Shown in pieces: positions 1-61,470 of a stretch of DNA of 61,470 bases. The notes beneath the pieces were generated by a model. That model did no database searches, was not told the DNA's origin, and worked only from the letters and a program-made list of their open reading frames with translations. This DNA is from a virus. The position numbers and the translations under genes were made by a program. Numbering within the stretch: position 1 is the stretch's first letter; each line of letters opens with the position of its first letter. Location of the stretch: the IMG/VR virus record IMGVR_UViG_3300037755_000302; one strand, written 5' to 3'.

Positions 1-86
1 AATGTGATCTCATCGGCCTGATAACCGAACGGGCGCTTACCCTTCCGTGGCCGCGACGCCCTGAGCGTCTCAGCCTCGAAATGGAC
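1..86. repeat. 86-bp terminal direct repeat, identical to 61385..61470 (circular-assembly overlap or terminal redundancy)
   Basis: aatgtgatctcatcgg...ctcgaaatggac occurs at both window ends with no mismatch seen. An ORF starting at 61357 reads through it and continues to 254. Confidence 0.9.
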
Positions 87-254
87 ATTACTGCCGCACA
101 CTGCAACGGGATGACGCTGAACTTGACGGCCCTGCTGAATGCCGACGACGCGAACTTTGCTCACGACATTGGCGGGATTGTCCAGCACATCAACCGGCAG
201 ACGGGCGAACTCGAAAACTGCTTCGTACCTCGTTACGCAGCGGCTAACAACTGA
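1..254 (+). CDS. hypothetical protein, C-terminal part (ORF starts at 61357 and wraps; 93 aa in total)
   Basis: In-frame continuation ...PERLSLEMD|ITAAHCNGMTLNL...PRYAAANN with TGA at 252-254. The ATG at 61357 is preceded by GGAGGA. Confidence 0.6.
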   Translation, partial: CDLIGLITERALTLPWPRRPERLSLEMDITAAHCNGMTLNLTALLNADDANFAHDIGGIVQHINRQTGELENCFVPRYAAANN

Positions 255-423
255 TCACCTCTCGGGACGGCCTTTACTGGTCGTTCCCTGAAGGCTTTCG
301 CGCTATTCAGGGAATATAGGTCCGCGCATTTCTATTCCCTCGGTCTAACGCCTGAGCCTGCAGCGTGGCGCAGGTGGTAAACTTCCCCTTTCTCAGCCAA
401 GGCGGCGGGAATCCTTGACGGGC

Positions 424-450
424 CAGTTGTCCGAAAATATCGGACAACTG
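424..450. promoter_or_regulatory. 27-bp perfect palindrome CAGTTGTCCGA-aaata-TCGGACAACTG, candidate protein-binding site
   Basis: The 11-bp arms are exact reverse complements with no flanking T-run. It lies in the 770-bp convergent gap 255-1026. Confidence 0.6.
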
Positions 451-1026
451 ATGCTGAATTCTGGCGGGCGAAATTGCGGCCTGCGTTGCCTCAAGACCCT
501 CTATCGCCATCACCACCATGTTCGCAAGGCACTGCTACTTGGTGGCCCGCCAGAAACTCTTCCTCAGTTGCGCCCGGATACCTTGAAACCATGTAGAGTC
601 TGTATCGATGGGCTCTCTACCCGGAAGAGCCACTCTACACGGACAACTGGGGAAACTTGAAAATGCAACCAGTCCTCCAAAGAGGCATTCGCGACGCTCC
701 ACATGCTTGGATCATGCCGGAATTCTCACCGCACGCCATGGAGCCTGAACTGGTTACTGGCCTAGCAATCCCGTATGGCCGATACAGGATTGAACCTCAA
801 ATCATCAAAGGATTCTAACCTAATCACGCATATGCGCAAGGGTTTAGCGGCATCGGCGAACGGACCATCCACAGGCTCATGTTTTTTGGAGTATGTCGGG
901 GAGGCATTCGGTTGCCGCGCTATGGCGCAAGACGCAATTATGACTATGAATTAACCCGTACACTGATAGCGGACAGGCGTCAAGCATAAAAATTGAAAAA
1001 AGTCAAGCGCCTGTGCATAACTCAAA

Positions 1027-2019
1027 TCATGCGCGCAGTAAATCGGCGATTTCTTCTGCGGCCTTCGACATCGAAAGCTTCACCCAGCGATGCCTTTCCG
1101 CCTGCCCATAGTGGACGGACAGTTGCATGCAGACATATTCCAGCAAACCCTTGAAACGCTCCATGCGCGTCTTCGGCTGGCGGTTCGGCCAGTATCTTTC
1201 GGCGACCTCATCGGGGTGTATCTCGTTATTCGAAACTTCGGCAATCCAGGCCAGGATGAAATGCAATCTCGCGTCAACGGCCTTGGTAGCGGCGTGCTTG
1301 CGCTTTTGAAATTCGATCTGGATTTCCTGTGGCAGCAGTTCCGGCACGCCAGCGGGCATGATGTGGCCGTACTTGGATATCATGCGCGGTGAGGCTTCAA
1401 GACTGAGATCATGATCGCGCTGGAAAGTTTCGGCTGCCGAGAATGTCGCCTTGTCGATAACGTCCTTGCGGTGCCACACTTCCAGAATGCCGATGAAGCG
1501 CTTGCGCTCAAGCCCGGTAGGCCTGCCATCCTCGAAGGTTTCCTTCTCCTTCCGCAACTGCTTGCCTGCCGCCTTGGCCTTGACGAAGCGTTCCGGCGTG
1601 GCGTCACCTATCGTGTATTTTGGGCCTTTGTGTTTCGGCTTTACAGCGAGTGGAGCCGCCTGCTTGCGGACGCTGACCTTGCGATCTTGCGCCCGGCCGA
1701 GTGACGTGAAGGATTCTTCGAAAATCTCCGTCAGTTGTACGATATTTTCGTATGTCTCAATGGCTTCTGCCGCTAGTGGTCCGGACGCAATTGTGCTATC
1801 GTCTATCTTACGATAGTTCCAGCCTTTTTCGTCTTCGCCGGCTGGATTGCTGTGCTCTTTTAAATAGTTGGCATAGTCCTCTTGGGGCACGATCCGGCCC
1901 TGCCCGAACTGCACCGTCGCCAGCGTCACCGGCGCTTTGCGCTTGCGGCCTGACGCCTGAGACTGGCGAAGGTAGGCCCTCAGATCGGCCTCGGATTTTT
2001 CCAATGCGTCTGCGCTCAT
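1027..2019 (-). CDS. hypothetical protein, 330 aa, last gene of the minus-strand early operon
   Basis: Long ORF whose start overlaps the upstream stop by 4 nt (2016-2019). No motif recognised. Confidence 0.7.
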   Translation of the reverse strand: MSADALEKSEADLRAYLRQSQASGRKRKAPVTLATVQFGQGRIVPQEDYANYLKEHSNPAGEDEKGWNYRKIDDSTIASGPLAAEAIETYENIVQLTEIFEESFTSLGRAQDRKVSVRKQAAPLAVKPKHKGPKYTIGDATPERFVKAKAAGKQLRKEKETFEDGRPTGLERKRFIGILEVWHRKDVIDKATFSAAETFQRDHDLSLEASPRMISKYGHIMPAGVPELLPQEIQIEFQKRKHAATKAVDARLHFILAWIAEVSNNEIHPDEVAERYWPNRQPKTRMERFKGLLEYVCMQLSVHYGQAERHRWVKLSMSKAAEEIADLLRA

Positions 2020-2291
2020 TCTGCGTCCTCGATTTCCTGCCGTATAGCCTCGGCAATATCAGCCGCCGCATGTGATCTTGACGAATATATGCAGCCGTCT
2101 ATTTCCAACTGTTGCGACATCGCGTGCGCCGCTTCAAGCTGGTAGACGTTGGTGATTTCAGATCGCCGCTTTGCGTTCAGGATCGGATCTGCCTTCACGG
2201 TGTCGCCTGCCATGCGCATGTTCTCATCTGCGTAGAGTTCCGCTATCTCGGCTGCTCGCTGTAGGCCTTCACGGTAAGTGCGGGCGGTCAT
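2016..2291 (-). CDS. hypothetical protein, 91 aa
   Basis: ATGA overlap with the upstream gene at 2288-2291. Same-strand packed operon. Confidence 0.65.
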   Translation of the reverse strand: MTARTYREGLQRAAEIAELYADENMRMAGDTVKADPILNAKRRSEITNVYQLEAAHAMSQQLEIDGCIYSSRSHAAADIAEAIRQEIEDAE

Positions 2292-2650
2292 GCATCGTTC
2301 TCATTTTGCGACTGATTGGGGCACGGCTCATCGATGTCGCCATTGCTGAGCACTTCGGCCCCGCAGGTAAATGCCCAGTACCCCCAACATGTGTTCATTC
2401 CCGGCGCACCGCAGTCAGGGCAATGGTTTATCCTCCAATCAACCAGCGTCTTGCCTTCGGGACGCCAGCCCTTGTTTGCTGCAATCTGAGCATCGGTGAT
2501 GGCGGTCACGAATTCTGGTGGCAATGCATCTACAGCATCCGCTTCGGCTCGCAGCGCTTCTGATCGTCTGCCGGTTTGATCGTCCATATTCCTCTCCCTC
2601 GCGTGCCTTGCGGCTTCCTTCAGTCCGGTTATGATCTTTGAGCGGGGCAT
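2288..2650 (-). CDS. hypothetical Cys-rich protein, 120 aa
   Basis: ORF containing HCPDCG...CWGYWAFTCG cysteine clusters, packed in the operon. Confidence 0.65.
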   Translation of the reverse strand: MPRSKIITGLKEAARHARERNMDDQTGRRSEALRAEADAVDALPPEFVTAITDAQIAANKGWRPEGKTLVDWRINHCPDCGAPGMNTCWGYWAFTCGAEVLSNGDIDEPCPNQSQNENDA

Positions 2651-2652
2651 GA

Positions 2653-3090
2653 CTACAGCCCCGCGATCTTCGGGCGCTTGCGGATGTTTGTCCCCGCGCC
2701 AATGCCGACAACTTCGCCGGTTTGCATCGCATCGCCGCGCGCCTTGCAGAGTGCGATATAATCAATATCTGCATAGACGTATTGCTGCGAAGCGAGTCCG
2801 CGAATGGTCGTTGAGGATTTACGTGGACGAACATCTCCGCTCATGGTGATCTGGCTGTAGCCAACCATCTGGCCGGCGACTGGATCTTCTTGGCCTGCAA
2901 CGGGATCGAACCACAGGTCGGTGACGATGATGTAATGGGGGATTCCCCTGTGCCAATTCGGCTTCGGTTTCAGCATCAGTTGATCGCCGACCTTGATGTT
3001 GGCGAAGCGCAAGGCGCGGGGAGATTTGCGGCGCTTACGCTGGGGAACTTCAACCCATCGCGTTCCATTACCGTCAACAATCCATGTCAT
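2653..3090 (-). CDS. hypothetical protein (145 aa from ATG 3090; the ORF track extends to TTG 3159)
   Basis: ATG at 3090 is preceded by GGAGGG. The longer form would start with TTG and overlap the upstream gene. Confidence 0.55.
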   Translation of the reverse strand: MTWIVDGNGTRWVEVPQRKRRKSPRALRFANIKVGDQLMLKPKPNWHRGIPHYIIVTDLWFDPVAGQEDPVAGQMVGYSQITMSGDVRPRKSSTTIRGLASQQYVYADIDYIALCKARGDAMQTGEVVGIGAGTNIRKRPKIAGL

Positions 3091-3149
3091 CGCGTTAAAA
3101 TCCCTCCGTATCGTGGCGTATAGGGGCGCTGTAGCCCCGAAGCTAGTCT

Positions 3150-3344
3150 TTAGGTCCAAGAGATAGCCCCGGAGGATCCCTTGGCCTCCTGAGGCTCGTG
3201 AGAGGCTTCCTCCCAGGCAATCAGATCCTCGACCATCAGCGTCCGCTTGAAATGGTCCAGCGCTATCTGTTTCGCCTCATCCTCACTGTCGGCCTTCAGC
3301 AAAACTTTGGCTTCGCATAACATCACCCGATAGTAGTTGCTCAT
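3150..3344 (-). CDS. hypothetical protein, 64 aa
   Basis: Small ORF in the operon, on the same strand as its neighbours. Confidence 0.5.
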   Translation of the reverse strand: MSNYYRVMLCEAKVLLKADSEDEAKQIALDHFKRTLMVEDLIAWEEASHEPQEAKGSSGAISWT

Positions 3345-3388
3345 TCCGCTTGCTCCTTCTCAGCCTTGATCATCGCTCGCTCATCGGC

Positions 3389-3655
3389 TCAGTCCTTCCT
3401 GTACCGAATGCTGGCGGCAAGCTCCCGCGCCGCGTTTTCCTCTGCCGTATGACCTCGCGAAGCCGCCGCGTAGGCGTCGCAGATTGCCCCGCATTCCTCC
3501 CGTTCCTCCAGCCTTTCAGCTGCAAAAGCGTCGGCTATGGCGGAGACGAGATCGCTCATGTCCAAACCAACGCCGGTGTTGTCGCCTACCCAAATGTCGA
3601 CTATGCCTTGGGCCTTCGCTTCGAAGACGTTCTCTGGGGTTTCGATGTCGGTCAT
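3389..3655 (-). CDS. hypothetical acidic protein, 88 aa
   Basis: ORF with protein-like composition, in the operon. Confidence 0.6.
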   Translation of the reverse strand: MTDIETPENVFEAKAQGIVDIWVGDNTGVGLDMSDLVSAIADAFAAERLEEREECGAICDAYAAASRGHTAEENAARELAASIRYRKD

Positions 3656-3737
3656 GATTGGCTCCTTGAACGAATGGCGGCGTCTTCGTCAGGCATCATG
3701 TTTTTGCGTGAATATTCACGCTCCCTTGTTGGTGAAC

Positions 3738-3965
3738 TCATGCTGCAATCCTCATGCGATAAGCTGAAAGATCGATGATCTCTTCGCCGCCGCCCGGATC
3801 ATCGTCGGGACCATCTTCGGGGTCAGGATCACCGTAACGCCAGCCTGACAAGATCAGCCACATGCAGGAAAGCGATTTAGTGGCAAACTCGTCGCCGTCC
3901 AGTGCCCGGCGCTCAAGCTCCTTGACGTGCTCGTAGTACAGTTCGGAGACGGATTTCTCATTCAC
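3738..3965 (-). CDS. hypothetical protein, 75 aa, acidic Pro/Asp-rich tail
   Basis: 4-nt overlap with the upstream gene (3962-3965). Confidence 0.6.
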   Translation of the reverse strand: MNEKSVSELYYEHVKELERRALDGDEFATKSLSCMWLILSGWRYGDPDPEDGPDDDPGGGEEIIDLSAYRMRIAA

Positions 3966-4237
3966 GGGTGCTGCCCTCCGTTCGTCTCGATCGTTCGCGC
4001 CACATACTCATGCTCAAGCCAGTTGATCGCCCCGAGCATTGCGTAGACATCCCCGTGCGTAGCGTGCCAGATGGCCATACGGCAGCCGTCAGCGGTGAAG
4101 CCGGTCCCGACGAAGGATTGCAGCCTTCCGGACTTCGCAAGCTCCAGCACGCTCTCAAGCGTCGCTATGAGGCTGTCTATCGGCTCGCCGAGTTCGGGAA
4201 CCTGCTGGTTGTTCAGGCGGATGATGTTCCCGGTCAT
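3962..4237 (-). CDS. hypothetical protein, 91 aa
   Basis: 4-nt overlaps on both sides, consistent with translational coupling. Confidence 0.65.
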   Translation of the reverse strand: MTGNIIRLNNQQVPELGEPIDSLIATLESVLELAKSGRLQSFVGTGFTADGCRMAIWHATHGDVYAMLGAINWLEHEYVARTIETNGGQHP

Positions 4238-4458
4238 CCCTCCCCCTTCAGCTTTTCGAGAAGCTGATCCTTGTGTTCGAAGATATATTCGATAAGCTCA
4301 ACCGCGGCCTCGTTGGCTTTGCCGGTAAGCTCATGGAACTTCGCAGCGCTCGCCGGATCTTCCGAATGCAGGTCGAAAATATCGACATCTTCACCGGCCT
4401 CAAAAGCGTTGCCTACGTGGAGCCAGAAATCGGCTTCAGGATCGTTGTCTTGGGTCAC
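4234..4458 (-). CDS. small strongly acidic protein (74 aa from GTG 4458)
   Basis: GTG at 4458 is 8 nt after GAGGGA. The longer ORF-track form (to 4632) would overlap the AAA+ gene. Sequence VTQDNDPEADFW...EDVDIFDLHSEDP. Confidence 0.5.
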   Translation of the reverse strand: MTQDNDPEADFWLHVGNAFEAGEDVDIFDLHSEDPASAAKFHELTGKANEAAVELIEYIFEHKDQLLEKLKGEG

Positions 4459-4504
4459 TTTCCATTTCCCTCTATGCGCAACTATCTGGCGCTCTATGCG
4501 CAAG

Positions 4505-5512
4505 TTAAGCGATCCTGCGGCCAAGCTGCGCCGCAAATCCCACCGCCGGCCGATCCGGCGCGTCAGCGCTCGTTGGTCTCCGGCTGTGCATGGCCTCAAG
4601 GCGCTCGGCAACTTCGGAAAGCGGCTGGCCAAAGCATTTGACCGCGATGATCATTTCCTTCAAATGGGCGATTGAGAAACCGTCACTGGCCTCAACCCAT
4701 TCGGAGAGTTGCGCCCCTTCAAGGCTCGGCTCTTTGGCTTTCAGGTAGACACTGCGAGCTTCTGCGCTCGGCATGCCGATGTAGCGGACTGTGTCGAAGC
4801 GTGACGGCCGGTCAACGAAGCGCTTGTCCAGCCGCTCCGGGTAGTTGGTCGAGGCGAGAAACACGATGTTATCCACTTGCGCTTCGCCGTCCAGCAATGC
4901 GAGATACTGGTTTTCGCCGAACCGCTCAATGAGCGCGTCCACGTCTTCCATAACGGCGATGATTGGACGCTTCGGCTCGATCTGGCGCACCATTTGCAGG
5001 CATACCGCCGCAAGATGCGGGTGCTCGACTAGCAGGACAATTCCGTTGTTGTGCTCGATCAATTCCTTGATCAGCAGTTGGATCGTCGATGTCTTGCCGG
5101 AGCCGGGCGGTCCCCAAAGCAGGAACCCGCGTTTCATCAGAAAACCGCGCTTGCGGAACTCGTCTTCCACTTCCCAAAACCGCTTGAATTCTGCTATGAT
5201 TTCGGCGCTGTCGTCATCGGGGAGCGTAAGCAGATTGTCGGTTTCAACCTGGATCCGATGGAGGATCGGCCCGACGTTCGGCGCTTCGCCGCAACGATAC
5301 AGACCGGCGGGAAGCTGGTCGTATGTCTGCGTTGCGCCCCAGAACGTATCATGGCTTGCAGCCCAGCGCTTCGCGCCAGTCGTCGGGGAGACCACGCGGT
5401 GCGGTTCCTCTGGCGGACACGGCATTGACTGCGCAGTCATTTCGACGCCTTGGCGACCACCATATTGCGGTGCAGACGTTCCGACTTTTTCGAAAAATTC
5501 CTGATTGCTCAT
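4505..5512 (-). CDS. classic-clade AAA+ ATPase
   Basis: Walker A GPPGSGKT, Walker B IIAVMEDVD and an SRH-like NYPERLDKRFVDRPSRFD. ATG 5512 follows GAGGAAG. Confidence 0.8.
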   Translation of the reverse strand: MSNQEFFEKVGTSAPQYGGRQGVEMTAQSMPCPPEEPHRVVSPTTGAKRWAASHDTFWGATQTYDQLPAGLYRCGEAPNVGPILHRIQVETDNLLTLPDDDSAEIIAEFKRFWEVEDEFRKRGFLMKRGFLLWGPPGSGKTSTIQLLIKELIEHNNGIVLLVEHPHLAAVCLQMVRQIEPKRPIIAVMEDVDALIERFGENQYLALLDGEAQVDNIVFLASTNYPERLDKRFVDRPSRFDTVRYIGMPSAEARSVYLKAKEPSLEGAQLSEWVEASDGFSIAHLKEMIIAVKCFGQPLSEVAERLEAMHSRRPTSADAPDRPAVGFAAQLGRRIA

Positions 5513-5736
5513 GCTTCCTCGCATTTGATTTTCCCTTCTCCCCGGAACCTGACCCCGCGCTGGTTGACCCCGCCGGTGTCCTTCCCGTAGAAAACCTCGT
5601 TAACCGCATTCCGGTGCTTCTCGACGATGCTCTCGTAAGTTTCACCGCGTTGCTCAAACCTGTTCATTCCCTGATTGAGGGCTTCGCAGATACGTTCCAT
5701 GATCTGATCTGGGGTGGCGGTGGCGTCGAGCGTCAT
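5509..5736 (-). CDS. hypothetical protein, 75 aa
   Basis: 4-nt overlaps with both neighbours. Confidence 0.6.
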   Translation of the reverse strand: MTLDATATPDQIMERICEALNQGMNRFEQRGETYESIVEKHRNAVNEVFYGKDTGGVNQRGVRFRGEGKIKCEEA

Positions 5737-5969
5737 GCCGCTTCGCCACGCGTCATGTATTTGGTTTGCAGGAGACGAGTGGCACGGTCATCGCGGTGTT
5801 TGAAATCGCCGCAACTGTCTCCGTCATAGGTGATCGGCCAGATTGCTTTCCTCACATCCGGGCCAGCCTTGGGGCCATGCAATCGGCACTCGCCCTGCCT
5901 TCCGTGCTCGTTCGCGGCCCTGATCCAATTCCACCACCTGCAGTTTTCACATTTATCACTCATGCTCAT
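5733..5969 (-). CDS. hypothetical Cys-rich protein, 78 aa
   Basis: ORF with CENCRWW...ECRLHG...SCGDF, in the operon. Confidence 0.6.
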   Translation of the reverse strand: MSMSDKCENCRWWNWIRAANEHGRQGECRLHGPKAGPDVRKAIWPITYDGDSCGDFKHRDDRATRLLQTKYMTRGEAA

Positions 5970-5972
5970 ACC

Positions 5973-7322
5973 TCACGCTGCCATGTCGCGGATGTAGTTG
6001 CTGCCCATGTCGGCAAAGAACTTCCGCGAAAATGTCGGGCCGTTCCGCGTCTTAAGTCCTATCACTTCAACTATTTTACGAAGTTTTTCCAAGTCCGCCA
6101 AACGATTTCGTTCTTTTTCCTCATCTTCGTACTCAGTTTTTTCAAGATAATACGCCTTGCGGTAAGCAGCTAAAACAGTATCGGCATCTTCTTCTATTTC
6201 ACCGCTATTACGAAGGTCCGACAATTCCGGTCGCCTGTTCTCGCGCTTTTCATTCTCGCGGTTGAGCTGGCACAGCCCAAGGACAGCGACATCAAGGCTT
6301 TTGGCGAGTGCCTTGAGCCCCTTCGTGATTTCGCCCAATTCCAGATGCCTCTGGCCTTTGTAAGCGCCTGACGCCTTTACAAATCCGATGTGGTCGACGC
6401 AGATCACGTCGAGCGTTTTGCCCCGCGTTTCGAGTTGGTCCTGATAGCGCCGGGCGCGAACGCCGATCTCGGTGACGGTCAGCCCGGCCTGGTCGTCGAC
6501 CAGCATCGGCAAGTCTGCGAGCGTGTCCTGCGCAGTCTGGATGCGGTCCAGCCCCCATGACGGCAGGTCGCCGCGGATGATATCCTTGTACGGAACCGGC
6601 ATTTGCTGGCTGAACAACGCATCGCTGATCAAACGTGCGGCAACTGCGGTCGACGGCATTTCCATCGAGAAAAGCATCGATGACACGCTCTTGCGCGCCG
6701 CTTGGCGCAGCATCGAAAGCGCAAGCGTCGTCTTGCCCATTCCGGGTCGACCGGCGAGAATGGTCATCTCGCCGCGCGAAAACCCGCCAATATCCTTGTT
6801 CAGGTCTGACAATCCCGTGTCGACGAGGTTCGTCACATCGCCGGATTGGAGCGTGTCGACCACGCGCTGTGTCAGTTCGCCAATCGTGGCGCTGGTTGGC
6901 TTGGTGTTGCGCAATGACGCGGAAATATCGTCGACCTCGCGAGCCACATCTTCGGCAAGATCAAGGACAGAAACCAGCGTCGACCCCGCCGTGTGCATTA
7001 CACCGCCGAGCATCACCATGCGCCGCCGGGCTGAATATTCCTTCAGGCTGCGCAGCTCGGCGCGCAACTGGTCGACCGGTCCGGCGAAGGCAAGCGTCTG
7101 CATCATCTCGGCATTGCCAACGCCAGCTTGCGCAAGCAGCGGTGTGATCGCAACGATGGACGGCGGCGTGTCGCTGGCCGCGGTCTTGCTGATCAGTTCG
7201 AACAGCGTCTTGCAAGTCGGATCTTCGAAGTCGTCGACGTTGAGCACATCAAGCGCATACGCCGCTTTCGGTTGCGTCAGCAGTGAGCCCAGAACTGACC
7301 GTTCGGCGTGAAGATTGTTCAT
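5973..7322 (-). CDS. dnaB: replicative DNA helicase, DnaB family
   Basis: N-terminal AERSVLGSLL, Walker A AGRPGMGKTTLAL, plus LCQLNRE and EIEEDAD helicase motifs. 449 aa. Confidence 0.9.
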   Translation of the reverse strand: MNNLHAERSVLGSLLTQPKAAYALDVLNVDDFEDPTCKTLFELISKTAASDTPPSIVAITPLLAQAGVGNAEMMQTLAFAGPVDQLRAELRSLKEYSARRRMVMLGGVMHTAGSTLVSVLDLAEDVAREVDDISASLRNTKPTSATIGELTQRVVDTLQSGDVTNLVDTGLSDLNKDIGGFSRGEMTILAGRPGMGKTTLALSMLRQAARKSVSSMLFSMEMPSTAVAARLISDALFSQQMPVPYKDIIRGDLPSWGLDRIQTAQDTLADLPMLVDDQAGLTVTEIGVRARRYQDQLETRGKTLDVICVDHIGFVKASGAYKGQRHLELGEITKGLKALAKSLDVAVLGLCQLNRENEKRENRRPELSDLRNSGEIEEDADTVLAAYRKAYYLEKTEYEDEEKERNRLADLEKLRKIVEVIGLKTRNGPTFSRKFFADMGSNYIRDMAA

Positions 7323-8278
7323 GCGTCCTCCCGCGGTCTCGGCATGAATTCGGGAACGTCGCTGTCCCGCGAACGCGTCGACGACGTTTCCGGCTCATCG
7401 TCGAACCGACCTTCGTGAAGCCAGGTCGACGGGTGCGGGCAGAAGTTTTCGTTCGGCCCGCGGATCTGGGCTTTCAGGGCTGGAAGCTGTTTTTTCAGGG
7501 CAACGTATGCCCGCCGCTTCTGGGCAAGATTGAGCTTGCGCCACGCCCTGAACGCCGCGGCCTTGCCGGTGCGGCGAGGATAGACCTTCCAGAATTCCTC
7601 GAAGTCGTACGGGTACTCGTCCGGGATGTCGTCCCGTTTGCGTTTTCGCTTTTCAGGCTCGTCCCCAGGGGGGACTATAGGGGGGTTATTTATTTTATTA
7701 TTTTCTATTCCTTTTACTGTCGTCCGGTTTGCCATATCTGGTTTTTCCGGTTGTGGTAAAGTTACAACATGCGGGTTTTCAGGACGTGGCAAAACTCCTT
7801 GATGAGCAACGGTTTCTTTAGCGTGCTCGTTTACAACATCCGGGTTTCCGGGTTGTTGTGCGTTTACAACAGACGGGTTTTCCGGACATGGTGTGAAGTT
7901 CGTTTCAATCGCGTAGATCTCTTCGGCGGCTGCCTTGATCAGCGCTTCCGGATCGTCGCTGACGTGGTAGACCTTCCGGCCAAGCTTGCCGTCATCCGTG
8001 CGCTGGCGATCCTGCGGCTGGATATAGCCGTATTCCTCGGCCTCCTTGATCATCCGGTAAACCTTGTCGCGGCCGGCTTTGCCAGATGCGATGATGCTCT
8101 GGACAGTCACTTCCCAATCGTCTGGGAGGCTGAGCAGACGCGCGACAAGCCCGCGGGTCTCGTCCGAGATGCGGCGGTCTTGCAGGAAGGCATTGCGCAG
8201 CTTCGTGTAGCCACGCTCGCCGTGTGCGCGGAATATGCAGCGGGAGGGGCTTGCGTTGTGTCCGATAGTTGCCAACAT
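7319..8278 (-). CDS. replication initiator (lambda O-like / DnaD-like winged-helix protein)
   Basis: N-terminal GYTKLRNAFLQD...LLSLPDDWEV wHTH-like region and C-terminal FEEFWKVYPRRTGKAAAFRAW. Sits immediately upstream of dnaB and contains iterons. Confidence 0.65.
   Translation of the reverse strand: MLATIGHNASPSRCIFRAHGERGYTKLRNAFLQDRRISDETRGLVARLLSLPDDWEVTVQSIIASGKAGRDKVYRMIKEAEEYGYIQPQDRQRTDDGKLGRKVYHVSDDPEALIKAAAEEIYAIETNFTPCPENPSVVNAQQPGNPDVVNEHAKETVAHQGVLPRPENPHVVTLPQPEKPDMANRTTVKGIENNKINNPPIVPPGDEPEKRKRKRDDIPDEYPYDFEEFWKVYPRRTGKAAAFRAWRKLNLAQKRRAYVALKKQLPALKAQIRGPNENFCPHPSTWLHEGRFDDEPETSSTRSRDSDVPEFMPRPREDA
7761..7887. repeat. three iteron-like repeats GTT(T)ACAACA-NN-CGGGTTT(T)C, candidate replication origin inside the initiator gene
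   Basis: Copies at 7761-7785, 7829-7852 and 7862-7887. They encode the repeated peptides ENPxVV(N/T). Confidence 0.55.
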
Positions 8279-8763
8279 CAGCGCGCTCCCTTCCTGCTAT
8301 TGCAGGGGCGGCAGAGCGTCTGATAGTTCGACAATTCAGATGCCCCGCCTTTCTTTTCAGAAAGGATGTGATCAACCGTTAAATCGTCAGGACTGCCGCA
8401 TTTTACGCAGGCGTAGCCATCCTTATCGAACACGGTTTCGCGATCTGAGGCGTCAATTACCGCCTTTATCAGAGGTCTCTTCCCGCCCCAGATGCGCTCA
8501 GTGACTTTTCCAAGTTTGAAATAGTCGTCGAAGCCAACCGTTCTGATAATGTCATCAGCCGCTCGGGAGTGGCGCTTGTAAGTCGATGGAGACACGCTAG
8601 CCAGCGCCATCTGATCTTCTGGGTGAAGACGCCCCTTACCCCCAGCCATAGCGTGGCGAATCCGTATCACTGCCAACAGCTTTACGGGAATTGGCGCTTG
8701 AATATCGAAAACGCGATTGAACACCTGATATGCGCTATTATGCCCCTGTCCCGGTGTGTTCAT
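8278..8763 (-). CDS. HNH endonuclease domain protein
   Basis: C-terminal CVKCGSPDDLTVDHILSEKKGG...NYQTLCRPCNSRKG. Confidence 0.8.
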   Translation of the reverse strand: MNTPGQGHNSAYQVFNRVFDIQAPIPVKLLAVIRIRHAMAGGKGRLHPEDQMALASVSPSTYKRHSRAADDIIRTVGFDDYFKLGKVTERIWGGKRPLIKAVIDASDRETVFDKDGYACVKCGSPDDLTVDHILSEKKGGASELSNYQTLCRPCNSRKGAR

Positions 8764-9059
8764 GCTGCGCCTCCCAACCCAAAATATCCGTTATCCTCTA
8801 GGAACTTACTGCCTTTTGTGGTAAGCTTTACTTCAGTCCACGGATAGGTTTTTGGAGTGGCTGCGATGTATCCGTTGTCAATCAGCCCCTGGACTGTTCT
8901 GGCGATCACTTGGTTGTCGGTGGCTTCGAAATTCGAGAACTCACCGGACTGCGCCAGATGGTTGAGAACGAGTGCCGGATCGCGCTGCTCCTTGCGCTTG
9001 AGATCGGCGAGGCCGGTGTCGAAACTGCAAACGTGGAAGCTGTGATTGTGCCTAGCCAT
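8760..9059 (-). CDS. hypothetical protein, 99 aa
   Basis: 4-nt overlap with the upstream gene. Confidence 0.6.
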   Translation of the reverse strand: MARHNHSFHVCSFDTGLADLKRKEQRDPALVLNHLAQSGEFSNFEATDNQVIARTVQGLIDNGYIAATPKTYPWTEVKLTTKGSKFLEDNGYFGLGGAA

Positions 9060-9438
9060 TGACGCCTCCCTTTATGCGATTGATTATGGAGCGGAGGGCG
9101 TCAAGATTGGAAGAACCACAAAATCCTTGTGATGCAGTGTTCAGAAGAAGCTCCGCCTGCTCGACAAGCTCTGTGACCCCAAGTGACGAAAGGACAAGAT
9201 CCCTCGGTAATCTGACAGCAGCCTCGGTGTCTCCGACCTTGCCGGAAAGCTCTTCAGGAACAGGATCGAGATGCTTGCCGATAAAGACGAAACTTCCGCT
9301 ATCATCGTCGAGGACGGCAGGACATGACGCGCCGATATCGCATCTGTGTTCCGCTGGCGTCAGATCCGTATAGACCGCGGGGCATGCGCCTATGCTGCAA
9401 CGATGCTGAGGGGCGGTGATGTCGGTGAGCTTACGCAT
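9052..9438 (-). CDS. hypothetical protein with internal duplication (HRCSIGACPAV / HRCDIGASCPAV)
   Basis: 128-aa ORF with an 8-nt overlap with the methyltransferase gene. Confidence 0.6.
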   Translation of the reverse strand: MRKLTDITAPQHRCSIGACPAVYTDLTPAEHRCDIGASCPAVLDDDSGSFVFIGKHLDPVPEELSGKVGDTEAAVRLPRDLVLSSLGVTELVEQAELLLNTASQGFCGSSNLDALRSIINRIKGGVNG

Positions 9439-10156
9439 TGGCGGTGCCTCCCGCAGAGAGAATGGCTCTGCCGATTATTTCCGGGATTTGGGGGACGAGC
9501 GAGTTTCCGCAGCCTTCAGCTCTCCCCATCCTATCGGGAGCCCCATCATTAGTTCGAGGAGTGAGGGGTGAGGCATCACCCCATTGTTCTCGGAGCCACG
9601 TTTTCCAGTCAGATACTCGGTCAGAGACGGGGCGTAGCCCTCGTTCCCATAGGCCAGATAGCCCCTGGATTTTCTCGGCGTGGGCAACAATGAACAGCCT
9701 CGGGCGATCGTGTGGCAAACCAACGGCGTGCGCCGGTATGCGATCCCATTCCGCGTCCATCCCGCAGCCGGCCAGGGCTCCGAGAACTTCGCCCATCCCT
9801 CGATCAAGCAACGCTGCCACGTTCTCCAGCAAGACGAATTTTGGTCGTACCACGCGAATGGCTCGCACCACCTCCCGGAAGAGTCCCGAACGCTCTCCGG
9901 CAAGTCCAGCGCCTCGTCCTGCAAAAGAAATGTCTTGGCATGGCCAGCCTGCGGTGATGACATCTGCTTCGCCTTCCATGAATTCGCGCGTTGTGATATC
10001 GTCATGGCAAGGGACATCTGGCCAATGCTTCGCGAGCACGCGGCGACAAAACGGATCGATTTCGCAGAAGCCCACGGTTTTAAAACCGCCAGTACGTTCA
10101 AGCCCAAGGCTGAAAGCCCCAAGCCCGCTAAACAGATCGAGCACACGATAGGTCAT
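9431..10156 (-). CDS. DNA (cytosine-5)-methyltransferase, short phage type
   Basis: Motif I DLFSGLGAFSLG, motif IV GWPCQDIS, motif VI ENV, motif VIII PHDRPRLFIVA, motif X GNSLVPQIPEIIGRAI. Confidence 0.85.
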   Translation of the reverse strand: MTYRVLDLFSGLGAFSLGLERTGGFKTVGFCEIDPFCRRVLAKHWPDVPCHDDITTREFMEGEADVITAGWPCQDISFAGRGAGLAGERSGLFREVVRAIRVVRPKFVLLENVAALLDRGMGEVLGALAGCGMDAEWDRIPAHAVGLPHDRPRLFIVAHAEKIQGLSGLWERGLRPVSDRVSDWKTWLREQWGDASPLTPRTNDGAPDRMGRAEGCGNSLVPQIPEIIGRAILSAGGTANA

Positions 10157-10500
10157 ACCCGCTCTCCCACTGGCTGGAATGGCTTTGAACTGGATACAGA
10201 TGGAATAGGGGCTGTAAGCCTCTCAGGAAGCTCCACAGGGCCGAGTTCGAACGTCGCGACCTCTGACATCACCTCATGGTAATCGCCCCTGTACGGGCCT
10301 GTGAGAAGCCCGAAGGTTCTCATCCAGAACACGGCGGTCTTGGCGTCATAGCAGCCGAACAGCCATTCCTGGATGATGGCGTGCTTTAAATCCGTGGGAG
10401 TCTCGTAGCTGGGGCCGCGCAGATCGATATTGACAGTGTCAACATCGTTGTGAATTAACGCTTGTGAATTGCGTTCAGAAGAGTTATTTATCTCTTGCAT
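10153..10500 (-). CDS. hypothetical protein, 115 aa, translationally coupled to the methyltransferase
   Basis: ATGA overlap at 10153-10156. Confidence 0.6.
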   Translation of the reverse strand: MQEINNSSERNSQALIHNDVDTVNIDLRGPSYETPTDLKHAIIQEWLFGCYDAKTAVFWMRTFGLLTGPYRGDYHEVMSEVATFELGPVELPERLTAPIPSVSSSKPFQPVGERV

Positions 10501-10675
10501 TTGAACGTGACCTCCTCGTCACCGCTAAATGTTGTGTATCTCCGGCCTTGGAGCGGTCGTCCAGAAGCTCCCAAAACCATCCTTCGAAATTGCTTGGCAG
10601 GGCTGTTGGCAGCAGCCCTCCAACACTTTCGGCCCAATCGGTACGCATACATCCCAAAACCATCCGATCAGACCG

Positions 10676-11848
10676 TCACGCCGCAAACGCGGTTCTGTGA
10701 CCCACCTCCCCTGTCCGGTCGATGATGTAGTTGACCCGCTTCGACGAACGCTTGCGCTCGACATTGCCGAAGGATTGGAGGATGGTGCTGAAGTCGTTCG
10801 GGCTGAGCGGCTTGTGGTTGCCCAGCTTGCACCGCTTCACATACGACTTGTAGGCATCCGATCCGCCTACACGAGTGGTTTCACCCGCCTTCACATGGCT
10901 CTTGATCCAGCTTTCGACGTGCATCTTGCGGATGATGTCTGCGCTGGGCCTGTCATCGATGCTGCTGCCGAGGCGGGGCTTCTTGTTGTCCACCACGACA
11001 TGCGGCTTCTTGCGCTCGGTCTCCGGCTCGCTGACGGGTGTAAGCGGCACGGGCGGTGTGTCGGGGACCGGTTCGGCTTCAGGCGCTTCCTGCGGCTCCT
11101 GTGCAGCCTGTGGCGTTGCCTCTTCCTCACGGAGCAATTGCCAGCCATGGAGTGCAAGCGGGAGTGCAAACACCCTCGCAAACATCCAGAAGGCGATTTC
11201 CAGAAGCGACAGCATGTCGATCCAGAACTGTTCGTTCTGTCCGGCGTAGCGTGTCACCAGTGCAGCCTCGGGAAGTCCGGTTGCATGGACATCCTCGATC
11301 CGTGTATCCCACTTGCTTTCAAGCTTGACGATGCGAGCGAGGGCAGCATCAAGGCCGGTCTGTATTTTCCCGGCCTCGGTCTTGAGGTCTTTGCAGGTGT
11401 CGCCGCAGCCGCCACGGCCAGCTTCCGCCTGCACTTCCCTGTTTTTATCGGCCAGTCGTTTCTCAATGGCGTCGCGGCGATCGTAAGCTTGCCGCAGCTC
11501 CGAACGGATGCGGTCGCCATCGTTGGTGTAGGCATCCCGCTTCGTCACCATGTCGGCTTGAGCGCCTACATGAAGCCGCAATTCCTGCTTAAGAGTTACG
11601 CCCATGGCGAAGATGAGCGCGATGGTTGCGCCGGCCGCGACGCCACGATGCCCCTTGCGCCAGCACAGGCCGATGACAAGGATTGCAGCAGCTTCCCAGG
11701 CGACGATAGACACCACGCCGATTGCACGGAGCCACTGTTGCCACGGCTCCGGCGCTGAGTTGAAGGCCGTCGTGAAAAGTGTAACCGCAGAAATCGTTAT
11801 CAAAACGAGTGCAGCAGTCACCATGACGGCACCGATGAACGTGCGCAT
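10676..11848 (-). CDS. multi-pass membrane protein with coiled-coil and a C-terminal wHTH-like domain, 390 aa
   Basis: Several hydrophobic helices (VMVTAALVLITISAV, VVSIVAWEAAAILVIGL, IAFWMFARVFALPLAL), a Pro/Glu linker, and a C-terminal AYKSYVKRCKLGNHKPLSPNDFSTIL. Confidence 0.7.
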   Translation of the reverse strand: MRTFIGAVMVTAALVLITISAVTLFTTAFNSAPEPWQQWLRAIGVVSIVAWEAAAILVIGLCWRKGHRGVAAGATIALIFAMGVTLKQELRLHVGAQADMVTKRDAYTNDGDRIRSELRQAYDRRDAIEKRLADKNREVQAEAGRGGCGDTCKDLKTEAGKIQTGLDAALARIVKLESKWDTRIEDVHATGLPEAALVTRYAGQNEQFWIDMLSLLEIAFWMFARVFALPLALHGWQLLREEEATPQAAQEPQEAPEAEPVPDTPPVPLTPVSEPETERKKPHVVVDNKKPRLGSSIDDRPSADIIRKMHVESWIKSHVKAGETTRVGGSDAYKSYVKRCKLGNHKPLSPNDFSTILQSFGNVERKRSSKRVNYIIDRTGEVGHRTAFAA

Positions 11849-12166
11849 TTACAAATCTTTCTCGGTTGTTTAGACTACGCAGCACGAGACACCGTTTTAC
11901 TCAGGGGGACTTCACAAGTCGGGAAGGCTGGCGGGCCTGTTCCCGGCTTTCGCTTTTTCAGTGCTTCACATCCGGGATAAGCGGATCGCAGCGAAGCGAC
12001 GGACTACGCCCATCGGCCTGCCACACGAATTCCAGAGACCAGTTCCAGAATTGAAGAGCCCTTCGATCCTGGTGACCGCGAATTCTGAAATAACGGAGCG
12101 CTCTCCGTTCATCGGAGACGCAACGCCTCAGTTCCAGAATCCATAGCCAGCAAAGCTGCTTTGGGT

Positions 12167-12217
12167 TATGCCAAGAAAGAAGCGGGATAAATCGAACCCT
12201 CTTCATGTCTTGGCATA
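12167..12217. other. 51-nt imperfect hairpin (10-bp perfect outer stem TATGCCAAGA/TCTTGGCATA plus 8-bp inner stem with one mismatch)
   Basis: Read directly from the sequence. It lies in a poorly coding 0.5-kb segment that also has other palindromes and direct repeats. Confidence 0.5.
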
Positions 12218-12387
12218 GGCCCCTGTATCCGCCGATCGTCAGTCCGCGAATTCGCATGTCAGCCTCCGTCTTCACCGCCTGGCAGCAGGCTCGTGGCGGC
12301 ATCCAGATATTCAGTTACGCCGTAGATGATCGCTATGACGGCAACGCCGATGGCGAGTGGGGATGTATTCCATTGTCAGTCTCCTGT

Positions 12388-12585
12388 TCAGGCGGCTTCA
12401 GCGTCGCGCTCTGGGCCGGTTTCCATCTCGATGCCATCGACAAGCATGACGCCAGTCTTGGTGGCATGCTCAAAGCACTTCTCGATCTGTCCGATGTCCC
12501 TGATGGTGTAGGTCCGATCAAGTTTGGCGATCTGGTTGCCGTCATGGTCGCAAAGGTCGGCGCAGATGTTCAGATCGTAGGCCAT
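12388..12585 (-). CDS. hypothetical protein, 65 aa
   Basis: ATG is preceded by GGAGACTGACA, a 15-bp initiation region repeated at 12370-12384. Confidence 0.5.
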   Translation of the reverse strand: MAYDLNICADLCDHDGNQIAKLDRTYTIRDIGQIEKCFEHATKTGVMLVDGIEMETGPERDAEAA

Positions 12586-12645
12586 TGTCAGTCTCCATGT
12601 ATGCCCGGCAGCGTCTTGCCGCCGGGCTGGGTGAAACGTTAGGGA

Positions 12646-13449
12646 TTAGAAGCGGTAGTTCAGGCCAGCCTTGATGATCTGAAGTTCGAGATCAGGATGG
12701 AAATTGTCCGTGGCGTGATCACCGGAATAGCGGTAATCAACTTCGCCGAGGTCGATGTAGAGATACTCACCGACGAGGCTGACGCTCTCGGTCAGTTTCC
12801 ATTCCAGACCGCCACCGACTGTCCAGCCAATGTGATTTTCATCAGCGCTGGCGAAGGACGCCGATTCCGTGACCTTGCCGACATCGTGGATGGAGTTGAC
12901 GGAAGACTCGACCATCGCCCAAGCCAGACCGCCGGTCGCATACGCCAGAAGGCTCGGCTGAACCAGATAGCCAGCACGAAGGCGAGCGGTGCCGAAATAT
13001 TCGATTTCTGTAGTGGCGTCCCAGACCGGATTTCCTTTATTGTCAGGGTCCAGTCCGACAGGATAAGGAACGAAACGCTCAGTGCTGCTCAGGTCGCCGT
13101 AAGCTACGTCAATGACGCCGCCGAGAACGACATTGCCGAACTGCTTATCAGCGCCAAAACCTATGCCGCCGAACCAGTCCTCGTCACCAATGTTCTGACT
13201 GGAGCCGTCAAAGGTGATCGCCGGGTATTTCTTCGCGTCGTCATACGAGAACGGTCCATCCCAATCGGCCCATGCCCATCCGCCGAAAACGCCGAAGTGC
13301 AATCCGGTCCAGTCTGCCGACGTGTGCACGGGCTGGTCAGCGCTCTGATCAAGGACGCCATCCAGAAGGTCCGAAGCGTTTGCAGATGCAGCCAGAGCGA
13401 AAAAACTCGCGGCGAGGATCGGAACTGTGTTGATTTTGAGACGTGTCAT
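12646..13449 (-). CDS. outer-membrane beta-barrel protein, Omp25/Omp31 (OMP_b-brl) type, with signal peptide
   Basis: Signal peptide ILAASFFALAASANA, alternating beta-strand pattern, and C-terminal ...IKAGLNYRF ending in aromatic Phe. Confidence 0.8.
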   Translation of the reverse strand: MTRLKINTVPILAASFFALAASANASDLLDGVLDQSADQPVHTSADWTGLHFGVFGGWAWADWDGPFSYDDAKKYPAITFDGSSQNIGDEDWFGGIGFGADKQFGNVVLGGVIDVAYGDLSSTERFVPYPVGLDPDNKGNPVWDATTEIEYFGTARLRAGYLVQPSLLAYATGGLAWAMVESSVNSIHDVGKVTESASFASADENHIGWTVGGGLEWKLTESVSLVGEYLYIDLGEVDYRYSGDHATDNFHPDLELQIIKAGLNYRF

Positions 13450-13540
13450 CTGTATAATCCTAGTTGTGAAGAACTTCGTTTAATTGTGTGACTTTCAAGC
13501 CACTTCAGTGCCCGCTCAGCGCCAACTGGCGGGATCTCGT

Positions 13541-13738
13541 TCAGGCGGATGTGCCTGCCTTCCGCCATTTCTGTTTCGGAGATTTAAGAGCCTGCAACCG
13601 CGCGTTCACCGGCATCCTCGCCAGTTCCGTTTCAACGTCCCGCTCAAGCCGGATTATGTTTCCAGCCTCGTCTTCATAGGCGATAGAGGGGTTTCCGTTG
13701 ACGATGACGCGCTTTGCGTTTGGGGGGAGCTTTTTCAT
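13541..13738 (-). CDS. hypothetical protein, 65 aa
   Basis: 4-nt overlap with the upstream HNH gene. Confidence 0.55.
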   Translation of the reverse strand: MKKLPPNAKRVIVNGNPSIAYEDEAGNIIRLERDVETELARMPVNARLQALKSPKQKWRKAGTSA

Positions 13739-14133
13739 GCTGCCATCCCGACCGCGCGTTTGATGCGCTTCTCAGCCCGCTCTATACGGGTGTTAAGACG
13801 ACGGCGAACCCATGCGGCGGTGATGCCGGTGTCGCCAAGCGGAATATCGTTCTGATGCAGGATGCGGCGGAACCAGGCTGGCGAGCCGTTCGACTTCGCG
13901 GCATTGCAGGCAAAGCACGCGGCCTTGATGTTCTCTCGGACAGTCTGGCCGCCCTTCGAGCGCGGCGTCAGATGCTCGGCAGTGGCGACGGTCATCCGCT
14001 CCTTGCAGTAGACGCAACGGGATTTCTGCTCGATCTTGGCGTCGGAGCGCAGCATCTTGAGGAACATGCGCTCGGTCGCAGCCATGCGGTGCGGCGTGGC
14101 GTGGACGTGCTTGGAAGAGGTCTTTGCTCTCAT
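13735..14133 (-). CDS. HNH endonuclease
   Basis: CVYCKERMTVATAEHLTPRSKGG...AACFACNAAKSN. Confidence 0.8.
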   Translation of the reverse strand: MRAKTSSKHVHATPHRMAATERMFLKMLRSDAKIEQKSRCVYCKERMTVATAEHLTPRSKGGQTVRENIKAACFACNAAKSNGSPAWFRRILHQNDIPLGDTGITAAWVRRRLNTRIERAEKRIKRAVGMAA

Positions 14134-14324
14134 GCTGCGAGCCTCCGGCGCTTTTTGCGCGGACCGCGAAGCTCATGCAGAGCGTTATAGACAGCCGCTT
14201 CAGTCGCCCCCATGATCGACTTGATTTCGCCAGTGTCCTTGCCTTCGTTCCATAGGCGGAGAGCTTCTTCGCGCTCGCTGCTGTGGAGCAGGGTTTTCAG
14301 GTTGGATAGACGCCGGTCGGTCAT
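14130..14324 (-). CDS. small HTH protein resembling the GcrA N-terminal DNA-binding domain (64 aa from ATG 14324)
   Basis: SEREEALRLWNEGKDTGEIKSIMGATEAAVYNALHELRG followed by a basic tail. ATGA overlap with the upstream ORF. The ORF-track start (TTG 14402) is rejected. Confidence 0.55.
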   Translation of the reverse strand: MTDRRLSNLKTLLHSSEREEALRLWNEGKDTGEIKSIMGATEAAVYNALHELRGPRKKRRRLAA

Positions 14325-14560
14325 GCCGCCCTCTTCATCGGAAGTTTGTCGCGAGACACAGGCGGGCAGCCGGAATACGCCAGAGCGCTGTGAAAGCTGC
14401 AATATGAGCTTCCCGACACTCTGTCGTGGCCGCAGAATTTATGGGGCGGCTCGCCCGTAACCGGCCAGCGGCACATCTGCTCAGTGAGATCGAGCAACGG
14501 GATCATCAGCGGAGCCGGAGCGCCATCGGCGATTTGCTTTTTCGGTTTCCATCCAGCCAT
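14321..14560 (-). CDS. GcrA C-terminal-domain-like protein (79 aa from ATG 14560)
   Basis: LLDLTEQMCRWPVTGEPPHKFCGHDRVSGSSYCSFHSALAY matches the conserved GcrA C-terminal signature as I remember it. The upstream 100 codons of the ORF-track form look non-coding. Confidence 0.6.
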   Translation of the reverse strand: MAGWKPKKQIADGAPAPLMIPLLDLTEQMCRWPVTGEPPHKFCGHDRVSGSSYCSFHSALAYSGCPPVSRDKLPMKRAA

Positions 14561-14580
14561 CGTTTCGTTCCGTGTAGGGC

Positions 14581-14611
14581 GGTCCCCGACCGATGGGGGC
14601 AGTCGGGGACC
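14581..14611. promoter_or_regulatory. perfect 10-bp-stem hairpin GGTCCCCGAC-(11 nt)-GTCGGGGACC
   Basis: Read directly from the sequence. Located in the 218-bp gap between the HNH gene and the GcrA-like pair, with no clear U-tract. Confidence 0.5.
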
Positions 14612-14777
14612 TAGGGCACACTGAGAGGGAGAGGAATGGTCACGAAAGGAACAAGCCGAAACTTGAAAGCATTCGATGTCCAACCCCTTTACGCTACGCT
14701 TACTGCCGGCGACGCGGAACATGCCGGGACACAACCAAACGCCACGCGAACGAGGGAGGTACGCAGGGTTACAACTC

Positions 14778-15314
14778 TTAGGCGGTAGCCAAACACTGCC
14801 TCGCCTTGCGAATGACCTCTTGGTAGTAGTGCCAAGAGAAGGTTTCCTTCCTCGGGTCATTCGGATTCAGGTAATCAAAATCTATGCCAATGGGTGCGAA
14901 CCAGTACATTTGGTTAATCGGAGCAACGCCGGAAACGAGTGCACTGATAAGACGCGAATTCCGTCCGTACTTTTCCATGTGTCCCGGCTGTTTCAGGAAA
15001 TCCCAAACGCCGATAACTCGCATCCAGTTCAGTTTCTTCTTGTAACGATCGACCGCATTGTCGAACGCAGTGCCGAGAAACAGATGAAACGGGTTCACAC
15101 ACCTTTTGTTGTCACAGTCATGGCAGACGAAAATGCCTTCTGGGATCGGTCCCCAATGCATAGTCCATGAAAACCTGTGAGCAAGATGACTGCGAAACTG
15201 ACCATATTCTGAGGCCTCGCCCAGTTTTTTCCAGTTCCAGCAACCAGTCTCAGGATCGATTTCCATCCTTGACTTGAAGTCGTCCTGTATGTTCTGCGCG
15301 GTCTGCATCGTCAT
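14778..15314 (-). CDS. HNH-family homing-endonuclease-like protein
   Basis: CWNWK...HRFSWTMHWGPIPEGIFVCHDCDNKRCVNPFHLFLGT..DN. Visibly AT-richer than the flanks. Confidence 0.75.
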   Translation of the reverse strand: MTMQTAQNIQDDFKSRMEIDPETGCWNWKKLGEASEYGQFRSHLAHRFSWTMHWGPIPEGIFVCHDCDNKRCVNPFHLFLGTAFDNAVDRYKKKLNWMRVIGVWDFLKQPGHMEKYGRNSRLISALVSGVAPINQMYWFAPIGIDFDYLNPNDPRKETFSWHYYQEVIRKARQCLATA

Positions 15315-15316
15315 TC

Positions 15317-15562
15317 CTAAGCGGCTGCGCCCTCATGCTGGCGAATAGGCCTGTCAGAGCTGCGCGCCATCAAATTCGCGTTGTAGATCTGATCGACGGA
15401 GACCTTCGCCAGCGTCATGATCAGATCCCAGTACTCATCCGGTATGCCGTTCTTGTTCCACTTGTAGATGGCCCAATGCGTCCGCCCGACTTTCTTCGAA
15501 AGCTCTACGGGTCCGCCGCAACGCTGGACAATCTGCTGGCATGTGAGAATGTGATTTGACAT
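15317..15562 (-). CDS. Cro-like DNA-binding protein
   Basis: 81 aa, divergent from the repressor gene. HTH-like ELSKKVGRTHWAIYKWNKNGIP. Confidence 0.7.
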   Translation of the reverse strand: MSNHILTCQQIVQRCGGPVELSKKVGRTHWAIYKWNKNGIPDEYWDLIMTLAKVSVDQIYNANLMARSSDRPIRQHEGAAA

Positions 15563-15570
15563 TTCATGGC

Positions 15571-15600
15571 ATTATATTGGACTATAATTCCAAAGATCAA
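15571..15600 (-). promoter_or_regulatory. PR-like sigma70 promoter for the cro-like gene (TTGATC-18 nt-TATAAT)
   Basis: The -10 is a perfect TATAAT ending 8 nt before the cro ATG, implying a near-leaderless mRNA. The operator 15577-15593 lies in the spacer. Confidence 0.5.
15577..15593. promoter_or_regulatory. operator-like palindrome TTGGA-N7-TCCAA (copy 1)
   Basis: The same half-sites and 7-nt spacing recur at 16343-16359 and 16383-16399. Confidence 0.55.
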
Positions 15601-15648
15601 GCGTTTTTTTCCAGTGCCCTGCCTGTGATCTCCATTATTGTGGAAATC

Positions 15649-16308
15649 ATGAGATGGCATGAACGCATGGTAAGATTGATGAACGAGAGGGGGTGGTCAC
15701 AGACAGTGCTCGCCGAGCGCTCTGGCATCCCCTATCACCAGATAACGAAATACGCGCGCGGCGCTGTGGATCAGCCGCGCGGGAACACTATAAGTAAAAT
15801 TGCTGAAGCTCTGGATGTATCAGAACAGTTTCTGATCTTTGGGGTTGATAACGCAGATAAATTATTCAATTATGACAAGTTGCCCAATGTAGAAGAAAGC
15901 TTGCGCGTCCCGAAAGTTACACTGAAAGACCTGTCTAATTATAAAGCGGGACACGATATTCTAAGCATCTGGTCTGGGGACATGAGCACACCAATCGATC
16001 GGGCGCATAGCGCGTCCTGTTTTACCGTCGATGTTGATGATAACAGCATGCTGCCGCAATTCTCGGTTGGCGACACCTTGCTTTGTGACCCGGAAGCCAC
16101 AATAGAACCAGGCGATTACGTCCTTGCCATCGCAAATGGCAGCGATAAGGCCGTATTCAGGAAGTATCGCCTTGCGAAGGCCGCTGGCAACGGCACACCG
16201 AGGATCGAGCTTCGCCCCCTGAATGCCGATTACCCCATTGACCTGATCGACACCGACCACCCCGGACGGATCATCTGTCGCTGCATGGCGGTCATCAAGA
16301 ACCTGTAG
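15649..16308 (+). CDS. CI-type repressor (XRE HTH plus S24 LexA-like autopeptidase)
   Basis: HTH GWSQTVLAERSGIPYHQITKYARG. S24 motifs DDNSMLPQFSVGD (Ser) and VFRKYRL (Lys). The start may be ATG 15649 or ATG 15667. Confidence 0.85.
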   Translation: MRWHERMVRLMNERGWSQTVLAERSGIPYHQITKYARGAVDQPRGNTISKIAEALDVSEQFLIFGVDNADKLFNYDKLPNVEESLRVPKVTLKDLSNYKAGHDILSIWSGDMSTPIDRAHSASCFTVDVDDNSMLPQFSVGDTLLCDPEATIEPGDYVLAIANGSDKAVFRKYRLAKAAGNGTPRIELRPLNADYPIDLIDTDHPGRIICRCMAVIKNL

Positions 16309-16342
16309 CGGAAATATCACCGAATCACCCTCTGTAAATAAA

Positions 16343-16359
16343 TTGGATTAAAATTCCAA
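16343..16359. promoter_or_regulatory. operator-like palindrome TTGGA-N7-TCCAA (copy 2)
   Basis: aaTTGGAttaaaatTCCAAtt, just upstream of the -35 of the PL-like promoter. Confidence 0.55.
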
Positions 16360-16366
16360 TTCCCAC

Positions 16367-16395
16367 TTGACGCGCCCTTTGAATGGAATTAAATT
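16367..16395 (+). promoter_or_regulatory. PL-like sigma70 promoter (TTGACG-17 nt-TAAATT)
   Basis: Hexamers and spacing read directly from the sequence. Flanked and overlapped by two operator palindromes. Confidence 0.55.
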
Positions 16396-16399
16396 CCAA
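16383..16399. promoter_or_regulatory. operator-like palindrome ATGGA-N7-TCCAA (copy 3)
   Basis: Overlaps the -10 hexamer of the PL-like promoter. Confidence 0.5.
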
Positions 16400-16491
16400 T
16401 TCATCAGCCGCCCCCAATCGGCTGAACCGCAAACCCCGGACCTCGCCCCTGAAGCTTGGTCCGGGTCCAAAGAGCAAAAGGGTCAAACGCC

Positions 16492-17118
16492 GTGGAATTC
16501 AAAATCACAAATCGATTTACCGGCTCAGTGATCTTCACGGCTAAAATCGAAGCCACCGAAGATACGCCGATCAGCATCAAATTAGGCTTGGCAGTGAAGA
16601 AGGCTGTTGAAGCGCGTGCCTACCTCGCGGATGCCAACCTCGCGGATGCCAACCTCGCGGGTGCCAACCTCGCGGGTGCCTACCTCGCGGGTGCCAACCT
16701 CGCGGGTGCCAACCTCGAGGATGCCAACCTCGCGGGTGCCAACCTCGCGGGTGCCTACCTCGCGGATGCCAACCTCGCGGATGCCAACCTCGCGGGTGCC
16801 TACCTCGCGGGTGCCAAAGACATTCCCGATTTCACCATGCCAGACGGCCTGAAGTTCAGCCAGTACAAGCGCGAAGTTGTTCCCGCACTGCTGACCGCTG
16901 GCGGCAAGACGCTGGATGAGATCAAGGAGTCCGGTTGTTGGGATTGCCACGACTGGACCAACTGCCCGATGGCGCACGCTTTCAACGTCAGGACGATTGA
17001 AGAAATCCCGCCGCTGTATCGGGCGCGGGCGAAGGAATTCATTCAGTTTTTTGATAGTCGCTTGCTGCCTGCTCCGTGGGCAGATGGAAGCGTTGAATCA
17101 GAGCCTGCACCGGAATAA
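16492..17118 (+). CDS. pentapeptide-repeat protein (208 aa from GTG 16492; the ORF track starts at TTG 16456)
   Basis: 13 consecutive A(N/Y)LA(D/G) pentapeptides, N-terminal [14 protein letters not shown] and a Cys/His C-terminal domain ([17 protein letters not shown]). Confidence 0.85.
16618..16812 (+). repeat. tandem 15-bp repeat, 13 units (GCC-WAC-CTC-GCG-GRT), in-frame within the pentapeptide gene
   Basis: Units differ only at 1-2 positions: aac/tac, ggt/gat, and one gag. Confidence 0.9.
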
Positions 17119-17163
17119 CCGAACTCTCTGCCTCCTCCCTCAGTAATGGAAGAGAGCAACTAA

Positions 17164-17204
17164 GCCCCAGCCATTTCCGCCGTGATCGGCTGGGGCGCTT
17201 TTTT
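17164..17204 (+). terminator. rho-independent terminator
   Basis: 9-bp stem GCCCCAGCC/GGCTGGGGC with a 15-nt loop, followed by GCTTTTTT. Starts 45 nt after the pentapeptide gene stop. Confidence 0.7.
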
Positions 17205-17219
17205 AAACAGGGGATTGAA

Positions 17220-17771
17220 ATGGAACTCGATAAGAAGCGCATTGAAGACGCCATCATTGCCGATGTGGCCGATAAAATCATCGGCGAAGATGAGCTTTTC
17301 TCCCGTGTCAGGAAGGCGATCGATCAACGCATCAACGCTCTGTTCAAGGACAAAGCCGATGCGCAGATTGCGGCGGCAATCGATGATGCGATCCGCAACG
17401 GTTTCGACCGCGAATATTGCCGCATCTCTTCATGGGGTGAACGGCAAGGTGAGCCGACCACAATCCGCAAGGAACTTGAAAAGCTGATCAGCGGCTACTG
17501 GAACGAGAAGGTAGATCGTCAAGGGAAGCCTGCTGACTATCCAAGCACTAATGTTACGCGCGCCGAATGGCTGATGATGCAGCTCGTCGCGAACGATTTC
17601 AAAGACGACATGAAACAGCATGTTGTCAACGTCACGGCTGGTCTCAAGGACGGACTGCGCAACGAACTCCACAAGACCGTCAATCAACTTCTTAGCGGCA
17701 CATTCCATGTCAAGAGCCTCGACGATCAGAAGCTCGACAACGGATACAGCCCGCATCCGAAAGCGGAATAA
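17220..17771 (+). CDS. hypothetical protein, 183 aa
   Basis: ATG follows GGGGATTGAA. Protein-like composition. Confidence 0.65.
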   Translation: MELDKKRIEDAIIADVADKIIGEDELFSRVRKAIDQRINALFKDKADAQIAAAIDDAIRNGFDREYCRISSWGERQGEPTTIRKELEKLISGYWNEKVDRQGKPADYPSTNVTRAEWLMMQLVANDFKDDMKQHVVNVTAGLKDGLRNELHKTVNQLLSGTFHVKSLDDQKLDNGYSPHPKAE

Positions 17772-17804
17772 GCAAAAAGCCAATTTAAACAGAGGACTGA
17801 TTAA

Positions 17805-18353
17805 ATGATTCCTGCACCGAGAGTTGATGTCTCCTCCCCATCGGACGCCTCTCAGGCAGATGCGGGCCAGCTACAAGAAGCCGATTACAAGACTTGGCTG
17901 GTCCGCAAATATGATCGGTGCATCGAGAAATTCGCCGATGATGCCGAGTTCGTCTCTATCGCGCTGTTCGCCGCTGCTCCTGTTGCGCTGGCTACCGGAA
18001 CGGCGCTGACGACGGGTCATCCCTTCTGGATGCTGACGATCCCGCTATCCGGCTTCTGGTGCTACTGCACCGCGATGATCAGCGTCATCTCCTACCGTGA
18101 GAAGATCGCCGAGCGCGACGAGCGCATCAAGGAAATCAACGATAGCGCACTCTGGCGTCTTTGTGAATCTCGCCGGGAGCAGTGCGACAAGCTCATGGCT
18201 GAAAACAGCCATCTCGAACAGGACGTGGCTCATTGGAAAGCTCTTTGCTTTACCCAGCGGGGTAGCGGGGGCGCGGCGGCGGGTTCCGAATTTGGCGGAC
18301 TATCTCGGAAACCTGCCGCCGTTGTTCCTTTCAAGACAGATGGAGCGGCTTAG
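17805..18353 (+). CDS. membrane protein with coiled-coil tail, 182 aa
   Basis: Two hydrophobic helices (FVSIALFAAAPVALATG, LSGFWCYCTAMISVISY) followed by a heptad-like segment. Confidence 0.65.
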   Translation: MIPAPRVDVSSPSDASQADAGQLQEADYKTWLVRKYDRCIEKFADDAEFVSIALFAAAPVALATGTALTTGHPFWMLTIPLSGFWCYCTAMISVISYREKIAERDERIKEINDSALWRLCESRREQCDKLMAENSHLEQDVAHWKALCFTQRGSGGAAAGSEFGGLSRKPAAVVPFKTDGAA

Positions 18354-18355
18354 CC

Positions 18356-18640
18356 ATGAGCGAATTGGTCAAATGCGCGGTTAGCCACCTTCCTGCTGGT
18401 CACCCGAACGCTTGCGGCGATTGCGATCCCTGCATCGTGCACGACCGCCCGAAGCAGCTCGAAGCGCTCTATGTGGACTGGGAGCACATGTACTGGAACA
18501 TCAAATCTCTCATGAACTCCGCACAAGCCGCGAGCTATGCGCTGAAAAGCTACGAATACGGTAATTCGTCACCGGAGCTTGCACAAGAGGTGATCGTGGC
18601 GCTTGAAGCAGCACTAGCCAAAGCAAGAGGCGAGCAATGA
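18356..18640 (+). CDS. hypothetical protein, 94 aa
   Basis: Packed in the plus-strand operon. Confidence 0.6.
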   Translation: MSELVKCAVSHLPAGHPNACGDCDPCIVHDRPKQLEALYVDWEHMYWNIKSLMNSAQAASYALKSYEYGNSSPELAQEVIVALEAALAKARGEQ

Positions 18641-18975
18641 CCACCCCATCCGTAGAAGCCTACATCAGTTTAGACGGCACCGGCTACACGATCAGCGACA
18701 AGGGCGGGATGTTCCCCTGTGATCTGTACGCGGATATTGCACCGGGAATGATGCCGGGAGATTTCGAGATCACCGCCATTTATGTCGGCTCCGAACACGT
18801 CAGTTTCAAGGAACGCCTCACCGGAGATCGTCACGACGAAGCCGCTCTCATTCTGATCAAGGATCACGACTGGCTTGAATGGGCGGAAGATCAGGCTGGC
18901 GATGCTGACGAGTGCCGGCGTCCTGCTGGCGGCGATGTTGGTTCAACGCATATCGATGCGGGGGCAAGGATATGA
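18637..18975 (+). CDS. hypothetical protein, 112 aa
   Basis: 4-nt overlap with the upstream gene. Confidence 0.6.
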   Translation: MTTPSVEAYISLDGTGYTISDKGGMFPCDLYADIAPGMMPGDFEITAIYVGSEHVSFKERLTGDRHDEAALILIKDHDWLEWAEDQAGDADECRRPAGGDVGSTHIDAGARI

Positions 18976-19178
18976 CCTCAGACCGCGAACGCAAGCTCAA
19001 ATTCATCGCCGAAGCTGGCTTCACCGATCTCCGCAAGAGCGTCATCGAAATGCTCTCAAGGCGCGGCCCCGATTGGCTCACCGACGATCAGATCGACGAT
19101 CTTTATAGAGCAGAAGCCGCTGCCTGGGAACGGGCGCAGAGGAGGAATGCAGAGAACCGGGAAAGGGTGGCAGGATGA
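18972..19178 (+). CDS. hypothetical protein (68 aa from ATG 18972)
   Basis: ATGA overlap with the upstream stop. Confidence 0.55.
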   Translation: MTSDRERKLKFIAEAGFTDLRKSVIEMLSRRGPDWLTDDQIDDLYRAEAAAWERAQRRNAENRERVAG

Positions 19179-19849
19179 AGATCGAAGACCTCAAAAAGTT
19201 CTGCGAAAACGATCGGTATAGACCGTACCTCTCTAACCCGTTTTCACTTGGCGATTTTACCTATGCCACCGATGGCAAGGTTGCCGTTCGCGTGCCGCGC
19301 CTTGAAGGCATTGGCGAAGTCGAAGACGCACCGGCAAGCATAGAGACAACCTTTGCAAACAACCTTAAGGGATTTGAGCAAGCCGCGCCAGTTCCGAACC
19401 CGCCGCACGTTACCAACATTATTTGCAAGGCCTGCAAAGGCAGACAGAAGGTAACGATCTGCTCCGAGTGCGAGGGTGAAGGCTACCGAGAGTGTGACCT
19501 TGGCCACGAGCATGATTGCGAGGATTGCGACGGCAATGGCGTCATCGGCGACCGCAGCGGAGAGAGCGCGGTGGAATGCCCTGAGTGCGAAGGGGTGGGC
19601 CGCCTCCCGAATTTGCCCCAAGGGCTAAGCACCGGCGTCATCGTCAATGACAAAACCTGCGTCGGTTTGCGCTACCTGAGAAGGATTGCCACCCTTCCAG
19701 CGGTAAAGTGGAGCCTCAATCACCGCAAAGAGTCCTCGGAAACCATCCCCTTCTGGTTCGACGGCGGCGAAGGTATTCTGATGCCGATGCGCTTCTGGGA
19801 GCCGGGCGGAGGCAACTATCTCCGCGTCGATGAGGAGCGCGCAGCATGA
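19175..19849 (+). CDS. protein with four DnaJ-type CxxCxGxG zinc-finger repeats
   Basis: CKACKGRQ, CSECEGEG, CEDCDGNG and CPECEGVG, with N-terminal YATDGKVAVRVPR. Confidence 0.65.
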   Translation: MKIEDLKKFCENDRYRPYLSNPFSLGDFTYATDGKVAVRVPRLEGIGEVEDAPASIETTFANNLKGFEQAAPVPNPPHVTNIICKACKGRQKVTICSECEGEGYRECDLGHEHDCEDCDGNGVIGDRSGESAVECPECEGVGRLPNLPQGLSTGVIVNDKTCVGLRYLRRIATLPAVKWSLNHRKESSETIPFWFDGGEGILMPMRFWEPGGGNYLRVDEERAA

Positions 19850-20136
19850 CCCCGCTCGACAAGATCAACCTCTACACGGCTAACCGACAAGGCTTGATAA
19901 GCCGTGAGGAACGGGATGCACGGTTGGCTTCCGGCGACCGCCTCGAAGACCTTTGCGAGAGCGTACAGGACGCTGTTCGCGAAGTGATAGAGGAATGCCG
20001 CCAGCGTGGCAAGCGATGCGCCCGTGAGCATGAAGAGCTTCGCATCGAGACATACGCCTATCCCTTGGATGGAAAGATCGCCTGGGGAATTGATGGCTGC
20101 ACGGGCGTCAACACTAAGCGGGGGATCGTGGGATGA
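19846..20136 (+). CDS. hypothetical protein, 96 aa
   Basis: 4-nt overlap with the upstream gene. Confidence 0.6.
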   Translation: MTPLDKINLYTANRQGLISREERDARLASGDRLEDLCESVQDAVREVIEECRQRGKRCAREHEELRIETYAYPLDGKIAWGIDGCTGVNTKRGIVG

Positions 20137-20372
20137 TTGAAGGTCGAATGATTAATGACCGCGAACCGATCGTTCAGAAAATGAACGAGATTGCCAAGGG
20201 ACTTCGCGAAGCTGCCGACCGCACCGAGATGCAGGCGAAATACTTTGCGCGCGACGGCCACCCGGACACGGTGACTTCCGTGTTGAACGAGCTTCTCTGG
20301 ATGACGCCGAACCTCGGTATTCAGGCGACGATCAATCGGCTTGTTCGAGAATTGGAGCGCTCCAATGACTGA
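20133..20372 (+). CDS. hypothetical protein, 79 aa
   Basis: 4-nt overlap with the upstream gene. Confidence 0.6.
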   Translation: MIEGRMINDREPIVQKMNEIAKGLREAADRTEMQAKYFARDGHPDTVTSVLNELLWMTPNLGIQATINRLVRELERSND

Positions 20373-20601
20373 CATCAAACAGCTCATAGAGTGTCTACGC
20401 GCGGCAGCAGAACACAGGGCCGGGACGGATAACCGTCTTTCATTGCCGGAAGAGTTCATTGAAGCGCAAGCCGCCGACGCTCTCGAAGCGCAAGCCGCAG
20501 AGATCGAAGACCTTCGTACATCCCTCGAAGCCGCCAGGCTTGGATCAAGGCTACTCGGTCGGCAGGTGGATAAATTTAAACGAGCATGGAGGCGGAAATG
20601 A
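20365..20601 (+). CDS. hypothetical coiled-coil protein (78 aa from ATG 20365)
   Basis: Its ATG overlaps the end of the upstream gene. Confidence 0.55.
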   Translation: MTDIKQLIECLRAAAEHRAGTDNRLSLPEEFIEAQAADALEAQAAEIEDLRTSLEAARLGSRLLGRQVDKFKRAWRRK

Positions 20602-21338
20602 CCGTACCGAAGCAGCTTGAAGTCATAGAGCAGGGGCAGAGCGTGGCAACGCGCCCGCAGCCTATCACGCCAATGGAGATGCTCAACGCCGCCGTGGAGC
20701 GTGGTGACGCGATTGAGAATCTCACCCAGCTCATGGATCTAAACGACCGCTGGGAAGCCGCGCAGGCGAAGAAGGCTTTCATCGAGGCGAAGGCGGAATT
20801 CAAAGCAAACGCACCGACTGTCTTCAAGGACATGCAGAACACCCAGTACAGGTCCATGTACTCGTCGATCGGCAACGTCGTCAATACCGTGAACGTGGCG
20901 CTGAGCAAGTATGGGCTCGATGCGAGTTGGGATTACGACCAGACCGAGAGCGGCATCAAAGTCACCTGCATCCTAACACATTCGCAGGGGCATTCCACGA
21001 GCGTTTCGCTGTCAGGGCCGCCTGATACGTCTGGAAGCAAAAACCCGATCCAGCAAATCAAATCGACGACGACCTACCTGAAATTGGCGACCTTTGAAGC
21101 TGTGACCGGCATCGCTTCGAAGGAAGGCAATAAGGACGATGACGGAAATTCGGCTGGCGTTGCACCGATCAATGACGTGCAGGTGAAGACGATCAACGAC
21201 CTGCTCGATGATACAGCGTCGGACATCGAACAGTTCAAAAATTATTTCGGCATCAGCGACGTGAAGGATCTTCCTGCGCGCCGGTTCCAAGAAGCGATGA
21301 ATATTTTCGCAGCCAAGAGGAAATTGAAAAATGGCTGA
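20598..21338 (+). CDS. single-strand annealing recombinase, ERF-like
   Basis: YRSMYSSIGNVVNTVNVALSKYGL...ILTHSQGH...KNPIQQIKSTTTYLKLATFEAVTGI resembles ERF-family motifs. Sits close to an exonuclease gene. Confidence 0.6.
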   Translation: MTVPKQLEVIEQGQSVATRPQPITPMEMLNAAVERGDAIENLTQLMDLNDRWEAAQAKKAFIEAKAEFKANAPTVFKDMQNTQYRSMYSSIGNVVNTVNVALSKYGLDASWDYDQTESGIKVTCILTHSQGHSTSVSLSGPPDTSGSKNPIQQIKSTTTYLKLATFEAVTGIASKEGNKDDDGNSAGVAPINDVQVKTINDLLDDTASDIEQFKNYFGISDVKDLPARRFQEAMNIFAAKRKLKNG

Positions 21339-22395
21339 AGCAGCCCTGAAAGAGCAGACCACTGACATTGTCGCAATCGTCGAAGCCAATCCGGTTTCAG
21401 TTCTAACTGACGAGAAAACATACGCGGATTTTTACCGTCACGTCGAAGAAGAGGTCAAGGCATTTGAACCCGATCTTTCGACGGCGACGGGCCGGAAGGC
21501 CATCGCATCGCTCGCCTATAAAATCACGCGCACGAAAACTGCAATTGACAACGCAGGCAAGGAACTGACCGAGGCATGGCGCAAGCAGACCAACAAGGTC
21601 AACGAGAAGCGCCGGAAGGCCCGCGAAGAGTTTGAGGCATTGGCCGCGCAGGCACGCCGGCCGCTGAACGAATGGGAAGAAAAGGAAGAAAAGCGCGTTG
21701 CGATTGTCGCCAGCTTTTTCGACACCATCAGAGAATGCAAGACGCTTCCGCACGGCGCAACCAGCGAAGTAATCCGCCATCATCTCACTGTCGCCAATGA
21801 CATGAAGGCCGAAGAGATTATCTTGCAGGACCGCACCGAGGAAGGCGAAAGGGCGCTATCGGATCTTCGCGAAAGCCTGACGCAAGCGCTCGCTGCCGCT
21901 GAGAAATCCGAAGCCGACGCGCTGGAACTGGAACGCCTCCGCGCCGAGAACGAAGCCCGCCTGAAAGCTGAGCGCGAAGCTGCTGAACAAGCTGAGCGGG
22001 ACCGTCTCGCTAAGGAAGCAGCAGACCGCGCCGCCGAAGAAGCCAAGCGCCGCGAGGAAGCCGCCGCCGAGCGTGCCCGTGCCGATGAAAAGCGCCTGGC
22101 TGAGGAAGCCATCGCCAAGGCTGAACGCGAGAAGCAGGAAGCTATCGACAAAGCCGAGGCTGAAAAGCTGGCGCTGATCCGCGAGCAGGAGCGCAAGGAA
22201 GCCGCGCGGCAGGCCGAGATTGACCGCGAGGCGGCCGAGCAGGTCAAGCGTGAAGCCAACAAGAAGCACCGCGCCAAGCTGACCAAAGAGGCGGAAACCG
22301 CCATCCGAGAAATCGGCATCCATCAGGATTACGCGTCGCTTCTCGTCGCCGCCATTATCGACGGCAAGATCCCTCACATCAAAATGGAATTCTGA
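21331..22395 (+). CDS. charged coiled-coil protein, 354 aa
   Basis: About 150 aa of (A/E/R/K)-rich heptad-like sequence. Located between the annealase and the exonuclease. Confidence 0.7.
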   Translation: MAEAALKEQTTDIVAIVEANPVSVLTDEKTYADFYRHVEEEVKAFEPDLSTATGRKAIASLAYKITRTKTAIDNAGKELTEAWRKQTNKVNEKRRKAREEFEALAAQARRPLNEWEEKEEKRVAIVASFFDTIRECKTLPHGATSEVIRHHLTVANDMKAEEIILQDRTEEGERALSDLRESLTQALAAAEKSEADALELERLRAENEARLKAEREAAEQAERDRLAKEAADRAAEEAKRREEAAAERARADEKRLAEEAIAKAEREKQEAIDKAEAEKLALIREQERKEAARQAEIDREAAEQVKREANKKHRAKLTKEAETAIREIGIHQDYASLLVAAIIDGKIPHIKMEF

Positions 22396-22397
22396 TC

Positions 22398-23027
22398 ATG
22401 ATGGAGATCTTCGATTTTCCGCAAAATTCGCCGGAGTGGCACTCAATCCGCGCAGGCCTCGTGACGGCAAGCTGTTTCAGCCAAATATTAGCCAAGGGCC
22501 AAGGCAAAACACGCGCCTCATATTTAAGGCGCTTGGCGGCAGAAATAATCACCGGCGAGCCGCTCGAAAACTTCACCACGCCAGCGATGGAAAGAGGCCA
22601 TGCGCTCGAAGGCGAGGCGCGGAACCTGTACGCATTCATGCACGACGTTGAGCCGGTGCAGGTCGGCTTCATCCGCAACGGACGAAAAGGCTGTTCGCCG
22701 GACTCGCTTCTGGGCGAAACCGCTTTGTTGGAGATTAAGACCCAGCGCGGCGATCTGCTCATTGAGACAATGCTGAAAGACGAATTTCCGAAATGTCACG
22801 AAGCTCAAGTTCAGGGGCAACTATGGATGGCCGAAAGAGAGTGGTGTGATCTGCTGGTCTACGCACCAGGGTTCCCGCCGTTCATTAAACGCCAGCATCG
22901 CAACGAGAAATTTATCAGCGAACTGTCCGCGGCCGTCTCCGACTTCAACGCCGATTTAGACGCTCTTGTCGAGCGCATCCGCTCTTACGGCGGTCATGAG
23001 GCCCTATCGCAGGATAATGCAGCATGA
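22398..23027 (+). CDS. YqaJ / lambda-Exo-type recombination exonuclease
   Basis: SPEWHSIRAGLVTASCFSQIL...GHALEGEAR...SPDSLL...LLEIKT (PD-(D/E)xK). Confidence 0.8.
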   Translation: MMEIFDFPQNSPEWHSIRAGLVTASCFSQILAKGQGKTRASYLRRLAAEIITGEPLENFTTPAMERGHALEGEARNLYAFMHDVEPVQVGFIRNGRKGCSPDSLLGETALLEIKTQRGDLLIETMLKDEFPKCHEAQVQGQLWMAEREWCDLLVYAPGFPPFIKRQHRNEKFISELSAAVSDFNADLDALVERIRSYGGHEALSQDNAA

Positions 23028-23119
23028 CCGAAACCGATCCGAACCCCTGGGTAATCATCGGCCTGCTTTGCGTCTGCATTGTCATTTGGGCGGCGGTGTT
23101 CGTGAGGCCATCGAAATGA
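23024..23119 (+). CDS. 31-aa single-pass membrane peptide
   Basis: MTETDPNPWVIIGLLCVCIVIWAAVFVRPSK. ATGA overlaps at both ends link it to the neighbouring genes. Confidence 0.45.
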   Translation: MTETDPNPWVIIGLLCVCIVIWAAVFVRPSK

Positions 23120-23649
23120 CCACGCGCAACGACAAAGGCACGTTCTTCCGCTCGACAGGCAAAAGCCTGATCCCTGCGGAGAGCAAGGCTGAAGAGGTGC
23201 TCGGCACGCTCGGGCCGAATGCCATCGTCCGTGTGAAGATCACGAAGCCGCGCCGCCACAAGCATCATCGCTTTTTCTTCGCGACGGTCGCCAACTATTT
23301 CGACAACTGGCCGGAGACGTGCAGTTTTCAGCCGGAGAACGAAGAGCATTTGCGTTCATGGGCGACGGTCAAGGCTGGATACCGGGACATTCTCGGCGAG
23401 CGCCTCCACCAAGACGAAGGCGATCTCCACCGGATGGCGGACTTCATCGAGAAGGCAATGGCCCGGTGCCGGGAGCGCTACAGCTTCGTTGCCATCCATA
23501 ACGGCTCACTCGTTCTGCTTTCGCCTAAGAGCATAGCATACGACACGCTGGATCAAACAGCATTTGCTCCGATCGCAGATAAAGTTTTCGACGTTCTCGA
23601 ACGTGAAAGCGGGATTTCAATTTCAGTGATGATCGCGGAGGCGGCGTGA
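23116..23649 (+). CDS. hypothetical protein (177 aa from ATG 23116)
   Basis: ATGA coupling to the upstream peptide. The longer ORF-track start is rejected. Confidence 0.6.
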   Translation: MTTRNDKGTFFRSTGKSLIPAESKAEEVLGTLGPNAIVRVKITKPRRHKHHRFFFATVANYFDNWPETCSFQPENEEHLRSWATVKAGYRDILGERLHQDEGDLHRMADFIEKAMARCRERYSFVAIHNGSLVLLSPKSIAYDTLDQTAFAPIADKVFDVLERESGISISVMIAEAA

Positions 23650-24209
23650 AATTCGCATGCGCCAATTGCGGGAAGGAAGCCGATAGACCAACCGGCGAAG
23701 TCAACCGAGCGAGAAAGAAGGGACTGAACCTCTATTGCGGACAAACGTGTTCGGGGCTGGGCCGCAGGAAGCATAAGAGCGTCGAGCAAAAGAAGGAAGA
23801 CAAGCGCCTTTACGACATTGAATACCGCCAGCGAAACGCGACGCGGATCAGGAAGAAAAAGGCCAGATATTTTCAGCGCACCTACGATCCGGAGAAGGCG
23901 CGCATCGAACGAAAGAGACGAGCCAAGTTCCACGCCGAGTATTGCAGACGCCCTGAATATCGAGAGTGGAAGCAACGGTACGACAGGAAATACAGGGCGG
24001 TCAAAGAGTACGGAGAGTTTTGGGAATGCTTCCTGCTTTCGCAGGACATTCGAGACGAAGCACTAAACAGGAGCACGGACTATGAAATCAGACTCGGAAA
24101 AGCAAGAGTGGCCGCCTGCCAACAGCGCAAACGTCACCACGCCAGATCTTACAGCAAAAAATCTGAAATCGGCCCTATGGGAGACCTTAAACAGGGTCAA
24201 AGGCGGTGA
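23646..24209 (+). CDS. basic zinc-ribbon protein, 187 aa
   Basis: N-terminal CANCGK...YCGQTC followed by an Arg/Lys-rich body. The last 128 nt overlap the next ORF. Confidence 0.55.
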   Translation: MKFACANCGKEADRPTGEVNRARKKGLNLYCGQTCSGLGRRKHKSVEQKKEDKRLYDIEYRQRNATRIRKKKARYFQRTYDPEKARIERKRRAKFHAEYCRRPEYREWKQRYDRKYRAVKEYGEFWECFLLSQDIRDEALNRSTDYEIRLGKARVAACQQRKRHHARSYSKKSEIGPMGDLKQGQRR

Positions 24210-24345
24210 GATGGACGCTGGGCAAGCGGATTCAATTGCGTCCCAAGCTCGCGAAATTCTCCGCACGACAAACACTCAGCTTCGGATTGCTCAGCAGGCA
24301 AAGCGCTCCGTTTCCGTAGATGTGATCCGGTTCGCGGAAGAATGA
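24082..24345 (+). CDS. hypothetical protein, 87 aa
   Basis: ATG is 8 nt after AGGAG. Protein-like composition. Confidence 0.55.
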   Translation: MKSDSEKQEWPPANSANVTTPDLTAKNLKSALWETLNRVKGGEMDAGQADSIASQAREILRTTNTQLRIAQQAKRSVSVDVIRFAEE

Positions 24346-24349
24346 CGCC

Positions 24350-24562
24350 ATGACCCGCCCCTCCATCCCCTATCCCGATCTTGAGGCTGATATAGAGGCC
24401 CGTATGCAGCCGGAAGCACAGCCTCGGGATCGATGGTTCTGGCTGAGAGTGATCTTCTACGCTGGCGCGGCTGTCTGTGCAAAGGCCGGGGCTATAGCTG
24501 CGTTTGTTCTGATGTCTCCGGTGATTGTGGGGATTTGGGTTTGCAGGAGGGTGAAGCGGTGA
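24350..24562 (+). CDS. membrane protein, 70 aa
   Basis: Hydrophobic stretch WFWLRVIFYAGAAVCAKAGAIAAFVLMSPVIVGIWV. Confidence 0.55.
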   Translation: MTRPSIPYPDLEADIEARMQPEAQPRDRWFWLRVIFYAGAAVCAKAGAIAAFVLMSPVIVGIWVCRRVKR

Positions 24563-24756
24563 CGGACTTGCGCAGAAAGCGTGACCCATCTTGGGTCTTC
24601 GGACTGACGCCGGAAGAGGCAACCGAGATCGCCAAGATAGACGCGCGCGCTGCCGCTATCGACGAAGAGCGCAGACAGCTAACCAATCGCCGCTGCCGGA
24701 TTCAACAGCGAGCAAATCAGCGCGTCCTGAACCGCAAGCGGCGGGAGGTGGCATGA
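24559..24756 (+). CDS. hypothetical basic protein (65 aa from GTG 24559)
   Basis: GTGA overlap with the upstream stop. Confidence 0.45.
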   Translation: MTDLRRKRDPSWVFGLTPEEATEIAKIDARAAAIDEERRQLTNRRCRIQQRANQRVLNRKRREVA

Positions 24757-25112
24757 CCAAGCGCGCCGAATTCACGACAGCAACAAAGCTCAAGGCGACC
24801 ATGCGCTATCTGACCTGTCCGGGCGTTTACGAGCTTCGCATCGTCTGCGGGAAACCGCTGTCCGAAGGCGCTGAGTGGGATCATATCAAGCGCTGCGAAA
24901 TCGAGCCAGATAATTCGCCGGAGAACGCTCGGCCTTTATGCCGAAATTGCCATCTGGCGAAATCGGCAATGGACGCGAAACAGGCTGCGAAAGGCCGCCG
25001 GCTTCGCGGCGAGAACAAGCCCAAGCGCAAGGCGAAGATCCAGTCCCGCAACACTCTGAGCAAAGAGGAACGGGACAAGGCGAGACAATGGAAACAGAAG
25101 GTAAGCGGATGA
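24753..25112 (+). CDS. HNH endonuclease (119 aa from ATG 24753)
   Basis: CGKPLSEGAEWDHIKRCEI...ARPLCRNCHLAKS. ATGA overlap. Confidence 0.75.
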   Translation: MTKRAEFTTATKLKATMRYLTCPGVYELRIVCGKPLSEGAEWDHIKRCEIEPDNSPENARPLCRNCHLAKSAMDAKQAAKGRRLRGENKPKRKAKIQSRNTLSKEERDKARQWKQKVSG

Positions 25113-25609
25113 TCAGAGAGAAAGTTGGCGACTTCGAACGCCTCATTATGTTCAAGCCGGGCTTCGACTGGCGCAAGGACGACGATCAGCATCGCAACTA
25201 CGGCATCGGGTCTCTTCGCTTGTGGTTCGTCCTGATCGGCGAGCAGGGGGCCGTGCAGTGGCAGATCGGAACCGAGTGGCTCCCGGAAAGCGCCCGCCGC
25301 CATCTCGCACATTTCAGTCACGAGGTGAAGCACAGGCCAGAAGGATGGGATCTTGGCTACCATTCTAAACGGCCGCTTTACGAAGGCCAGTCTTCTATGG
25401 AATGCGACACGCTCCCGGAAGGCAAGTGCTTCTATGAGGGCAGCGGTTTGAACGCTGATCTCCTGATTGAAGGCTTTCTCAACGGCGGTGACGACTGGGT
25501 ATGGAACCGCCTTGAAGCGTACTACGAGCACGTCTTCAACGACAAGGATTTCCCGAACTTTGATCCAATCATTGTTCCGCATCCTGACGATCGGGCGGCT
25601 CTCTCCTGA
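25109..25609 (+). CDS. hypothetical protein (166 aa from ATG 25109)
   Basis: Its ATG overlaps the upstream TGA. Confidence 0.6.
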   Translation: MIREKVGDFERLIMFKPGFDWRKDDDQHRNYGIGSLRLWFVLIGEQGAVQWQIGTEWLPESARRHLAHFSHEVKHRPEGWDLGYHSKRPLYEGQSSMECDTLPEGKCFYEGSGLNADLLIEGFLNGGDDWVWNRLEAYYEHVFNDKDFPNFDPIIVPHPDDRAALS

Positions 25610-25648
25610 AGAGCGCCGGTCAGTGAAAGAGAAATACGAGAGGGTGAG

Positions 25649-25870
25649 ATGACCCCACTACAAGCAATGACCAAGGCCCGCGTCGAAGCGCAATGGGGGC
25701 CGGGCACCTGGGATATGGTGGCGGCAGAACGCCAGATGGAACTGTGCGGGTTCATGAGCGCCGCGGTTCTAGCGCTCGCTGAATTCGATTTCAAAGGGCC
25801 TCACCTCCTCCCCGATGAAGCATTCAAGGCAAGGCTACGCGCCATTGCAACGGAGAACACAGATGTCTGA
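25649..25870 (+). CDS. hypothetical protein, 73 aa
   Basis: ORF in the operon. Confidence 0.55.
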   Translation: MTPLQAMTKARVEAQWGPGTWDMVAAERQMELCGFMSAAVLALAEFDFKGPHLLPDEAFKARLRAIATENTDV

Positions 25871-26084
25871 CAGGGACGAACTGAAGTTGAAAATCCGCGA
25901 TGCGATCTGGAACTTGGATTCTCAGTCCCTGAAAACAGGACATTGGGAAGACCCTTTGACTTATGCAGAAGCCGCTCTCTCAGCGATAGAAGCAGAAGGC
26001 TACGTCATTATGCCGAGCAGTTTGAGCCTGAATAAACGGCGTATCATTGAGGCCATGTGCCAGACGGAGGAAGACAATGCCTGA
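25863..26084 (+). CDS. hypothetical protein (73 aa from ATG 25863)
   Basis: 8-nt overlap with the upstream gene. Confidence 0.55.
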   Translation: MSDRDELKLKIRDAIWNLDSQSLKTGHWEDPLTYAEAALSAIEAEGYVIMPSSLSLNKRRIIEAMCQTEEDNA

Positions 26085-26466
26085 TCTTACCAGAGAGCAG
26101 ATCGAAAAGCTCATCACGGAATTGGAAGCCGAAGCTGCTCACCATCAACGGATTCTCGTGACTGAGCCTCTTGAGGAATTCACGGCGTGGAGGGCGGCGC
26201 AAGCGCTTCGTCAGCTTCTTACTGCTACGGAGTGGAAGCCACTAGACACAGCCCCACTAGACGGAACGCTAGTTGATCTTTGGGTGCGCCTCAAGCCCGG
26301 CTCCTTTGAGAAGCGCATTCCTGAATGCTCGTGGGGATGGATAAGAAAGTGGAACGGCGAGGAATATCAGGGCTGGATCGGCTTGGGTCACATGCATGAA
26401 GAACGCATCCCATTGGCGTGGAGGCCGTACCCCCTTCCCCCGTCCCCAGACACAGAGGGAGAGTAG
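26077..26466 (+). CDS. hypothetical protein, DUF551-like C-terminus (129 aa)
   Basis: EWKPLDTAPLDGTLVDLWV resembles the DUF551 prophage motif (recalled from memory). Confidence 0.5.
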   Translation: MPDLTREQIEKLITELEAEAAHHQRILVTEPLEEFTAWRAAQALRQLLTATEWKPLDTAPLDGTLVDLWVRLKPGSFEKRIPECSWGWIRKWNGEEYQGWIGLGHMHEERIPLAWRPYPLPPSPDTEGE

Positions 26467-26469
26467 AGC

Positions 26470-27174
26470 ATGGCAGATAAACCGATAATCTTCTCTGCGC
26501 CGATGGTGCAGGCTTTACTCGCCGGCAGGAAGACGCAGACGCGGCGGATCGTCAAGCCGCAGCCAAATATCGACGGCATGGGCAACTTCTGTCACGACGG
26601 CTCGAACTGGGGTCAGCACATTGATGGAACGCCCTGCACCAAGCATTTCATCGCCAAGAAATGCCCCTATGGCAAGCCCGGCGATCGCCTTTGGGTGCGG
26701 GAGAACTGGCGACCGCTAGACGGCTACAGCAATTGGGATGTTCGTGTCCTCTATGGGGCGGACAACGCAGAAGAGCATTTCCCCGACGGCTTCGATTTAA
26801 AGGGCGATTGGCAGTGGCCGAAGGCAGCAAGCCGAGGCTTCGTCCCATCAATCCACATGCCCCGCTGGGCGTCGCGTCTCACGCTGATCGTGACAGATGT
26901 CCGCGTGCAGCGATTGCAGGACATCAGCGAAGAAGACGCGAAGGCGGAAGGCTGCGGCAAAGCATTCGAAGTGCAGGATTTGCGCGACGCCATGCACAAA
27001 CTGTTAGGCGCTGCCTCAGGTGAGACGACAGGATCGACCTACCGTATCGGATTCGCGCACCTATGGAACAGCATCAACGGCCCCGATGCATGGAGCGATA
27101 ATCCGTTTGTCTACGCAGTTTCGTTCATCGTCCACAAAAGCAACATCGACGCTTTGAAAGCGGAGGCAGCTTGA
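26470..27174 (+). CDS. ASCH-like domain protein, 234 aa
   Basis: IFSAPMVQALLAGRKTQTRRIV...SIHMPRWASR is common in alphaproteobacterial prophages. The domain assignment is from memory. Confidence 0.5.
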   Translation: MADKPIIFSAPMVQALLAGRKTQTRRIVKPQPNIDGMGNFCHDGSNWGQHIDGTPCTKHFIAKKCPYGKPGDRLWVRENWRPLDGYSNWDVRVLYGADNAEEHFPDGFDLKGDWQWPKAASRGFVPSIHMPRWASRLTLIVTDVRVQRLQDISEEDAKAEGCGKAFEVQDLRDAMHKLLGAASGETTGSTYRIGFAHLWNSINGPDAWSDNPFVYAVSFIVHKSNIDALKAEAA

Positions 27175-27368
27175 TGGCAGGCATTTCCAAATGCGCTGAC
27201 TCTTTCTGCCCCAGCAAGGACCACTGTTACAGGTTCAAGGCTCCGGCGTCACTGGTCTGGCAGAGCTTCGCAGATTTCCAGAGGAAGGGGAGGCCGTGCT
27301 GTGATTCCTACTTGCCCGAACTCGCCAGAGGCACCAGCCAGTTTCAGAATACCGGAGGCGACAGATGA
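27171..27368 (+). CDS. hypothetical Cys-rich protein, 65 aa
   Basis: 4-nt overlap. Ends ...NTGGDR within the 29-bp junction repeat. Confidence 0.55.
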   Translation: MMAGISKCADSFCPSKDHCYRFKAPASLVWQSFADFQRKGRPCCDSYLPELARGTSQFQNTGGDR

Positions 27369-27838
27369 GTGACGATACAGAAAACGAGTTCCCGAGACAG
27401 CAAAGCACTGGCTCCCACAAATGTCCCGGCTACACGGTCGAGGCAAGATCAGTCGGCGGGCCGCTGAAAGTTGGAGATCTGACGCTCGGAAACGAGTGGG
27501 AACGCATACCATTTCACCGATCGATCATCGGCGTTCCATGCGCGGCACATCATGAAAGCGGGCTGAAATACGTCAACCTTCTCAACTATCCGGCGGCACA
27601 GGCCTTGCGCTGGTGGTTCCACGCCGAAGCCCACAAGGAAGCCGGATGGCTATCACTTCGCACGCGGATAGTTAAGCACGAAGTGCAGATAAACCACACG
27701 GTCACGGCGGTCTCTGCCCATTGTGAAGTTGGCGGTGAAGACCGATCTGCACTCGCTCCCGATTGGGGGGCGAAGCCCGAAGTCCCGGCACCGATTGAAA
27801 AACCGGATACGGCGGAGAATACCGGAGGCGACAAATGA
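27365..27838 (+). CDS. hypothetical protein, 157 aa
   Basis: Starts and ends within copies of the 29-bp junction repeat (ends ...NTGGDK). Confidence 0.6.
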   Translation: MSDDTENEFPRQQSTGSHKCPGYTVEARSVGGPLKVGDLTLGNEWERIPFHRSIIGVPCAAHHESGLKYVNLLNYPAAQALRWWFHAEAHKEAGWLSLRTRIVKHEVQINHTVTAVSAHCEVGGEDRSALAPDWGAKPEVPAPIEKPDTAENTGGDK

Positions 27839-28203
27839 GTGACGCACCGCTAACGCTTGCCGACAGCGAGTTTCTTCTCACGGAAACGGAGGCGGCCGAG
27901 ATGATGAGGATCTCGACACGCTACCTGCGCACCTGCGAGATCCCCACTGTTCGCTTCGGACGCAGAAAGCTATACGATCCGAAGGATCTGGTAGCGTTCA
28001 AGGACAAGATGAAATGCCCACCCCATACAAGCGAAAAAACAAAGACGGATCGACCTCGAAAGTCTGGTCGGTTGATATCTGGATCAACGGTCGTAAGTTT
28101 TCAAGAAGCACTGGCAAACGAACCAAGCGCGACGCCGAAGCCGAAGTCCCGCGCATCCGAGACGAAATCAAGGCGGAGCTCAAAAGAGAAAGCCTCGGCA
28201 TAG
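27835..28203 (+). CDS. xis: excisionase-type HTH DNA-binding protein
   Basis: LLTETEAAEMMRISTRYLRTCEIPTVRFGRRKLYDPKDLVAF, immediately upstream of int. The 3' 190 nt overlap int in another frame. Confidence 0.6.
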   Translation: MSDAPLTLADSEFLLTETEAAEMMRISTRYLRTCEIPTVRFGRRKLYDPKDLVAFKDKMKCPPHTSEKTKTDRPRKSGRLISGSTVVSFQEALANEPSATPKPKSRASETKSRRSSKEKASA

Positions 28204-29120
28204 CGCGACTGACGATCGATACGCTGATGGGAACGTGGTGGCAGGAGCATGCCCAACATTTGGCGTCAGCGCAACGGCAAGTGAAATATCTGGTTAAATC
28301 CTTGCTTTCCGAAATGCCCGGCGATTTGCCGCTCGAAGAGCTCAGCAACAAATACATCGCTGGCTATGTGTCAGCCCGGCGACGGTCCGGAAAAAAACCG
28401 GCTACAATCTGCCGCGAGCTCGACTGCCTTGAGAGCGCCTACCATATGGCGCGGGATTCGTGGGAACATCCGGTCAAGCCGATTGACTGGAAGAAACATA
28501 GGCCACACAGGCCGGAAAGACAGATCGAGAAGCATCTCGGAGTCTCACCGGCGCTTGATGTCATCCAATGGTTGCGGGATCACCGCGCCGAACATATCGC
28601 GCGAGCGGTTGCATGGTCGATCTACACCGGCATCCGCCTGGCCGGAACGCGTAACCTCATGTGGGAGCATGTCAGCCTGCAGGAGCGGTGGGCGCGAGTG
28701 AAGATCAAGCGCAAGCCCGGACAGATGGAAGAGCGCTGGCGACAAAAACTGCTGTCGCTGCACGCAATGGCTCTGCTGATGGAAATTGGCCCGAAGAAGG
28801 AAGGGCCGGTGTTCGACCTCACCAACCGGGTGAAGCACTGGAATGCAGCGCGCAAGGCGATCGGTCGGCAGGAAGTGACGTGGCACGGATTGAGACACAC
28901 GCATGCGTCATGGTTGCGCAAGAACGCGGAGGGAATAGAGGTGGTGCAGCGATCGCTCAACCATTCGAACATTTCGACGACGATGATTTATGCGCACGTC
29001 GAAGATGTCGAGCTCGTGACCGCTTTGGACAAGCTGCCGCCACTTTGGGACCACGGCGGAAACATACTGGCATTTCCACCAGCGCATGCCACCAGCACCA
29101 AGAAATCATCGGCACAATGA
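28014..29120 (+). CDS. int: tyrosine recombinase / phage integrase
   Basis: Conserved R (YTGIRLAG), HxxR (WHGLRHTHASWL) and catalytic Y (ISTTMIYAHV). 368 aa. Confidence 0.9.
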   Translation: MPTPYKRKNKDGSTSKVWSVDIWINGRKFSRSTGKRTKRDAEAEVPRIRDEIKAELKRESLGIARLTIDTLMGTWWQEHAQHLASAQRQVKYLVKSLLSEMPGDLPLEELSNKYIAGYVSARRRSGKKPATICRELDCLESAYHMARDSWEHPVKPIDWKKHRPHRPERQIEKHLGVSPALDVIQWLRDHRAEHIARAVAWSIYTGIRLAGTRNLMWEHVSLQERWARVKIKRKPGQMEERWRQKLLSLHAMALLMEIGPKKEGPVFDLTNRVKHWNAARKAIGRQEVTWHGLRHTHASWLRKNAEGIEVVQRSLNHSNISTTMIYAHVEDVELVTALDKLPPLWDHGGNILAFPPAHATSTKKSSAQ

Positions 29121-29162
29121 GCGATGAGAAAACCTTGAAAACTAAGGAATTTCGATTGAAAA

Positions 29163-29239
29163 CCGTTGCTGAGGGTGCTTTTGTGTAAACGAGGCGCTCT
29201 ACCACTGAGCTAACCGCCCAAATCCTTATTCAGCAACGG
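29163..29239. other. candidate attP: tRNA-Val 5'-half identity block flanked by 10-bp inverted repeats CCGTTGCTGA / TCAGCAACGG
   Basis: Starts 43 nt downstream of int. Inverted repeats at 29163-29172 and 29230-29239 bracket the tRNA fragment. Confidence 0.6.
29183..29219 (-). other. tRNA-Val(TAC) fragment: positions 1-38 (acceptor 5' strand, D-arm, anticodon stem 5' strand and loop) only
   Basis: The reverse complement reads GGGCGGT-TA-GCTC-AGTGGTA-GAGC-G-CCTCG-TTTACAC. No complementary 3' anticodon stem, T-arm or acceptor follows. Confidence 0.65.
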
Positions 29240-29275
29240 ATTTTCAAGCCAATCGATGGCACCGAGAGGAACAAA

Positions 29276-29773
29276 GTGGAACCGAGATATACAGCAAACC
29301 ACCAGCAGATTCCACCATCAATTTTCTATGTCGGCCCATTAAGAAGGCGTCGCACGGAAGCCGAGAAGCGGGCTGACGAAGCGAAGCCGAAACGCCGCGT
29401 GATATCCCGCAAGGATCGCATCTTGAAATATTACCTAGAGACCGTTCTTCCGGACATCGAGAACGACCGTCGTGATCTGGTGCAGCTCTATTTTCTCACC
29501 AGCAACGGTTACACCAAAATTGGCGTGAGCGCGGATACTCGCCAGCGCATCAAGCAGATCGAGGCGCACAACCCATGCGTATCATTGGTCGCCTATATTC
29601 CTGGCACTCACGACTTTGAGCGGTATCTGCACCGAGCGTTTAAATCGTCGCATTTGCGGAACGAATGGTTTCGGGAGACGGATCAGATGGGTGATGACCT
29701 TCCACCGCTGATACTTGAAGGTGTGAAGTATGGTGCTGAGCGTTACGGATGGCCAACGGCCTTTCAGACCTAG
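29276..29773 (+). CDS. T5orf172 / MUG113 (GIY-YIG-like) domain protein
   Basis: LYFLTSNGYTKIGVSADTRQRIKQIE...ERYLHRAFKSSHLRNEWF. GTG start after GAGAGGA. Confidence 0.65.
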   Translation: MEPRYTANHQQIPPSIFYVGPLRRRRTEAEKRADEAKPKRRVISRKDRILKYYLETVLPDIENDRRDLVQLYFLTSNGYTKIGVSADTRQRIKQIEAHNPCVSLVAYIPGTHDFERYLHRAFKSSHLRNEWFRETDQMGDDLPPLILEGVKYGAERYGWPTAFQT

Positions 29774-29821
29774 GGGACAAACAGGGGGACAGAAAAATCT
29801 GTCTCCCTGGAGGATGAGGCG

Positions 29822-30046
29822 ATGGCCTACCGACGCATTGAGGGGCAAAAGTCTCACACATGGTTTCGCGTAAGAACAGGCCGCTGGCTGTCGCCGGCAA
29901 CAGCGGAGCGCGATGCAATTGTCGCGACAAAGATAGGTGCGGTTCTATGGGAAGCTGTTTTTGTGCTCAAGCCGGACGACTTCTATGGCAAGGGCCGGGG
30001 ATTGAATAAAGCTGCGAACGATTTGCTGGAAAAGCTGACCGCCTAA
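29822..30046 (+). CDS. hypothetical protein, 74 aa
   Basis: ORF preceded by GGAGGATGAGGCG. Confidence 0.5.
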   Translation: MAYRRIEGQKSHTWFRVRTGRWLSPATAERDAIVATKIGAVLWEAVFVLKPDDFYGKGRGLNKAANDLLEKLTA

Positions 30047-30085
30047 CCCTACCCGGGATATGGCGTCAGCCTGAAGGAGGGGAAG

Positions 30086-30325
30086 ATGGGCGCAAAGGAA
30101 AAATTCATCGAAGATGCGGCAAAAGTCATCGACGGCCGCGTTGCGGCTTTGAAAGCCGAGATGGTGAAACACCCCAAATCTGTTGTTCCCGGCGACAGAG
30201 CGGCAATTCTTGAAGCGGAGTTTTGCGCTAGGCTGATACGGACGCTATTGCATGGGACGTATCGAGGCGATCCATTTGAAGTGGCGCGTCAGCGTTGGAA
30301 TGGCAGCGTCGACGAAAAGGTATGA
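30086..30325 (+). CDS. hypothetical protein, 79 aa
   Basis: ATG is preceded by GGAGGGGAAG. Confidence 0.55.
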   Translation: MGAKEKFIEDAAKVIDGRVAALKAEMVKHPKSVVPGDRAAILEAEFCARLIRTLLHGTYRGDPFEVARQRWNGSVDEKV

Positions 30326-30390
30326 TTTGACTACCTTATAGCATAAAATATGTTGCTGGGTAAGGGGTTAATGGGTTCGACGAACTGCGC

Positions 30391-30477
30391 TCATTTCAAC
30401 AGACTGAACACCTTCGCCAGCACGAAGAACAGCCCCGAGACAACAGCCAAGGACGCTATGGCGAAATCCAGCCACAT
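30391..30477 (-). CDS. 28-aa hydrophobic peptide
   Basis: MWLDFAIASLAVVSGLFFVLAKVFSLLK. Its ATG is 2 nt after the stop of the upstream gene. Confidence 0.35.
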   Translation of the reverse strand: MWLDFAIASLAVVSGLFFVLAKVFSLLK

Positions 30478-30479
30478 GA

Positions 30480-30812
30480 TCACCCGGTCGCGACCTTTAC
30501 CGCCTCGGCTACGCTCATGATCCCCGTTCCTGCGAGAATGATCGCGATCAGCACCCGGATGAGGATAGCCAAGTCCAGCGCCTGCAAAAGGCTCATGGAT
30601 GACCCGCCCTTGCCCTGCTCCAATCGCGAGAGCCGGGCGAGGATGTCCCGCCTGTAATATCGGGTCTCTTGCCGTTGCAGGTCTTGATCGGCTCTCAGCG
30701 TTGCGATCTGAAGCGTCAGCGACTGGTTCATGTCTGCTATGCGCCGGTCGATATCGCGTAGGATCTGCAAGTCTGTCATGGCCATTTGCCCGGCTCTCCG
30801 CCATATATTCAC
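30480..30812 (-). CDS. coiled-coil protein with C-terminal transmembrane helix, up to 110 aa
   Basis: Ends ...LDLAILIRVLIAIILAGTGIM. Alternative starts at M10 or M12. The competing 143-aa frame (30391..30822) is Arg/Pro-rich and is rejected. Confidence 0.5.
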   Translation of the reverse strand: MNIWRRAGQMAMTDLQILRDIDRRIADMNQSLTLQIATLRADQDLQRQETRYYRRDILARLSRLEQGKGGSSMSLLQALDLAILIRVLIAIILAGTGIMSVAEAVKVATG

Positions 30813-30918
30813 TTACCGCCATAGTTTCAGCCTGTTCAGTTGATTATGTTCTTGTCAGCCATAGGTGAAACCTTCTTTTCATCTGTGGTAGAGCAAGCGT
30901 CGATCTAGCCATCGGCGT

Positions 30919-30947
30919 TTGCTCGCTGCTTGTAGTTGGTGTATAAT
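30919..30947 (+). promoter_or_regulatory. sigma70-type promoter TTGCTC-17 nt-TATAAT driving the plus-strand island 31027-31999
   Basis: Perfect -10 hexamer and 17-nt spacer read directly from the sequence. About 80 nt upstream of ATG 31027, which follows AAGGAG. Confidence 0.55.
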
Positions 30948-31026
30948 CTACGGATGATTCAATCGGTTAAGGAAACTCTCATGATCATGTCCACGCGGGT
31001 AGCGCCCGCATTCAAGGAGATGATCG

Positions 31027-31281
31027 ATGAGAGGACGAGCCTACCGCCGTCACAAGGCGCACACGAAGATGATGCGCCGCCTGAAGGAAGATCGTAATGA
31101 GCATTACGACGATCTGACCTGCCCCTGCTGGCACGATCCTCGCGCAATGGCGCGGTTCAAGGAGCAGCCTCAGATTTGCAGTTGCTTAGGATGCGGCAAT
31201 CAGCGGAAATACTATGGTCCGACGATGCAGGAACGCCGCTGGCTGGGTCCAAAACGGGAATTCCCGTTTCGCTTATGTTAA
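31027..31281 (+). CDS. basic Cys-rich protein, 84 aa
   Basis: AAGGAG lies 7 nt upstream. Contains CPCWHD...CSCLGCGN. Confidence 0.55.
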   Translation: MRGRAYRRHKAHTKMMRRLKEDRNEHYDDLTCPCWHDPRAMARFKEQPQICSCLGCGNQRKYYGPTMQERRWLGPKREFPFRLC

Positions 31282-31371
31282 GGGAATGCGGTTTTCTTTA
31301 ACTTGTCGCGGTGATAGGTAAAGGCTGGTTGCCCGTCAATTTTCTGTCGCGAAACCGGAGCGAGACAAAAT

Positions 31372-31575
31372 ATGAGCGACTCCAATCCAATACCGCCGGA
31401 TTTCAAGGTTTACACTCAAGACTTGAACTCCACCAACACGCTGAACATTCGTCTCGGCAACGGTGGTTGCATCATCAAGCCTGATGGAACATTTGAAACA
31501 TATGGCGAGTATACGCCAGACGAAGCTGCTCGTGCCTTCTGGGGCGCAGTGGCGAGACAAAAACCGGACATTTAA
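31372..31575 (+). CDS. hypothetical protein, 67 aa
   Basis: ORF whose 3' end contains a copy of the GACAAAAACCGGACA motif. Confidence 0.5.
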   Translation: MSDSNPIPPDFKVYTQDLNSTNTLNIRLGNGGCIIKPDGTFETYGEYTPDEAARAFWGAVARQKPDI

Positions 31576-31646
31576 CCGGGCGGGAATGCCCCTCATAAGA
31601 TGCTAAAACCGTTGCTGTGTAAGGCTTTCAGCCCGGGCGGAAACCG

Positions 31647-31672
31647 GACAAAAACCGGACACCAATAGTGGT
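31647..31672. repeat. 26-bp direct repeat GACAAAAACCGGACAYCAATAGTGGT (left copy)
   Basis: Matches 32056-32081 with one mismatch. The two copies flank the DUF2442-like gene. A partial copy lies at 31556-31570. Confidence 0.85.
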
Positions 31673-31684
31673 GGAGTGAAATTC

Positions 31685-31999
31685 ATGGTGACCCGTCTTG
31701 AAGCAGCGAAGGCAACGGTTCGTGGCGCTCTTCGTCGTAAGGCAGAGAGTTACGCAGTTGCAGTGGAATTCGATCCCAATCGCCGTTGGATCGTGATTAC
31801 GTTTAATTCCGGCGGCGCTGTCGGTGTACCGAGTGACCTTGTTGAAGGTCTCTCTAATGCTGATGAAAAAGCATTAGAGAATGTTGAAATCACACCATCT
31901 GGCCTAGGTCTATATTGGCCAGATTTGGATGTTGATGTTTATCTCCCATCATTAATGATGGAAGTCCAAAAGTGCCAACTCTACACTTATGTAGAGTAA
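31685..31999 (+). CDS. DUF2442-like protein (104 aa from ATG 31685)
   Basis: RWIVITFNSGGAVGVPSDLVEGLSNADEKALENVEITPSGLGLYWPDLDVDVYL fits the DUF2442 pattern from memory. GGAG lies 9 nt upstream. Confidence 0.6.
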   Translation: MVTRLEAAKATVRGALRRKAESYAVAVEFDPNRRWIVITFNSGGAVGVPSDLVEGLSNADEKALENVEITPSGLGLYWPDLDVDVYLPSLMMEVQKCQLYTYVE

Positions 32000-32055
32000 A
32001 TGTAGAGCTGGTATCGACTTATCTTATTCTGGCAGCAAAATCAGCGCTTTAGCTG

Positions 32056-32081
32056 GACAAAAACCGGACATCAATAGTGGT
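32056..32081. repeat. 26-bp direct repeat (right copy), followed by the palindrome GTGGTTTTAAACCAC
   Basis: See 31647-31672. Confidence 0.85.
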
Positions 32082-32094
32082 TTTAAACCACCAT

Positions 32095-32448
32095 TTACAC
32101 CGCCACCCAAACGAAATAACCGGCTCCGGCCCCTGCGATCCCGCTTACAACCAGCGGAATGAACGCGAGAGGCGCGGCGAACAGAGCGCTGAGCGATCCG
32201 ATCACAAGCCCGATCGTCAATAGAAGCGCCGCCGCTTCGAACTGCTCAGCTTTCGCGCGCGCCTGATTGCGCATGGTGCCCATGCGATCGATCACGGCGG
32301 ACTGGCCTTTCAGTTCCAGCGTCATGACTTTCAGATCGATGCGTGACGCCCGCGAGCGGTAATCGTCTTCCTTCATGGAGACGACAGCGAGAGCGCAGCC
32401 GAGAATGACGAGATATAGAGCGGTGAGGGATTTTAGGCGGTCGGTCAT
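32095..32448 (-). CDS. membrane protein, 117 aa (lysis-cassette member, holin-like)
   Basis: Hydrophobic helices LTALYLVILGCALAVVSM, LLLTIGLVIGSLSALFAAPLAFIPLVV and GAGAGYFVWVAV. 4-nt overlap with the upstream gene. Confidence 0.6.
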   Translation of the reverse strand: MTDRLKSLTALYLVILGCALAVVSMKEDDYRSRASRIDLKVMTLELKGQSAVIDRMGTMRNQARAKAEQFEAAALLLTIGLVIGSLSALFAAPLAFIPLVVSGIAGAGAGYFVWVAV

Positions 32449-32669
32449 TTCGCTGCCTCGGCTTCAGCCTGCTTCACCTTCCAGTGTCTCGAATTATGAC
32501 CGGATATCTGGTCGAGCGTCCCCTTCGTCAGAACGTCTTTCGGAGACGGCTTTATAAATTTGTACGGCTTCGACGAGATCACCGGCACCGTTTCGCGGAT
32601 GATTTGCGGATCTTGAGCGCAGCCAGACACGGCAAGCGCTGATAATGATAATATAATGATCAGCTTCAT
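32445..32669 (-). CDS. lipoprotein, o-spanin-like
   Basis: Signal peptide plus lipobox MKLIIILSLSALAVSGC. 74 aa, in the lysis cassette. Confidence 0.6.
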   Translation of the reverse strand: MKLIIILSLSALAVSGCAQDPQIIRETVPVISSKPYKFIKPSPKDVLTKGTLDQISGHNSRHWKVKQAEAEAAK

Positions 32670-32788
32670 TGTTCGCCCTCGCGCTTATCCAGCTCTTGAG
32701 ATGCGACTATGTAATCTGCATCGCTGATCTCGCCGCTAAGCCACTTGCGATCAAGCGCTTGTCTTTCTTCTGATTGCGACTTCCTCAT
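32666..32788 (-). CDS. 40-aa hydrophilic peptide
   Basis: ATGA overlaps at both ends link it to the neighbours. Confidence 0.4.
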   Translation of the reverse strand: MRKSQSEERQALDRKWLSGEISDADYIVASQELDKREGEQ

Positions 32789-33102
32789 TTGCCGTCCTCC
32801 CGGCAAAGCCCCGGATTGCGCTTGCAATATTGAACGACGTTCTCCGAAGTCTCCGGCTCTGCGCTGCTCAGAATGTCCGCTATGGTGCGCTCTGCGGCGG
32901 TTTCCATCCGGGCAAGCCTGATCTCGCACTGAGCCTTCTCGGTCGCCACGGCGGCGGATTTGCCTTCTGAGCCTTTGTGATATGCCCATGCCGTTGGAAT
33001 GCCGACAGCGAGCAGGCCGGTAAGCCCATAGACCGCAATGGTCGGCACGCCGGGGAAGAACTTGAACACGCCGGAGAACAGCCAGCCAATCAGTTGCAAC
33101 AT
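32785..33102 (-). CDS. type-II membrane protein, i-spanin/holin-like (105 aa from ATG 33102)
   Basis: N-terminal hydrophobic LQLIGWLFSGVFKFFPGVPTIAVYGLTGLLAVGIPTAWAY, then a soluble domain. Confidence 0.55.
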   Translation of the reverse strand: MLQLIGWLFSGVFKFFPGVPTIAVYGLTGLLAVGIPTAWAYHKGSEGKSAAVATEKAQCEIRLARMETAAERTIADILSSAEPETSENVVQYCKRNPGLCREDGK

Positions 33103-33109
33103 GACGCCC

Positions 33110-33889
33110 TCACTTGCTCTTTGTCCGGAAATCGTCCCACCGCGCCCAGACAATGGTTGCGAAGCAGAGAATGGACAGAACCGAAGTCGTGATGACCAGA
33201 GTCGGAACCGACGTTCCCAAGCTCTTCAGGACGCCGACAATGCCCATGATTTCCGTCACGCTATCCAGCACTACGGTCCCGCCTATGCCGGACAGGGCGA
33301 CGCCTGCCGCGCCAGCCTTCAGCGTTCGGCTGTTGCCGTTCTTGAGCGGCTCGCGGAAGGCGATAACCTTGGCGATCGAGCGCTCTTGGATGGTGATGTC
33401 AACGCCGGTTTTGCTGTCTTCCTGGTTCGCCCCGAGCGCCATATACGTGCCCGGCTTCGAGCCCGGCCCTAAATAAAGGGTCACATGTCCCTTCCAACTA
33501 TCCGGCGACTCTCGCCACTCCACAGCGACGCAGCCCGGCTTTGGTTTGGCAAGCTTCTGCCCCCAGCGCTCCCAGCTCCGAGCGTTCGGTTGCCGCGTGC
33601 CGGGAATGCCGCATTCCTCATGCCAGGCGCACATGGCGGCCGAGCAGTAGGCCGTCTCGTCACCTTCCGGTGGCTTGTAATCGACATAGCGCCAGAACGA
33701 CATGATTACCGGATTAGCTTCTGGTCCCGGAATTTCCTTCTGCCCGAGATCGCGGCGAGCGCGCTTGATGACGGCAGGCTCGCCGACCATCGGCATGTCT
33801 TCCGGAAGATCTGCCGGACGCTTCGGTGGTGAAATACCCGGTAAGAACCCAAGCAACCGCCTGATAAAGTCGAGGATTATCTTCAGCAT
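33110..33889 (-). CDS. endolysin, TIGR02594/NlpC-P60-CHAP-like hydrolase with C-terminal membrane helices
   Basis: Cys in ETAYCSAAMCAW, His in WKGHVTLYLG, plus LGANQED. C-terminal VALSGIGGTVVLDSV... and LVITTSVLSILCFATIVWA. Confidence 0.7.
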   Translation of the reverse strand: MLKIILDFIRRLLGFLPGISPPKRPADLPEDMPMVGEPAVIKRARRDLGQKEIPGPEANPVIMSFWRYVDYKPPEGDETAYCSAAMCAWHEECGIPGTRQPNARSWERWGQKLAKPKPGCVAVEWRESPDSWKGHVTLYLGPGSKPGTYMALGANQEDSKTGVDITIQERSIAKVIAFREPLKNGNSRTLKAGAAGVALSGIGGTVVLDSVTEIMGIVGVLKSLGTSVPTLVITTSVLSILCFATIVWARWDDFRTKSK

Positions 33890-34013
33890 TTCGTCTCCAT
33901 TTGCAGAGAGGAACTTGATTTCTCTTTTTTCGCGGAGTAGAAATGACGAACGCGCCGAAGTGCTTGCAACACTTGGCGCGCTCTAACCAGCCAAACCTTT
34001 CGAGGAGGTTCAG

Positions 34014-34589
34014 ATGGCTACCCCACGTTTATGCTCAGTTGAAGGCTGTGACAAGCGCCATTCCGGTCACGGATACTGCGGTATGCACCTGCAGCGCGTT
34101 CGGCGTCACGGCGATCCTAATGCTCACCCAAGCAATCGAGGTGAGCCAATGAAATTCATTTTAGGTGTAGCGCTACCATTCAAGCGAGATGAATGCCTTG
34201 AATGGCCATTCTGCAAAAATTTCGGGTATGGCATAGTGCGCCATGAAGGAAGATCCACAGGATCTCATCGACTGGTGTGCGAGCTCGCACACGGCCCCGC
34301 TCCACACCCAAAAGCCGAAGCTGCTCACTCATGCGGAAACCGCATCTGCTGCAACCCACATCATTTGCGCTGGGCCACCCGCATAGAAAACCAAGCGGAC
34401 AGGCTTCAGCATGGAACCCACAACCGAGGATCTAAGCAAGGCCAGTCGAAACTGACTGAAGAAGATGTTCGCAAAATCAGAGCGCTAAGAGGTTCCATGA
34501 CGGAACGAGAGATTGCGAAACTTTTCGATATCGGCCGACGACACGTCAACGACATTCACCGCAGAGTTTGCTGGTCTTGGTTGGATTAA
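34014..34589 (+). CDS. HNH-family homing-endonuclease-like protein
   Basis: CSVEGCDKRHSGHGYCGMHLQR...SHRLVCEL...AAHSCGNRICCNPHHLRWAT..EN. On the opposite strand to the flanking late genes. Confidence 0.75.
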   Translation: MATPRLCSVEGCDKRHSGHGYCGMHLQRVRRHGDPNAHPSNRGEPMKFILGVALPFKRDECLEWPFCKNFGYGIVRHEGRSTGSHRLVCELAHGPAPHPKAEAAHSCGNRICCNPHHLRWATRIENQADRLQHGTHNRGSKQGQSKLTEEDVRKIRALRGSMTEREIAKLFDIGRRHVNDIHRRVCWSWLD

Positions 34590-34696
34590 GCTGACACCGG
34601 CTCATCTGCCGACTTCTCCGGCTTCGGAACTGTCGTCGCTTTCCCGCCGAATATAGCGGCAAAGATCGCCTTGATGATGTCAATCAACCATTGCAT
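34586..34696 (-). CDS. 36-aa peptide with hydrophobic N-terminus
   Basis: MQWLIDIIKAIFAAIFGGKATTVPKPEK... ATG after AAGGAC. Weak support. Confidence 0.3.
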   Translation of the reverse strand: MQWLIDIIKAIFAAIFGGKATTVPKPEKSADEPVSA

Positions 34697-34718
34697 GCGC
34701 TATGTCCTTCGATTTTGG

Positions 34719-34745
34719 CAAAGAAAAAGCCCCTGAGAAGGGGCT
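34719..34745 (-). terminator. rho-independent terminator (minus strand)
   Basis: 7-bp stem AGCCCCT/AGGGGCT with a GAGA loop, followed on the minus strand by TTTTTCTTTG. Confidence 0.6.
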
Positions 34746-34851
34746 GGACTGACGTTTGGTAATTTCAAAACTGTTGCTTTTCAGGCTAGACATATGCTGC
34801 CTGTTACTATAGTCGGATGCAATAATTCATACTGTTTGCGTTGAGGATAAT

Positions 34852-35757
34852 ATGCTTGATACTGCTAAACCTGTGATTGTTGAACGCCGGACGGAACCAC
34901 TAAACTGGGAACCGCCACTAGTCTCTATAATCATTACTCATTTCAACTATTCTGATTTTTTAAATGACGCCTTACTTTCCATAATGAACCAGACCCACTC
35001 CAACTGGGAATGCGTCGTTGTCGATGATGGGTCAAGTCCGGAGCATCTTGAAAGCGCCAGGCGCACAGTTGAAGAATTTCGCACCGACAAGATCCGCCTG
35101 CTCGCCCGAAAAAACGAAGGGCAGATCCCCGCATTTTTTGCTGGCCTGGACGAAACAAGCGGAGAATTCGTCTGCCTGCTTGACCCCTGTGATCGCTATG
35201 TTGATCTTTTTCTGGAGCTGACGATTTCCGCGCATCTGAACAAAGATGTTTTCGGCCCGATCGTCTGCACGAGCCAGCATTTGATCAAGAACGGCAGAAT
35301 CATTGCTTCACGTCTTGCAAATCGTCAGCAAGATCCAATACGCAAGGCAGGCGATGCGCTTCTCATTGAGAAAAATCCGTATTTCGCATATTACCCAGCG
35401 CACACGAAAGGATGGCAAAACAGGGCCACATCTTCAATGATGTGCCGGCGTCCTGCTCTTGAACTACTCCGGCCGCACAAGAAGTTGACCTGCAAGCGAA
35501 ACGCAAATTCGTACCTTGGACTGGGATGTCATCTCCTTGGCGGTACGATTTACATTGCCAGTTTCTTGACCTATCGCATGCTCCATCGAGATCATTCATG
35601 GACATCGAAAATGTGGTCAGCTGGAGATGATGACCCGTTCACCATCCCAAAATATCAGCGCGATGTAGAAGAGGCGATTATATATAACGGCGGCACAGTT
35701 CCAGACTCTTCAACATCAGGCAAGGATTACGATCATGAAGGTTCTGCCAGCCCCTGA
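34852..35757 (+). CDS. family-2 glycosyltransferase (candidate lysogenic-conversion moron)
   Basis: VSIIITHFNYSDFLNDALLSIMNQTHSNWECVVVDDGSS plus LLDPCDRY (DxD-like). AT-rich relative to the genome. Its 3' end overlaps the tailspike 3' end by 42 nt. Confidence 0.8.
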   Translation: MLDTAKPVIVERRTEPLNWEPPLVSIIITHFNYSDFLNDALLSIMNQTHSNWECVVVDDGSSPEHLESARRTVEEFRTDKIRLLARKNEGQIPAFFAGLDETSGEFVCLLDPCDRYVDLFLELTISAHLNKDVFGPIVCTSQHLIKNGRIIASRLANRQQDPIRKAGDALLIEKNPYFAYYPAHTKGWQNRATSSMMCRRPALELLRPHKKLTCKRNANSYLGLGCHLLGGTIYIASFLTYRMLHRDHSWTSKMWSAGDDDPFTIPKYQRDVEEAIIYNGGTVPDSSTSGKDYDHEGSASP

Positions 35758-38376
35758 CCTGTTTTCTATATAGATCCTGCCATCTGCTGCGGAAACAGTC
35801 ACCCTGCCATCCGTGCCCGTTGTTCCCGTGAGAGCGCCTGTGGTGACATCGACTAGTGATCCTACGGACTCGGCTATTGTAGACGGACTACTAGTTGTTC
35901 GAAAGTAAATACGCCCTATAATGTTACTGGTATCCTGTGCTGCTAGAAATATATAGCCAAAACCATTAACGAGCGGGATGCTGGCGACGCCATCGTCCGA
36001 AATAAAATGTTGCGGCATAGACCGAAAGGAGGCTGCTGTAAAAGGCAGCCGAGCTTCATTTTCGGAATTTATTCCTTCGCCACCCGCGATCGGCCCGCGC
36101 ATAAAAATACGACGAATTAGCGTCGATGAGCGCTTGCGAACCGCGCCGGACATCAATCTCCAGTCGATTCTGGATAGAACACTTCCAATGATAAGCGTAC
36201 CGTAAGTTGTATCTGTAGCATTAAAATCAACGAGGTAGGTATCGCCGTAACAAGGCCCTGCTTTAGTTATATGGTCTATCTCGACGCTGGGAGAACTCCC
36301 GTATATCTTGAAATTCCCACTGCCCAATGCGGGACAGCCAAATTCGACTTCGACAGAATCTATTACACAACGAGTGGTCGATCCTATGATCATTGCCTCT
36401 GCTGATCTGGCGAAGTTGCTCGTCTGGTAGTTGAGGCCATGGAATTTCTGGTTTGTCATGAACACATGTGTGCCTAGATCCGACAAACATCCGACACTCT
36501 TCCACTGTTCGATAAGAACCCGGTCAAATCGTATGTCATTTACGCCCTGCGTAGCATCATACCCGGTCATCACTACAGCGGGGGCTGTAAAAACACGTAA
36601 ATTGTTTACAGTCGTGCTTGCATTTGTATCCAGTTCACATTCGCCAGCATCAGTGACACTAGCTATTTTTGCCACTAGCGTCCGTCCGTTTGGACCGGCA
36701 CCTTCTACATAAATAAACCTGCCGACATCGCCGGCACCCAGAACGTCAGAATTAAGAGCAAGCGTAGCATCAGATGATGTAATACTTCCAGTAACAGCCC
36801 CAAAACTAACGCGTCTGCCTGAATCACTTACAAATGCATCCTCATCAATTGTGATTTGAGTTGTACTATCGACAGATACAATGCTAGCGGCTAATACAGA
36901 ATTGCTTTCTGACGCAGGGCTGGCGCCATTATCACCTTGCTGTATGTATATTGTCTTGCCTACATCTCCGGCATCCCATACAGCTTCATTTGCAGTAACG
37001 ACAGCACTTCCTGATGTTGTTGTCACAGTCGTCGAAGCGGGAATGTCTCGCTCAAGCCATTGCCAGCCAGAACTGAAGATATCAAGATCTTCCAAATCAC
37101 AGTTGAATGCACGCGACATCCAAAGTGCTGTGTTGCCCAGTCCTCCAAAAGCAAGATTTCGTAATTTGGCGCGACTCATATCCGGCGCGTAGATGGCGAT
37201 TGGATGATCTGCGGAGTCAACGGAACGGCGGATGCGAAAATCGCTGAGCTGATAGAAAACATCTCCCGGTAGGTTTAACAGGACTTCCGCAGCGCCAAAC
37301 GGTGTCGGACATAGTGATGATTCTCCACCTTGCCCATGACCGCGCAACCAGAAACCATTCGTTGCGTTTGTGAAATCAAGCTCTGAAGCCACTTTGTAAT
37401 TCTTAGCTGCCAATTCAATTGTGAATGCGCGGGCAAGCGAAACGCCATAATCGATAGCAGCTTGAATCGCGGCGGCGTCATCTGTCGAGGAATCGGAACT
37501 GCCATCGCCACTTGCGTCGCTGTCACCGACAGCACCGAAATACTCAGCGCGTATTACGTCATCAGGAATAAGCCGCACCCAGGCTCCGCTCGATCCATCG
37601 CTGTCACTATTCGGGGGCACATAAACGCCGCTTCGCGTATCGGCTGCAACTTCCGTTGAAAGGTCTGACCCATCCCAGCGGAACAATCCGCCACCGCCAT
37701 CGCCTGCTGAAGTGTAGCCCTGCATGACGACGACTTCATACAGATTGGCGGCTAGCGCCTTGAGTGCGGATAAGGTCGCGACCTGCCCCGTTGAATAGGG
37801 CGTAACCTCATTGCCGGCGCTATCCACGAAGTACTTTTTGGACAACCCGCCATCATCCCGAGCGAATTCCCTTAAACTATTCGTCGCCGGATTTGACGGC
37901 GTTGATATCTCTGCAAGATCGGTGTAGCCTGTCTGGGTGAGATTGACGATGCCGGAGACGTTATCGCTGTCATCTATGGTGACGCCGGAGTTCTGAATGA
38001 TCTTCCCGGTCGTTTCATGATATCTGGCAATGGCGTTGTCTGTTGCCGATGCCGGGCCGACGACATCGCCGATATCTTCCGCGCGCGCAGTGATGAACAC
38101 CGTCGCATTGCCAGATAGATTGATCGCGCTAGTGCCTGCCACGCCGCCGATCTTGGATTCGGTCACTGTACGTGTCAGCGTCGTTCCGGATGCGGTGTAA
38201 GTCCCCGTACCGATTTCAAAATCATTGCCGTCCTCAATCGTGTAAGGAACAACATCGGCATCTTGTACGCCTGCCTCGTCGAATGTGAAATAGCCCGCGA
38301 TCGCAGCGCCGAGCGTGAGCGTTCCTGTTCCGGTTGTCGATGTTGACACCCGGGCGCGGTTATAGAGGTTGGCCAT
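35716..38376 (-). CDS. tailspike with pectate-lyase-like (right-handed beta-helix) domain, 886 aa
   Basis: Conserved fibre-like N-terminus, then YFGAVGD...DDAAAIQAAIDY, typical of Pectate_lyase_3 depolymerases. The C-terminal half is visibly AT-richer. Confidence 0.7.
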   Translation of the reverse strand: MANLYNRARVSTSTTGTGTLTLGAAIAGYFTFDEAGVQDADVVPYTIEDGNDFEIGTGTYTASGTTLTRTVTESKIGGVAGTSAINLSGNATVFITARAEDIGDVVGPASATDNAIARYHETTGKIIQNSGVTIDDSDNVSGIVNLTQTGYTDLAEISTPSNPATNSLREFARDDGGLSKKYFVDSAGNEVTPYSTGQVATLSALKALAANLYEVVVMQGYTSAGDGGGGLFRWDGSDLSTEVAADTRSGVYVPPNSDSDGSSGAWVRLIPDDVIRAEYFGAVGDSDASGDGSSDSSTDDAAAIQAAIDYGVSLARAFTIELAAKNYKVASELDFTNATNGFWLRGHGQGGESSLCPTPFGAAEVLLNLPGDVFYQLSDFRIRRSVDSADHPIAIYAPDMSRAKLRNLAFGGLGNTALWMSRAFNCDLEDLDIFSSGWQWLERDIPASTTVTTTSGSAVVTANEAVWDAGDVGKTIYIQQGDNGASPASESNSVLAASIVSVDSTTQITIDEDAFVSDSGRRVSFGAVTGSITSSDATLALNSDVLGAGDVGRFIYVEGAGPNGRTLVAKIASVTDAGECELDTNASTTVNNLRVFTAPAVVMTGYDATQGVNDIRFDRVLIEQWKSVGCLSDLGTHVFMTNQKFHGLNYQTSNFARSAEAMIIGSTTRCVIDSVEVEFGCPALGSGNFKIYGSSPSVEIDHITKAGPCYGDTYLVDFNATDTTYGTLIIGSVLSRIDWRLMSGAVRKRSSTLIRRIFMRGPIAGGEGINSENEARLPFTAASFRSMPQHFISDDGVASIPLVNGFGYIFLAAQDTSNIIGRIYFRTTSSPSTIAESVGSLVDVTTGALTGTTGTDGRVTVSAADGRIYIENRSGAGRTFMIVILA

Positions 38377-38461
38377 ATGTGGATTTTCTCTTAAATGGGC
38401 TTACTCAGCCCGCGTCGTGGTGCTGGTTTTCGTGGACGATATTGGCTTTGGGTGGCATGGC

Positions 38462-40033
38462 TTACCCCATCCACTTCGCAACGAGCAGCATGTCGTCTTC
38501 GCCGCCCTGCCATGAAATGGTGGTTCCGCCGGTTGCGGCTCCAAGTTCTAGCGCCGTCACGACATTGACGCCAAGGCTGGGGACCTGCAAAAAGCGGGCG
38601 AGAATGTTCCCGTTTGAATTCTGATCTCGTTCAGAGCTGATCTTTCCGGCTTTTCCGCTGAATGCTGTTGTTGAGTTCCAGCCGATGCCGTTCTGCGCAA
38701 TCATTTCTGAGGTTATGCCATTATCAGCCAGCGCGAGATTCTGTTCAAATCGTAAATCGTAGATTTCTTCCGCAAGCCCGCTGAACACTGTCAAACTGTT
38801 GGCGCTTGCATTATTCGACGCCCTGATCGTCGCTGTGTTATACGACCAGCTTGAGGTGGAATCTCCAGCTTTCAGATAGAGTGGCCGCCGGTTATAAGCG
38901 TTCCACAATCCCCATTTTCGGCTTTGCCCGAACGCCCGATGACACGTAACCTGTCCGTTCGTTCCATCCATGAAGATGGAGCCGACATAGGTGCCCTGAT
39001 TAGCGGCAACGGTATAGGTGTTCGCGCCATTGCGCGCCGTGATTTCGGCGTCGTTGGTGAGTAAGCCTCTGTAGCGGGACAGCGCTGCTGAGCGCGCCCC
39101 GGCTCCGGCTCCGGAATTGCTCCATGCCGGTCCCGTACCGAGACGCAAGGTGCCGTCATCGTCGAACACAAACAGATCATAGATCGTGCTTGCAGAATGC
39201 TGTGAGACTAACGCCAATGAAAGCTGGCTGAATTCCCTCACATCGTCACCAATCGGGATCAGATTGCCCTTGTCCGGCGTATAGTAGACAGTCGAGACTG
39301 ATGTCTGATCGGATACTATCACGGGCGTATTGCTCACAAGCGTCAGATAGCCCTGCGGTTCCGGTCGGATCTTGCTCTCAAGTGGCAGCATTTCGGAGTG
39401 AACTTTGAAATTCACGCCATCGCAGGTAATCCATACGCCATGACCACGCCCAAGCAGTGAGAAGCTTGTTTCGTTGCCGGCAGGGATCGCAAATGTATCG
39501 GTTCCATCGCCGGTGATGGTAATAGTGTTCGCCGTGCCTGCATGGCGTATGCCGACGAAGAATCCATCGCCGAGCGTAGCGGCATCGTCAAATGTCGCAG
39601 TCAGCGTACCGCCGGAGCAGTTCATGTTGATCAGCTTGCCCTTGTCGGCAGTTGTGATCGAGCGGTTAGCAGAGATGTTGACGACGGACTGATCTGCGAC
39701 GGCGGCTGATGTCAGAAAGCTGCTGGTGTCGAGCGCCCCCTTGACGTTATCGAATGTCCGCGTGAACCCAGCGATTGCTGACGAGATCGTGACCTTGTAC
39801 GGGTCGGTCCCGGTGTAAATCAGCGTCGGAACGTTGCCGGACGTAACCGGCTCGCCGCCACTATTGCAATCGACGCTCGTTCCTAGCGATGTGGCCAGAT
39901 CTGAATCGGAGAACACTTCCAAGGCATCGGACGTGCCGGCATCAAAAAACGACAAAACGGCATCGGTGAACGGATCGCCATTCGCGTCTAGGGCGCGCCA
40001 ACCGGGCGGCAGAACCGTTGCGGAATCAACCAT
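38462..40033 (-). CDS. tail fibre protein, 523 aa
   Basis: Gly/Ser/Thr-rich beta-type sequence, positioned between the ejection-type proteins and the tailspike. Confidence 0.6.
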   Translation of the reverse strand: MVDSATVLPPGWRALDANGDPFTDAVLSFFDAGTSDALEVFSDSDLATSLGTSVDCNSGGEPVTSGNVPTLIYTGTDPYKVTISSAIAGFTRTFDNVKGALDTSSFLTSAAVADQSVVNISANRSITTADKGKLINMNCSGGTLTATFDDAATLGDGFFVGIRHAGTANTITITGDGTDTFAIPAGNETSFSLLGRGHGVWITCDGVNFKVHSEMLPLESKIRPEPQGYLTLVSNTPVIVSDQTSVSTVYYTPDKGNLIPIGDDVREFSQLSLALVSQHSASTIYDLFVFDDDGTLRLGTGPAWSNSGAGAGARSAALSRYRGLLTNDAEITARNGANTYTVAANQGTYVGSIFMDGTNGQVTCHRAFGQSRKWGLWNAYNRRPLYLKAGDSTSSWSYNTATIRASNNASANSLTVFSGLAEEIYDLRFEQNLALADNGITSEMIAQNGIGWNSTTAFSGKAGKISSERDQNSNGNILARFLQVPSLGVNVVTALELGAATGGTTISWQGGEDDMLLVAKWMG

Positions 40034-40056
40034 GTCTGTTCCTTAAGATGTGGGGA

Positions 40057-41595
40057 TTAGCGGACGGCGAGAAGCCGGTTCTGAGGCCCTGTATCGGGCT
40101 GATGGACGCGGAACTGCGGTTGGGGCATGGGTTGCTGTCCACCGCCCTCCATCTCGCTGAGAAGGCGCTGTAGCTCTGCTATCTCGGTGTCGAAGTCGTC
40201 GGGCTGCTGTTGCGGAGATCCGCCTGGCTGATATGCGTTTCCGTAGACGCGGGCCGGGTTGCGTTCCGGGACTTGCGCCATGTCGTAGGCTTCTTCGGGA
40301 TACCCGCCGACAAACTGCGAAACTCCCGGCATGTTGCGCGCCGTCCAGTTGCGCGCCATGTTCGTTTCTTCCGGCGTGTAGTCCGTCATGTCTGCGCCCA
40401 TTTGGGGGGCGAGCATCGTTCCCCCGGCAGTGAACGCGGTTTTCGCCATCTGGGGGATGGCCTGCAAGAGGCGGTTTCCGCCGTAAGCGGCTCCGGCCGC
40501 AGCACCGGCCGTGCCGAGCTTGTCAGTCGTTGACGGCCCGCTTCCGTCTTCAGCCTGCGCATCCGCCATATTGTATGCGAGCGTTCCGGCGACGATCGGT
40601 GCGAATGCCGGGCTTTTCAGCAGTTTGGTTGCCGCTCCGCCGCGAGGGCCGGGCGTGTTCTTGACTGCTTCGGCAACGGCGTCACGCAACTGAGCAGCGT
40701 TCATATTGCTCCGGCCGGGGATGTTATACCGCTTGGCCTGCTGCATGAGGTCGCTACGCGTACCGGGCAGATTCGGGCGCTTTGGCGCTGGCTTCTGCGG
40801 TTCTGGCTTCGGCGCTGGTGTGGCGCGCGTTGGCGCTGGCCGGTTATCCACCGCATCCATACGGTCGGCAAATTCCTTGGCGGAGCGGATGCGCATCATC
40901 GCTTCACCCTCGCCTTCATGCCGAGACGGGAAGAAGAACCGCATGCCACCGTCTGCTGCTATGCCGGTTGAAACTCCAAGCAGTGCATTGGCAACCTGCT
41001 CGTTGGCCTGCCGATCAGCATCTGTGGATTTCGGATCGGTTGCCCGGTCGTGGTACTTGGTATATTCGTTGTAAAATATTCCCGCAGGAATGCCATATGA
41101 CAGTCCTCGCCCCAAGACAGCGCCGGTCTGGCGCATTGGGCTGGATGGCATATATTTCTCAGCGGCGGTCGCTGCACCGGCGGCGCGGGCGCGGTTCATC
41201 TGCGAATTTGTAAGTCTTTCAACGGGACCTAACTCTTTCGCGATCCCTTTGATTGCCTCCACGTTGCCCTTGTTGAAATTGTGCAGGAGTCTGTTTTCTA
41301 TCTCGCCTATGCCAGCGCCACCAAGCGCGCCAATTCCGGCAGGAACTGTTGTATTCCACAATGGGTCAGCAGCTTCTTCCCGCTTATCCTGCCTCGCAAC
41401 ATCCTTGTCGCTCTGCTCAGCCTGCAGTCTTTCCCGTTCAAGCTGGATTTCGGCGTCGCTCTTTTGCGGCGTCATCTGCTGTTCAAGCACCATGGCGCGC
41501 TGAGTGGCCGGACCCATCTTGCCATCCACAGCACCAGTGTATAGGCCTTTGGCTTGCAAACGAGCCTGAATTTCTTTAATCTGCTCAGGATTCAT
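40057..41595 (-). CDS. internal virion/ejection-type protein with N-terminal peptidoglycan-binding domain, 512 aa
   Basis: PG_binding_1-like IQARLQAKGLYTGAVDGKMGPATQRAM. A HeH-like motif (NMNAAQLRDAVAEAVK). Low-complexity Ala/Gly regions. Confidence 0.6.
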   Translation of the reverse strand: MNPEQIKEIQARLQAKGLYTGAVDGKMGPATQRAMVLEQQMTPQKSDAEIQLERERLQAEQSDKDVARQDKREEAADPLWNTTVPAGIGALGGAGIGEIENRLLHNFNKGNVEAIKGIAKELGPVERLTNSQMNRARAAGAATAAEKYMPSSPMRQTGAVLGRGLSYGIPAGIFYNEYTKYHDRATDPKSTDADRQANEQVANALLGVSTGIAADGGMRFFFPSRHEGEGEAMMRIRSAKEFADRMDAVDNRPAPTRATPAPKPEPQKPAPKRPNLPGTRSDLMQQAKRYNIPGRSNMNAAQLRDAVAEAVKNTPGPRGGAATKLLKSPAFAPIVAGTLAYNMADAQAEDGSGPSTTDKLGTAGAAAGAAYGGNRLLQAIPQMAKTAFTAGGTMLAPQMGADMTDYTPEETNMARNWTARNMPGVSQFVGGYPEEAYDMAQVPERNPARVYGNAYQPGGSPQQQPDDFDTEIAELQRLLSEMEGGGQQPMPQPQFRVHQPDTGPQNRLLAVR

Positions 41596-41788
41596 GGTGA
41601 TAGAGACCGCTGTTATGGATGAAATCGTTTATTCGGAAACGCGCCCAGGCGTCATGGAGACTGACCGCGAGAAACGCACCCGCGAAGAGCGCATCTATCG
41701 CCGCTGGGATAAGGCCGGGCCTTGGATGATCCCGGCGATGTTCGGTTTTTTGATGCTGTGTCAGGTCGTCAGCAAGTGGCTATCATGA
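41594..41788 (+). CDS. small protein with C-terminal transmembrane helix, 64 aa
   Basis: Only a plus-strand ORF is available in the 520-nt gap of the minus-strand operon. Ends ...WMIPAMFGFLMLCQVV. Weak RBS. Confidence 0.3.
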   Translation: MVIETAVMDEIVYSETRPGVMETDREKRTREERIYRRWDKAGPWMIPAMFGFLMLCQVVSKWLS

Positions 41789-41914
41789 CCGCCATTTACC
41801 TCGCCTTCGGCGGAGGGTGGCGACACCTTTGATTATCGACCCGGATGCACCATATCTGGATCAGGTAGAGGTTTTCGTTCTCTACGTTCTGCCGCTCATG
41901 ATCGCGATGCTGAG

Positions 41915-42121
41915 ATGAAACAGGAATCCGAAGACATCTACGGCCATAGAGCCTATTACGCGAAAGTCGAAGAGGCCCGGATAAAGGTCAGAGACGATGA
42001 ACTTCGTCAGATTTCCCTGAAAAGGGAAAGATCCGAGGGCTTCTGGAACGGCATTGGCGGCTGTTTCGTTATCACAACAGCGGCAGTCGTGATCATGTAC
42101 GTGGTCAGACTTTTCGCCTAA
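41915..42121 (+). CDS. tail-anchored small membrane protein, 68 aa
   Basis: C-terminal GIGGCFVITTAAVVIMYVVRLFA. ATGA-coupled to a possible 29-aa TTG-initiated peptide at 41829..41918. Confidence 0.45.
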   Translation: MKQESEDIYGHRAYYAKVEEARIKVRDDELRQISLKRERSEGFWNGIGGCFVITTAAVVIMYVVRLFA

Positions 42122-44349
42122 TCCTCTCCCGCAGCAGCAACGGTGCCGATGTCCGTTGCAGGTCTGCGACCGACCTTTGCAAACTCACGGATTGCCGCAA
42201 CATACGCTTGGCGCTGGGCCGAAGTCCGAGCTTCAGCCGCAAGCCTGCGTAGCATCGGCAGCATTTCCGCCGGATCGGTTTCAGTCAAAATGCGCACGCG
42301 CTCCCGTGCGGCTCGTTGACCGATCTGGCGCGCCAATTTCGTTGAGAGGTCTTCCAAAACCTTGCCAAACCGGCCCGTAGCCAGATTTGCGGCCGCGCGC
42401 GGGCCTTCCATGAGTTCTGCCATATCGTCAGCGAGCGGCGCAGTGCGAGAACCAGACAGCACATCCCTCGTGGTGTTGGTCGTGATGTTCTCGCGACGGA
42501 GATTGCGAATGAGGCTTTGTCCGCGATCGTAGACCTGCTGTTCAATGGTTCGCTGCGGGCCTCTTGGCGAGCGCGGGCGCGGATACAATGATCCAACGAT
42601 ACGCTCGAAACCTTCAGAGCCAAACTGATCAGCCGCGGCGCGCCCCTGCCGAACGTTGAGCGTGTCATCCATCAGTTTTCTCTCGAAACCGACACGCATC
42701 AATTCCTGCTGTGTCGGCGTCATGTCGCGGAAGTCCCGGAGCGCCTGCCGCGTCTGCGGCGTCAGCCGCTTGCCTATCTCCACCCCGCGATTGAGGATTC
42801 GTTCGGTTGTGCGGTTTTCGGAAAATCTCGCGTCAGCGTCGCGAAGTGGCGCGTTGTTGCGACGCGCAGCGTTATTGAGGTCAGTGCGGAACTGCGTCAG
42901 TTCGCGCGTGAGCGGCGTTGCGCGGCCGTCCTGCATAGAACGGGCAATCATCTGGTCGAGTTCCTGCCTGCGCTCAAGGAACGTCGGCACATCATCGATC
43001 ACATCCATCGCGCGAGTGTAGCGCATGCTGCTCTGGCCACTCTGGACCATGCCGCCACGGAAAAACATATCGACGGCCTTGTTGATCCCGCTGTTGATCT
43101 CGCCGCCCTCTTGCGGTCGTCTCGCGCGCCATCGGCGAATGACTGGCAAAACGTTCACCGGCTGGGCATTCTGCCTTGCCAGATTGTATGCGGTCTGCTC
43201 TTCCTGCCGTGCAACCGTGGACAAGCGCTCGACCTCATCATCGAAGTTCCGGCCTTGCACGCCTGATTGCTCGATGATGCCTGCGGTGCGGCCCGGCTGC
43301 TCGCGTTGGCGGCCGATCAGCCTTTCCGCTGCAACGGGATCATCAGCGATGGCCATGTCAGCGCGCGCTTGATTGGAGAGTGGCATCGCGCCACCAGATC
43401 CGAGATCCTCCTTGGCGATGTCAATGATGTTTCGCGGCGTCGGGTTGGCATCCTGCCAAGTGCGGACATAATTGCGCACCGTGGCCGGGTTCAGCCCGTA
43501 ATCGCGGGCAATGGTGGCAACAGGCTCGCCGCCCATGCTTCTGCTGACGATATCCGCCATGTCGTCAGCGCTGAACGGTGTGCCCGCTGGCGTTGTGCGT
43601 CCCTGAAGCTGCGCACTCGGCTGCGGGGCAACGTCCTGAAACGCGCGCTGCAAATCGAAGTCAGCCTTGACAGACTGGTCTGCGATGTCCTGATATGCTG
43701 CCTGCTCCGGATTGCGGGCGCGCTCGATTTGCCTGTTTGCAAAGCGTCCTGCGTCCCGCGTCCCGCTCACAAAGCGACCGCCAATATTCAAAGCGTTCGG
43801 GGCGGCGAAACCGCCGATAAGGCCCATTCCGACCTCAGCAACCGGCCCTAGTTCCTGATCTCTGGCGATGCCAACGCCGCCCCCCGCCCCTGTTGTGGAT
43901 GCTGTCTCAATAGCTGCGGCGCGTCCGGGACGTTGTGCAATTTCGCTTAGCAGCCGGTTGTTTGCCGCGCCCGGCAGTTTGCTCGCAAAGTTCATTCCCA
44001 TGAATGGCAGGACGGAACCGCCCGCGACTTCGCCGACGGCTTCTGAAAATCTTCCGGCGCGCGTCTCTGGCGGCGCTACGTTGACGCGGCGAGCAGCTTC
44101 CAGTTCAGGGATTAGTTCGCCTTCATATCCCATCAGGCGAGCCGCTTCATTGATCGGAACGCGGATCGGCGAACCAATCACATTCAGCATGGCGTCAATG
44201 CCGGTGTTCGCGCCGTGGCCGAAGCCCTTGGCCATATCCACGGCAACATCCGGCGTTTCGGCCACCGGATCGTTTTTCCACCAGTCCGCCGCTTGCCCGC
44301 TTGCCACGCTTGTCGCGACGGGATCATTTTCCCAGAATTCTGCCATCAC
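42118..44349 (-). CDS. large internal virion/ejection-type protein, 743 aa
   Basis: Its position corresponds to the P22 ejection-protein block. No enzymatic motif recognised. Confidence 0.6.
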   Translation of the reverse strand: MMAEFWENDPVATSVASGQAADWWKNDPVAETPDVAVDMAKGFGHGANTGIDAMLNVIGSPIRVPINEAARLMGYEGELIPELEAARRVNVAPPETRAGRFSEAVGEVAGGSVLPFMGMNFASKLPGAANNRLLSEIAQRPGRAAAIETASTTGAGGGVGIARDQELGPVAEVGMGLIGGFAAPNALNIGGRFVSGTRDAGRFANRQIERARNPEQAAYQDIADQSVKADFDLQRAFQDVAPQPSAQLQGRTTPAGTPFSADDMADIVSRSMGGEPVATIARDYGLNPATVRNYVRTWQDANPTPRNIIDIAKEDLGSGGAMPLSNQARADMAIADDPVAAERLIGRQREQPGRTAGIIEQSGVQGRNFDDEVERLSTVARQEEQTAYNLARQNAQPVNVLPVIRRWRARRPQEGGEINSGINKAVDMFFRGGMVQSGQSSMRYTRAMDVIDDVPTFLERRQELDQMIARSMQDGRATPLTRELTQFRTDLNNAARRNNAPLRDADARFSENRTTERILNRGVEIGKRLTPQTRQALRDFRDMTPTQQELMRVGFERKLMDDTLNVRQGRAAADQFGSEGFERIVGSLYPRPRSPRGPQRTIEQQVYDRGQSLIRNLRRENITTNTTRDVLSGSRTAPLADDMAELMEGPRAAANLATGRFGKVLEDLSTKLARQIGQRAARERVRILTETDPAEMLPMLRRLAAEARTSAQRQAYVAAIREFAKVGRRPATDIGTVAAAGED

Positions 44350-45584
44350 TGCTTGGTCCTGAGGCTGCCATCAGGCGCGATGTATTGCGTCCCAGGCGGC
44401 AAGGCTTGGTATTCCTGCTGTGTCATGACCTGAACGGGCGATCCGGATTGCTGTGGAGCTTGCGGCTGTGGCGAAGGCGCGGCTTGGGTGTTTGCGCCAT
44501 AGCCCGGCTGAAAATAAGCACCCGAGCGGATGCCTTCAGCTTTCGACCTGTTGAATTCAAGCCTGCGTTGTGCTGATGCTATCGCACGCTCGAAGATGCG
44601 CCTTCTGACCTCGGGCGATTTGTTGACACTGCCCTGCACATCGAGCAAGACTTGGCGCTCGCCTTCGGTCGGCATCCCGCCGAACGTTGCCTTCAGGTTT
44701 TCCAGAACCTGCCCCGTCACAACGTTCTGCAACTCTTCGGTTGCAGTCCCGCCTTCAGAACCATAGAGGCTCGTCAGGTAACCGCGAGTTTGCGCGGCCG
44801 GCCCGGAATAAGCCTGCTCATTTAGCTCTAGCGCTCTATCAAGAGATGTGAGCACATTTCGGGACGCATCCGCGCTCTCGTCAGCCTCGAAGACCTCTTT
44901 CATTGAGGTTGCGTTCATAGGCGCGCCCGAAGCTGATGGCTCGCGGATGACTTCCATTCCCTGCGGCCCAGCGCGATAAATGCCTTGCCCCTGCTTGAAC
45001 GTCTTGTACTCGCTCGCCTTCGGCTGCGTCAGCCCTTGCGCTTCCGAAATGATCATATCCAATGTCGGATCAGGATTTGCCGGATCGAAATTATAGGCAT
45101 CAAGCTGGGTTTTCAGCTTCGGGTGCGCGTTGACGAAACTCTGCACAAGCGTCGCTTTCCGTTGCGGATCGGTCTCATTGCGGATACGCTGTGCAATGCC
45201 AGCGGTGCGGGCGATCAGGCTGGATCTGAGATCCTCCTGCGTCTTCTGGACGTTGAGTCCGTGAAGCTCGGTTGAGCGGCCTTCTGCCGCCGCAGCGCGC
45301 TTGTCTGAAGCCAGCAAACGGTTGCGGTTGAAGTCCCGGTCTTCACCGGCCTGTTCAGCGCCAGCAAGCTGCGTTCCCAGCGATATGTTGCCTTGTGAGA
45401 ACGCCGCGTCTGCGCCGTCGCCATACCCGCCGGACTGGATCGCAGAGCCGATCTGCTTGGACTGATCAAGCAGGCGGTTTTTCTCAAGCTTCTGGCCAAC
45501 GGCCTCGATGCCTTGGTTCAAGCCGCTGAAGTCGAACGGGCTTGGTGCCCTGTACTGAGGAAGTGGGATATATCCGGTGGCCAC
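44346..45584 (-). CDS. internal virion/ejection-type protein, 412 aa
   Basis: 4-nt overlap with the downstream gene. Gln/Ala-rich. Confidence 0.6.
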   Translation of the reverse strand: MATGYIPLPQYRAPSPFDFSGLNQGIEAVGQKLEKNRLLDQSKQIGSAIQSGGYGDGADAAFSQGNISLGTQLAGAEQAGEDRDFNRNRLLASDKRAAAAEGRSTELHGLNVQKTQEDLRSSLIARTAGIAQRIRNETDPQRKATLVQSFVNAHPKLKTQLDAYNFDPANPDPTLDMIISEAQGLTQPKASEYKTFKQGQGIYRAGPQGMEVIREPSASGAPMNATSMKEVFEADESADASRNVLTSLDRALELNEQAYSGPAAQTRGYLTSLYGSEGGTATEELQNVVTGQVLENLKATFGGMPTEGERQVLLDVQGSVNKSPEVRRRIFERAIASAQRRLEFNRSKAEGIRSGAYFQPGYGANTQAAPSPQPQAPQQSGSPVQVMTQQEYQALPPGTQYIAPDGSLRTKQ

Positions 45585-45590
45585 TGTATC

Positions 45591-46376
45591 TTATCCGATC
45601 TGAGAGTAATCGACGAAGCTGTAACCATCCGCATTGCGGGCGATTGCTTCCGGGAATATAGCCTCGGCTTCATGGGCCATGACGCCTTCATGCAGATCGT
45701 CAGACCATAGGTAGCGGAATTGATAGGTAGGCAGGCCGGAAGGAAGCGTCCCGGTGCGCGTGATGTCGCGTTTCAGGCGGATGTCGGACGCCGCGTAGGC
45801 TTTGGCCGCCGTGCCGGCAATGTTGAGCAGGTTATTCACGCCCGTCGAGCGATTAGCTGCTTGCGCGTTGCCGTAGTTTATCTCATTACCCGCTTTGGTT
45901 GCGCCATACCCGTAATCCAGATCACCCTGACCCATCCGTATGGACGCCTGTTGGCCCGCATACTGTCCGCCCTGCTGCCCTTGGCCCATGAGACGGTTCA
46001 ACCACCCGCCGTAGTTCTCAATCCCGACACGAGCACCAGCAAGCGCTGCTTTGCCGCCATAGGTGTTGCCGCGTGCGTTCATCTGGCGCAAAAGCGCGTT
46101 CGACTGTTGCCCCAACACAGCCGACATGGCAGGGTCCGAAAAATAGCGCTGCTGGGCTGCATCGCGCTCTTCATCGGTTCCAAGGCCGATCGCCTGGCCG
46201 TAAAGCTGATTTGCCTGCTGACCCTGCTCCGCATAGGGCGTAAACATGTCAAAGGCTTCATCGTACCGGCCGGTCGCGCTTTCGTAGCCTTTATCAAGCG
46301 CCGCGTCAGATTTCGCCTTGGCGTTGCGGAGATCCTTCTTGGCGGATGAGCCAAAAAAATCCTGAAAAAATCCCAC
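45591..46376 (-). CDS. tail needle/fibre-like protein with C-terminal S74 intramolecular-chaperone domain
   Basis: ...AYAASDIRLKRDI...YQFRY...GVMAHEAEAIFPEA...VDYSQIG. GTG start after AGGAG. Confidence 0.65.
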   Translation of the reverse strand: MGFFQDFFGSSAKKDLRNAKAKSDAALDKGYESATGRYDEAFDMFTPYAEQGQQANQLYGQAIGLGTDEERDAAQQRYFSDPAMSAVLGQQSNALLRQMNARGNTYGGKAALAGARVGIENYGGWLNRLMGQGQQGGQYAGQQASIRMGQGDLDYGYGATKAGNEINYGNAQAANRSTGVNNLLNIAGTAAKAYAASDIRLKRDITRTGTLPSGLPTYQFRYLWSDDLHEGVMAHEAEAIFPEAIARNADGYSFVDYSQIG

Positions 46377-46385
46377 TGTGATCTC

Positions 46386-46553
46386 CTACGGATTAAGGTC
46401 TGTGGTGTTCTGGTTTAGCTGTTTCACGAGCAACAGGAGACGCTGATACCAGTCAGGCGAGAGCGTGACTTTAACTTCTTGCTCTTCGCCGTTGACGTTG
46501 ATTTTCGCGGTCCCTATCGGGATGTTCGCGGAAGGGAGGGAGATTTGTGCCAT
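46386..46553 (-). CDS. hypothetical protein, 55 aa
   Basis: Its ATG directly abuts the upstream TAG, and it fills the gap between two virion genes. Confidence 0.5.
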   Translation of the reverse strand: MAQISLPSANIPIGTAKINVNGEEQEVKVTLSPDWYQRLLLLVKQLNQNTTDLNP

Positions 46554-47987
46554 CTATGCCGCCAACTGGTTGAAATCTACCGAAGTCTGCATCAAGACCC
46601 GCTCGACGGGTGCAGATATCCTGAACCGGAACATGCGGCCCTTCTGTCCTGTGCGGCCCATGCGGCGGATTGGTTTGATACGGCGATATTGAGCTGTCGC
46701 GTGGAGATCGCGTTCGCGCTCGGTGGCCCAGCTATAGCCGCCATCATCGCTCCATGAGACGAGGAGTTTCGGAGCGCTTGCATGAGCATCTGTCGAGTTC
46801 AGACCGACGCCGGTTGCTGCATCGATGTAGAGGCCGTTGAATTTGAGCCGGTAGGGGAAAGCATGGACTGGCGGGGTTATGACCTCGGAGACGAGATGAT
46901 TGCCAGCCTCGCTGAACACCTTGTTGCTGAGCGTGTAGAGCTGGCCTGTGCTATAATCACCGGCAATGATCTTGTTGCCGAACTTGAACACGGTGCTGAC
47001 CCGCCAGCGGTCGAGTTCGTAGCTGGATCGAGTATGCCAGTGCCCCGTGGAGGAATCCCAAACCCGAGACCATGTGTCGCTCGTAAGGCAGTAGAAAAAT
47101 CTGCCTGCATAGGCCCATGCAAAGCCTTTGAGCTGATCAGCATTCCCGGCGTCGTCAAGATCCTTGATCATCTCTTCGATTTCGTTCGTCGAGATGACTT
47201 CACCGGAATAGCCGCTCATCATGCGAACGGTATGATCCGGCGCAACCCAAAGTATTGTCTTGCGCGACGGCGTATCGACCTTGGCGACGCTATCCCCGGC
47301 GAGACAGCCAAGCTCCAGCGCATGAACGCGCTCAAACGGAAAATCAGGATCTCCGGTGTTCTGGTGCCATTCGATCGATGTTTCCTTGAAAAACACCGCC
47401 TCGCGCTCCAGCGTCATGGAACGAACGATTTCATCAGGATAGGCTTCTGCCGTGCCTTCATCAAGGCCGTCGATCGTGGTAAAATCATCGATGCCGGTCA
47501 GGAAATACGACGCCCCGATCACGGGAATGACGCCGTAACCGTCCAGCACCGAAATTGAGATCGGCGAGGGCAGATCCGGATCACTGATCTCGGTGACGGA
47601 ATTGGCCTGCGTGTCGATGACGTAATACAAGCCATCCGAGACGATACCAATCTGCGCGGGACTGCGGCGATTACGATCGAGATAAACCGGGCCGTCGGTG
47701 GCGATGCCGCCGATCAAGGTGGATGATCCGCTTGCGCTAACGGCATAAACATTGCGCCCAACGACGACATAGGCTGTCGTTCCGATGGCGATCCCGGCGC
47801 GGACGCCGCCGCCACTGAGCGCGGAGCCGAACGCCGTAAGCCCCTCGGTCGAATAAATCGTCCAGACGGTCTTGCCATCCTGCTGGGTTTCCTCGGCAAA
47901 GCAGTTTATGAGCTGGGCATAGCCTGCCTGCCGGTTCCGCGCCGGATTGGAGCGGATTCCGAGCGAAATCGAGACCGGTTCCCCCAT
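46554..47987 (-). CDS. P22 gp10-like packaged-DNA stabilisation / tail hub protein, 477 aa
   Basis: Size, position and C-terminal ...YRRIKPIRRMGRTGQKGRMFRFRI resemble P22 gp10 (...WKRVGRIRRLIGFKLRV), from memory. Confidence 0.6.
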   Translation of the reverse strand: MGEPVSISLGIRSNPARNRQAGYAQLINCFAEETQQDGKTVWTIYSTEGLTAFGSALSGGGVRAGIAIGTTAYVVVGRNVYAVSASGSSTLIGGIATDGPVYLDRNRRSPAQIGIVSDGLYYVIDTQANSVTEISDPDLPSPISISVLDGYGVIPVIGASYFLTGIDDFTTIDGLDEGTAEAYPDEIVRSMTLEREAVFFKETSIEWHQNTGDPDFPFERVHALELGCLAGDSVAKVDTPSRKTILWVAPDHTVRMMSGYSGEVISTNEIEEMIKDLDDAGNADQLKGFAWAYAGRFFYCLTSDTWSRVWDSSTGHWHTRSSYELDRWRVSTVFKFGNKIIAGDYSTGQLYTLSNKVFSEAGNHLVSEVITPPVHAFPYRLKFNGLYIDAATGVGLNSTDAHASAPKLLVSWSDDGGYSWATERERDLHATAQYRRIKPIRRMGRTGQKGRMFRFRISAPVERVLMQTSVDFNQLAA

Positions 47988-48364
47988 CAGAAATATGTCC
48001 CCGGAGCGCTGAGGCCGGACGATTCCCGCGCAGTCAGCCGCCGCAGCATATTCCAGCCCTTCTTGCCCATTGAGACCTGCATTCCGGTCTCCACATCGAT
48101 CTCAACGGGGGCAGGATCGCCGAATGACGGCCCGACCATATCCGCTATTATCCTGACGATGGCGAGAAAGGCTTCATTCGGGATCGTGTCTTCCGACCAG
48201 TAGACGACATCGCGCTCCTGCATCTGTGCATAGGCGAACCAATCTGAGTAAATCCGCTTGATATGGGCGTCGTCCGCAGAATCCGGCGTCTCATCCTGGG
48301 AGATCCAGTTCGTCAGCCGCATGACTTCAGTTGCAAGCTCGGTTGTCGTTCTCGACATCAGCAA
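47987..48364 (-). CDS. head-completion/adaptor-like protein, 125 aa
   Basis: Positional analogue of P22 gp4, upstream of the gp10-like gene. Confidence 0.45.
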   Translation of the reverse strand: MLMSRTTTELATEVMRLTNWISQDETPDSADDAHIKRIYSDWFAYAQMQERDVVYWSEDTIPNEAFLAIVRIIADMVGPSFGDPAPVEIDVETGMQVSMGKKGWNMLRRLTARESSGLSAPGTYF

Positions 48365-48687
48365 TAATCCGTGATTGGATCGTCAAAGAAGGCTGACTTT
48401 CTGACGATGAAATCTCCTTCAAGGGCAATCACCTTGCCGGTTCCTGTGGTTTTCCAACGGAAATGCCAGCGCCCCGCTTCGTCAGGGACGATATCTGCGG
48501 TATAGTTTCCCGTTGACGCCTTCTGCACTTCGCTGTCGGTGCCGTAGACGTAATCCTCCTCACCGCCGGATGGCGAGAACGTGCTGAATGTCACCGTATC
48601 AGGATCGATCGGCGTGCCATCGCTATCAGTGAAAGCCGCCGTAAGCCGAAGCTCAGTTTCAACGTAGATTTTCCCAGGCTCAAGCAT
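48358..48687 (-). CDS. hypothetical virion-module protein, 109 aa
   Basis: ORF packed between structural genes. Confidence 0.6.
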   Translation of the reverse strand: MLEPGKIYVETELRLTAAFTDSDGTPIDPDTVTFSTFSPSGGEEDYVYGTDSEVQKASTGNYTADIVPDEAGRWHFRWKTTGTGKVIALEGDFIVRKSAFFDDPITDYC

Positions 48688-49046
48688 CAGTTACCATATG
48701 CCCTTCTGCCGCCGCCAGTCGTGCCGCCAGCGCGTAATCCGCCACTGAATATCCCACCTGCTCGCGTTGCCCCGCTCGAAACACCTTTTATGCGTCCCCT
48801 TATGATCTTGACTGACGTAGCGCTGACCGTATCGGCAGCTTCGGTGATTGTGGCGAAAGCCTGTATCTGGAGAATTGCTGTTGCAGAGAACGTATCCGCT
48901 GCTTCGGTGAGAGACGCCACGCCGACAATCGGCAGGACGGCAAGCGAAGCAAGCGTATCTGCTGCCTCAGTGATGGAGGCATTGGCCGCAATTCCTGTAA
49001 CATCATCTGCAAGAGGGAGCGCTGCAAGAGGGGCGAAGCCGAGCAC
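48687..49046 (-). CDS. hypothetical protein with three (I/L)TEAADT repeats, 119 aa
   Basis: Repeats spaced about 21 aa apart, also visible at the DNA level. Gly/Arg-rich tail. Confidence 0.6.
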   Translation of the reverse strand: MLGFAPLAALPLADDVTGIAANASITEAADTLASLAVLPIVGVASLTEAADTFSATAILQIQAFATITEAADTVSATSVKIIRGRIKGVSSGATRAGGIFSGGLRAGGTTGGGRRAYGN

Positions 49047-49052
49047 TTGGCG

Positions 49053-49481
49053 TCAGCCATTGTTGTCTGTTATTGCGAATGTAGTCACGGTGAAACTTTG
49101 CCCAGCCGCAAAAACGGCATTGTCAACGGTCATGTCACCGCCGCCGCCCGTCGCGCTGACCGATCCCTGCATGTGGCAAGTCGTATCGCCGGAATTGTAG
49201 ATGCGGAAATGCCCAGCAGTTCCGGCCGCATCAGCCGATGCATCCTGCCACGTGCCTGACTTGGCCTTCGTGCCGCCTGACGCAGCTGCCATCCAGTCTG
49301 ACGGCAGCGTCAACGTTGCCAGCACGGTCCCGCTGTCTGCGGTCCCGCAGTCCGCAGGCTTCGATCCGGTGCGAATGCGCATGATCGGTGAGGTGCTGAT
49401 CGTGGTTTCGATGGCGTCGAGCTTCGCGTTCCTGACATCGTCTGAATACTGGATCATTGGTATCCCTGTTGCATTCCGCAC
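49053..49481 (-). CDS. hypothetical virion-module protein, 142 aa
   Basis: ORF in the structural module. Confidence 0.6.
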   Translation of the reverse strand: MRNATGIPMIQYSDDVRNAKLDAIETTISTSPIMRIRTGSKPADCGTADSGTVLATLTLPSDWMAAASGGTKAKSGTWQDASADAAGTAGHFRIYNSGDTTCHMQGSVSATGGGGDMTVDNAVFAAGQSFTVTTFAITDNNG

Positions 49482-49502
49482 AGTCTTGCGGTATCATTAG
49501 TA

Positions 49503-50141
49503 ATGGCTGGAAAAACGACGCTGAAAATCGGGACTAGATTCGGTCGGCTAATAGTTGTTAGCCGTGTAAATAGTCAAAACCGAAGCCAGACTAGATGGCT
49601 TTGTCGGTGCGATTGCGGGAATGAGAAAGAAATATACGCAGCACACTTGCGGAAAGGCTCAACTGTTAGCTGTGGATGCTTTGCAAGAGAATCTTTGGTC
49701 AAGCGTATGTCCAGTCATGGGCTAACCGACGATATTGCTTATCGTCCATGGATACAAATGCGAGCTAGGTGTAACAGCTCCGTACATCCGTCATATCATG
49801 CGTATGGCGCCAGAGGCATCCGCGTCTGCGAGCGCTGGAACGACTTCGAAGCATTCCTTTCTGATATGGGACCGAGGCCTTCTCTGAACCATTCTCTTGA
49901 CCGCGAGAATAACAACGGCAATTACGAGCCTGGGAATTGCCGTTGGGCCACTCCAAAAGAGCAACAGAACAACCGATCAAACACACGCTGGATTACCTAT
50001 AAGGATGAAAGGCTCCCGCTGGCTGATTGGTCTCGCAGAATGGGTCTGGCCCCAAAAGTGGTGTACATGCGTATTTTTTCTTACAAATGGTCCATTGAAC
50101 GTGCTCTGGAAACACCCGTTAAGCTCAATCCTCTTTCATGA
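49503..50141 (+). CDS. HNH-like homing endonuclease family protein
   Basis: CRCDCGN...SCGC... and SLDRENNNGNYEPGNCRWATPKEQQNN. On the opposite strand to its neighbours, and AT-richer. Confidence 0.65.
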   Translation: MAGKTTLKIGTRFGRLIVVSRVNSQNRSQTRWLCRCDCGNEKEIYAAHLRKGSTVSCGCFARESLVKRMSSHGLTDDIAYRPWIQMRARCNSSVHPSYHAYGARGIRVCERWNDFEAFLSDMGPRPSLNHSLDRENNNGNYEPGNCRWATPKEQQNNRSNTRWITYKDERLPLADWSRRMGLAPKVVYMRIFSYKWSIERALETPVKLNPLS

Positions 50142-50316
50142 GCCGGTCAACGGCATCCTTGACGCCAGCTTTGCCAAGCTGATCTTCAAAGGCTTTCAGG
50201 CCGCCGTAGCGCTTGACGGTCTCCCGGATCATGGCCTTGCAGTTCTCGATGACCTTGATCCGAGCGGCAATCGAGGCTGCGGCCTGATCGGGGACAAGGC
50301 GAAGTTCATTCGCCAT
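50125..50316 (-). CDS. hypothetical protein (63 aa from ATG 50316)
   Basis: Its ATG overlaps the end of the 520-aa gene. Confidence 0.5.
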   Translation of the reverse strand: MANELRLVPDQAAASIAARIKVIENCKAMIRETVKRYGGLKAFEDQLGKAGVKDAVDRLMKED

Positions 50317-51868
50317 TTGCAGCATCCTTGATGGCAGCGGCGATCTTTTCCGCGTTCCAGCGCTTATCGATCTTGACGCCTTTCTCCTCGGCAAGCGTGA
50401 TCAGATCTTCGCGGTCCATATCAACCAGAGGGTTGTAATCCCATTCAGGATCGACCTTTCCATCAACAGGAACGATAATCTCCTCTTCCACAGCCTCGAA
50501 GAACCGATTGCGGCGTGCTTTCTCAGCGATTTGCTCGGGAAGCTCAACCGCCTCACCTGGGACAAACGCAAGGCCGAAGCACTTGACGCTGCTCTGCCCC
50601 GCCGGACATTCTCCAACATACCGAAACTTCATGGGGTTCTTGTCTTTCCGCTTGATAATCTTCACATTCACATCAATGCGCCACGTCTGAGAGGGCCTCA
50701 CCTGATCGTCCTTGATCCACGTAACCTGACCGGGGAACCATTTTCGGAACAGACGGTCCCACTCTTCATATGATCGCAAGTTGATATGGAGGACATCGCC
50801 ATTCGGCTTGATGGATACATTCTTTGCGGCCGCAACCAGAACATGACTTCGTGCAACGCGCGCCAACTCCCTGCAAGCCAGTTCATCGTCACCTGGGAGA
50901 AGGTGCTCGATAACATCGAACATCGTCACCGTGTCGAAGCTCTTGTCAGGGAATGGCAGCTCGTGCACTTCGCCGTAAATGACGCGCTCGCCGTCGATCA
51001 AGTCCGGAACGATCTCTGTCCCCTTGACCTTGGTGTAGCCAAGCGTTTCTGCCTCTCTCAGCATCTCACCGCGGCCGCAGGCTACGTCGAGATAAGATTC
51101 CCTTACAGGCAACGTGGCCAGATCCGACACGGCCACCGGCCTGCGCCGGTCGCCCATCTTGTAGCCCTGCTTTTGATAGGCGCGCTTGTACTTGGCGTGC
51201 TCGGATAATCTCTTCGCGGCAACGGTTTCTGGCGAAGCCCATGCAAGCGCAGCTTCAAGCCCCCATGCCGGGAAGCATTGCAAGGCGCTGTCTGGCGTGG
51301 CGTTCACGACCTTGATGTCTGCCGGTAGCGTCTTCGCAGCCTTGGTGAAGATTTCGATCCATGCCGGGAAGACCTTTGGTGGCGAGTTCCTCAAAGGTGA
51401 TGGATGGTCACCAAAAAAGTGCTTCTTGCCATCAACATGACGCATATCGAATCCGACGAGCACTATGCGCTTCGCACCCATGAGGATTGCCAGATTAAGA
51501 CCGGCAAATCCAGAGTTGTTGCCGGAATTCACATATGATGGATCGAGCGAAAATGCTTCATCGTAGCGAACGCCGATGAGATTGATCCCATAGCGCTCTG
51601 CAACATTCTCCTTGTTTTCCTCCGCCTTTCGGGATGGATCATAAGTTGACCATATTTCGCCCTGGAGGTCGGCCAGCTTCGAGTGAATTTCGAACCACCT
51701 GGCATCGCCCGAATAAAACACGTTCGCATTCGGGAAGAGTTCATAGGCATTACTGACCGTAAGAACGTTTTGCCCCTTACAGGCTTCGACAACTTCTGGC
51801 GTCAGGGATGGGCCGGAAGCCGCGACGACGCAACTTTCCCACCGCGGTTCGACCTTGGATTTAATCAT
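50306..51868 (-). CDS. fusion protein: DUF115/MptE-like (Maf-type) domain plus class I SAM methyltransferase plus C-terminal HeH-like motif, 520 aa
   Basis: AASGPSL...NSGFAGLNLAILMGAKRIVLVGFDM (DUF115-like). LDVACGRGE...LPFPDKSFDTVTMFDVIEHL (MTase motifs I-III). LITLAEEKGVKIDKRWNAEKIAAAI. Confidence 0.65.
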   Translation of the reverse strand: MIKSKVEPRWESCVVAASGPSLTPEVVEACKGQNVLTVSNAYELFPNANVFYSGDARWFEIHSKLADLQGEIWSTYDPSRKAEENKENVAERYGINLIGVRYDEAFSLDPSYVNSGNNSGFAGLNLAILMGAKRIVLVGFDMRHVDGKKHFFGDHPSPLRNSPPKVFPAWIEIFTKAAKTLPADIKVVNATPDSALQCFPAWGLEAALAWASPETVAAKRLSEHAKYKRAYQKQGYKMGDRRRPVAVSDLATLPVRESYLDVACGRGEMLREAETLGYTKVKGTEIVPDLIDGERVIYGEVHELPFPDKSFDTVTMFDVIEHLLPGDDELACRELARVARSHVLVAAAKNVSIKPNGDVLHINLRSYEEWDRLFRKWFPGQVTWIKDDQVRPSQTWRIDVNVKIIKRKDKNPMKFRYVGECPAGQSSVKCFGLAFVPGEAVELPEQIAEKARRNRFFEAVEEEIIVPVDGKVDPEWDYNPLVDMDREDLITLAEEKGVKIDKRWNAEKIAAAIKDAANGE

Positions 51869-51923
51869 GATTTCCTGAAATAAACAAAGGTGACAGGCGG
51901 GACAAAAGCCCCGCCATTACTCA

Positions 51924-52385
51924 TCAGGTTGATGCGACCAGCGCAGTGGTGCTGAAATCAGGATCAACAAAGCCCTTCAATGCCACATAGAGCGTGCCCG
52001 CAACTTCAGTGCCGGCCGCTGCCTGAACATACGCCCGGATCTGGGTCTTGGCGGTATATTTGTACAGGAAGCCGGCAGCGGCCATTGCATTGGAGTATAG
52101 GCCACTCACATCGACAGCGGCAAAAATGCGGTCCTCGTCATCAGCATCGCCGATATCGATCCGCAAAAGTTCCGATGTCGCTGCGTCCATATCCGTGCCG
52201 CGAAGACCGGCCCCAGTTACGACAAAGCCAGCCGGGACATAGAACAGTCCAACGTCGTCATTGGTGTTGTCGAGCATCGCCGTCGTCATGGCGACGATTG
52301 CCGTGAGACAAATTTCCTCACGCCCCCAGCCCGGCCCCATGACTTCGCCGCGGCGGCCGGAAAGGGTAGTTTCATAAGTAGCCAT
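51924..52385 (-). CDS. head-associated protein (decoration-like), 153 aa
   Basis: Immediately downstream of the coat gene. Function is assigned from position only. Confidence 0.45.
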   Translation of the reverse strand: MATYETTLSGRRGEVMGPGWGREEICLTAIVAMTTAMLDNTNDDVGLFYVPAGFVVTGAGLRGTDMDAATSELLRIDIGDADDEDRIFAAVDVSGLYSNAMAAAGFLYKYTAKTQIRAYVQAAAGTEVAGTLYVALKGFVDPDFSTTALVAST

Positions 52386-52403
52386 TTCAATGGTTCCTTT
52401 CCA

Positions 52404-53588
52404 TTACGAGCTGGCAACGGCTGCGACGAAACCTGTCACCATGCCGTTATCGTACTGCGTGCCGGACGTGCCGTCCTTGCGCATGACCTTGTTGGCCCCT
52501 GCCATTTCGGAGATGCCGATGCCAGTGAACTGGCCGTAGTCATCTTCCTTCTTGGCGCGGAACTCGGGCATATTGCCCCAACCGGTGCTAACCGCCTGAC
52601 AGCCGCACAGGAAAACCGGTGCGATGTCGATCGGAGTGGTGCCAGCGCCCTGGCCTTCCATGACCGGGATTTCCGGGATTTCGCGAATGATCACGCCATC
52701 CCAGATCAGATCGCCGTCCTGGAAGATCGGGTTCTTGTCCATGCCGCTGGCTTCACGGGCGCGAGCCTCGCGATTGGCCTGGCGGATGGTCGAGTCCGTC
52801 TTCAGGTCGCGGAACGGGCGGGAACCACAGAACAGCACGAAATACTCGCGGCCATTCTCGGAATACTGATCGAGGACCGGGCGAATGGCGGGCGTGCCGT
52901 TCGTGCGGGCGTTCGTGGCAGTATCCTTAGCGATTTCCTTGAGCAGTGAGACGAGATCGGCATCCAGCTTGTCGGCTGTGTTGTCGATGTTCGCCGTCGC
53001 GGTCGCAAAGGTTGAACTATAGTTCGACTTTGCTGACCCGAACAGAACACGGTCAACGTTGTTCGTGACCCACGTGTCCTTCTGGGCCGTGCTTGCCGCA
53101 ACGTTCTCCTTGAAGTTCAGGGGATCGAAGAACGTCGAGCACTGCGGAGCACCGGACGAGGAATAGGCGACCGTACCGAGCGCATCGATGATGCGGTCAC
53201 GCAGAAGCACACGGGACCATTCCTGAAGCAACGGGCGAACCGCTTCGCGAGCATTGGAGAAATCATAATGCTCGTCCTGCTCGGAAAGCTCAACGCCGTG
53301 GCGGGCGATCTGCACCGCTACGCTGTGGCTGTGCTTGCCGAGCTGTTCTTCCTGACCGGACAATCGCGTATTGCCGCGAACGCCGCCGCCGCTCAGGGCG
53401 GAGACCAGCGGGATCGTCAAAGACTTGCCGCTGGTTGTCATCTCGTAAGCAGTGTGAATGATGGACTTGATGCCCTCATTTCCACCGCCCATGTAAGGCA
53501 TGAAGCCGGACTGACGGACATATTCCCGCCAGTATTCGCGCCGATACCTGATCTCAATGAGATCTGTCGGCGTGGTTGTCGTAGCCAT
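52404..53588 (-). CDS. major capsid protein (HK97 fold), 394 aa
   Basis: Follows the scaffold gene. The N-terminal region IRYRREYWREYVRQSGFMPYMG is like N4-gp56-type coats, from memory. Confidence 0.75.
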   Translation of the reverse strand: MATTTTPTDLIEIRYRREYWREYVRQSGFMPYMGGGNEGIKSIIHTAYEMTTSGKSLTIPLVSALSGGGVRGNTRLSGQEEQLGKHSHSVAVQIARHGVELSEQDEHYDFSNAREAVRPLLQEWSRVLLRDRIIDALGTVAYSSSGAPQCSTFFDPLNFKENVAASTAQKDTWVTNNVDRVLFGSAKSNYSSTFATATANIDNTADKLDADLVSLLKEIAKDTATNARTNGTPAIRPVLDQYSENGREYFVLFCGSRPFRDLKTDSTIRQANREARAREASGMDKNPIFQDGDLIWDGVIIREIPEIPVMEGQGAGTTPIDIAPVFLCGCQAVSTGWGNMPEFRAKKEDDYGQFTGIGISEMAGANKVMRKDGTSGTQYDNGMVTGFVAAVASS

Positions 53589-53592
53589 TGGG

Positions 53593-54402
53593 CTAACCTC
53601 GCTTGCGATTCATCATGTCGTTGAAAAAGTCCTTGTCAGAGCCAATGGCGGCAGGCTGGTTAGGGTCTGCGCGTGTGGCTGACGACAAGGGGGGAGTGAT
53701 GTTCGATGGCGGCGGTGTGCCCTGCCTCATTTCCGCAAGCAACTGTTGTTTAAGCTCCTGCTTCAGCCTCTCCTTGTAGGCGTTCGGATCTTCTCCGATC
53801 GTCTCTTGAAGCTGCTGAGCCTTGTGCCAGCGCACCATCTCGCCGTAGGCGTCCGGCTTGTTGACGAAGGCTTGCGCGAATCCTGACCGCTGAGCCGCCT
53901 CAAGTGCAGCTTCAACGGCGTCTGCCCCATGAGAGTCGCGCGCACGGCGCTCTGACTCGTTGAGGGTCATGTTCAGGAAACGCTGTTCAATCCGGTGTTC
54001 GATGGATTGAGCAAAGGCGTCCGGATCTTCAATAGGATCAATCCGGGGTTGCGGCTGTTGCGGAGGCTGGCTGAACCTAGCCATCATCTGCTCTAGCTGA
54101 TCGATGCGCCGCTGCTGGTTACGCTGGAACTCTTCAGCAGACTGGCGGCGCTTACGCTCTTCGATCAACTCGCCAAGAGGCACCTGATGAGGCTGTTGCT
54201 GCTCGGCAGGCGGCTGTTCCTGGCCGGGAACGGGCTGCTGCTGTTGCGGCTGATTTGCCTCGGTTACTGGCTGAGCGAAAGGCTCCACATCTGGGGGCGT
54301 CGGCTGCTCGCTGGGCTGCGGATTGGCCTGTTCCGTAGACGGCGCTGCATTTTGAGGCGCAAACAGATGCGAAATGCTTGTCTCAGCACTTTCGGTGCTC
54401 AT
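53593..54402 (-). CDS. scaffolding protein (269 aa from ATG 54402)
   Basis: Gln/Pro/Glu-rich helical protein between portal and coat. GGAG lies upstream of ATG 54402. Confidence 0.55.
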   Translation of the reverse strand: MSTESAETSISHLFAPQNAAPSTEQANPQPSEQPTPPDVEPFAQPVTEANQPQQQQPVPGQEQPPAEQQQPHQVPLGELIEERKRRQSAEEFQRNQQRRIDQLEQMMARFSQPPQQPQPRIDPIEDPDAFAQSIEHRIEQRFLNMTLNESERRARDSHGADAVEAALEAAQRSGFAQAFVNKPDAYGEMVRWHKAQQLQETIGEDPNAYKERLKQELKQQLLAEMRQGTPPPSNITPPLSSATRADPNQPAAIGSDKDFFNDMMNRKRG

Positions 54403-54581
54403 AGCGTGGATCTCCAATTTTCGTATGGAAGGTGACGAACCGCCGGGTTTTACGGCCCCGAGCGCATGCCGAATGACAGCGGATGACGGTGCTGAACCGA
54501 AACGCCAAATAATTCACAACAATCATGCCAATATTGGCGATATGGCTTGATACTCAAACTCATTACTTTATAAATTAAATA

Positions 54582-55097
54582 ATGAAACCTCTTAGAATTG
54601 ATCCAAGAAATAGATTTGAGAGCAAGATCTTTCCTGAACCAAATTCAGGATGCTGGCTTTGGACGGGGTACGTTAAGCCAGACGGCTATGGTAGATTTTC
54701 GTTGAGATGCCGACAAATACCCGCGCACAGATTCTCATATACTCTATATGTTGGTAATATTCCCAATGGGCTGGAAATTGACCACATCTGCAAAGTTAGG
54801 TGCTGTGTTAACCCAAATCATTTGCGACTGGTGACTCGCGAAGAGAACATGGCCTTCCGAACTCAACGATCACATTGTGATAACGGCCATCCATTTAGTG
54901 AGGAAAACACTTATCTAAGGCCAGGGACAAATGGCAGGCAGTGTCGAACTTGCACTAGAATTTGGAATAACTTAAGCGCAAAAAGACGCAGGAGTGCCAA
55001 AGCTAACCGACCCCCGGCCCCATCGGCAATCCCCCAGCCTGATCAAGCTGAGGCTCTTCTCCCGGTATCGCCTGCTGAGGGCCTCCCAAGGCCATAG
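54582..55097 (+). CDS. HNH-family homing-endonuclease-like protein
   Basis: CWLWTG...GYGRF...HRFSYTLYVGNIPNGLEIDHICKVRCCVNPNHLRLVT..EN. AT-rich. Its 3' 95 nt are antisense to the portal 3' end. Confidence 0.75.
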   Translation: MKPLRIDPRNRFESKIFPEPNSGCWLWTGYVKPDGYGRFSLRCRQIPAHRFSYTLYVGNIPNGLEIDHICKVRCCVNPNHLRLVTREENMAFRTQRSHCDNGHPFSEENTYLRPGTNGRQCRTCTRIWNNLSAKRRRSAKANRPPAPSAIPQPDQAEALLPVSPAEGLPRP

Positions 55098-57150
55098 GAG
55101 CGCCTGATGCGCCATCCGGCCCCGGCTGTGGCTGTGGCATCATGGCGTTCTGTGGCGGCTCCTGCTGCTGCATGTCAGCTTCGGCTCCCGCCGTCAGAAG
55201 CAGGCGATCGACGGTTGACGGCTCCCGGTAATGGATCGGGAACACGCCGGATAGAACTTCGGGCGTCAGGCCGATCTCTGCCAACAACTTCAATGCCTCG
55301 GCTCTGGTCTTCTCCGTGCCAGAAATCTGCTCATCAATCTCGGATGCCTTCAGTAGCAGCTCAAGCTTCGCCATCTTTTCTTCCAACGCAACAAGCTGGG
55401 GCGGCGGAGCCTTCGATTCCTGCAGGCGCTTGATGATCACGTCCTTGTCGGGGAGCGTGGACAATTCGAGGATGATCTCAAGCGGCACGTCGGGGCGATC
55501 GGCGATGGCCTGGATCAGTTCCTCGCGCATGGTGATCGTGTCCGGCCCCTGATCGAGCAGGACATCAACATCCATGTCCATCATAGAGTTCTCGACCGTC
55601 ACTTGCCCGGTCGTCGGGTCTTCGATGATCTTGTTGATGTTCAGGAACTCGACGGCTTTCGGGTCGGATGTGATGCGGATATACCGCTCGCCGGTCCAGA
55701 ACTGTTGTGCCAGATCCCAATCCTTGTGGTAGACCGAAAGCTCCCATTCGCGCTTCATCTCGAAGACCGGCGACAGCTCCGTCATGCCGGAATTCTGCTG
55801 CGCAAGGATCGCGCGGCCGGACTGGTTCTCGACGCCGCGCCCGATCAGGCCGGGATTGGGGCCAAGGTTCTCGATCTCGGCCTTGTCCTCCTGCAACAAT
55901 TCGAACTGGCCGGCAGTCTGTGCGCTCTGATCGACGAACTGGAAATCCTCGCCGAGATTGCCGTTGACCTCGATATGGCCGTCCGGCCGCGCGGCTTCCC
56001 GCTTCATCTTGTCAACGTCGGGGACAGCGCCGGTTTTCCCCATCGTCTGGCGCTGGTTCAGCAGATGCAGCATCTTGCTGGAGCGCTTGTTGATACCGTC
56101 CTGAAGCGATATCATGTCTCTCACGACGCCATAGCGAACGCCGGATTCATCAACATAAGGCGACCATGCGTTATAAGGGTGCACGGTCTGCTCGTCTTCA
56201 TTCAGGTACGGCGACTTGCAATCGTAGTCTTCTGGACAAAGGCTGATCGGGCCGGTGAGATAATCAAACATCCAGTCGCCAGCGTATTTATACCAGATGT
56301 GGGTGACGCGGATCAAACGCTTGCGGCTATCCATCCACGTTGATCGGTTGTTGATCTTGGCGAATTCCTGCGGCAATGTGGACATCGCGCCGCTGTTGCC
56401 GACACGGGCAAGCTCGTTGATGGTCTCGGCCGAGAACGGCATCATCTCAATGGCTTGGTCCATGTCGAGCCACTGCCATTCGCCCAGATAGCGGGCGTCG
56501 GAGAAATCCCATGCTTCGGACGCAGGATCGTAGAAGAACCTGTCGGATGGAACGTGAGCCTTGCAGATCTCCGGCTTGTTGCGGCGGATCTTGATGCCCT
56601 GCCAGACAACGCCGATGCCACGAATGAGCGCATCCTTCGTCGCGGCTGACGCCAGTTGCGTCCACTTGGTTTCATCCTCGATGCAGCGCAGCGCCGCGGT
56701 GCTGACATATGCCGCCTTGTCCGCAGCCGGCGTGCGCGGATAGCATTTCGGATCGCGGCGCAACCGCTGCTCGACGCCGACAAGGAAGTCAACCTTGCGC
56801 TTGATGCGGTTCTTGGTGGTCGGCGGCTGCTTGCGGCGCTTCAGCTCGCGCAGTTCAGTGTCAGTCCACTGCTTGCTGTGGTAATAGCGGGAGCACTTGA
56901 ACTGCTCCTCGATCTCGCCGGTCTGCCGCTTGGCGTCTTCCCACGTCTGGTATTTCTTGTCGAGGCTCTCACCGTCGAGACGAGGTGAAAGCTGGGGCGT
57001 CGCCTGCGGCTGCGGCAGGTGCTCAAGCTGGACCTGCCCGCTCATGATGGCCTTCTCGGGCGTGATCATCACTTCATCGGGGGAGATGAAGTTCTCGAAC
57101 GCCTGGCGCGGCTGCATGTCATGGTAGCCGAGCGTCATATCACTCGCCAT
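55003..57150 (-). CDS. portal protein, 715 aa
   Basis: Size and position directly downstream of (and overlapping) terL. P22-class length. Confidence 0.75.
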   Translation of the reverse strand: MASDMTLGYHDMQPRQAFENFISPDEVMITPEKAIMSGQVQLEHLPQPQATPQLSPRLDGESLDKKYQTWEDAKRQTGEIEEQFKCSRYYHSKQWTDTELRELKRRKQPPTTKNRIKRKVDFLVGVEQRLRRDPKCYPRTPAADKAAYVSTAALRCIEDETKWTQLASAATKDALIRGIGVVWQGIKIRRNKPEICKAHVPSDRFFYDPASEAWDFSDARYLGEWQWLDMDQAIEMMPFSAETINELARVGNSGAMSTLPQEFAKINNRSTWMDSRKRLIRVTHIWYKYAGDWMFDYLTGPISLCPEDYDCKSPYLNEDEQTVHPYNAWSPYVDESGVRYGVVRDMISLQDGINKRSSKMLHLLNQRQTMGKTGAVPDVDKMKREAARPDGHIEVNGNLGEDFQFVDQSAQTAGQFELLQEDKAEIENLGPNPGLIGRGVENQSGRAILAQQNSGMTELSPVFEMKREWELSVYHKDWDLAQQFWTGERYIRITSDPKAVEFLNINKIIEDPTTGQVTVENSMMDMDVDVLLDQGPDTITMREELIQAIADRPDVPLEIILELSTLPDKDVIIKRLQESKAPPPQLVALEEKMAKLELLLKASEIDEQISGTEKTRAEALKLLAEIGLTPEVLSGVFPIHYREPSTVDRLLLTAGAEADMQQQEPPQNAMMPQPQPGPDGASGAPMALGGPQQAIPGEEPQLDQAGGLPMGPGVG

Positions 57151-58697
57151 TCATCTGCGCTTTCGCTGTCATCGGTGCTTCGATAATCTCCGAGGTTCTC
57201 TGGCTCCGGCGCAACGGGGATGAAAACCTCCCGATGCGCACAGGCGAGCGTTCGTTCTGCATCAGCGCCGTGACTTGCCTCGTTATGCAAAGGCTCGTTC
57301 ATCCATGCGCTGGTTTGATCGTTCCATTTCTTCTTGTAGTTCTTTAGTTGCGCTATGCCTGTTGCGCAGCCCTCGACATCGAATGTCGATGTTTTTAGGA
57401 CTTCCCGAACAGCGTTGATGCCATCTGCTAGGCTCATGGCCGTGGGAATGCGAGGCTTCATGCCTTCCTTGTAGGCTTGCTCGATGCGCGTCTTGCCAGT
57501 GCCCCATTCCTTGACCTTGCCATCATGGGGAAACCAGTCGAAGCTGTCCTCATTCCTGAGCCAGCCGTGCCTATCGAATTGCTCTTTGCAATAGGCCGCG
57601 TAGAAAGGCATGCCTTCGCCGCAGTTCTGGTAATAGTGCAGATGCCGGATTTCACCAGGGAGGAACTGCCCAAACCAGATACTGTGATAGTCGCCAACGC
57701 CAATGTCATGAAAGGTCTGGACTGGCCAGCCCACAGCGGCTTCAAACTTGCCGACGCCGCCACGCCTCTCGACGGCCGACATATGCTTGCCGTAGTAGCT
57801 ACCATCGACTGCTGCGGCAAAAGCCTCGTCCGGGTGAGCTGGGTATTCCCGGCCCATGTCGTCTTCTTGCGTATCCTTGGTGACAGACCACCACGCTTTT
57901 TGCCCGTCATTCAGGACGATGCCATGCTCGCGTTCGAGCACGTCGAAATGCTTCTGAGCCTCATCCGTGATTGGAACGCCAGTCGGATCAATCCAGCAGT
58001 TAGGATCTTCATGCCAGCCGTAGAAATGGAACTTGTAATCGATGCTGGAGAGCGGAGACGCCTTGCGCTTCTGCGCTCTGGCCTTCTCCGTCATCTTGTA
58101 GAACTGGCCGTCCTGACCTTCGGCAGTGCTCTCAATGAACACGAACTGGCCGGCCTTGACGGTGTTGAGTGAGCCGGTGACGATCTCGCGCGCCTTGTCA
58201 GGGAACTTCGCGCAAGTCTTGCCGAACTCGGACACATGCAGGTATTGCAGCGTCCCGCCGCGCATTGATGTTCCGACACGGAGCACGCTATTGTTGCTCA
58301 ATGCCAGCTCGTTGGCGCTGTCCCTGATCGTTGGACGCTGTGCCTTCAGCGCTTCGGGCAACCAGTCGTAAGGCGTCTTGATCTTATCCTGAAAGATCGC
58401 CTTGGCCGTGTCGCGGTCTTGAGCTATCGTGCCGCAACGCATGTTCGAGTTGAACAGCACGAGATCGAGGAACACGAGCTGAATGAATGTCGTGAAGCCG
58501 ATCTGCCGTGACTTCAGGATGATATTGCGGTGATGCCACTCTTCCATAAGGCGCTGCTGCGCCCAATTCGGCTCGAAGCGGATCTTGTTGCCGTCGCGGT
58601 CCAGTATCCAGTAGAGATTGCATAAGCGCCAGTTGCGGTCGGCAAGATCGCGCTTAAACTGGCCGATAGCTTCAGACGAGGCTAGAGCCGTCGCCAT
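57135..58697 (-). CDS. terL: terminase large subunit
   Basis: N-terminal NWAQQRLMEE...ILKSRQIGFTTF (Walker-A-like region) and a C-terminal nuclease region. 520 aa. Confidence 0.85.
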   Translation of the reverse strand: MATALASSEAIGQFKRDLADRNWRLCNLYWILDRDGNKIRFEPNWAQQRLMEEWHHRNIILKSRQIGFTTFIQLVFLDLVLFNSNMRCGTIAQDRDTAKAIFQDKIKTPYDWLPEALKAQRPTIRDSANELALSNNSVLRVGTSMRGGTLQYLHVSEFGKTCAKFPDKAREIVTGSLNTVKAGQFVFIESTAEGQDGQFYKMTEKARAQKRKASPLSSIDYKFHFYGWHEDPNCWIDPTGVPITDEAQKHFDVLEREHGIVLNDGQKAWWSVTKDTQEDDMGREYPAHPDEAFAAAVDGSYYGKHMSAVERRGGVGKFEAAVGWPVQTFHDIGVGDYHSIWFGQFLPGEIRHLHYYQNCGEGMPFYAAYCKEQFDRHGWLRNEDSFDWFPHDGKVKEWGTGKTRIEQAYKEGMKPRIPTAMSLADGINAVREVLKTSTFDVEGCATGIAQLKNYKKKWNDQTSAWMNEPLHNEASHGADAERTLACAHREVFIPVAPEPENLGDYRSTDDSESADEWRVI

Positions 58698-59172
58698 CTA
58701 TCTGCCCAAGCAAAGCCGCAAGCTCATTGCTGACGCCATGGTCAACCTGTGATTTCTCGCGCCACTTTTGCGGAAATCTAGCCGCCATTGATCTTGACCA
58801 TGCTGAAGAAGAGAAGCCGCTTTCAGTGAGATTGTCCTGTCCTGCATCTTCCCACCATTTCAGCTCAAGCTGCTTCGCGAGCGTAATGGCGTCGAAAAAC
58901 TCTGGATGCTCTTTACCCCAATTTGTCAGCGTCTCCGGGATCACCATAAGCTCGGCTGCGATCCATTCGCGTGACTTACCTAGCCTTCCGTAACCAATCA
59001 CGGCTTCGCAATATTCCGGCTTGTACTTCGTCGGACGGCCGCCGGCATGCTTGGCCTCTGTCGCCACCTCTGCTACGACAGCAGGCGCAACTCCTTCGGA
59101 TGCTGCCTTTGTCTTTCGCTTAGGGGTGGGTTTCTTCTTAGGCGCTGGCATAGCGGGCGAACTTCTCTTCAC
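58672..59172 (-). CDS. terS: terminase small subunit
   Basis: GGRPTKYKPEYCEAVIGYGRLGKSREWIAAELMVIPETLTNWGKEHPEFFDAI, upstream of and overlapping terL. Confidence 0.8.
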   Translation of the reverse strand: MKRSSPAMPAPKKKPTPKRKTKAASEGVAPAVVAEVATEAKHAGGRPTKYKPEYCEAVIGYGRLGKSREWIAAELMVIPETLTNWGKEHPEFFDAITLAKQLELKWWEDAGQDNLTESGFSSSAWSRSMAARFPQKWREKSQVDHGVSNELAALLGQIDGDGSSLV

Positions 59173-59178
59173 GCGGGG

Positions 59179-59412
59179 TCATTGGCCTATACTCAACTTG
59201 TGGTTGGTTGTTTTGCCGAGATTTCGGAGACTAAGCTGGCCGCTTGCAACCATTGATTGCTGCCATTTGATCCTCCGAACATCTTCAGAGCGCTGTAGGT
59301 CAATGCGGTTGCGCTCTTCAGGCAAAAGGCAGAAGTGAAACGTTCCGAGAATGAACTTATCCTTGATCATGTGCTGGCAATATGGGCAACAGTAGCGCTT
59401 ACGCGGGGTCAC
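59179..59412 (-). CDS. zinc-ribbon-like small protein, 77 aa
   Basis: CCPYCQH...HFC. 4-nt overlap with the upstream gene. Confidence 0.5.
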   Translation of the reverse strand: MTPRKRYCCPYCQHMIKDKFILGTFHFCLLPEERNRIDLQRSEDVRRIKWQQSMVASGQLSLRNLGKTTNHKLSIGQ

Positions 59413-59723
59413 TGGGGATGACCTTCTGCACGTGGCGAAACCAGAGAATCATTGATCTCGTCGAGATGTTCGGCGATGAATTCGCTGAGCGCTGCTTGCG
59501 CCGTTGCCTCTGTAAGATTGTCCGGCCATTCGAGAACAGCATAACCTCCATCCTCGGTAATGCCGCCAGTGATCCAACCTTGTGGCGTGTTGAAGCTCAT
59601 TGGATGGCTGCCGCAGGGATAGAATATGCCGTCATGTCTCGGGACCGTGCCGCAACCAGTGCATCGTCCTTCGATGAAGGTGTGCTGCTTGTTTGATGGC
59701 CAGTGGAGATCACGCAGGGTCAT
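59409..59723 (-). CDS. hypothetical protein (104 aa from ATG 59723)
   Basis: Its ATG overlaps the end of the upstream gene. Confidence 0.55.
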   Translation of the reverse strand: MTLRDLHWPSNKQHTFIEGRCTGCGTVPRHDGIFYPCGSHPMSFNTPQGWITGGITEDGGYAVLEWPDNLTEATAQAALSEFIAEHLDEINDSLVSPRAEGHPQ

Positions 59724-59919
59724 ATTTGTCCAAAAACTTGACGTTTTCCCACATGTGCAGGGCTTCTGCTCGTGAGGGTTGATTGAAACCGGGCAAGCCG
59801 ACATAGTAATATTTTTTGCCGTCAGACATGAGGACAGGTTCCAGTTTCGGTGATTGAGCAAGCTTCTTGCATTCTGCGATGACATCCAGCGTCAGCGCTT
59901 TCGCTTCATCCTCATGCAC
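59710..59919 (-). CDS. hypothetical protein (69 aa from GTG 59919)
   Basis: GTG overlaps the upstream stop (GTGCATGA). Confidence 0.45.
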   Translation of the reverse strand: MHEDEAKALTLDVIAECKKLAQSPKLEPVLMSDGKKYYYVGLPGFNQPSRAEALHMWENVKFLDKYDPA

Positions 59920-60103
59920 GATCTGTTGCCTTGTACTCTTCAATGATAGTATCGAGCTTAGCCTTGGTGACGACGCCTTGAACGCGGCGATGGATTTCTC
60001 CGCTCTGCGTCGGCAAGACGATAATGGCCTCGCGAACATGAGCGCCTGCGATGCCGTGATCAGATAGATAGGTCGTGATCTTGTCGTCGAGAGAATAGCT
60101 CAT
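59912..60103 (-). CDS. hypothetical protein, 63 aa
   Basis: ORF in the same-strand run ahead of the terminase genes. Confidence 0.5.
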   Translation of the reverse strand: MSYSLDDKITTYLSDHGIAGAHVREAIIVLPTQSGEIHRRVQGVVTKAKLDTIIEEYKATDRA

Positions 60104-60134
60104 TCCTCATTATCCTTGAGCTTGGCGCGGCGAA

Positions 60135-60368
60135 TCATTGCACAGTCTCGACAAGCTGCTCAACCGCTGCCTGCCGGAGTTCATCTTGAAGGCGGTATGC
60201 CGATTGACGAGAGTGGTGCCAGATGCCAAAATTGAGAGCGTTGCAAAGAGCCTGCTTTGCCTCGTCTCCTGTCATGTTGGCGACGCAGCGCATTCCGGCC
60301 TTGTCTCCAGGGCGATCGCCGCCGGGGCCGTACCAGAAATCTTTCGGATCGAAACGTTGCTCACTCAT
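60135..60368 (-). CDS. hypothetical protein (77 aa from ATG 60368)
   Basis: ATGAGTGA overlap with the upstream stop. Confidence 0.5.
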   Translation of the reverse strand: MSEQRFDPKDFWYGPGGDRPGDKAGMRCVANMTGDEAKQALCNALNFGIWHHSRQSAYRLQDELRQAAVEQLVETVQ

Positions 60369-60543
60369 TGGTTTTGCTCCTTGAGCTTGGCGCGGGCGGC
60401 GAAAACGGCCTGACATCAGGAAGCCAGCGGCGATGCGTGTCGTCTCTTGTCCAGCCCTCCGGCGCTGATCTGCCTGAAGAAAGCAATTCGAAATCAGTGA
60501 TGCCGATAGTCACGAATGGTTCTTTGAATTTGCGCTCGCTCAT
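60361..60543 (-). CDS. hypothetical protein, 60 aa
   Basis: Small ORF coupled to the next gene. Confidence 0.45.
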   Translation of the reverse strand: MSERKFKEPFVTIGITDFELLSSGRSAPEGWTRDDTHRRWLPDVRPFSPPAPSSRSKTNE

Positions 60544-60583
60544 TTACTGCTCCTTGCCCGGTGTATGGAGAGGCTGAAACTCG

Positions 60584-60799
60584 TCATTTTCGCCGAACCA
60601 TTTCTTCAAGCTTGGCGCGCAATTCGAGATAAGCCCACACGACTTTGACCGGCGCTTGACGCCCTGTTGCCCATCGGCTGATGGTGTTGGGCGGCATTTC
60701 CAATTCACGGGCGAGATCGGACTGACTGATGGCGAGGCGATCAAGCAAAGCCCTGAAGCGGCGCGCGCTTTCCAAATCTGGTGGTGAGTTCCTCGACAT
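60584..60799 (-). CDS. XRE-family HTH transcriptional regulator, 71 aa
   Basis: FRALLDRLAISQSDLARELEMPPNTISRWATGRQAP. Confidence 0.8.
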   Translation of the reverse strand: MSRNSPPDLESARRFRALLDRLAISQSDLARELEMPPNTISRWATGRQAPVKVVWAYLELRAKLEEMVRRK

Positions 60800-60805
60800 G
60801 GCGAA

Positions 60806-60835
60806 ATTCTACCATGCATGGATGCCAGAGCGCAA
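60806..60835 (-). promoter_or_regulatory. sigma70-type promoter TTGCGC-18 nt-TAGAAT for the XRE gene, with the 10-bp palindrome CCATGCATGG (60812-60821) in the spacer
   Basis: The -10 ends 6 nt before the ATG, predicting a leaderless mRNA. Confidence 0.45.
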
Positions 60836-60875
60836 GTCCTTATACACAACAGCGAGTTCCTTGTGAAAGAAACCC

Positions 60876-60904
60876 TTGACATCCGTCTACATAACGACTA
60901 CATT
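60876..60904 (+). promoter_or_regulatory. near-consensus sigma70 promoter TTGACA-17 nt-TACATT, divergent from the XRE gene
   Basis: Hexamers and spacing read directly from the sequence. About 125 nt upstream of ATG 61033. Confidence 0.55.
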
Positions 60905-61032
60905 AGAGTTATCAGCCACGGAAAACCTACCTGGGACGTGCAGTCTAACAAACGGTCTCAGGTGCTACTCAGCAAAAACGGGCGGCGAAACGATCTCTCT
61001 TCAAGGCGATTTCAACCTTGGAGGAAATGACG

Positions 61033-61266
61033 ATGACTGACAATAAAACCGAATACTCGTGGATGAATGAAGTCAACCCGGAAGTCGAAGCTGAAAAACA
61101 GCTTTGGGAAGCCCTGAAGACACTTGGGCTTGCCGACCATGACAATGGCGAGTTTCTCAGGGTTTGCATTGCTACTGCAAAAACTGGCGACCGCGAGAAA
61201 ATGAAGTCCGCGCTTGAAGCAATGATGCATCCAAGTTCATTTCTCGAACGCGACTTCTGCCTCTAA
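61033..61266 (+). CDS. hypothetical protein (77 aa from ATG 61033)
   Basis: GGAGGA lies 7 nt upstream. The ORF track starts at TTG 61018. Confidence 0.6.
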   Translation: MTDNKTEYSWMNEVNPEVEAEKQLWEALKTLGLADHDNGEFLRVCIATAKTGDREKMKSALEAMMHPSSFLERDFCL

Positions 61267-61356
61267 TCCTCTTGGCGACTCTTCGGAGCCGCCTTGAAGG
61301 GAGATCGATAAGCGAAAGCCTTCAAGGAATGATCTGAACCCCTTGGAGGACTGAAA

Positions 61357-61470
61357 ATGCCAAACTTCGACCGATCCCCGGCAGAATGTGATCTCATCGG
61401 CCTGATAACCGAACGGGCGCTTACCCTTCCGTGGCCGCGACGCCCTGAGCGTCTCAGCCTCGAAATGGAC
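61357..61470 (+). CDS. hypothetical protein, N-terminal part (continues at 1..254 through the terminal repeat)
   Basis: ATG after GGAGGA. MPNFDRSPAECDLIGLITERALTLPWPRRPERLSLEMD runs off the window end. Confidence 0.6.
   Translation, partial: MPNFDRSPAECDLIGLITERALTLPWPRRPERLSLEMD
61385..61470. repeat. 86-bp terminal direct repeat, identical to 1..86
   Basis: See feature 1..86. Confidence 0.9.

Follow-up and report, generated by a model that had tools for sequence, protein, structure and literature searches.

Few bacterial activators ride on sigma70 and also read the methylation of DNA; GcrA is one of them. Copies of GcrA carried by phages have been noted but, to our knowledge, never dissected. 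GcrA's C-terminal domain binds sigma70 on its own, and GcrA lacking the N-terminal domain is still found at sigma70 promoters in vivo (PMC4647560). GcrA without its DNA-binding domain (DBD) weakly stimulates open-complex formation (PMC5887438), a residual activity that has been attributed to a C-terminal basic patch (PMC9976885). Phage phiCbK encodes a full-length homologue, gp222, and for full-length phage homologues a role in redirecting the transcription or the replicative state of the host has been proposed (PMC3556154). T4 AsiA and other small proteins with which phages bind the primary sigma factor of the host, and so redirect transcription, form a recognised group (PMC7403470).

The stretch analysed here, referred to as the window, is the whole of IMG/VR record IMGVR_UViG_3300037755_000302 (61,470 nucleotides) and is a complete temperate phage genome. 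Its right half, considered as possible host chromosome, is instead the phage structural module. The window also carries an outer-membrane-protein moron with alphaproteobacterial homologues, the sole hint to a host that is presumably alphaproteobacterial. Two minus-strand ORFs of the early operon, ORF A and ORF B, were originally predicted to be the two domains of a single GcrA, split into coupled genes and swapped in order. The ORFs themselves and their 4-nt ATGA overlap, within the junction GCGGCATGA, are as predicted (Table 1).

Table 1. Features of the early region of the window
Feature	Coordinates	Strand	Description
ORF A	14321..14560	minus	79 aa, ATG start; GcrA-family sigma70-interacting domain (SID) and short basic tail
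ORF B	14130..14324	minus	64 aa; three-helix HTH, basic C-terminal tail
HNH endonuclease gene	13735..14133	minus	Pfam HNH; ATGA overlap with ORF B
Leader hairpin	14582..14612	minus	10-bp stem GGTCCCCGAC/GTCGGGGACC, 11-nt loop; followed by CGGAACGAAACG and the ORF A ATG
HNH_3 homing-endonuclease gene	14778..15314	minus	between cro and ORF A; Pfam HNH_3, E=2e-12; phrog_1872
cro-like gene	15317..15562	minus	first gene of the early operon; weak P22_Cro and YdaS matches; phrog_8008
cI-type repressor gene	15556..16308	plus	divergent; HTH_3 and Peptidase_S24; phrog_4
PR-like sigma70 promoter match	15571..15600	minus	upstream of cro; TTGATC-18-TATAAT, 10/12

Domain content of ORF A

ORF A is a genuine GcrA SID, in agreement with the first assignment. 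The Pfam GcrA model (PF07750; cut-off 26.9) gives it 46.7 bits over profile positions 96-146 of 155 only. NCBIfam model sig70cofacGcrA (NF050816) matches at positions 107-151 of 173, and predictably for a single domain the score stays under the equivalog cut-off. A phmmer search with ORF A leads to the PDB chains 5yix_B and 7ye1_G. The AlphaFold model (pLDDT 84.9) has as its sole real Foldseek matches the GcrA SID structures 5yix_B, 7ye2_G and 7ye1_G (probability 0.99-1.00, rmsd 1.7-1.9 A), with 5yix_B superposing over 45 columns at probability 1.00 and rmsd 1.7 A. Similarity to full-length phage GcrA begins at about residue 8, and both the N-terminal HTH and the ~60-residue linker of GcrA are absent from the polypeptide. 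A GcrA DBD was sought across the whole window by tblastn and none was found. An in-frame linker remnant upstream of the ORF A ATG, considered from a tblastn extension, was discarded, as composition-adjusted BLASTP confines homology to residues 8-79. By domain identity, then, ORF A would be the stand-alone sigma70-binding module that had been predicted, with no DBD and almost no linker.

The CCCH zinc ligands of GcrA (C118, C133, C143 and H146) are all present in ORF A, as C30, C43, C54 and H57. Alanine substitution at W120, F130, F132, Y142 or Y151 altered the two-hybrid interaction with sigma70 in the case of Caulobacter (PMC5887438), and four of these five contact residues are retained: W32, F42, Y53 and Y62 correspond to W120, F132, Y142 and Y151. 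The fifth, F130, is H40 in ORF A, and the loop bearing G129, another contact position of importance in Caulobacter, is three residues shorter. The same F130-to-His variant is present in the full-length relatives P0008 and L018, and a SID-only homologue from a syntenic relative (L028) has Y and V at the W120 and P121 positions. These departures mean that sigma70 binding, although probable, is not assured. The tail contributes the basic residues R70, K72, K76 and R77.

The exact sequence of the ORF A protein has no record elsewhere, a word-index protein search returned no candidate, and ORF A as a single query against viral contigs returned nothing. Among GenBank phages, tblastn with ORF A matched solely distant GcrA genes, most of them full-length, while blastn with the two-ORF region gave no match.

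ORF B and the GcrA DNA-binding domain

ORF B is a member of a small phage family, so far uncharacterised, whose signature is LW-EG-DT--IA----TEAAVYN-L; the helices of ORF B are predicted at residues 15-26, 31-38 and 42-52. All 47 of its database relatives are stand-alone proteins (49-118 aa), and a precomputed Pfam GcrA domain is found in none of them. The Pfam GcrA model, which recognises ORF A, has no match in ORF B at E<=1, and neither does the NCBIfam GcrA model. GcrA is likewise missing from the 25 commonest Pfam families among 39 members of the ORF B family, from the PDB profile matches of ORF B at E<=10, and from its top 50 Foldseek matches. Individual family members do match HTH_40, HTH_23, Sigma70_r4_2 and GerE, none at the curated cut-off. 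In the Pfam, PDB-sequence and fold searches, ORF B largely scores better as a generic HTH of the sigma70-r4, LuxR or small-terminase kind than as GcrA. It shares its architecture, and weak sequence or fold matches, with generic three-helix HTHs (HTH_23, HTH_40, Sigma70_r4_2, GerE/LuxR, resolvase and small-terminase), from which its family is set apart by the invariant DT..I and E...YN signature. PPR-repeat matches in the PDB were dismissed as summed sub-threshold repeats. GenBank phages gave no tblastn match to ORF B, and nothing emerged when reference genomes were scanned with either the ORF B profile or the large terminase.

Profile comparisons nevertheless suggest that a weak, preferential likeness of ORF B to GcrA-type DBDs does exist, as a remote one only. 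An hhalign comparison of the ORF B family with a GcrA DBD profile gives 94.7% (E=6e-8) over 44 columns, in the register originally drawn, and an HMM built on the DBD only gives ORF B 17.4 bits. In single-sequence controls with a small set, GcrA DBDs reach 35-59%, with one at 0.2%, and LuxR, cro, cI and second-HTH proteins reach 0.3-9%. Three of the four GcrA DBDs thus outscore a LuxR-type HTH, two cro proteins, the cI HTH and the second HTH. Both ORFs also match phrog_16311: ORF A covers positions 104-144, and ORF B, at E=0.02, positions 9-52. At the residues that matter for reading methyl-adenine and bases, however, all four are replaced: R33, N34, I37 and G38 of GcrA correspond to E42, A43, Y46 and N47 of ORF B. 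In the 39-member family E42 and N47 never vary and Y46 hardly does; A43 is almost constant in the closer set. Of the claim that ORF B is the N-terminal HTH of GcrA, what survives is the three-helix fold and the alignment register; membership of the GcrA family does not. ORF B is a small HTH regulator in its own right, conserved within this phage group, and is not the missing half of GcrA, although ORF B-type HTHs are perhaps ancient offshoots of the GcrA DBD.

A mosaic slot and the recurrence of SID-only proteins

The early operon runs cro, HNH endonuclease, ORF A and ORF B, in that order, and ORF A lies ahead of the replication and late genes. Its cro is 86% identical to that of locus L004. 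The only promoter-like site is the one upstream of cro; none is seen between the HNH gene and ORF A. The leader hairpin, followed by CGGAAYGARGACG-ATG, precedes the first gene of the slot at eight loci, regardless of the product encoded. RNAalifold supports 11 pairs, four of them with compensatory changes, and the hairpin, the SD-like box and the ATG are conserved among the slot variants. The hairpin is not a classical terminator, since it has no U tract. With this conserved leader, and the sole promoter-like site lying upstream of cro, ORF A looks to be expressed.

The contents of the slot vary from phage to phage: full-length GcrA, a DBD plus a second HTH, a second HTH alone, or a SID alone. 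For instance, in L004/L005, L010, L011 and L018 an ORF B homologue comes after a complete GcrA (166-176 aa) that itself has a canonical N-terminal HTH, and L006 and L013 have a DBD-only GcrA followed by ORF B. An ORF B that is 100% identical to that of the window occurs in L007-L009 after an unrelated HTH gene of 59 or 86 aa, so there is no co-evolution with a SID partner. ORF B occurs with no SID at all in L007-9, L013, L014 and L019/20, whereas L028 has the SID-only gene and no ORF B. A SID-only GcrA followed by an ORF B-like HTH is found at three loci, namely the window, L023 and L025. Intact GcrA and ORF B therefore coexist in related phages, and the supposed pieces do not always co-occur, contrary to what a gene split in swapped order would have produced. 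The start codon of ORF A occupies the position, behind the leader, that is used for full-length GcrA in relatives; ORF A and ORF B are adjacent because ORF B adjoins the mosaic slot. Nor does the ATGA overlap mark a split gene, since both of the following junctions (ORF B/HNH and HNH/65-aa ORF) have one as well, making three in succession.

The HNH gene downstream of ORF B stands where relatives have a small ORF and an N6-adenine methyltransferase gene; L004, L006, L010 and L013 have N6_N4_Mtase at that position. A tblastn search of the window for an N6-methyltransferase homologue found none. Regarding the loss of the DBD, insertion of the HNH_3 gene into gcrA was considered and rejected: L010 has a homologue, 76% identical, upstream of a full-length GcrA, so this gene is not the cause. 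From the HNH gene to the homology breakpoint there are 250 bp in the window, compared with ~587 bp in L010. Deletion between short MAAPK/EAAPK repeats, or fusion to the 5' end of an L007-type gene, were also considered, and the junction is too diverged to decide.

SID-only forms recur, as judged from protein clusters and genomic contexts. Of the nearest 150 clusters at 50% identity, 22 are DBD-less GcrA proteins of 64-110 aa. Scans for SID loci used a narrower SID alignment, broad SID alignments being too divergent. Across the SID-only proteins, L25, C30, C43, G44, G50 and C54 are invariant, and P33, F42, Y53 and H57 nearly so. Genomic surroundings were examined in five cases and are phage-like in every one, with neighbours that include cI/cro at L025-L028, RusA at L024 and an ORF B-like gene at L023. 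The window and L028 are deeply diverged, their neighbouring proteins being 27-38% identical; the SID-only protein, at 46%, is the best conserved of the five matched proteins. Such forms look to be under constraint. The L025 protein has a different junction (MDEN fused to ...KPLMIPLL) and the L023 protein retains more of the linker, which points to independent origins.

Possible roles and comparison with known systems

The data show which domain ORF A is, that its slot is mosaic, that ORF B is independent of it and that SID-only forms recur; on balance, we consider it probable that ORF A, a natural DBD-less GcrA, would also bind sigma70 and compete with host GcrA. The place on host sigma70 that ORF A takes is most likely the GcrA site, and the most plausible function of a free SID would be to act on host sigma70 or to compete with host GcrA. 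ORF A would bind the host's primary sigma factor at domain 2 and could displace or pre-empt host GcrA; the sigma70 holoenzyme would then be uncoupled from methylation-guided promoter choice. ORF A may also keep a weak, sequence-independent boost to open-complex formation. A broader and rather doubtful extension is that stand-alone SIDs are a recurrent, hitherto unrecognised class of early phage proteins that block host GcrA, made by domain shuffling in the slot, with ORF B-type HTHs possibly cooperating.

That ORF A and ORF B are permuted halves of one GcrA, forming a two-piece activator in which ORF B binds DNA and ORF A binds sigma70, we regard as highly improbable. The hhalign result, the DBD-only HMM score, the order of the single-sequence controls, the shared phrog_16311 match and the three loci with a SID-only gene before an ORF B-like HTH all speak for such a pair. 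Against them stand ORF B genes that follow complete GcrA genes with a DBD of their own, an identical ORF B after a non-GcrA gene, a SID-only gene without ORF B in L028, the lack of a Pfam GcrA domain in any ORF B relative, the replaced methyl-adenine pocket, the Pfam, PDB-profile and Foldseek lists without GcrA, and an ATGA overlap that is generic in this operon.

ORF A could, as a variant that is unique on record, be a recent accident. In a rival reading it would be a non-functional remnant of a phage gcrA that lost its 5' two-thirds by deletion or mosaic recombination, open by chance and serving as a translation-coupling spacer for ORF B. The shortened 250-bp interval is consistent with this, as is an operon rich in HNH endonuclease genes with mosaic breakpoints at gene borders; the absence of an N6-adenine methyltransferase, the lost partner, would agree as well with a GcrA/methylase module in decay. 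Yet ORF A has an intact, conserved start codon and leader, it retains every zinc ligand and most of the contact residues, and SID-only proteins occur in several phage lineages with differing junctions and conserved functional residues; of the five proteins matched between the window and L028, the SID-only one is the best conserved. We therefore consider a remnant unlikely. More unlikely still is a positive, promoter-unspecific cofactor of sigma70 for phage genes, comparable to RbpA or Crl, with the tail stabilising open complexes. DBD-less GcrA does slightly speed open-complex formation, an effect credited to a basic patch on non-template discriminator DNA; ORF A has four basic residues in its tail and is encoded early in the operon. 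However, the reported residual activity in vitro is weak, and the Caulobacter patch is longer and more basic than the tail of ORF A. Sequence data alone cannot separate a cofactor from a competitor, and both could hold together.

The permuted split gene, which would have been the more surprising claim, is not upheld. Instead, SID alone, DBD alone and full-length GcrA occur in one exchangeable early-gene slot across related temperate phages, where laboratory truncations have been recreated by nature. Provided that they do bind sigma70, SID-only proteins would amount to ready-made antagonists or cofactors, and could serve as probes for GcrA-dependent cell-cycle control and for phage takeover in Alphaproteobacteria. 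If they block host GcrA, methylation-guided cell-cycle transcription would be switched off during infection or induction.

Among known systems, T4 AsiA resembles ORF A in mechanism only, by analogy and without homology; AsiA-type repressors engage sigma region 4, whereas the GcrA SID engages sigma domain 2. Phage GcrA proteins such as phiCbK gp222, QIG68249 of RHph_Y1_10 (Rhizobium) and AUZ95457 of Atu_ph08 (Agrobacterium) belong to the same family as ORF A, but combine DBD, linker and SID in a single chain where ORF A has the SID only. GcrA of Caulobacter crescentus (173 aa; 5YIX, 5YIV, 7YE1/7YE2) has the SID fold, the CCCH site and a basic tail in common with ORF A. The zinc ligands are spaced C-X14-C-X9-C-X2-H in the Caulobacter protein and C-X12-C-X10-C-X2-H in ORF A, which has about 12 residues before the SID and no DBD, compared with a linker of ~60 residues in Caulobacter. 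GcrA-deltaN and GcrA-deltaDBD are engineered proteins; ORF A is their natural, phage-encoded counterpart.

ORF A and other SID-only GcrA proteins

ORF A (79 aa) matches the Pfam GcrA model with 46.7 bits (cut-off 26.9), over profile positions 96-146 of 155 only, and the NCBIfam model "cell cycle sigma 70 cofactor GcrA" over positions 107-151 of 173. Its sequence match in the PDB is to the Caulobacter GcrA chains 5yix_B and 7ye1_G. The AlphaFold model, built on 36 sequences, has a mean pLDDT of 84.9 (core 94-97), and Foldseek against the PDB returns the sigma70-interacting domain (SID) of GcrA in 5YIX, 7YE2 and 7YE1 (probability 0.99-1.00, rmsd 1.7-1.9 A); no other PDB match to the model was meaningful, the next ones lying at probability 0.01. 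Residue equivalences were derived from an alignment with Caulobacter GcrA and the numbering of Wu et al. 2018 (PMC5887438), who tested substitutions at W120, F130, F132, Y142, Y151 and G129 in a sigma70 two-hybrid assay. ORF A retains the CCCH zinc ligands (C30, C43, C54 and H57) and, among the tested residues, W120, F132, Y142 and Y151 (as W32, F42, Y53 and Y62). At F130 ORF A has H40, a histidine shared by P0008 and L018, both of them full-length relatives, and its G129 loop is shorter by three residues. On these sequence and fold matches, ORF A is a GcrA SID, in agreement with the original prediction of a GcrA C-terminal domain.

An exhaustive phmmer scan gave 1904 relatives (E<=0.001). The N-terminal DNA-binding helix-turn-helix (HTH) domain (DBD) is present, as judged by a DBD-only HMM, in 127 of the 150 best cluster representatives; 22 are proteins of 64-110 aa lacking it, 21 of which start with Met and one with Val. 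The remaining one, P0037 (5330 aa), has seven separate SID-matching stretches and no DBD by HMM, an unexpected setting for this zinc-finger module. L25, C30, C43, G44, G50 and C54 are invariant across the SID-only set, with P33, F42, Y53 and H57 nearly so. All five genomic contexts of SID-only genes that were inspected are phage-like. In the metagenomic or viral contig loci L025/L026, a cI-like gene and cro are followed by a SID-only gene of 75 aa; L023 has a linker-plus-SID gene of 110 aa, then an ORF B-like gene; in L024 the SID-only gene adjoins RusA; and L027/L028 are taken up below. The L025 protein has the MDEN start of the L007-type HTH gene, its SID being joined at ...KPLMIPLL, unlike the junction in the window. 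The SID-only proteins of the window and L028 share an MA(G)W..K start and are 46% identical, compared with 27-38% for neighbouring proteins. Because SID-only forms recur, with conserved residues, and outdo their neighbours in this last comparison, the evidence argues for selection on the form rather than decay, and SID-only GcrA proteins are a recurrent class.

ORF B and the split-gene reading

Relatives of ORF B (64 aa) number 7 by single-sequence search and 47 by profile search, all of 49-118 aa; two carry a weak HTH_23 annotation and none of the 47 is annotated as GcrA. The family signature is W-x2-G-x-D-T-x2-I-A ... E-A-A-V-Y-N-x-L, and the predicted structure is a three-helix bundle (pLDDT 75.8). 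ORF B is a stand-alone HTH protein of its own family.

Its proposed alignment with the GcrA N-terminal HTH stands in part. An hhalign comparison of the ORF B family with a profile of 110 GcrA N-termini gives 94.7% probability (E=6e-8, 44 columns) in exactly the register originally drawn, and ORF B reaches 17.4 bits with the DBD-only HMM. In a small set of single-sequence controls, three of four GcrA DBDs score 35-59% against ORF B, and a LuxR-type HTH, two cro proteins, a cI HTH and another phage HTH score 0.3-9%. The family phrog_16311 aligns ORF A at positions 104-144 and ORF B at positions 9-52 (E=0.02). However, Pfam GcrA does not match ORF B at E<=1 (best is HTH_40, 13.7 bits), nor is it among the 25 families most often matched by 39 ORF B family members, which include HTH_40 (23 members), HTH_23 (21), Sigma70_r4_2 (20), HTH_29 (15), GerE (12) and Terminase_5 (8). 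Run over every PDB sequence, the profile of the family returns a CRISPR-repeat-binding HTH (2lvs), resolvase HTH, ECF sigma region 4, GerE and small terminases, and not GcrA. Foldseek gives nothing below E=0.001 for the ORF B model; its list is generic (resolvase, LuxR/GerE, sigma region 4, Mu Mor, small terminase), with GcrA DBD absent from the top 50. The methyl-adenine pocket residues of GcrA (R33, N34, I37 and G38; PMC5887438) align with E42, A43, Y46 and N47; across the ORF B family, E42 and N47 never vary and Y46 is nearly invariant. As all four are replaced, ORF B is predicted to be unable to read DNA in the manner of GcrA. ORF B may be remotely, and perhaps preferentially, related to the GcrA-type HTH.

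ORF A and ORF B had been read as halves of one GcrA, split and with the C-domain first. The ORFs and their ATGA overlap were confirmed on the window sequence; the overlap is not distinctive, since the following two junctions (ORF B/HNH and HNH/65-aa ORF) are likewise GCAGCATGA overlaps. We surveyed metagenomic and viral contigs anchored on ORF B homologues. In L004/L005/L012, L010, L011 and L018, a complete GcrA of 166-176 aa lies directly upstream of the ORF B homologue with the same 4-nt overlap; it has a canonical N-terminal HTH (e.g. WTEERVKVLTEMWAEGLSASMIGAKIGMSRNAVIGKRIRLGL), a linker and a SID that shares 55-69% identity with ORF A. L013 carries at this position a fusion of a GcrA DBD with a second HTH and no SID, as does L006 with one extra gene. 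L007-L009, whose ORF B protein matches the window's at 100% identity, and L017 carry just the second HTH. Distant ORF B relatives come after a methyltransferase or cro-like gene. L027/L028, syntenic with the window (cI, cro, HNH_3, SID-only, small ORF, OMP, 390-aa homologue), encode a SID-only protein of 78 aa and have no ORF B. Because the upstream neighbours of ORF B vary and the SID occurs without it in L027/L028, the two are independent modules whose adjacency is incidental. The permuted split gene, the more striking claim, is not supported.

The position directly before ORF B is a slot, filled differently in different phages. It holds a GcrA DBD plus the second HTH (motif W-x3-SIAQALG) in L013 (3669..3998) and L006 (401..712), and that second HTH by itself in L007 (4744..5004), naturally occurring DBD-only forms to set beside the SID-only one. 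Read by eye, the translations of two phage GcrA homologues, L033 1979..2698 (239 aa) and L034 2141..2710 (189 aa), show a pair of HTH-like segments at the N-terminus, ahead of the SID, which may be a further sign of domain shuffling in the GcrA family.

The early operon and the origin of ORF A

The window represents a temperate phage in full, as a genome or contig, and is not flanked by host DNA as a prophage would be. NCBIfam models matched none of the 10 large ORFs at 35.7-58.7 kb. Beyond the OMP moron, the early operon continues on the minus strand with a C5 methylase, a third HNH gene, DnaB helicase and an AAA ATPase; it holds at least three HNH endonuclease genes. L004, L008 and L028 have the moron-like OMP_b-brl protein (267 aa) at the same place in the early operon. 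Homologues borne on plasmids, ~30% identical, come mostly from Alphaproteobacteria such as Devosia, Rhizobium, Microvirga and Methylocystis, and from these together with the taxonomic range of GcrA we infer an alphaproteobacterial host. Elsewhere in the group, a Tad3-family gene adjoins cI in L027/L028 (528..881), and IS605 OrfB/TnpB-type insertions occur in the early region of L006 (3143..4252) and L007 (2067..3224).

Features of the window
Feature	Position	Strand	Remark
Large terminase	57135..58697	minus	
Portal	55003..57150	minus	
HNH_3-like stretches	54615..54869, 34263..34421		possible; late region, weaker tblastn matches
Major head protein	52404..53588	minus	
Head-closure protein, tail-spike-like gene		minus	
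tRNA-Asn	30404..30482	minus	~1.3 kb past integrase gene; could be phage-borne or in attachment region
Integrase	28014..29120		ERF and YqaJ recombination genes close by
Pentapeptide-repeat protein	16456..17118	plus	220 aa; directly downstream of cI, lysogeny side
cI-type repressor	15556..16308	plus	
PR-like promoter match	15600..15571	minus	ahead of cro
cro	15317..15562	minus	first gene after promoter match
HNH_3 endonuclease	14778..15314	minus	between cro and ORF A
Leader hairpin	14582..14612	minus	GC-rich; ~20 nt upstream of slot gene's start codon
ORF A	14321..14560	minus	
ORF B	14130..14324	minus	
Second HNH endonuclease	13735..14133	minus	directly after ORF B
65-aa ORF		minus	between second HNH gene and OMP moron
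Outer-membrane beta-barrel (OMP) moron	12646..13449	minus	after 65-aa ORF
Third HNH gene	8278..8763	minus	

At the DNA level, the window is 79.5% identical to L004 over cI and cro and 78% identical to L010 over the HNH_3 gene. Identity with L004 or L010 restarts at 14539, in codon 8 of ORF A, and continues across ORF B at 71-72%. The ~250 bp between the HNH_3 gene and the restart stand in place of ~587 bp in L010, namely the leader and the first ~103 GcrA codons. Insertion of the HNH_3 gene as the cause of truncation is ruled out by L010, which has both this gene and full-length GcrA. The final ~70 nt before the ATG, a hairpin and then CGGAAYGARGACG-ATG, are kept in every slot variant (leaders of L004, L007, L008, L010, L011, L013, L018 and L025 were aligned with that of the window). 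The stem varies in sequence and keeps its pairing, with 11 pairs, 4 of them showing compensatory changes. A classical terminator is ruled out by the absence of a U tract; the hairpin may act in termination, processing or translational control. Given this shared leader, ORF A begins at the start-codon position of the first slot gene in relatives, and lacks the N-domain as well as most of the linker. Neither a GcrA DBD nor an N6-adenine methyltransferase was found by tblastn in the whole window; in relatives, an N6_N4 methyltransferase sits two genes after ORF B.

GC(A/G)GCATGA overlaps occur at three consecutive junctions (13735..14560, minus strand), and in this phage group most of the early proteins end in ...AA (gene ends in L004-L023). 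Inter-phage homology breakpoints coincide with overlap junctions, e.g. 14333 of the window versus L007/L008, and these junctions may therefore be recombination points for module exchange.

Proposed action and known GcrA proteins

Expressed early from PR, ORF A would dock at the GcrA site on domain 2 of the host's primary sigma factor. Occupancy of the sigma factor would pre-empt host GcrA, so that methylation-guided promoter selection would be lost. The ORF A tail (R70, K72, K76, R77) may add a weak general boost, and the net effect may be antagonism or mild activation. The isolated C-terminal domain of GcrA binds sigma70, and a GcrA without its N-domain is still found at sigma70 promoters in vivo (PMC4647560). 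A DBD-less GcrA slightly speeds up the formation of open complexes (Wu et al. 2018, PMC5887438), an activity attributed to a C-terminal basic patch contacting non-template discriminator DNA (PMC9976885). A literature search of incomplete coverage found no description of a natural SID-only GcrA or of the modular slot. GcrA homologues in phages are already known, for instance phiCbK gp222 (PMC3556154).

Follow-up and report, generated by a model that had tools for sequence, protein, structure and literature searches.

The DNA analysed here, referred to as the window, is the whole 61,470-nt stretch of IMG/VR virus record IMGVR_UViG_3300037755_000302. Directly downstream of its cI-type repressor gene lies a gene for a pentapeptide-repeat protein (PRP), embedded in the following features:

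15317-15562, minus strand: cro-like gene, divergent from cI, with weak matches to YdaS and P22_Cro in Pfam; also kept in the relative L001
15577-15593, unstranded: OR-like operator palindrome TTGGACTATAATTCCAA between cI and cro, inside the spacer of a leftward promoter
15652-16308, plus strand: cI-type repressor gene with ATG start, product with HTH_3 and Peptidase_S24
16343-16359, unstranded: distal OL operator TTGGATTAAAATTCCAA, 8 bp 5' of the -35 hexamer; identical in the relatives L001, L171 and L172
16367-16395, plus strand: PL-type promoter TTGACG-17-TAAATT; both hexamers unchanged in L001, L171 and L172
16383-16399, unstranded: proximal OL operator ATGGAATTAAATTCCAA, overlapping the -10 hexamer of the PL-type promoter
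16404-16425, plus strand: leader hairpin 1 with C-rich loop CCCCCAAU, at the predicted 5' end of the transcript
16435-16465, plus strand: leader hairpin 2, 8-bp stem and 15-nt loop, kept in four phages
16476-16494, plus strand: junction and ribosome-binding-site motif AAAGGGTCAA plus the GTG start; also precedes the alternative cargo in L171 and L172
16492-17118, plus strand: PRP gene, GTG start, 208 residues, pI 4.7; first gene after the PL-type promoter
17119-17161, plus strand: conserved 3' junction of the cargo slot (TAACCGAAC...CTCCTCCC...)
17164-17204, plus strand: intrinsic terminator in tL1-like position, stem GCCCCAGCC...GGCTGGGGC followed by U6
17220-17771, plus strand: next early-left gene (phrog_14855, function unknown), starting 15 nt past the terminator

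An exchangeable first-gene slot behind a PL-type promoter

The operator is a 17-bp palindrome, TTGGAnTnnAATTCCAA, found at the three sites listed. Allowing up to two mismatches, the palindrome has seven strand-matches in the window against 0.39 expected, a number reached in none of 100 shuffles; six of the seven are the three operator sites counted on both strands. One site lies with the leftward promoter (TTGATC-18-TATAAT) in the cI-cro intergenic region and the other two flank the PL-type promoter. The cI product is 97% identical to its counterparts in L169 and L170, and 74% to those in L171 and L172. The phage carries a GcrA-like gene and we therefore take its host to be, probably, an alphaproteobacterium.

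Together, the two leader hairpins fold with -30.1 kcal/mol (z = -5.1), and none of 200 shuffled sequences folds equally well. Across four phages, hairpin 2 shows one compensatory change from a G-C to an A-U pair and one G-U pair, while the relatives have a different hairpin, with compensatory outer pairs, at the position of hairpin 1. The terminator, a G+C-rich stem of 9-12 bp followed by U6 (hairpin -20.3 kcal/mol), is the best canonical one on a coding strand in the window; its loop, which exceeds 8 nt, kept it out of a simple terminator scan. No promoter separates it from the downstream gene, a homologue of which also follows the terminator in L171. Most matches of a generic hairpin pattern scan were unrelated palindromes. 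The initial annotation had described an operator-flanked promoter after cI, two hairpins in the leader, a gene for a pentapeptide-repeat protein and a strong terminator, and our analysis bears out this description, with a match of the gene product to PF00805 (Pentapeptide) at an E-value of 1.7e-16. For the start of the gene we chose GTG 16492, based on alignment to the N-termini of homologues and on an AAGGG ribosome-binding site (16478-16482), and rejected TTG 16456, the start in the ORF list, on the same grounds.

The same annotation had placed the gene in the slot of either N or rexAB. In lambda, PL, nutL, N and tL1 follow each other in order and rexAB lies between cI and OL. Since operators and promoter sit between cI and the PRP gene, the latter is the first PL gene and occupies the N slot, not the rexAB slot. 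RexAB consists of a sensor and a multi-pass membrane protein, cotranscribed with cI. We rejected exclusion of this type, by two genes between cI and OL, for the PRP gene, which encodes a single soluble protein without a PADLOC match and lies downstream of operators and promoter.

A broader variant of this idea is that the prophage expresses the PRP as an exclusion or abortive-infection factor, in the manner of rex or nun, on a cI-PRP transcript ending at the terminator. No terminator lies between the cI stop codon (16308) and the PRP gene, so that read-through from the cI transcript, and by this route transcription of the PRP gene in the lysogen, is possible; the strong terminator behind the gene would then close the transcript. 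HK022 also carries its exclusion gene nun in this slot, after PL and putL. Yet an operator covers the -10 hexamer of the gene's own promoter, L001 has the PRP gene without the terminator, the protein has no PADLOC match, and homologues elsewhere are found mid-operon or deep in early operons, far from repressors and without such leaders. In addition, the only phage PRP that has been tested appears to serve the infecting phage against a defence. We therefore judge a rex- or nun-like role improbable.

The overall layout is shared with lambda (PL-nutL-N-tL1) and HK022 (PL-putL-nun-tL1): a repressor, an operator-controlled promoter, a structured leader, a first gene and an intrinsic terminator, with early genes past the terminator that have no promoter of their own. 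It differs from them in the leader, which has no sequence similarity to theirs and no match in Rfam (both strands of 15000-18500, E-values up to 1), nor a second copy, as in a putL/putR pair, in a blastn-short search across the window. We also considered whether the C-rich hairpin loops match within each phage, as in nutL and nutR, and discarded this idea, as it is true of the window and L001 but fails in L171 and L172.

It differs, further, in that the content of the slot varies between the sister phages of the window. L171 and L172, which have the same operators, also share the promoter, the leader with its two hairpins and the terminator, whose stem is retained behind other cargo (4835-4880 and 4396-4441, respectively), yet their first genes do not encode PRPs: in L171 these are unrelated small ORFs of 74 and 66 residues, in L172 an unrelated gene of 139 residues (phrog_22771). 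L070 has the same operators, a similar promoter layout and yet another first gene. As promoter, leader and terminator persist in L171 and L172 with unrelated cargo, we consider them the PL backbone. On this comparison of sequences, we class the PRP gene as accessory cargo that can be exchanged and that fills the first-gene slot of a predicted early-left (PL) operon. 

These observations contradict the view of the PRP gene as a self-contained unit, since promoter, leader and terminator are kept with non-PRP genes and the closest PRP-bearing relative, L001, lacks the terminator. They also speak against a moron, which would travel with its own promoter and terminator. Like a moron, the gene is non-essential and exchangeable and lies between a promoter and a terminator; unlike in a moron, its promoter is PL, and leader and terminator stay when the cargo changes, which points to a cassette in a fixed slot and not to an autonomous transcription unit.

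The variable slot content further implies that the cargo is not the antiterminator. An N-like protein that acts on the leader hairpins and so allows terminator read-through would be in accord with the position (PL, hairpin leader, gene, terminator, promoterless early genes), but relatives with the same leader and terminator have unrelated genes in between, and family members elsewhere are encoded mid-operon without such leaders. Antiterminators of the lambda N type are small and basic, with an arginine-rich motif specific to their own nut hairpin; the PRP is acidic, has no such motif and contains only two arginines in its N-cap (first 42 residues). We thus consider an N-like function extremely improbable.

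A variable-length rod with a conserved C-terminal domain

The PRP consists of an N-cap (residues 1-42), 13 pentapeptide repeats (43-107), a four-helix C-terminal domain (about 108-195) and a disordered acidic tail. The repeats are in-register A(D/N)LXX units, ANLED among them. The AlphaFold2 model of the protein has the right-handed quadrilateral beta-helix (pLDDT 91), with a short strand every five residues between residues 43 and 108. It superposes on solved PRPs with 0.4 A rmsd over 60 residues, and its N-cap forms a beta-hairpin followed by a helix. Two features of the gene correspond to the two main parts of the protein:

16612-16817, plus strand: 15-bp tandem DNA repeat, 13.7 copies with 91% matches and only 5 distinct units, encoding the PRP beta-helix
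16813-17076, plus strand: conserved C-terminal domain with the motifs (12 residues not spelled out)-x-C-H-x-W-x-N-C-P-M, R-x-R and F-F-D

The repeat part, with the tandem DNA repeat as its coding sequence, is a scaffold that changes fast. In L001, a 93%-identical relative, N-cap and tail are 92-95% identical to those of the window protein, while the array comprises 29.6 copies and its set of units differs, so that the two proteins differ in the number of repeats (13 in the window versus 29) and in the exposed residues. Among the first 120 database homologues the repeat number ranges from 3 to 29; in the wider set of homologues, members with fewer than 3 repeats look truncated. For L and ST64T, a 15-bp indel within the phage PRP gene has also been recorded (PMC8022706). 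A tRNA-like fragment of L001, checked with ARAGORN, was negative.

The rod itself could be the active part, as a DNA mimic that fills the cleft where a restriction, BREX-type or RexA-like enzyme binds DNA, with the tail capping or dimerizing it. Ocr and ArdA occupy the DNA-binding clefts of their target enzymes in this way. Along about 16 A of helix, the repeats of the window protein contain six Asp or Glu but neither Lys nor Arg; the L001 array is richer still in Asp, and the majority of the family is net acidic. MfpA and Qnr count as established DNA mimics (PMC10886550), and the fact that RexA-type sensors react to DNA-protein complexes (bioRxiv 10.1101/2024.07.02.601686) would make a DNA decoy suit the precedent of Vibrio phage 24 described below. 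Nevertheless, the charge per repeat varies between -0.86 and +0.54 in the family, the repeat number between 3 and 29 among the first 120 homologues, the 13 repeats form only about three coils, and strong conservation is found in the tail and not on the rod. Overall, these properties make a DNA mimic unlikely.

PRPs of the Qnr, MfpA, AlbG and McbG groups share with the window protein an acidic right-handed quadrilateral beta-helix of A(D/N)LXX repeats, and the initial annotation had drawn an analogy to Qnr and MfpA. Taken as family membership, this analogy does not hold. In comparisons with NCBIfam, the window protein scored 13-26 bits with Qnr-type models (cut-offs 240-500) and 23 with the MfpA model (cut-off 360). 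The rods of Qnr and MfpA have about 8-10 coils, in Qnr with two protruding loops, and these PRPs dimerize tail to tail, bind gyrase and change the action of quinolones. In contrast, the 13 repeats of the window protein amount to about 3.25 coils, uninterrupted and without loop insertions, their number varies between relatives, and the conserved part of the protein is a non-PRP tail, a different C-terminal module. Moreover, those PRPs are encoded by chromosomal or plasmid-borne resistance or immunity genes, the window protein by phage early-operon cargo.

This comparison bears directly on a possible role as a Qnr- or MfpA-like modulator of DNA gyrase or topoisomerase IV. The predicted fold and its acidity would be compatible with such a role, and phages do encode gyrase inhibitors, although the known ones, Igy and Gip, are peptides unrelated to PRPs (PMC10886550). 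In addition to the low NCBIfam scores and the short rod without loops, the tail is a four-helix domain instead of a short dimerizing helix, and a hypervariable length appears ill-suited to a calibrated mimic of the DNA segment bound by gyrase. We regard gyrase modulation as very unlikely.

The strongly conserved residues of the family are located in the tail, which in searches of Pfam, PHROGs, NCBIfam, PADLOC, PDB and BFVD had no match. Foldseek searches with the model of the domain against PDB and BFVD gave best E-values above 2. A sequence profile search against PDB yielded only PRPs, plus GyrB at an E-value of about 0.5, which we dismissed as a chance match. The Cys/His motif was considered as a zinc site and rejected, since zf-CCCH at an E-value of 0.06 was the sole trace and the third ligand, His162, is not conserved. 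Searches of 50,697 GenBank phage records by tblastn, with the whole protein and with the tail alone, had no match, and blastn against GenBank phage records showed repeat-level similarity only. A metagenome scan, for which the whole protein was the query, was dominated by repeat patterns and brought no new close relative. In a set of 1.84 billion proteins, the tail forms a small family of 256 clusters at 50% identity, with members in viral contigs. The window-type tail is always C-terminal, and at least three PRP repeats precede it in 162 of the 193 family members. Judged from these alignments, the conserved part of this PRP family is an undescribed, non-PRP tail domain.

A modular family and the precedent of Vibrio phage 24 gp60

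The window protein belongs to a modular family, in which the same N-cap and repeats (a ten-letter repeat sequence, not spelled out here) are fused to at least four other types of tail: DUF5758, for which we found no paper in the literature, a 'TTHCRAGW' domain, the type of gp60 and ST104 (phrog_37032), and the type of Bordetella phage IFTN6. By hhalign or hmmsearch, the window tail is unrelated to the TTHCRAGW, gp60 and IFTN6 types. The exchange is directly visible in four siblings (P0073, P0075, P0093 and P0111), where the N-cap and repeats of the window type are joined to a phrog_37032 tail. The window protein also matches positions 9-73 of the 151 positions of phrog_31567 (E-value 1.1e-12).

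One of these alternative tails leads to the closest functional precedent. The protein gp60 (SBVc24_0060, KJ572844 12900-13322) is a PRP of Vibrio phage 24 with a phrog_37032 tail (E-value 2e-37), as is orf19 of ST104 (E-value 2e-73). Without gene 60, phage 24 is highly sensitive to the RexAB-like defence system Sucellos, and escapers are mutated in gene 60; the authors of this preprint have only 'postulated' an anti-defence role of gp60 (bioRxiv 10.1101/2024.07.02.601686). In ST104, the PL operon includes orf19, with ral and gene 17 on either side of it and sieB and abc close by. A homologue of gp60 in P22-like phages, orf232 of L and ST64T, is known from the literature (PMC8022706).

Both gp60 and orf19 resemble the window protein in being small phage proteins encoded among early genes, in which an N-cap is followed by a homogeneous pentapeptide array and a C-terminal domain of about 80-100 residues. 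In gp60 and its P22-like homologues, as in the window protein, the array differs in length by 15-bp units and is difficult to assemble. The C-terminal domains, in contrast, are unrelated: the window protein does not match phrog_37032, and hhalign gave a probability of 0.06 for the comparison of the gp60 tail with the window tail. The N-cap is helical in gp60 and orf19, and a beta-hairpin plus helix in the window protein. Finally, the anti-Sucellos activity was reported for gp60 only. As the C-terminal domain of the window protein is unrelated to the gp60 tail, the precedent is limited to the architecture.

Candidate functions of the PRP

The reading we favour, with a likelihood somewhat short of even, is that the product acts as an early accessory counter-defence factor or as a binder of a host factor; an anti-defence role would be the best-supported guess. 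In its favour we count the exchangeable slot, the modular architecture, the phage 24 precedent, the fast evolution of the array, the acidity of the protein and a small tail family with members in viral contigs. The neighbourhood agrees as well: ral and sieB are close to orf19 in ST104, a Lar restriction-alleviation gene follows two genes downstream of the PRP gene in L001, and early DNA-metabolism genes surround other members. Searches with PADLOC and of the anti-defence literature gave nothing specific.

According to this favoured reading, the PRP gene would be transcribed first upon induction or infection, from the operator-controlled promoter, a timing suggested by the geometry of promoter and operators, and its mRNA would open with the two stable hairpins. 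In the lysogen, cI read-through might also transcribe it at a low level. The product would be a small acidic rod, composed of the N-cap and a short beta-helix of variable length, that bears the conserved four-helix domain as a C-terminal head. It may act by binding and blocking a host protein, most likely one that serves an anti-phage defence or abortive-infection system as sensor or effector. The head would confer specificity, and the rod would serve as a scaffold, possibly with a DNA-like decoy surface.

As an early accessory gene, the PRP gene would suit many other roles too, among them host takeover, the control of recombination or replication, and the lysis-lysogeny decision. 

The genomic neighbourhood could point to an accessory of the phage's own early DNA transactions, such as a modulator of Erf/YqaJ recombination or of replication. 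Family members elsewhere adjoin early DNA-metabolism genes (RecT, Erf, an SMC-like ATPase, a 5'-3' exonuclease, a methylase), and in the window the PRP gene shares its operon with Erf (20586-21338) and YqaJ (22398-23027). But no fixed neighbour gene was seen, and sister phages that keep the same recombination genes have unrelated genes in place of the PRP, which makes such a role doubtful.

Temperate phages repeatedly carry PRP genes in their early operons; examples are Vibrio phage 24, a Bordetella phage and the P22-like phages. The locus analysed here combines a fast-changing repeat scaffold, an undescribed tail that is one of several alternatives, and a defined slot for exchange immediately behind PL. 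Its conserved arrangement of leader, slot and terminator can also serve as a model on which early transcription control of a lambdoid phage may be tested. Should the tails prove to be heads specific for different targets, the family would supply candidate anti-defence domains and lend itself naturally to head swaps; if none of the readings holds, the PRP gene is one more accessory ORF of unknown function.

More speculatively, two readings may be linked, a combination to which we assign a low probability as a whole. The N-cap and PRP rod would be a phage 'chassis' for interchangeable heads, with at least five head types without known function each neutralizing a different host defence; slippage of the 15-bp array would tune the length or surface of the rod, and the head of the window protein would be a new anti-defence domain. 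At the same time, the PL leader and terminator would form an antitermination device of lambdoid phages of Alphaproteobacteria, either cis-acting (put-like) or factor-dependent (nut-like), and independent of the cargo.

The early-left promoter and its leader

The window is a complete metagenome contig of 61,470 bp with a temperate-phage genome, whose gene content includes an integrase-like gene, the recombination genes Erf and YqaJ, and structural genes. Its pentapeptide-repeat protein (PRP) is encoded downstream of the repressor gene cI.

Features of the immunity region and the first early-left gene
15317-15562 (-): cro-like gene, divergent from cI
15577-15593: 17-bp operator palindrome TTGGAnTnnAATTCCAA, between cro and cI
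15652-16308 (+): cI, with HTH_3 and Peptidase_S24 domains
16343-16359 and 16383-16399: 17-bp operator palindrome TTGGAnTnnAATTCCAA, immediately 3' of cI
16367-16395 (+): promoter TTGACG-17-TAAATT, between the two operators downstream of cI
16404-16425 and 16435-16465 (+): leader hairpins 1 and 2, at the 5' end of the predicted transcript
16492-17118 (+): PRP gene, GTG start placed by alignment of homologue N-termini and an AAGGG ribosome-binding site
17164-17204 (+): intrinsic terminator, G+C-rich stem followed by U6, hairpin -20.3 kcal/mol

Allowing at most two mismatches, the operator pattern gave seven strand-matches in the window (0.39 expected), a number reached in 0 of 100 shuffles; six of the seven are the three TTGGAnTnnAATTCCAA sites counted on both strands. 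One operator copy overlaps the -10 hexamer of the PRP-gene promoter. Judged by their sequence, the operators and promoter after cI form a PL/OL-type arrangement. Transcription is predicted to start at ~16402, the two leader hairpins jointly have -30.1 kcal/mol (z = -5.1), and the terminator ranks first among the canonical ones on coding strands of the window. The elements reported in the initial annotation, namely the operator-flanked promoter directly after cI, the two-hairpin leader, the PRP gene and the strong terminator, are all real, whereas their interpretation is only partly supported. The gene had been placed in the slot of either N or rexAB of lambda; since operators and promoter lie between it and cI, it occupies the N slot and not the rexAB slot. 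The early-left order is PL-nutL-N-tL1 in lambda and PL-putL-nun-tL1 in HK022, and the layout of the window copies both.

The next gene begins 15 nt past the terminator, with no promoter between them, and Erf, YqaJ and the other early genes further downstream lack promoters of their own, so that some mechanism for reading through the terminator is likely. This mechanism cannot depend on the gene in the first slot, because that gene varies between relatives; that the PRP is itself an N-like antiterminator we consider extremely improbable. The leader, which had no match in Rfam and no second copy elsewhere in the window, may be a put- or nut-like element or may serve only to stabilize the mRNA at its 5' end.

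The rightward operon beyond cro contains a 12-bp hairpin with the loop CCCCCAU (14581-14611, -), 20 nt 5' of a GcrA-like gene (14321-14560, -). Its counterpart in the relative L001 (4671-4705, -) has about four compensatory base-pair changes and a conserved loop. A C-rich loop also occurs in hairpin 1 of the PL leader, and the placement of the two hairpins resembles that of nutL and nutR; L171 and L172 fail to fit such a pairing.

An exchangeable first-gene slot

In the viral contigs L171 and L172, cI is 74% identical in protein sequence to that of the window, and the operators, promoter hexamers and two-hairpin leader are the same. Hairpin 1 retains its structure through compensatory outer pairs, hairpin 2 is retained, one of its G-C pairs being replaced by A-U in a compensatory change and one pair being G-U, and the terminator stem GCCCCAGCC/GGCTGGG(GC), followed by T6, is kept in both contigs. 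Between leader and terminator, L171 carries ORFs of 74 and 66 aa and L172 a Cys-rich protein of 139 aa (phrog_22771). The slot has conserved boundaries: the ribosome-binding motif AAAGGGTCAA upstream and TAACCGAAC...CTCCTCCC downstream. The upstream motif stands 5' of every cargo gene in the first PL slot, with the start codon 4-5 nt later (window 16476-16494; L171 4333-4349 and 4577-4593; L172 3919-3935), and exchange of cargo genes may take place at this joint.

The closest relative of the window, L001 (also represented as L003/L004), has 93% DNA identity over a stretch that starts at cro, includes cI and PL, and ends with the PRP gene. It retains this gene, but without the terminator and without the phrog_14855 gene beyond it, both being replaced by a 125-bp tRNA-like fragment (7031-7155). 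The fragment has a T-arm, GAAGGTTCGAAGCCTTC, and a 3' end ...CCGCTCACCA, and was not called a tRNA by ARAGORN. As promoter, leader and terminator are kept with other cargo and the terminator is gone from a contig that bears the PRP, these elements belong to the PL backbone. The gene and its signals are therefore not the self-contained unit that had been proposed; comparison of the loci indicates that the PRP is one among several cargos of the slot.

In a further relative, L070, operators and promoter are again the same, the leader is short and free of hairpins, the first gene is a different one, and the cI-like gene is separated from PL by two unknown genes. These (IMGVR_UViG_2698536749_000002, 2329-4819) encode 356 and 484 aa on the opposite strand in the rexAB position; neither matched Pfam or PADLOC, and the 484-aa protein, judged by eye, is possibly membrane-associated. 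The pair is a candidate prophage defence cassette.

The repeat array and the C-terminal domain

Pfam detects pentapeptide repeats alone in the PRP, at residues 43-108. An AlphaFold2 model based on 38 homologues (pLDDT 91) has a β-hairpin and helix cap (residues 1-42), the anticipated β-helix, with 13 repeats in ~3 coils, which superimposes on solved PRPs with 0.4 Å rmsd, a four-helix domain (residues ~120-190) and an acidic disordered tail.

The four-helix domain contains strongly conserved motifs, a 12-residue stretch continued by x-C-H-x-W-x-N-C-P-M, R-x-R and F-F-D. It had no match in Pfam, PHROGs, NCBIfam, PADLOC or PDB sequences, and in Foldseek searches of PDB and BFVD even the top hit had E > 2. 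Its family comprises 256 clusters at 50% identity within 1.84 billion representative proteins, distributed across several bacterial phyla and metagenomes of soil and water. The domain is C-terminal in every member and is preceded by at least three pentapeptide repeats in 162 of 193.

At the DNA level, residues 43-107 are encoded by a 15-bp unit repeated 13.7 times (91% matches), with only five distinct units. Long ORFs that span this array on the other strand or in another frame (16582-16977, -; 16607-16852, +) were rejected as genes, being by-products of the tandem repeat. The array of L001 has 29.6 copies with a nearly completely different set of units (ADLSG, ADLAG, ANLSG and Arg-containing ones), while cap and C-terminal domain are 92-95% identical between the two proteins. 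The first 120 homologues from the database have 3 to 29 repeats, with a charge per repeat between -0.86 and +0.54; in the wider family a few members have fewer repeats, many of them apparently truncated. Ten of the 31 viral contigs with the domain (L006, L007, L009, L011, L012, L017, L021, L025, L028, L029) start within the array. Assemblies break at it, so that short-read repeat counts are minimum values, perhaps including the 13 of the window. A 15-bp indel in an early-left PRP gene separates phages L and ST64T (PMC8022706), and the array in gene 60 of Vibrio phage 24 required PCR and Sanger sequencing to be resolved (bioRxiv 10.1101/2024.07.02.601686).

With a pI of 4.7, and six Asp/Glu but no Lys/Arg in the repeats, the protein has the acidity expected of a DNA mimic, yet charge and length of the rod are not conserved and conservation resides in the C-terminal domain, making it unlikely that the rod itself is a mimic. 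The proposed analogy to the gyrase modulators Qnr and MfpA is not supported as family membership: the PRP fell short of their family models by an order of magnitude, forms only ~3 coils, lacks loops and ends in a different tail. We regard such a function as very unlikely.

Homologues and possible function

Outside the close relatives, the PRP gene does not adjoin any repressor and lies inside same-strand early operons, beside genes for RecT, SMC-like ATPases, a 5'-3' exonuclease or a C5 methylase. It seems improbable to us that the protein serves the phage itself in early DNA transactions. The same positions speak against an exclusion factor made in the prophage by read-through from cI; although no terminator separates the two genes, the operator over the -10 hexamer and the loss of the terminator in L001 also leave this explanation doubtful.

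The window-type cap, with repeats of one ten-letter type, is also found fused to DUF5758, to a 'TTHCRAGW' domain, to a domain of Bordetella phage IFTN6 gp49, whose gene is downstream of the IFTN6 repressor, and to the phrog_37032 domain. The latter is the tail of ST104 orf19, whose gene lies between ral and gene 17 of the PL operon, near sieB, erf and abc, and also that of gp60 of Vibrio phage 24. No other phage PRP than gp60 is known to have a phenotype. Phages escaping the RexAB-like Sucellos system were mutated in gp60, and its deletion renders phage 24 very sensitive to Sucellos (bioRxiv 10.1101/2024.07.02.601686). The tails of gp60 and the window PRP are unrelated (hhalign probability 0.06); the analogy is therefore one of architecture and genomic setting, not of family membership.

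We tentatively favour a reading, possible rather than probable, in which the PRP gene would be expressed early as dispensable cargo and its product would bind and block a host protein, most likely a component of anti-phage defence. The conserved tail would serve as specificity head and the rod as scaffold or decoy surface. The PRP belongs to a known but poorly understood kind, the early-operon PRP accessory proteins of temperate phages, from whose known members it is set apart by its undescribed tail domain; the locus does not overturn current understanding. What it offers is concrete and testable: a modular 'chassis plus head' family, copy-number variation of the array and a conserved leader-slot-terminator layout.

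Other early genes of the window also deserve mention. An outer-membrane β-barrel protein (PF13505) with an apparent N-terminal signal peptide is encoded in the rightward region (12646-13449, -), as well as in L001, and is a candidate lysogenic-conversion gene. The same region has two HNH endonuclease genes (13735-14133, -; 14778-15314, -), the latter separating cro from the GcrA-like gene, a place where L001 lacks it. The early-left gene at 19175-19849 (+; phrog_37414) encodes DnaJ-type CxxCxGxG zinc-finger repeats, with weak Pfam matches to DnaJ_CXXCXGXG and Anti-TRAP.
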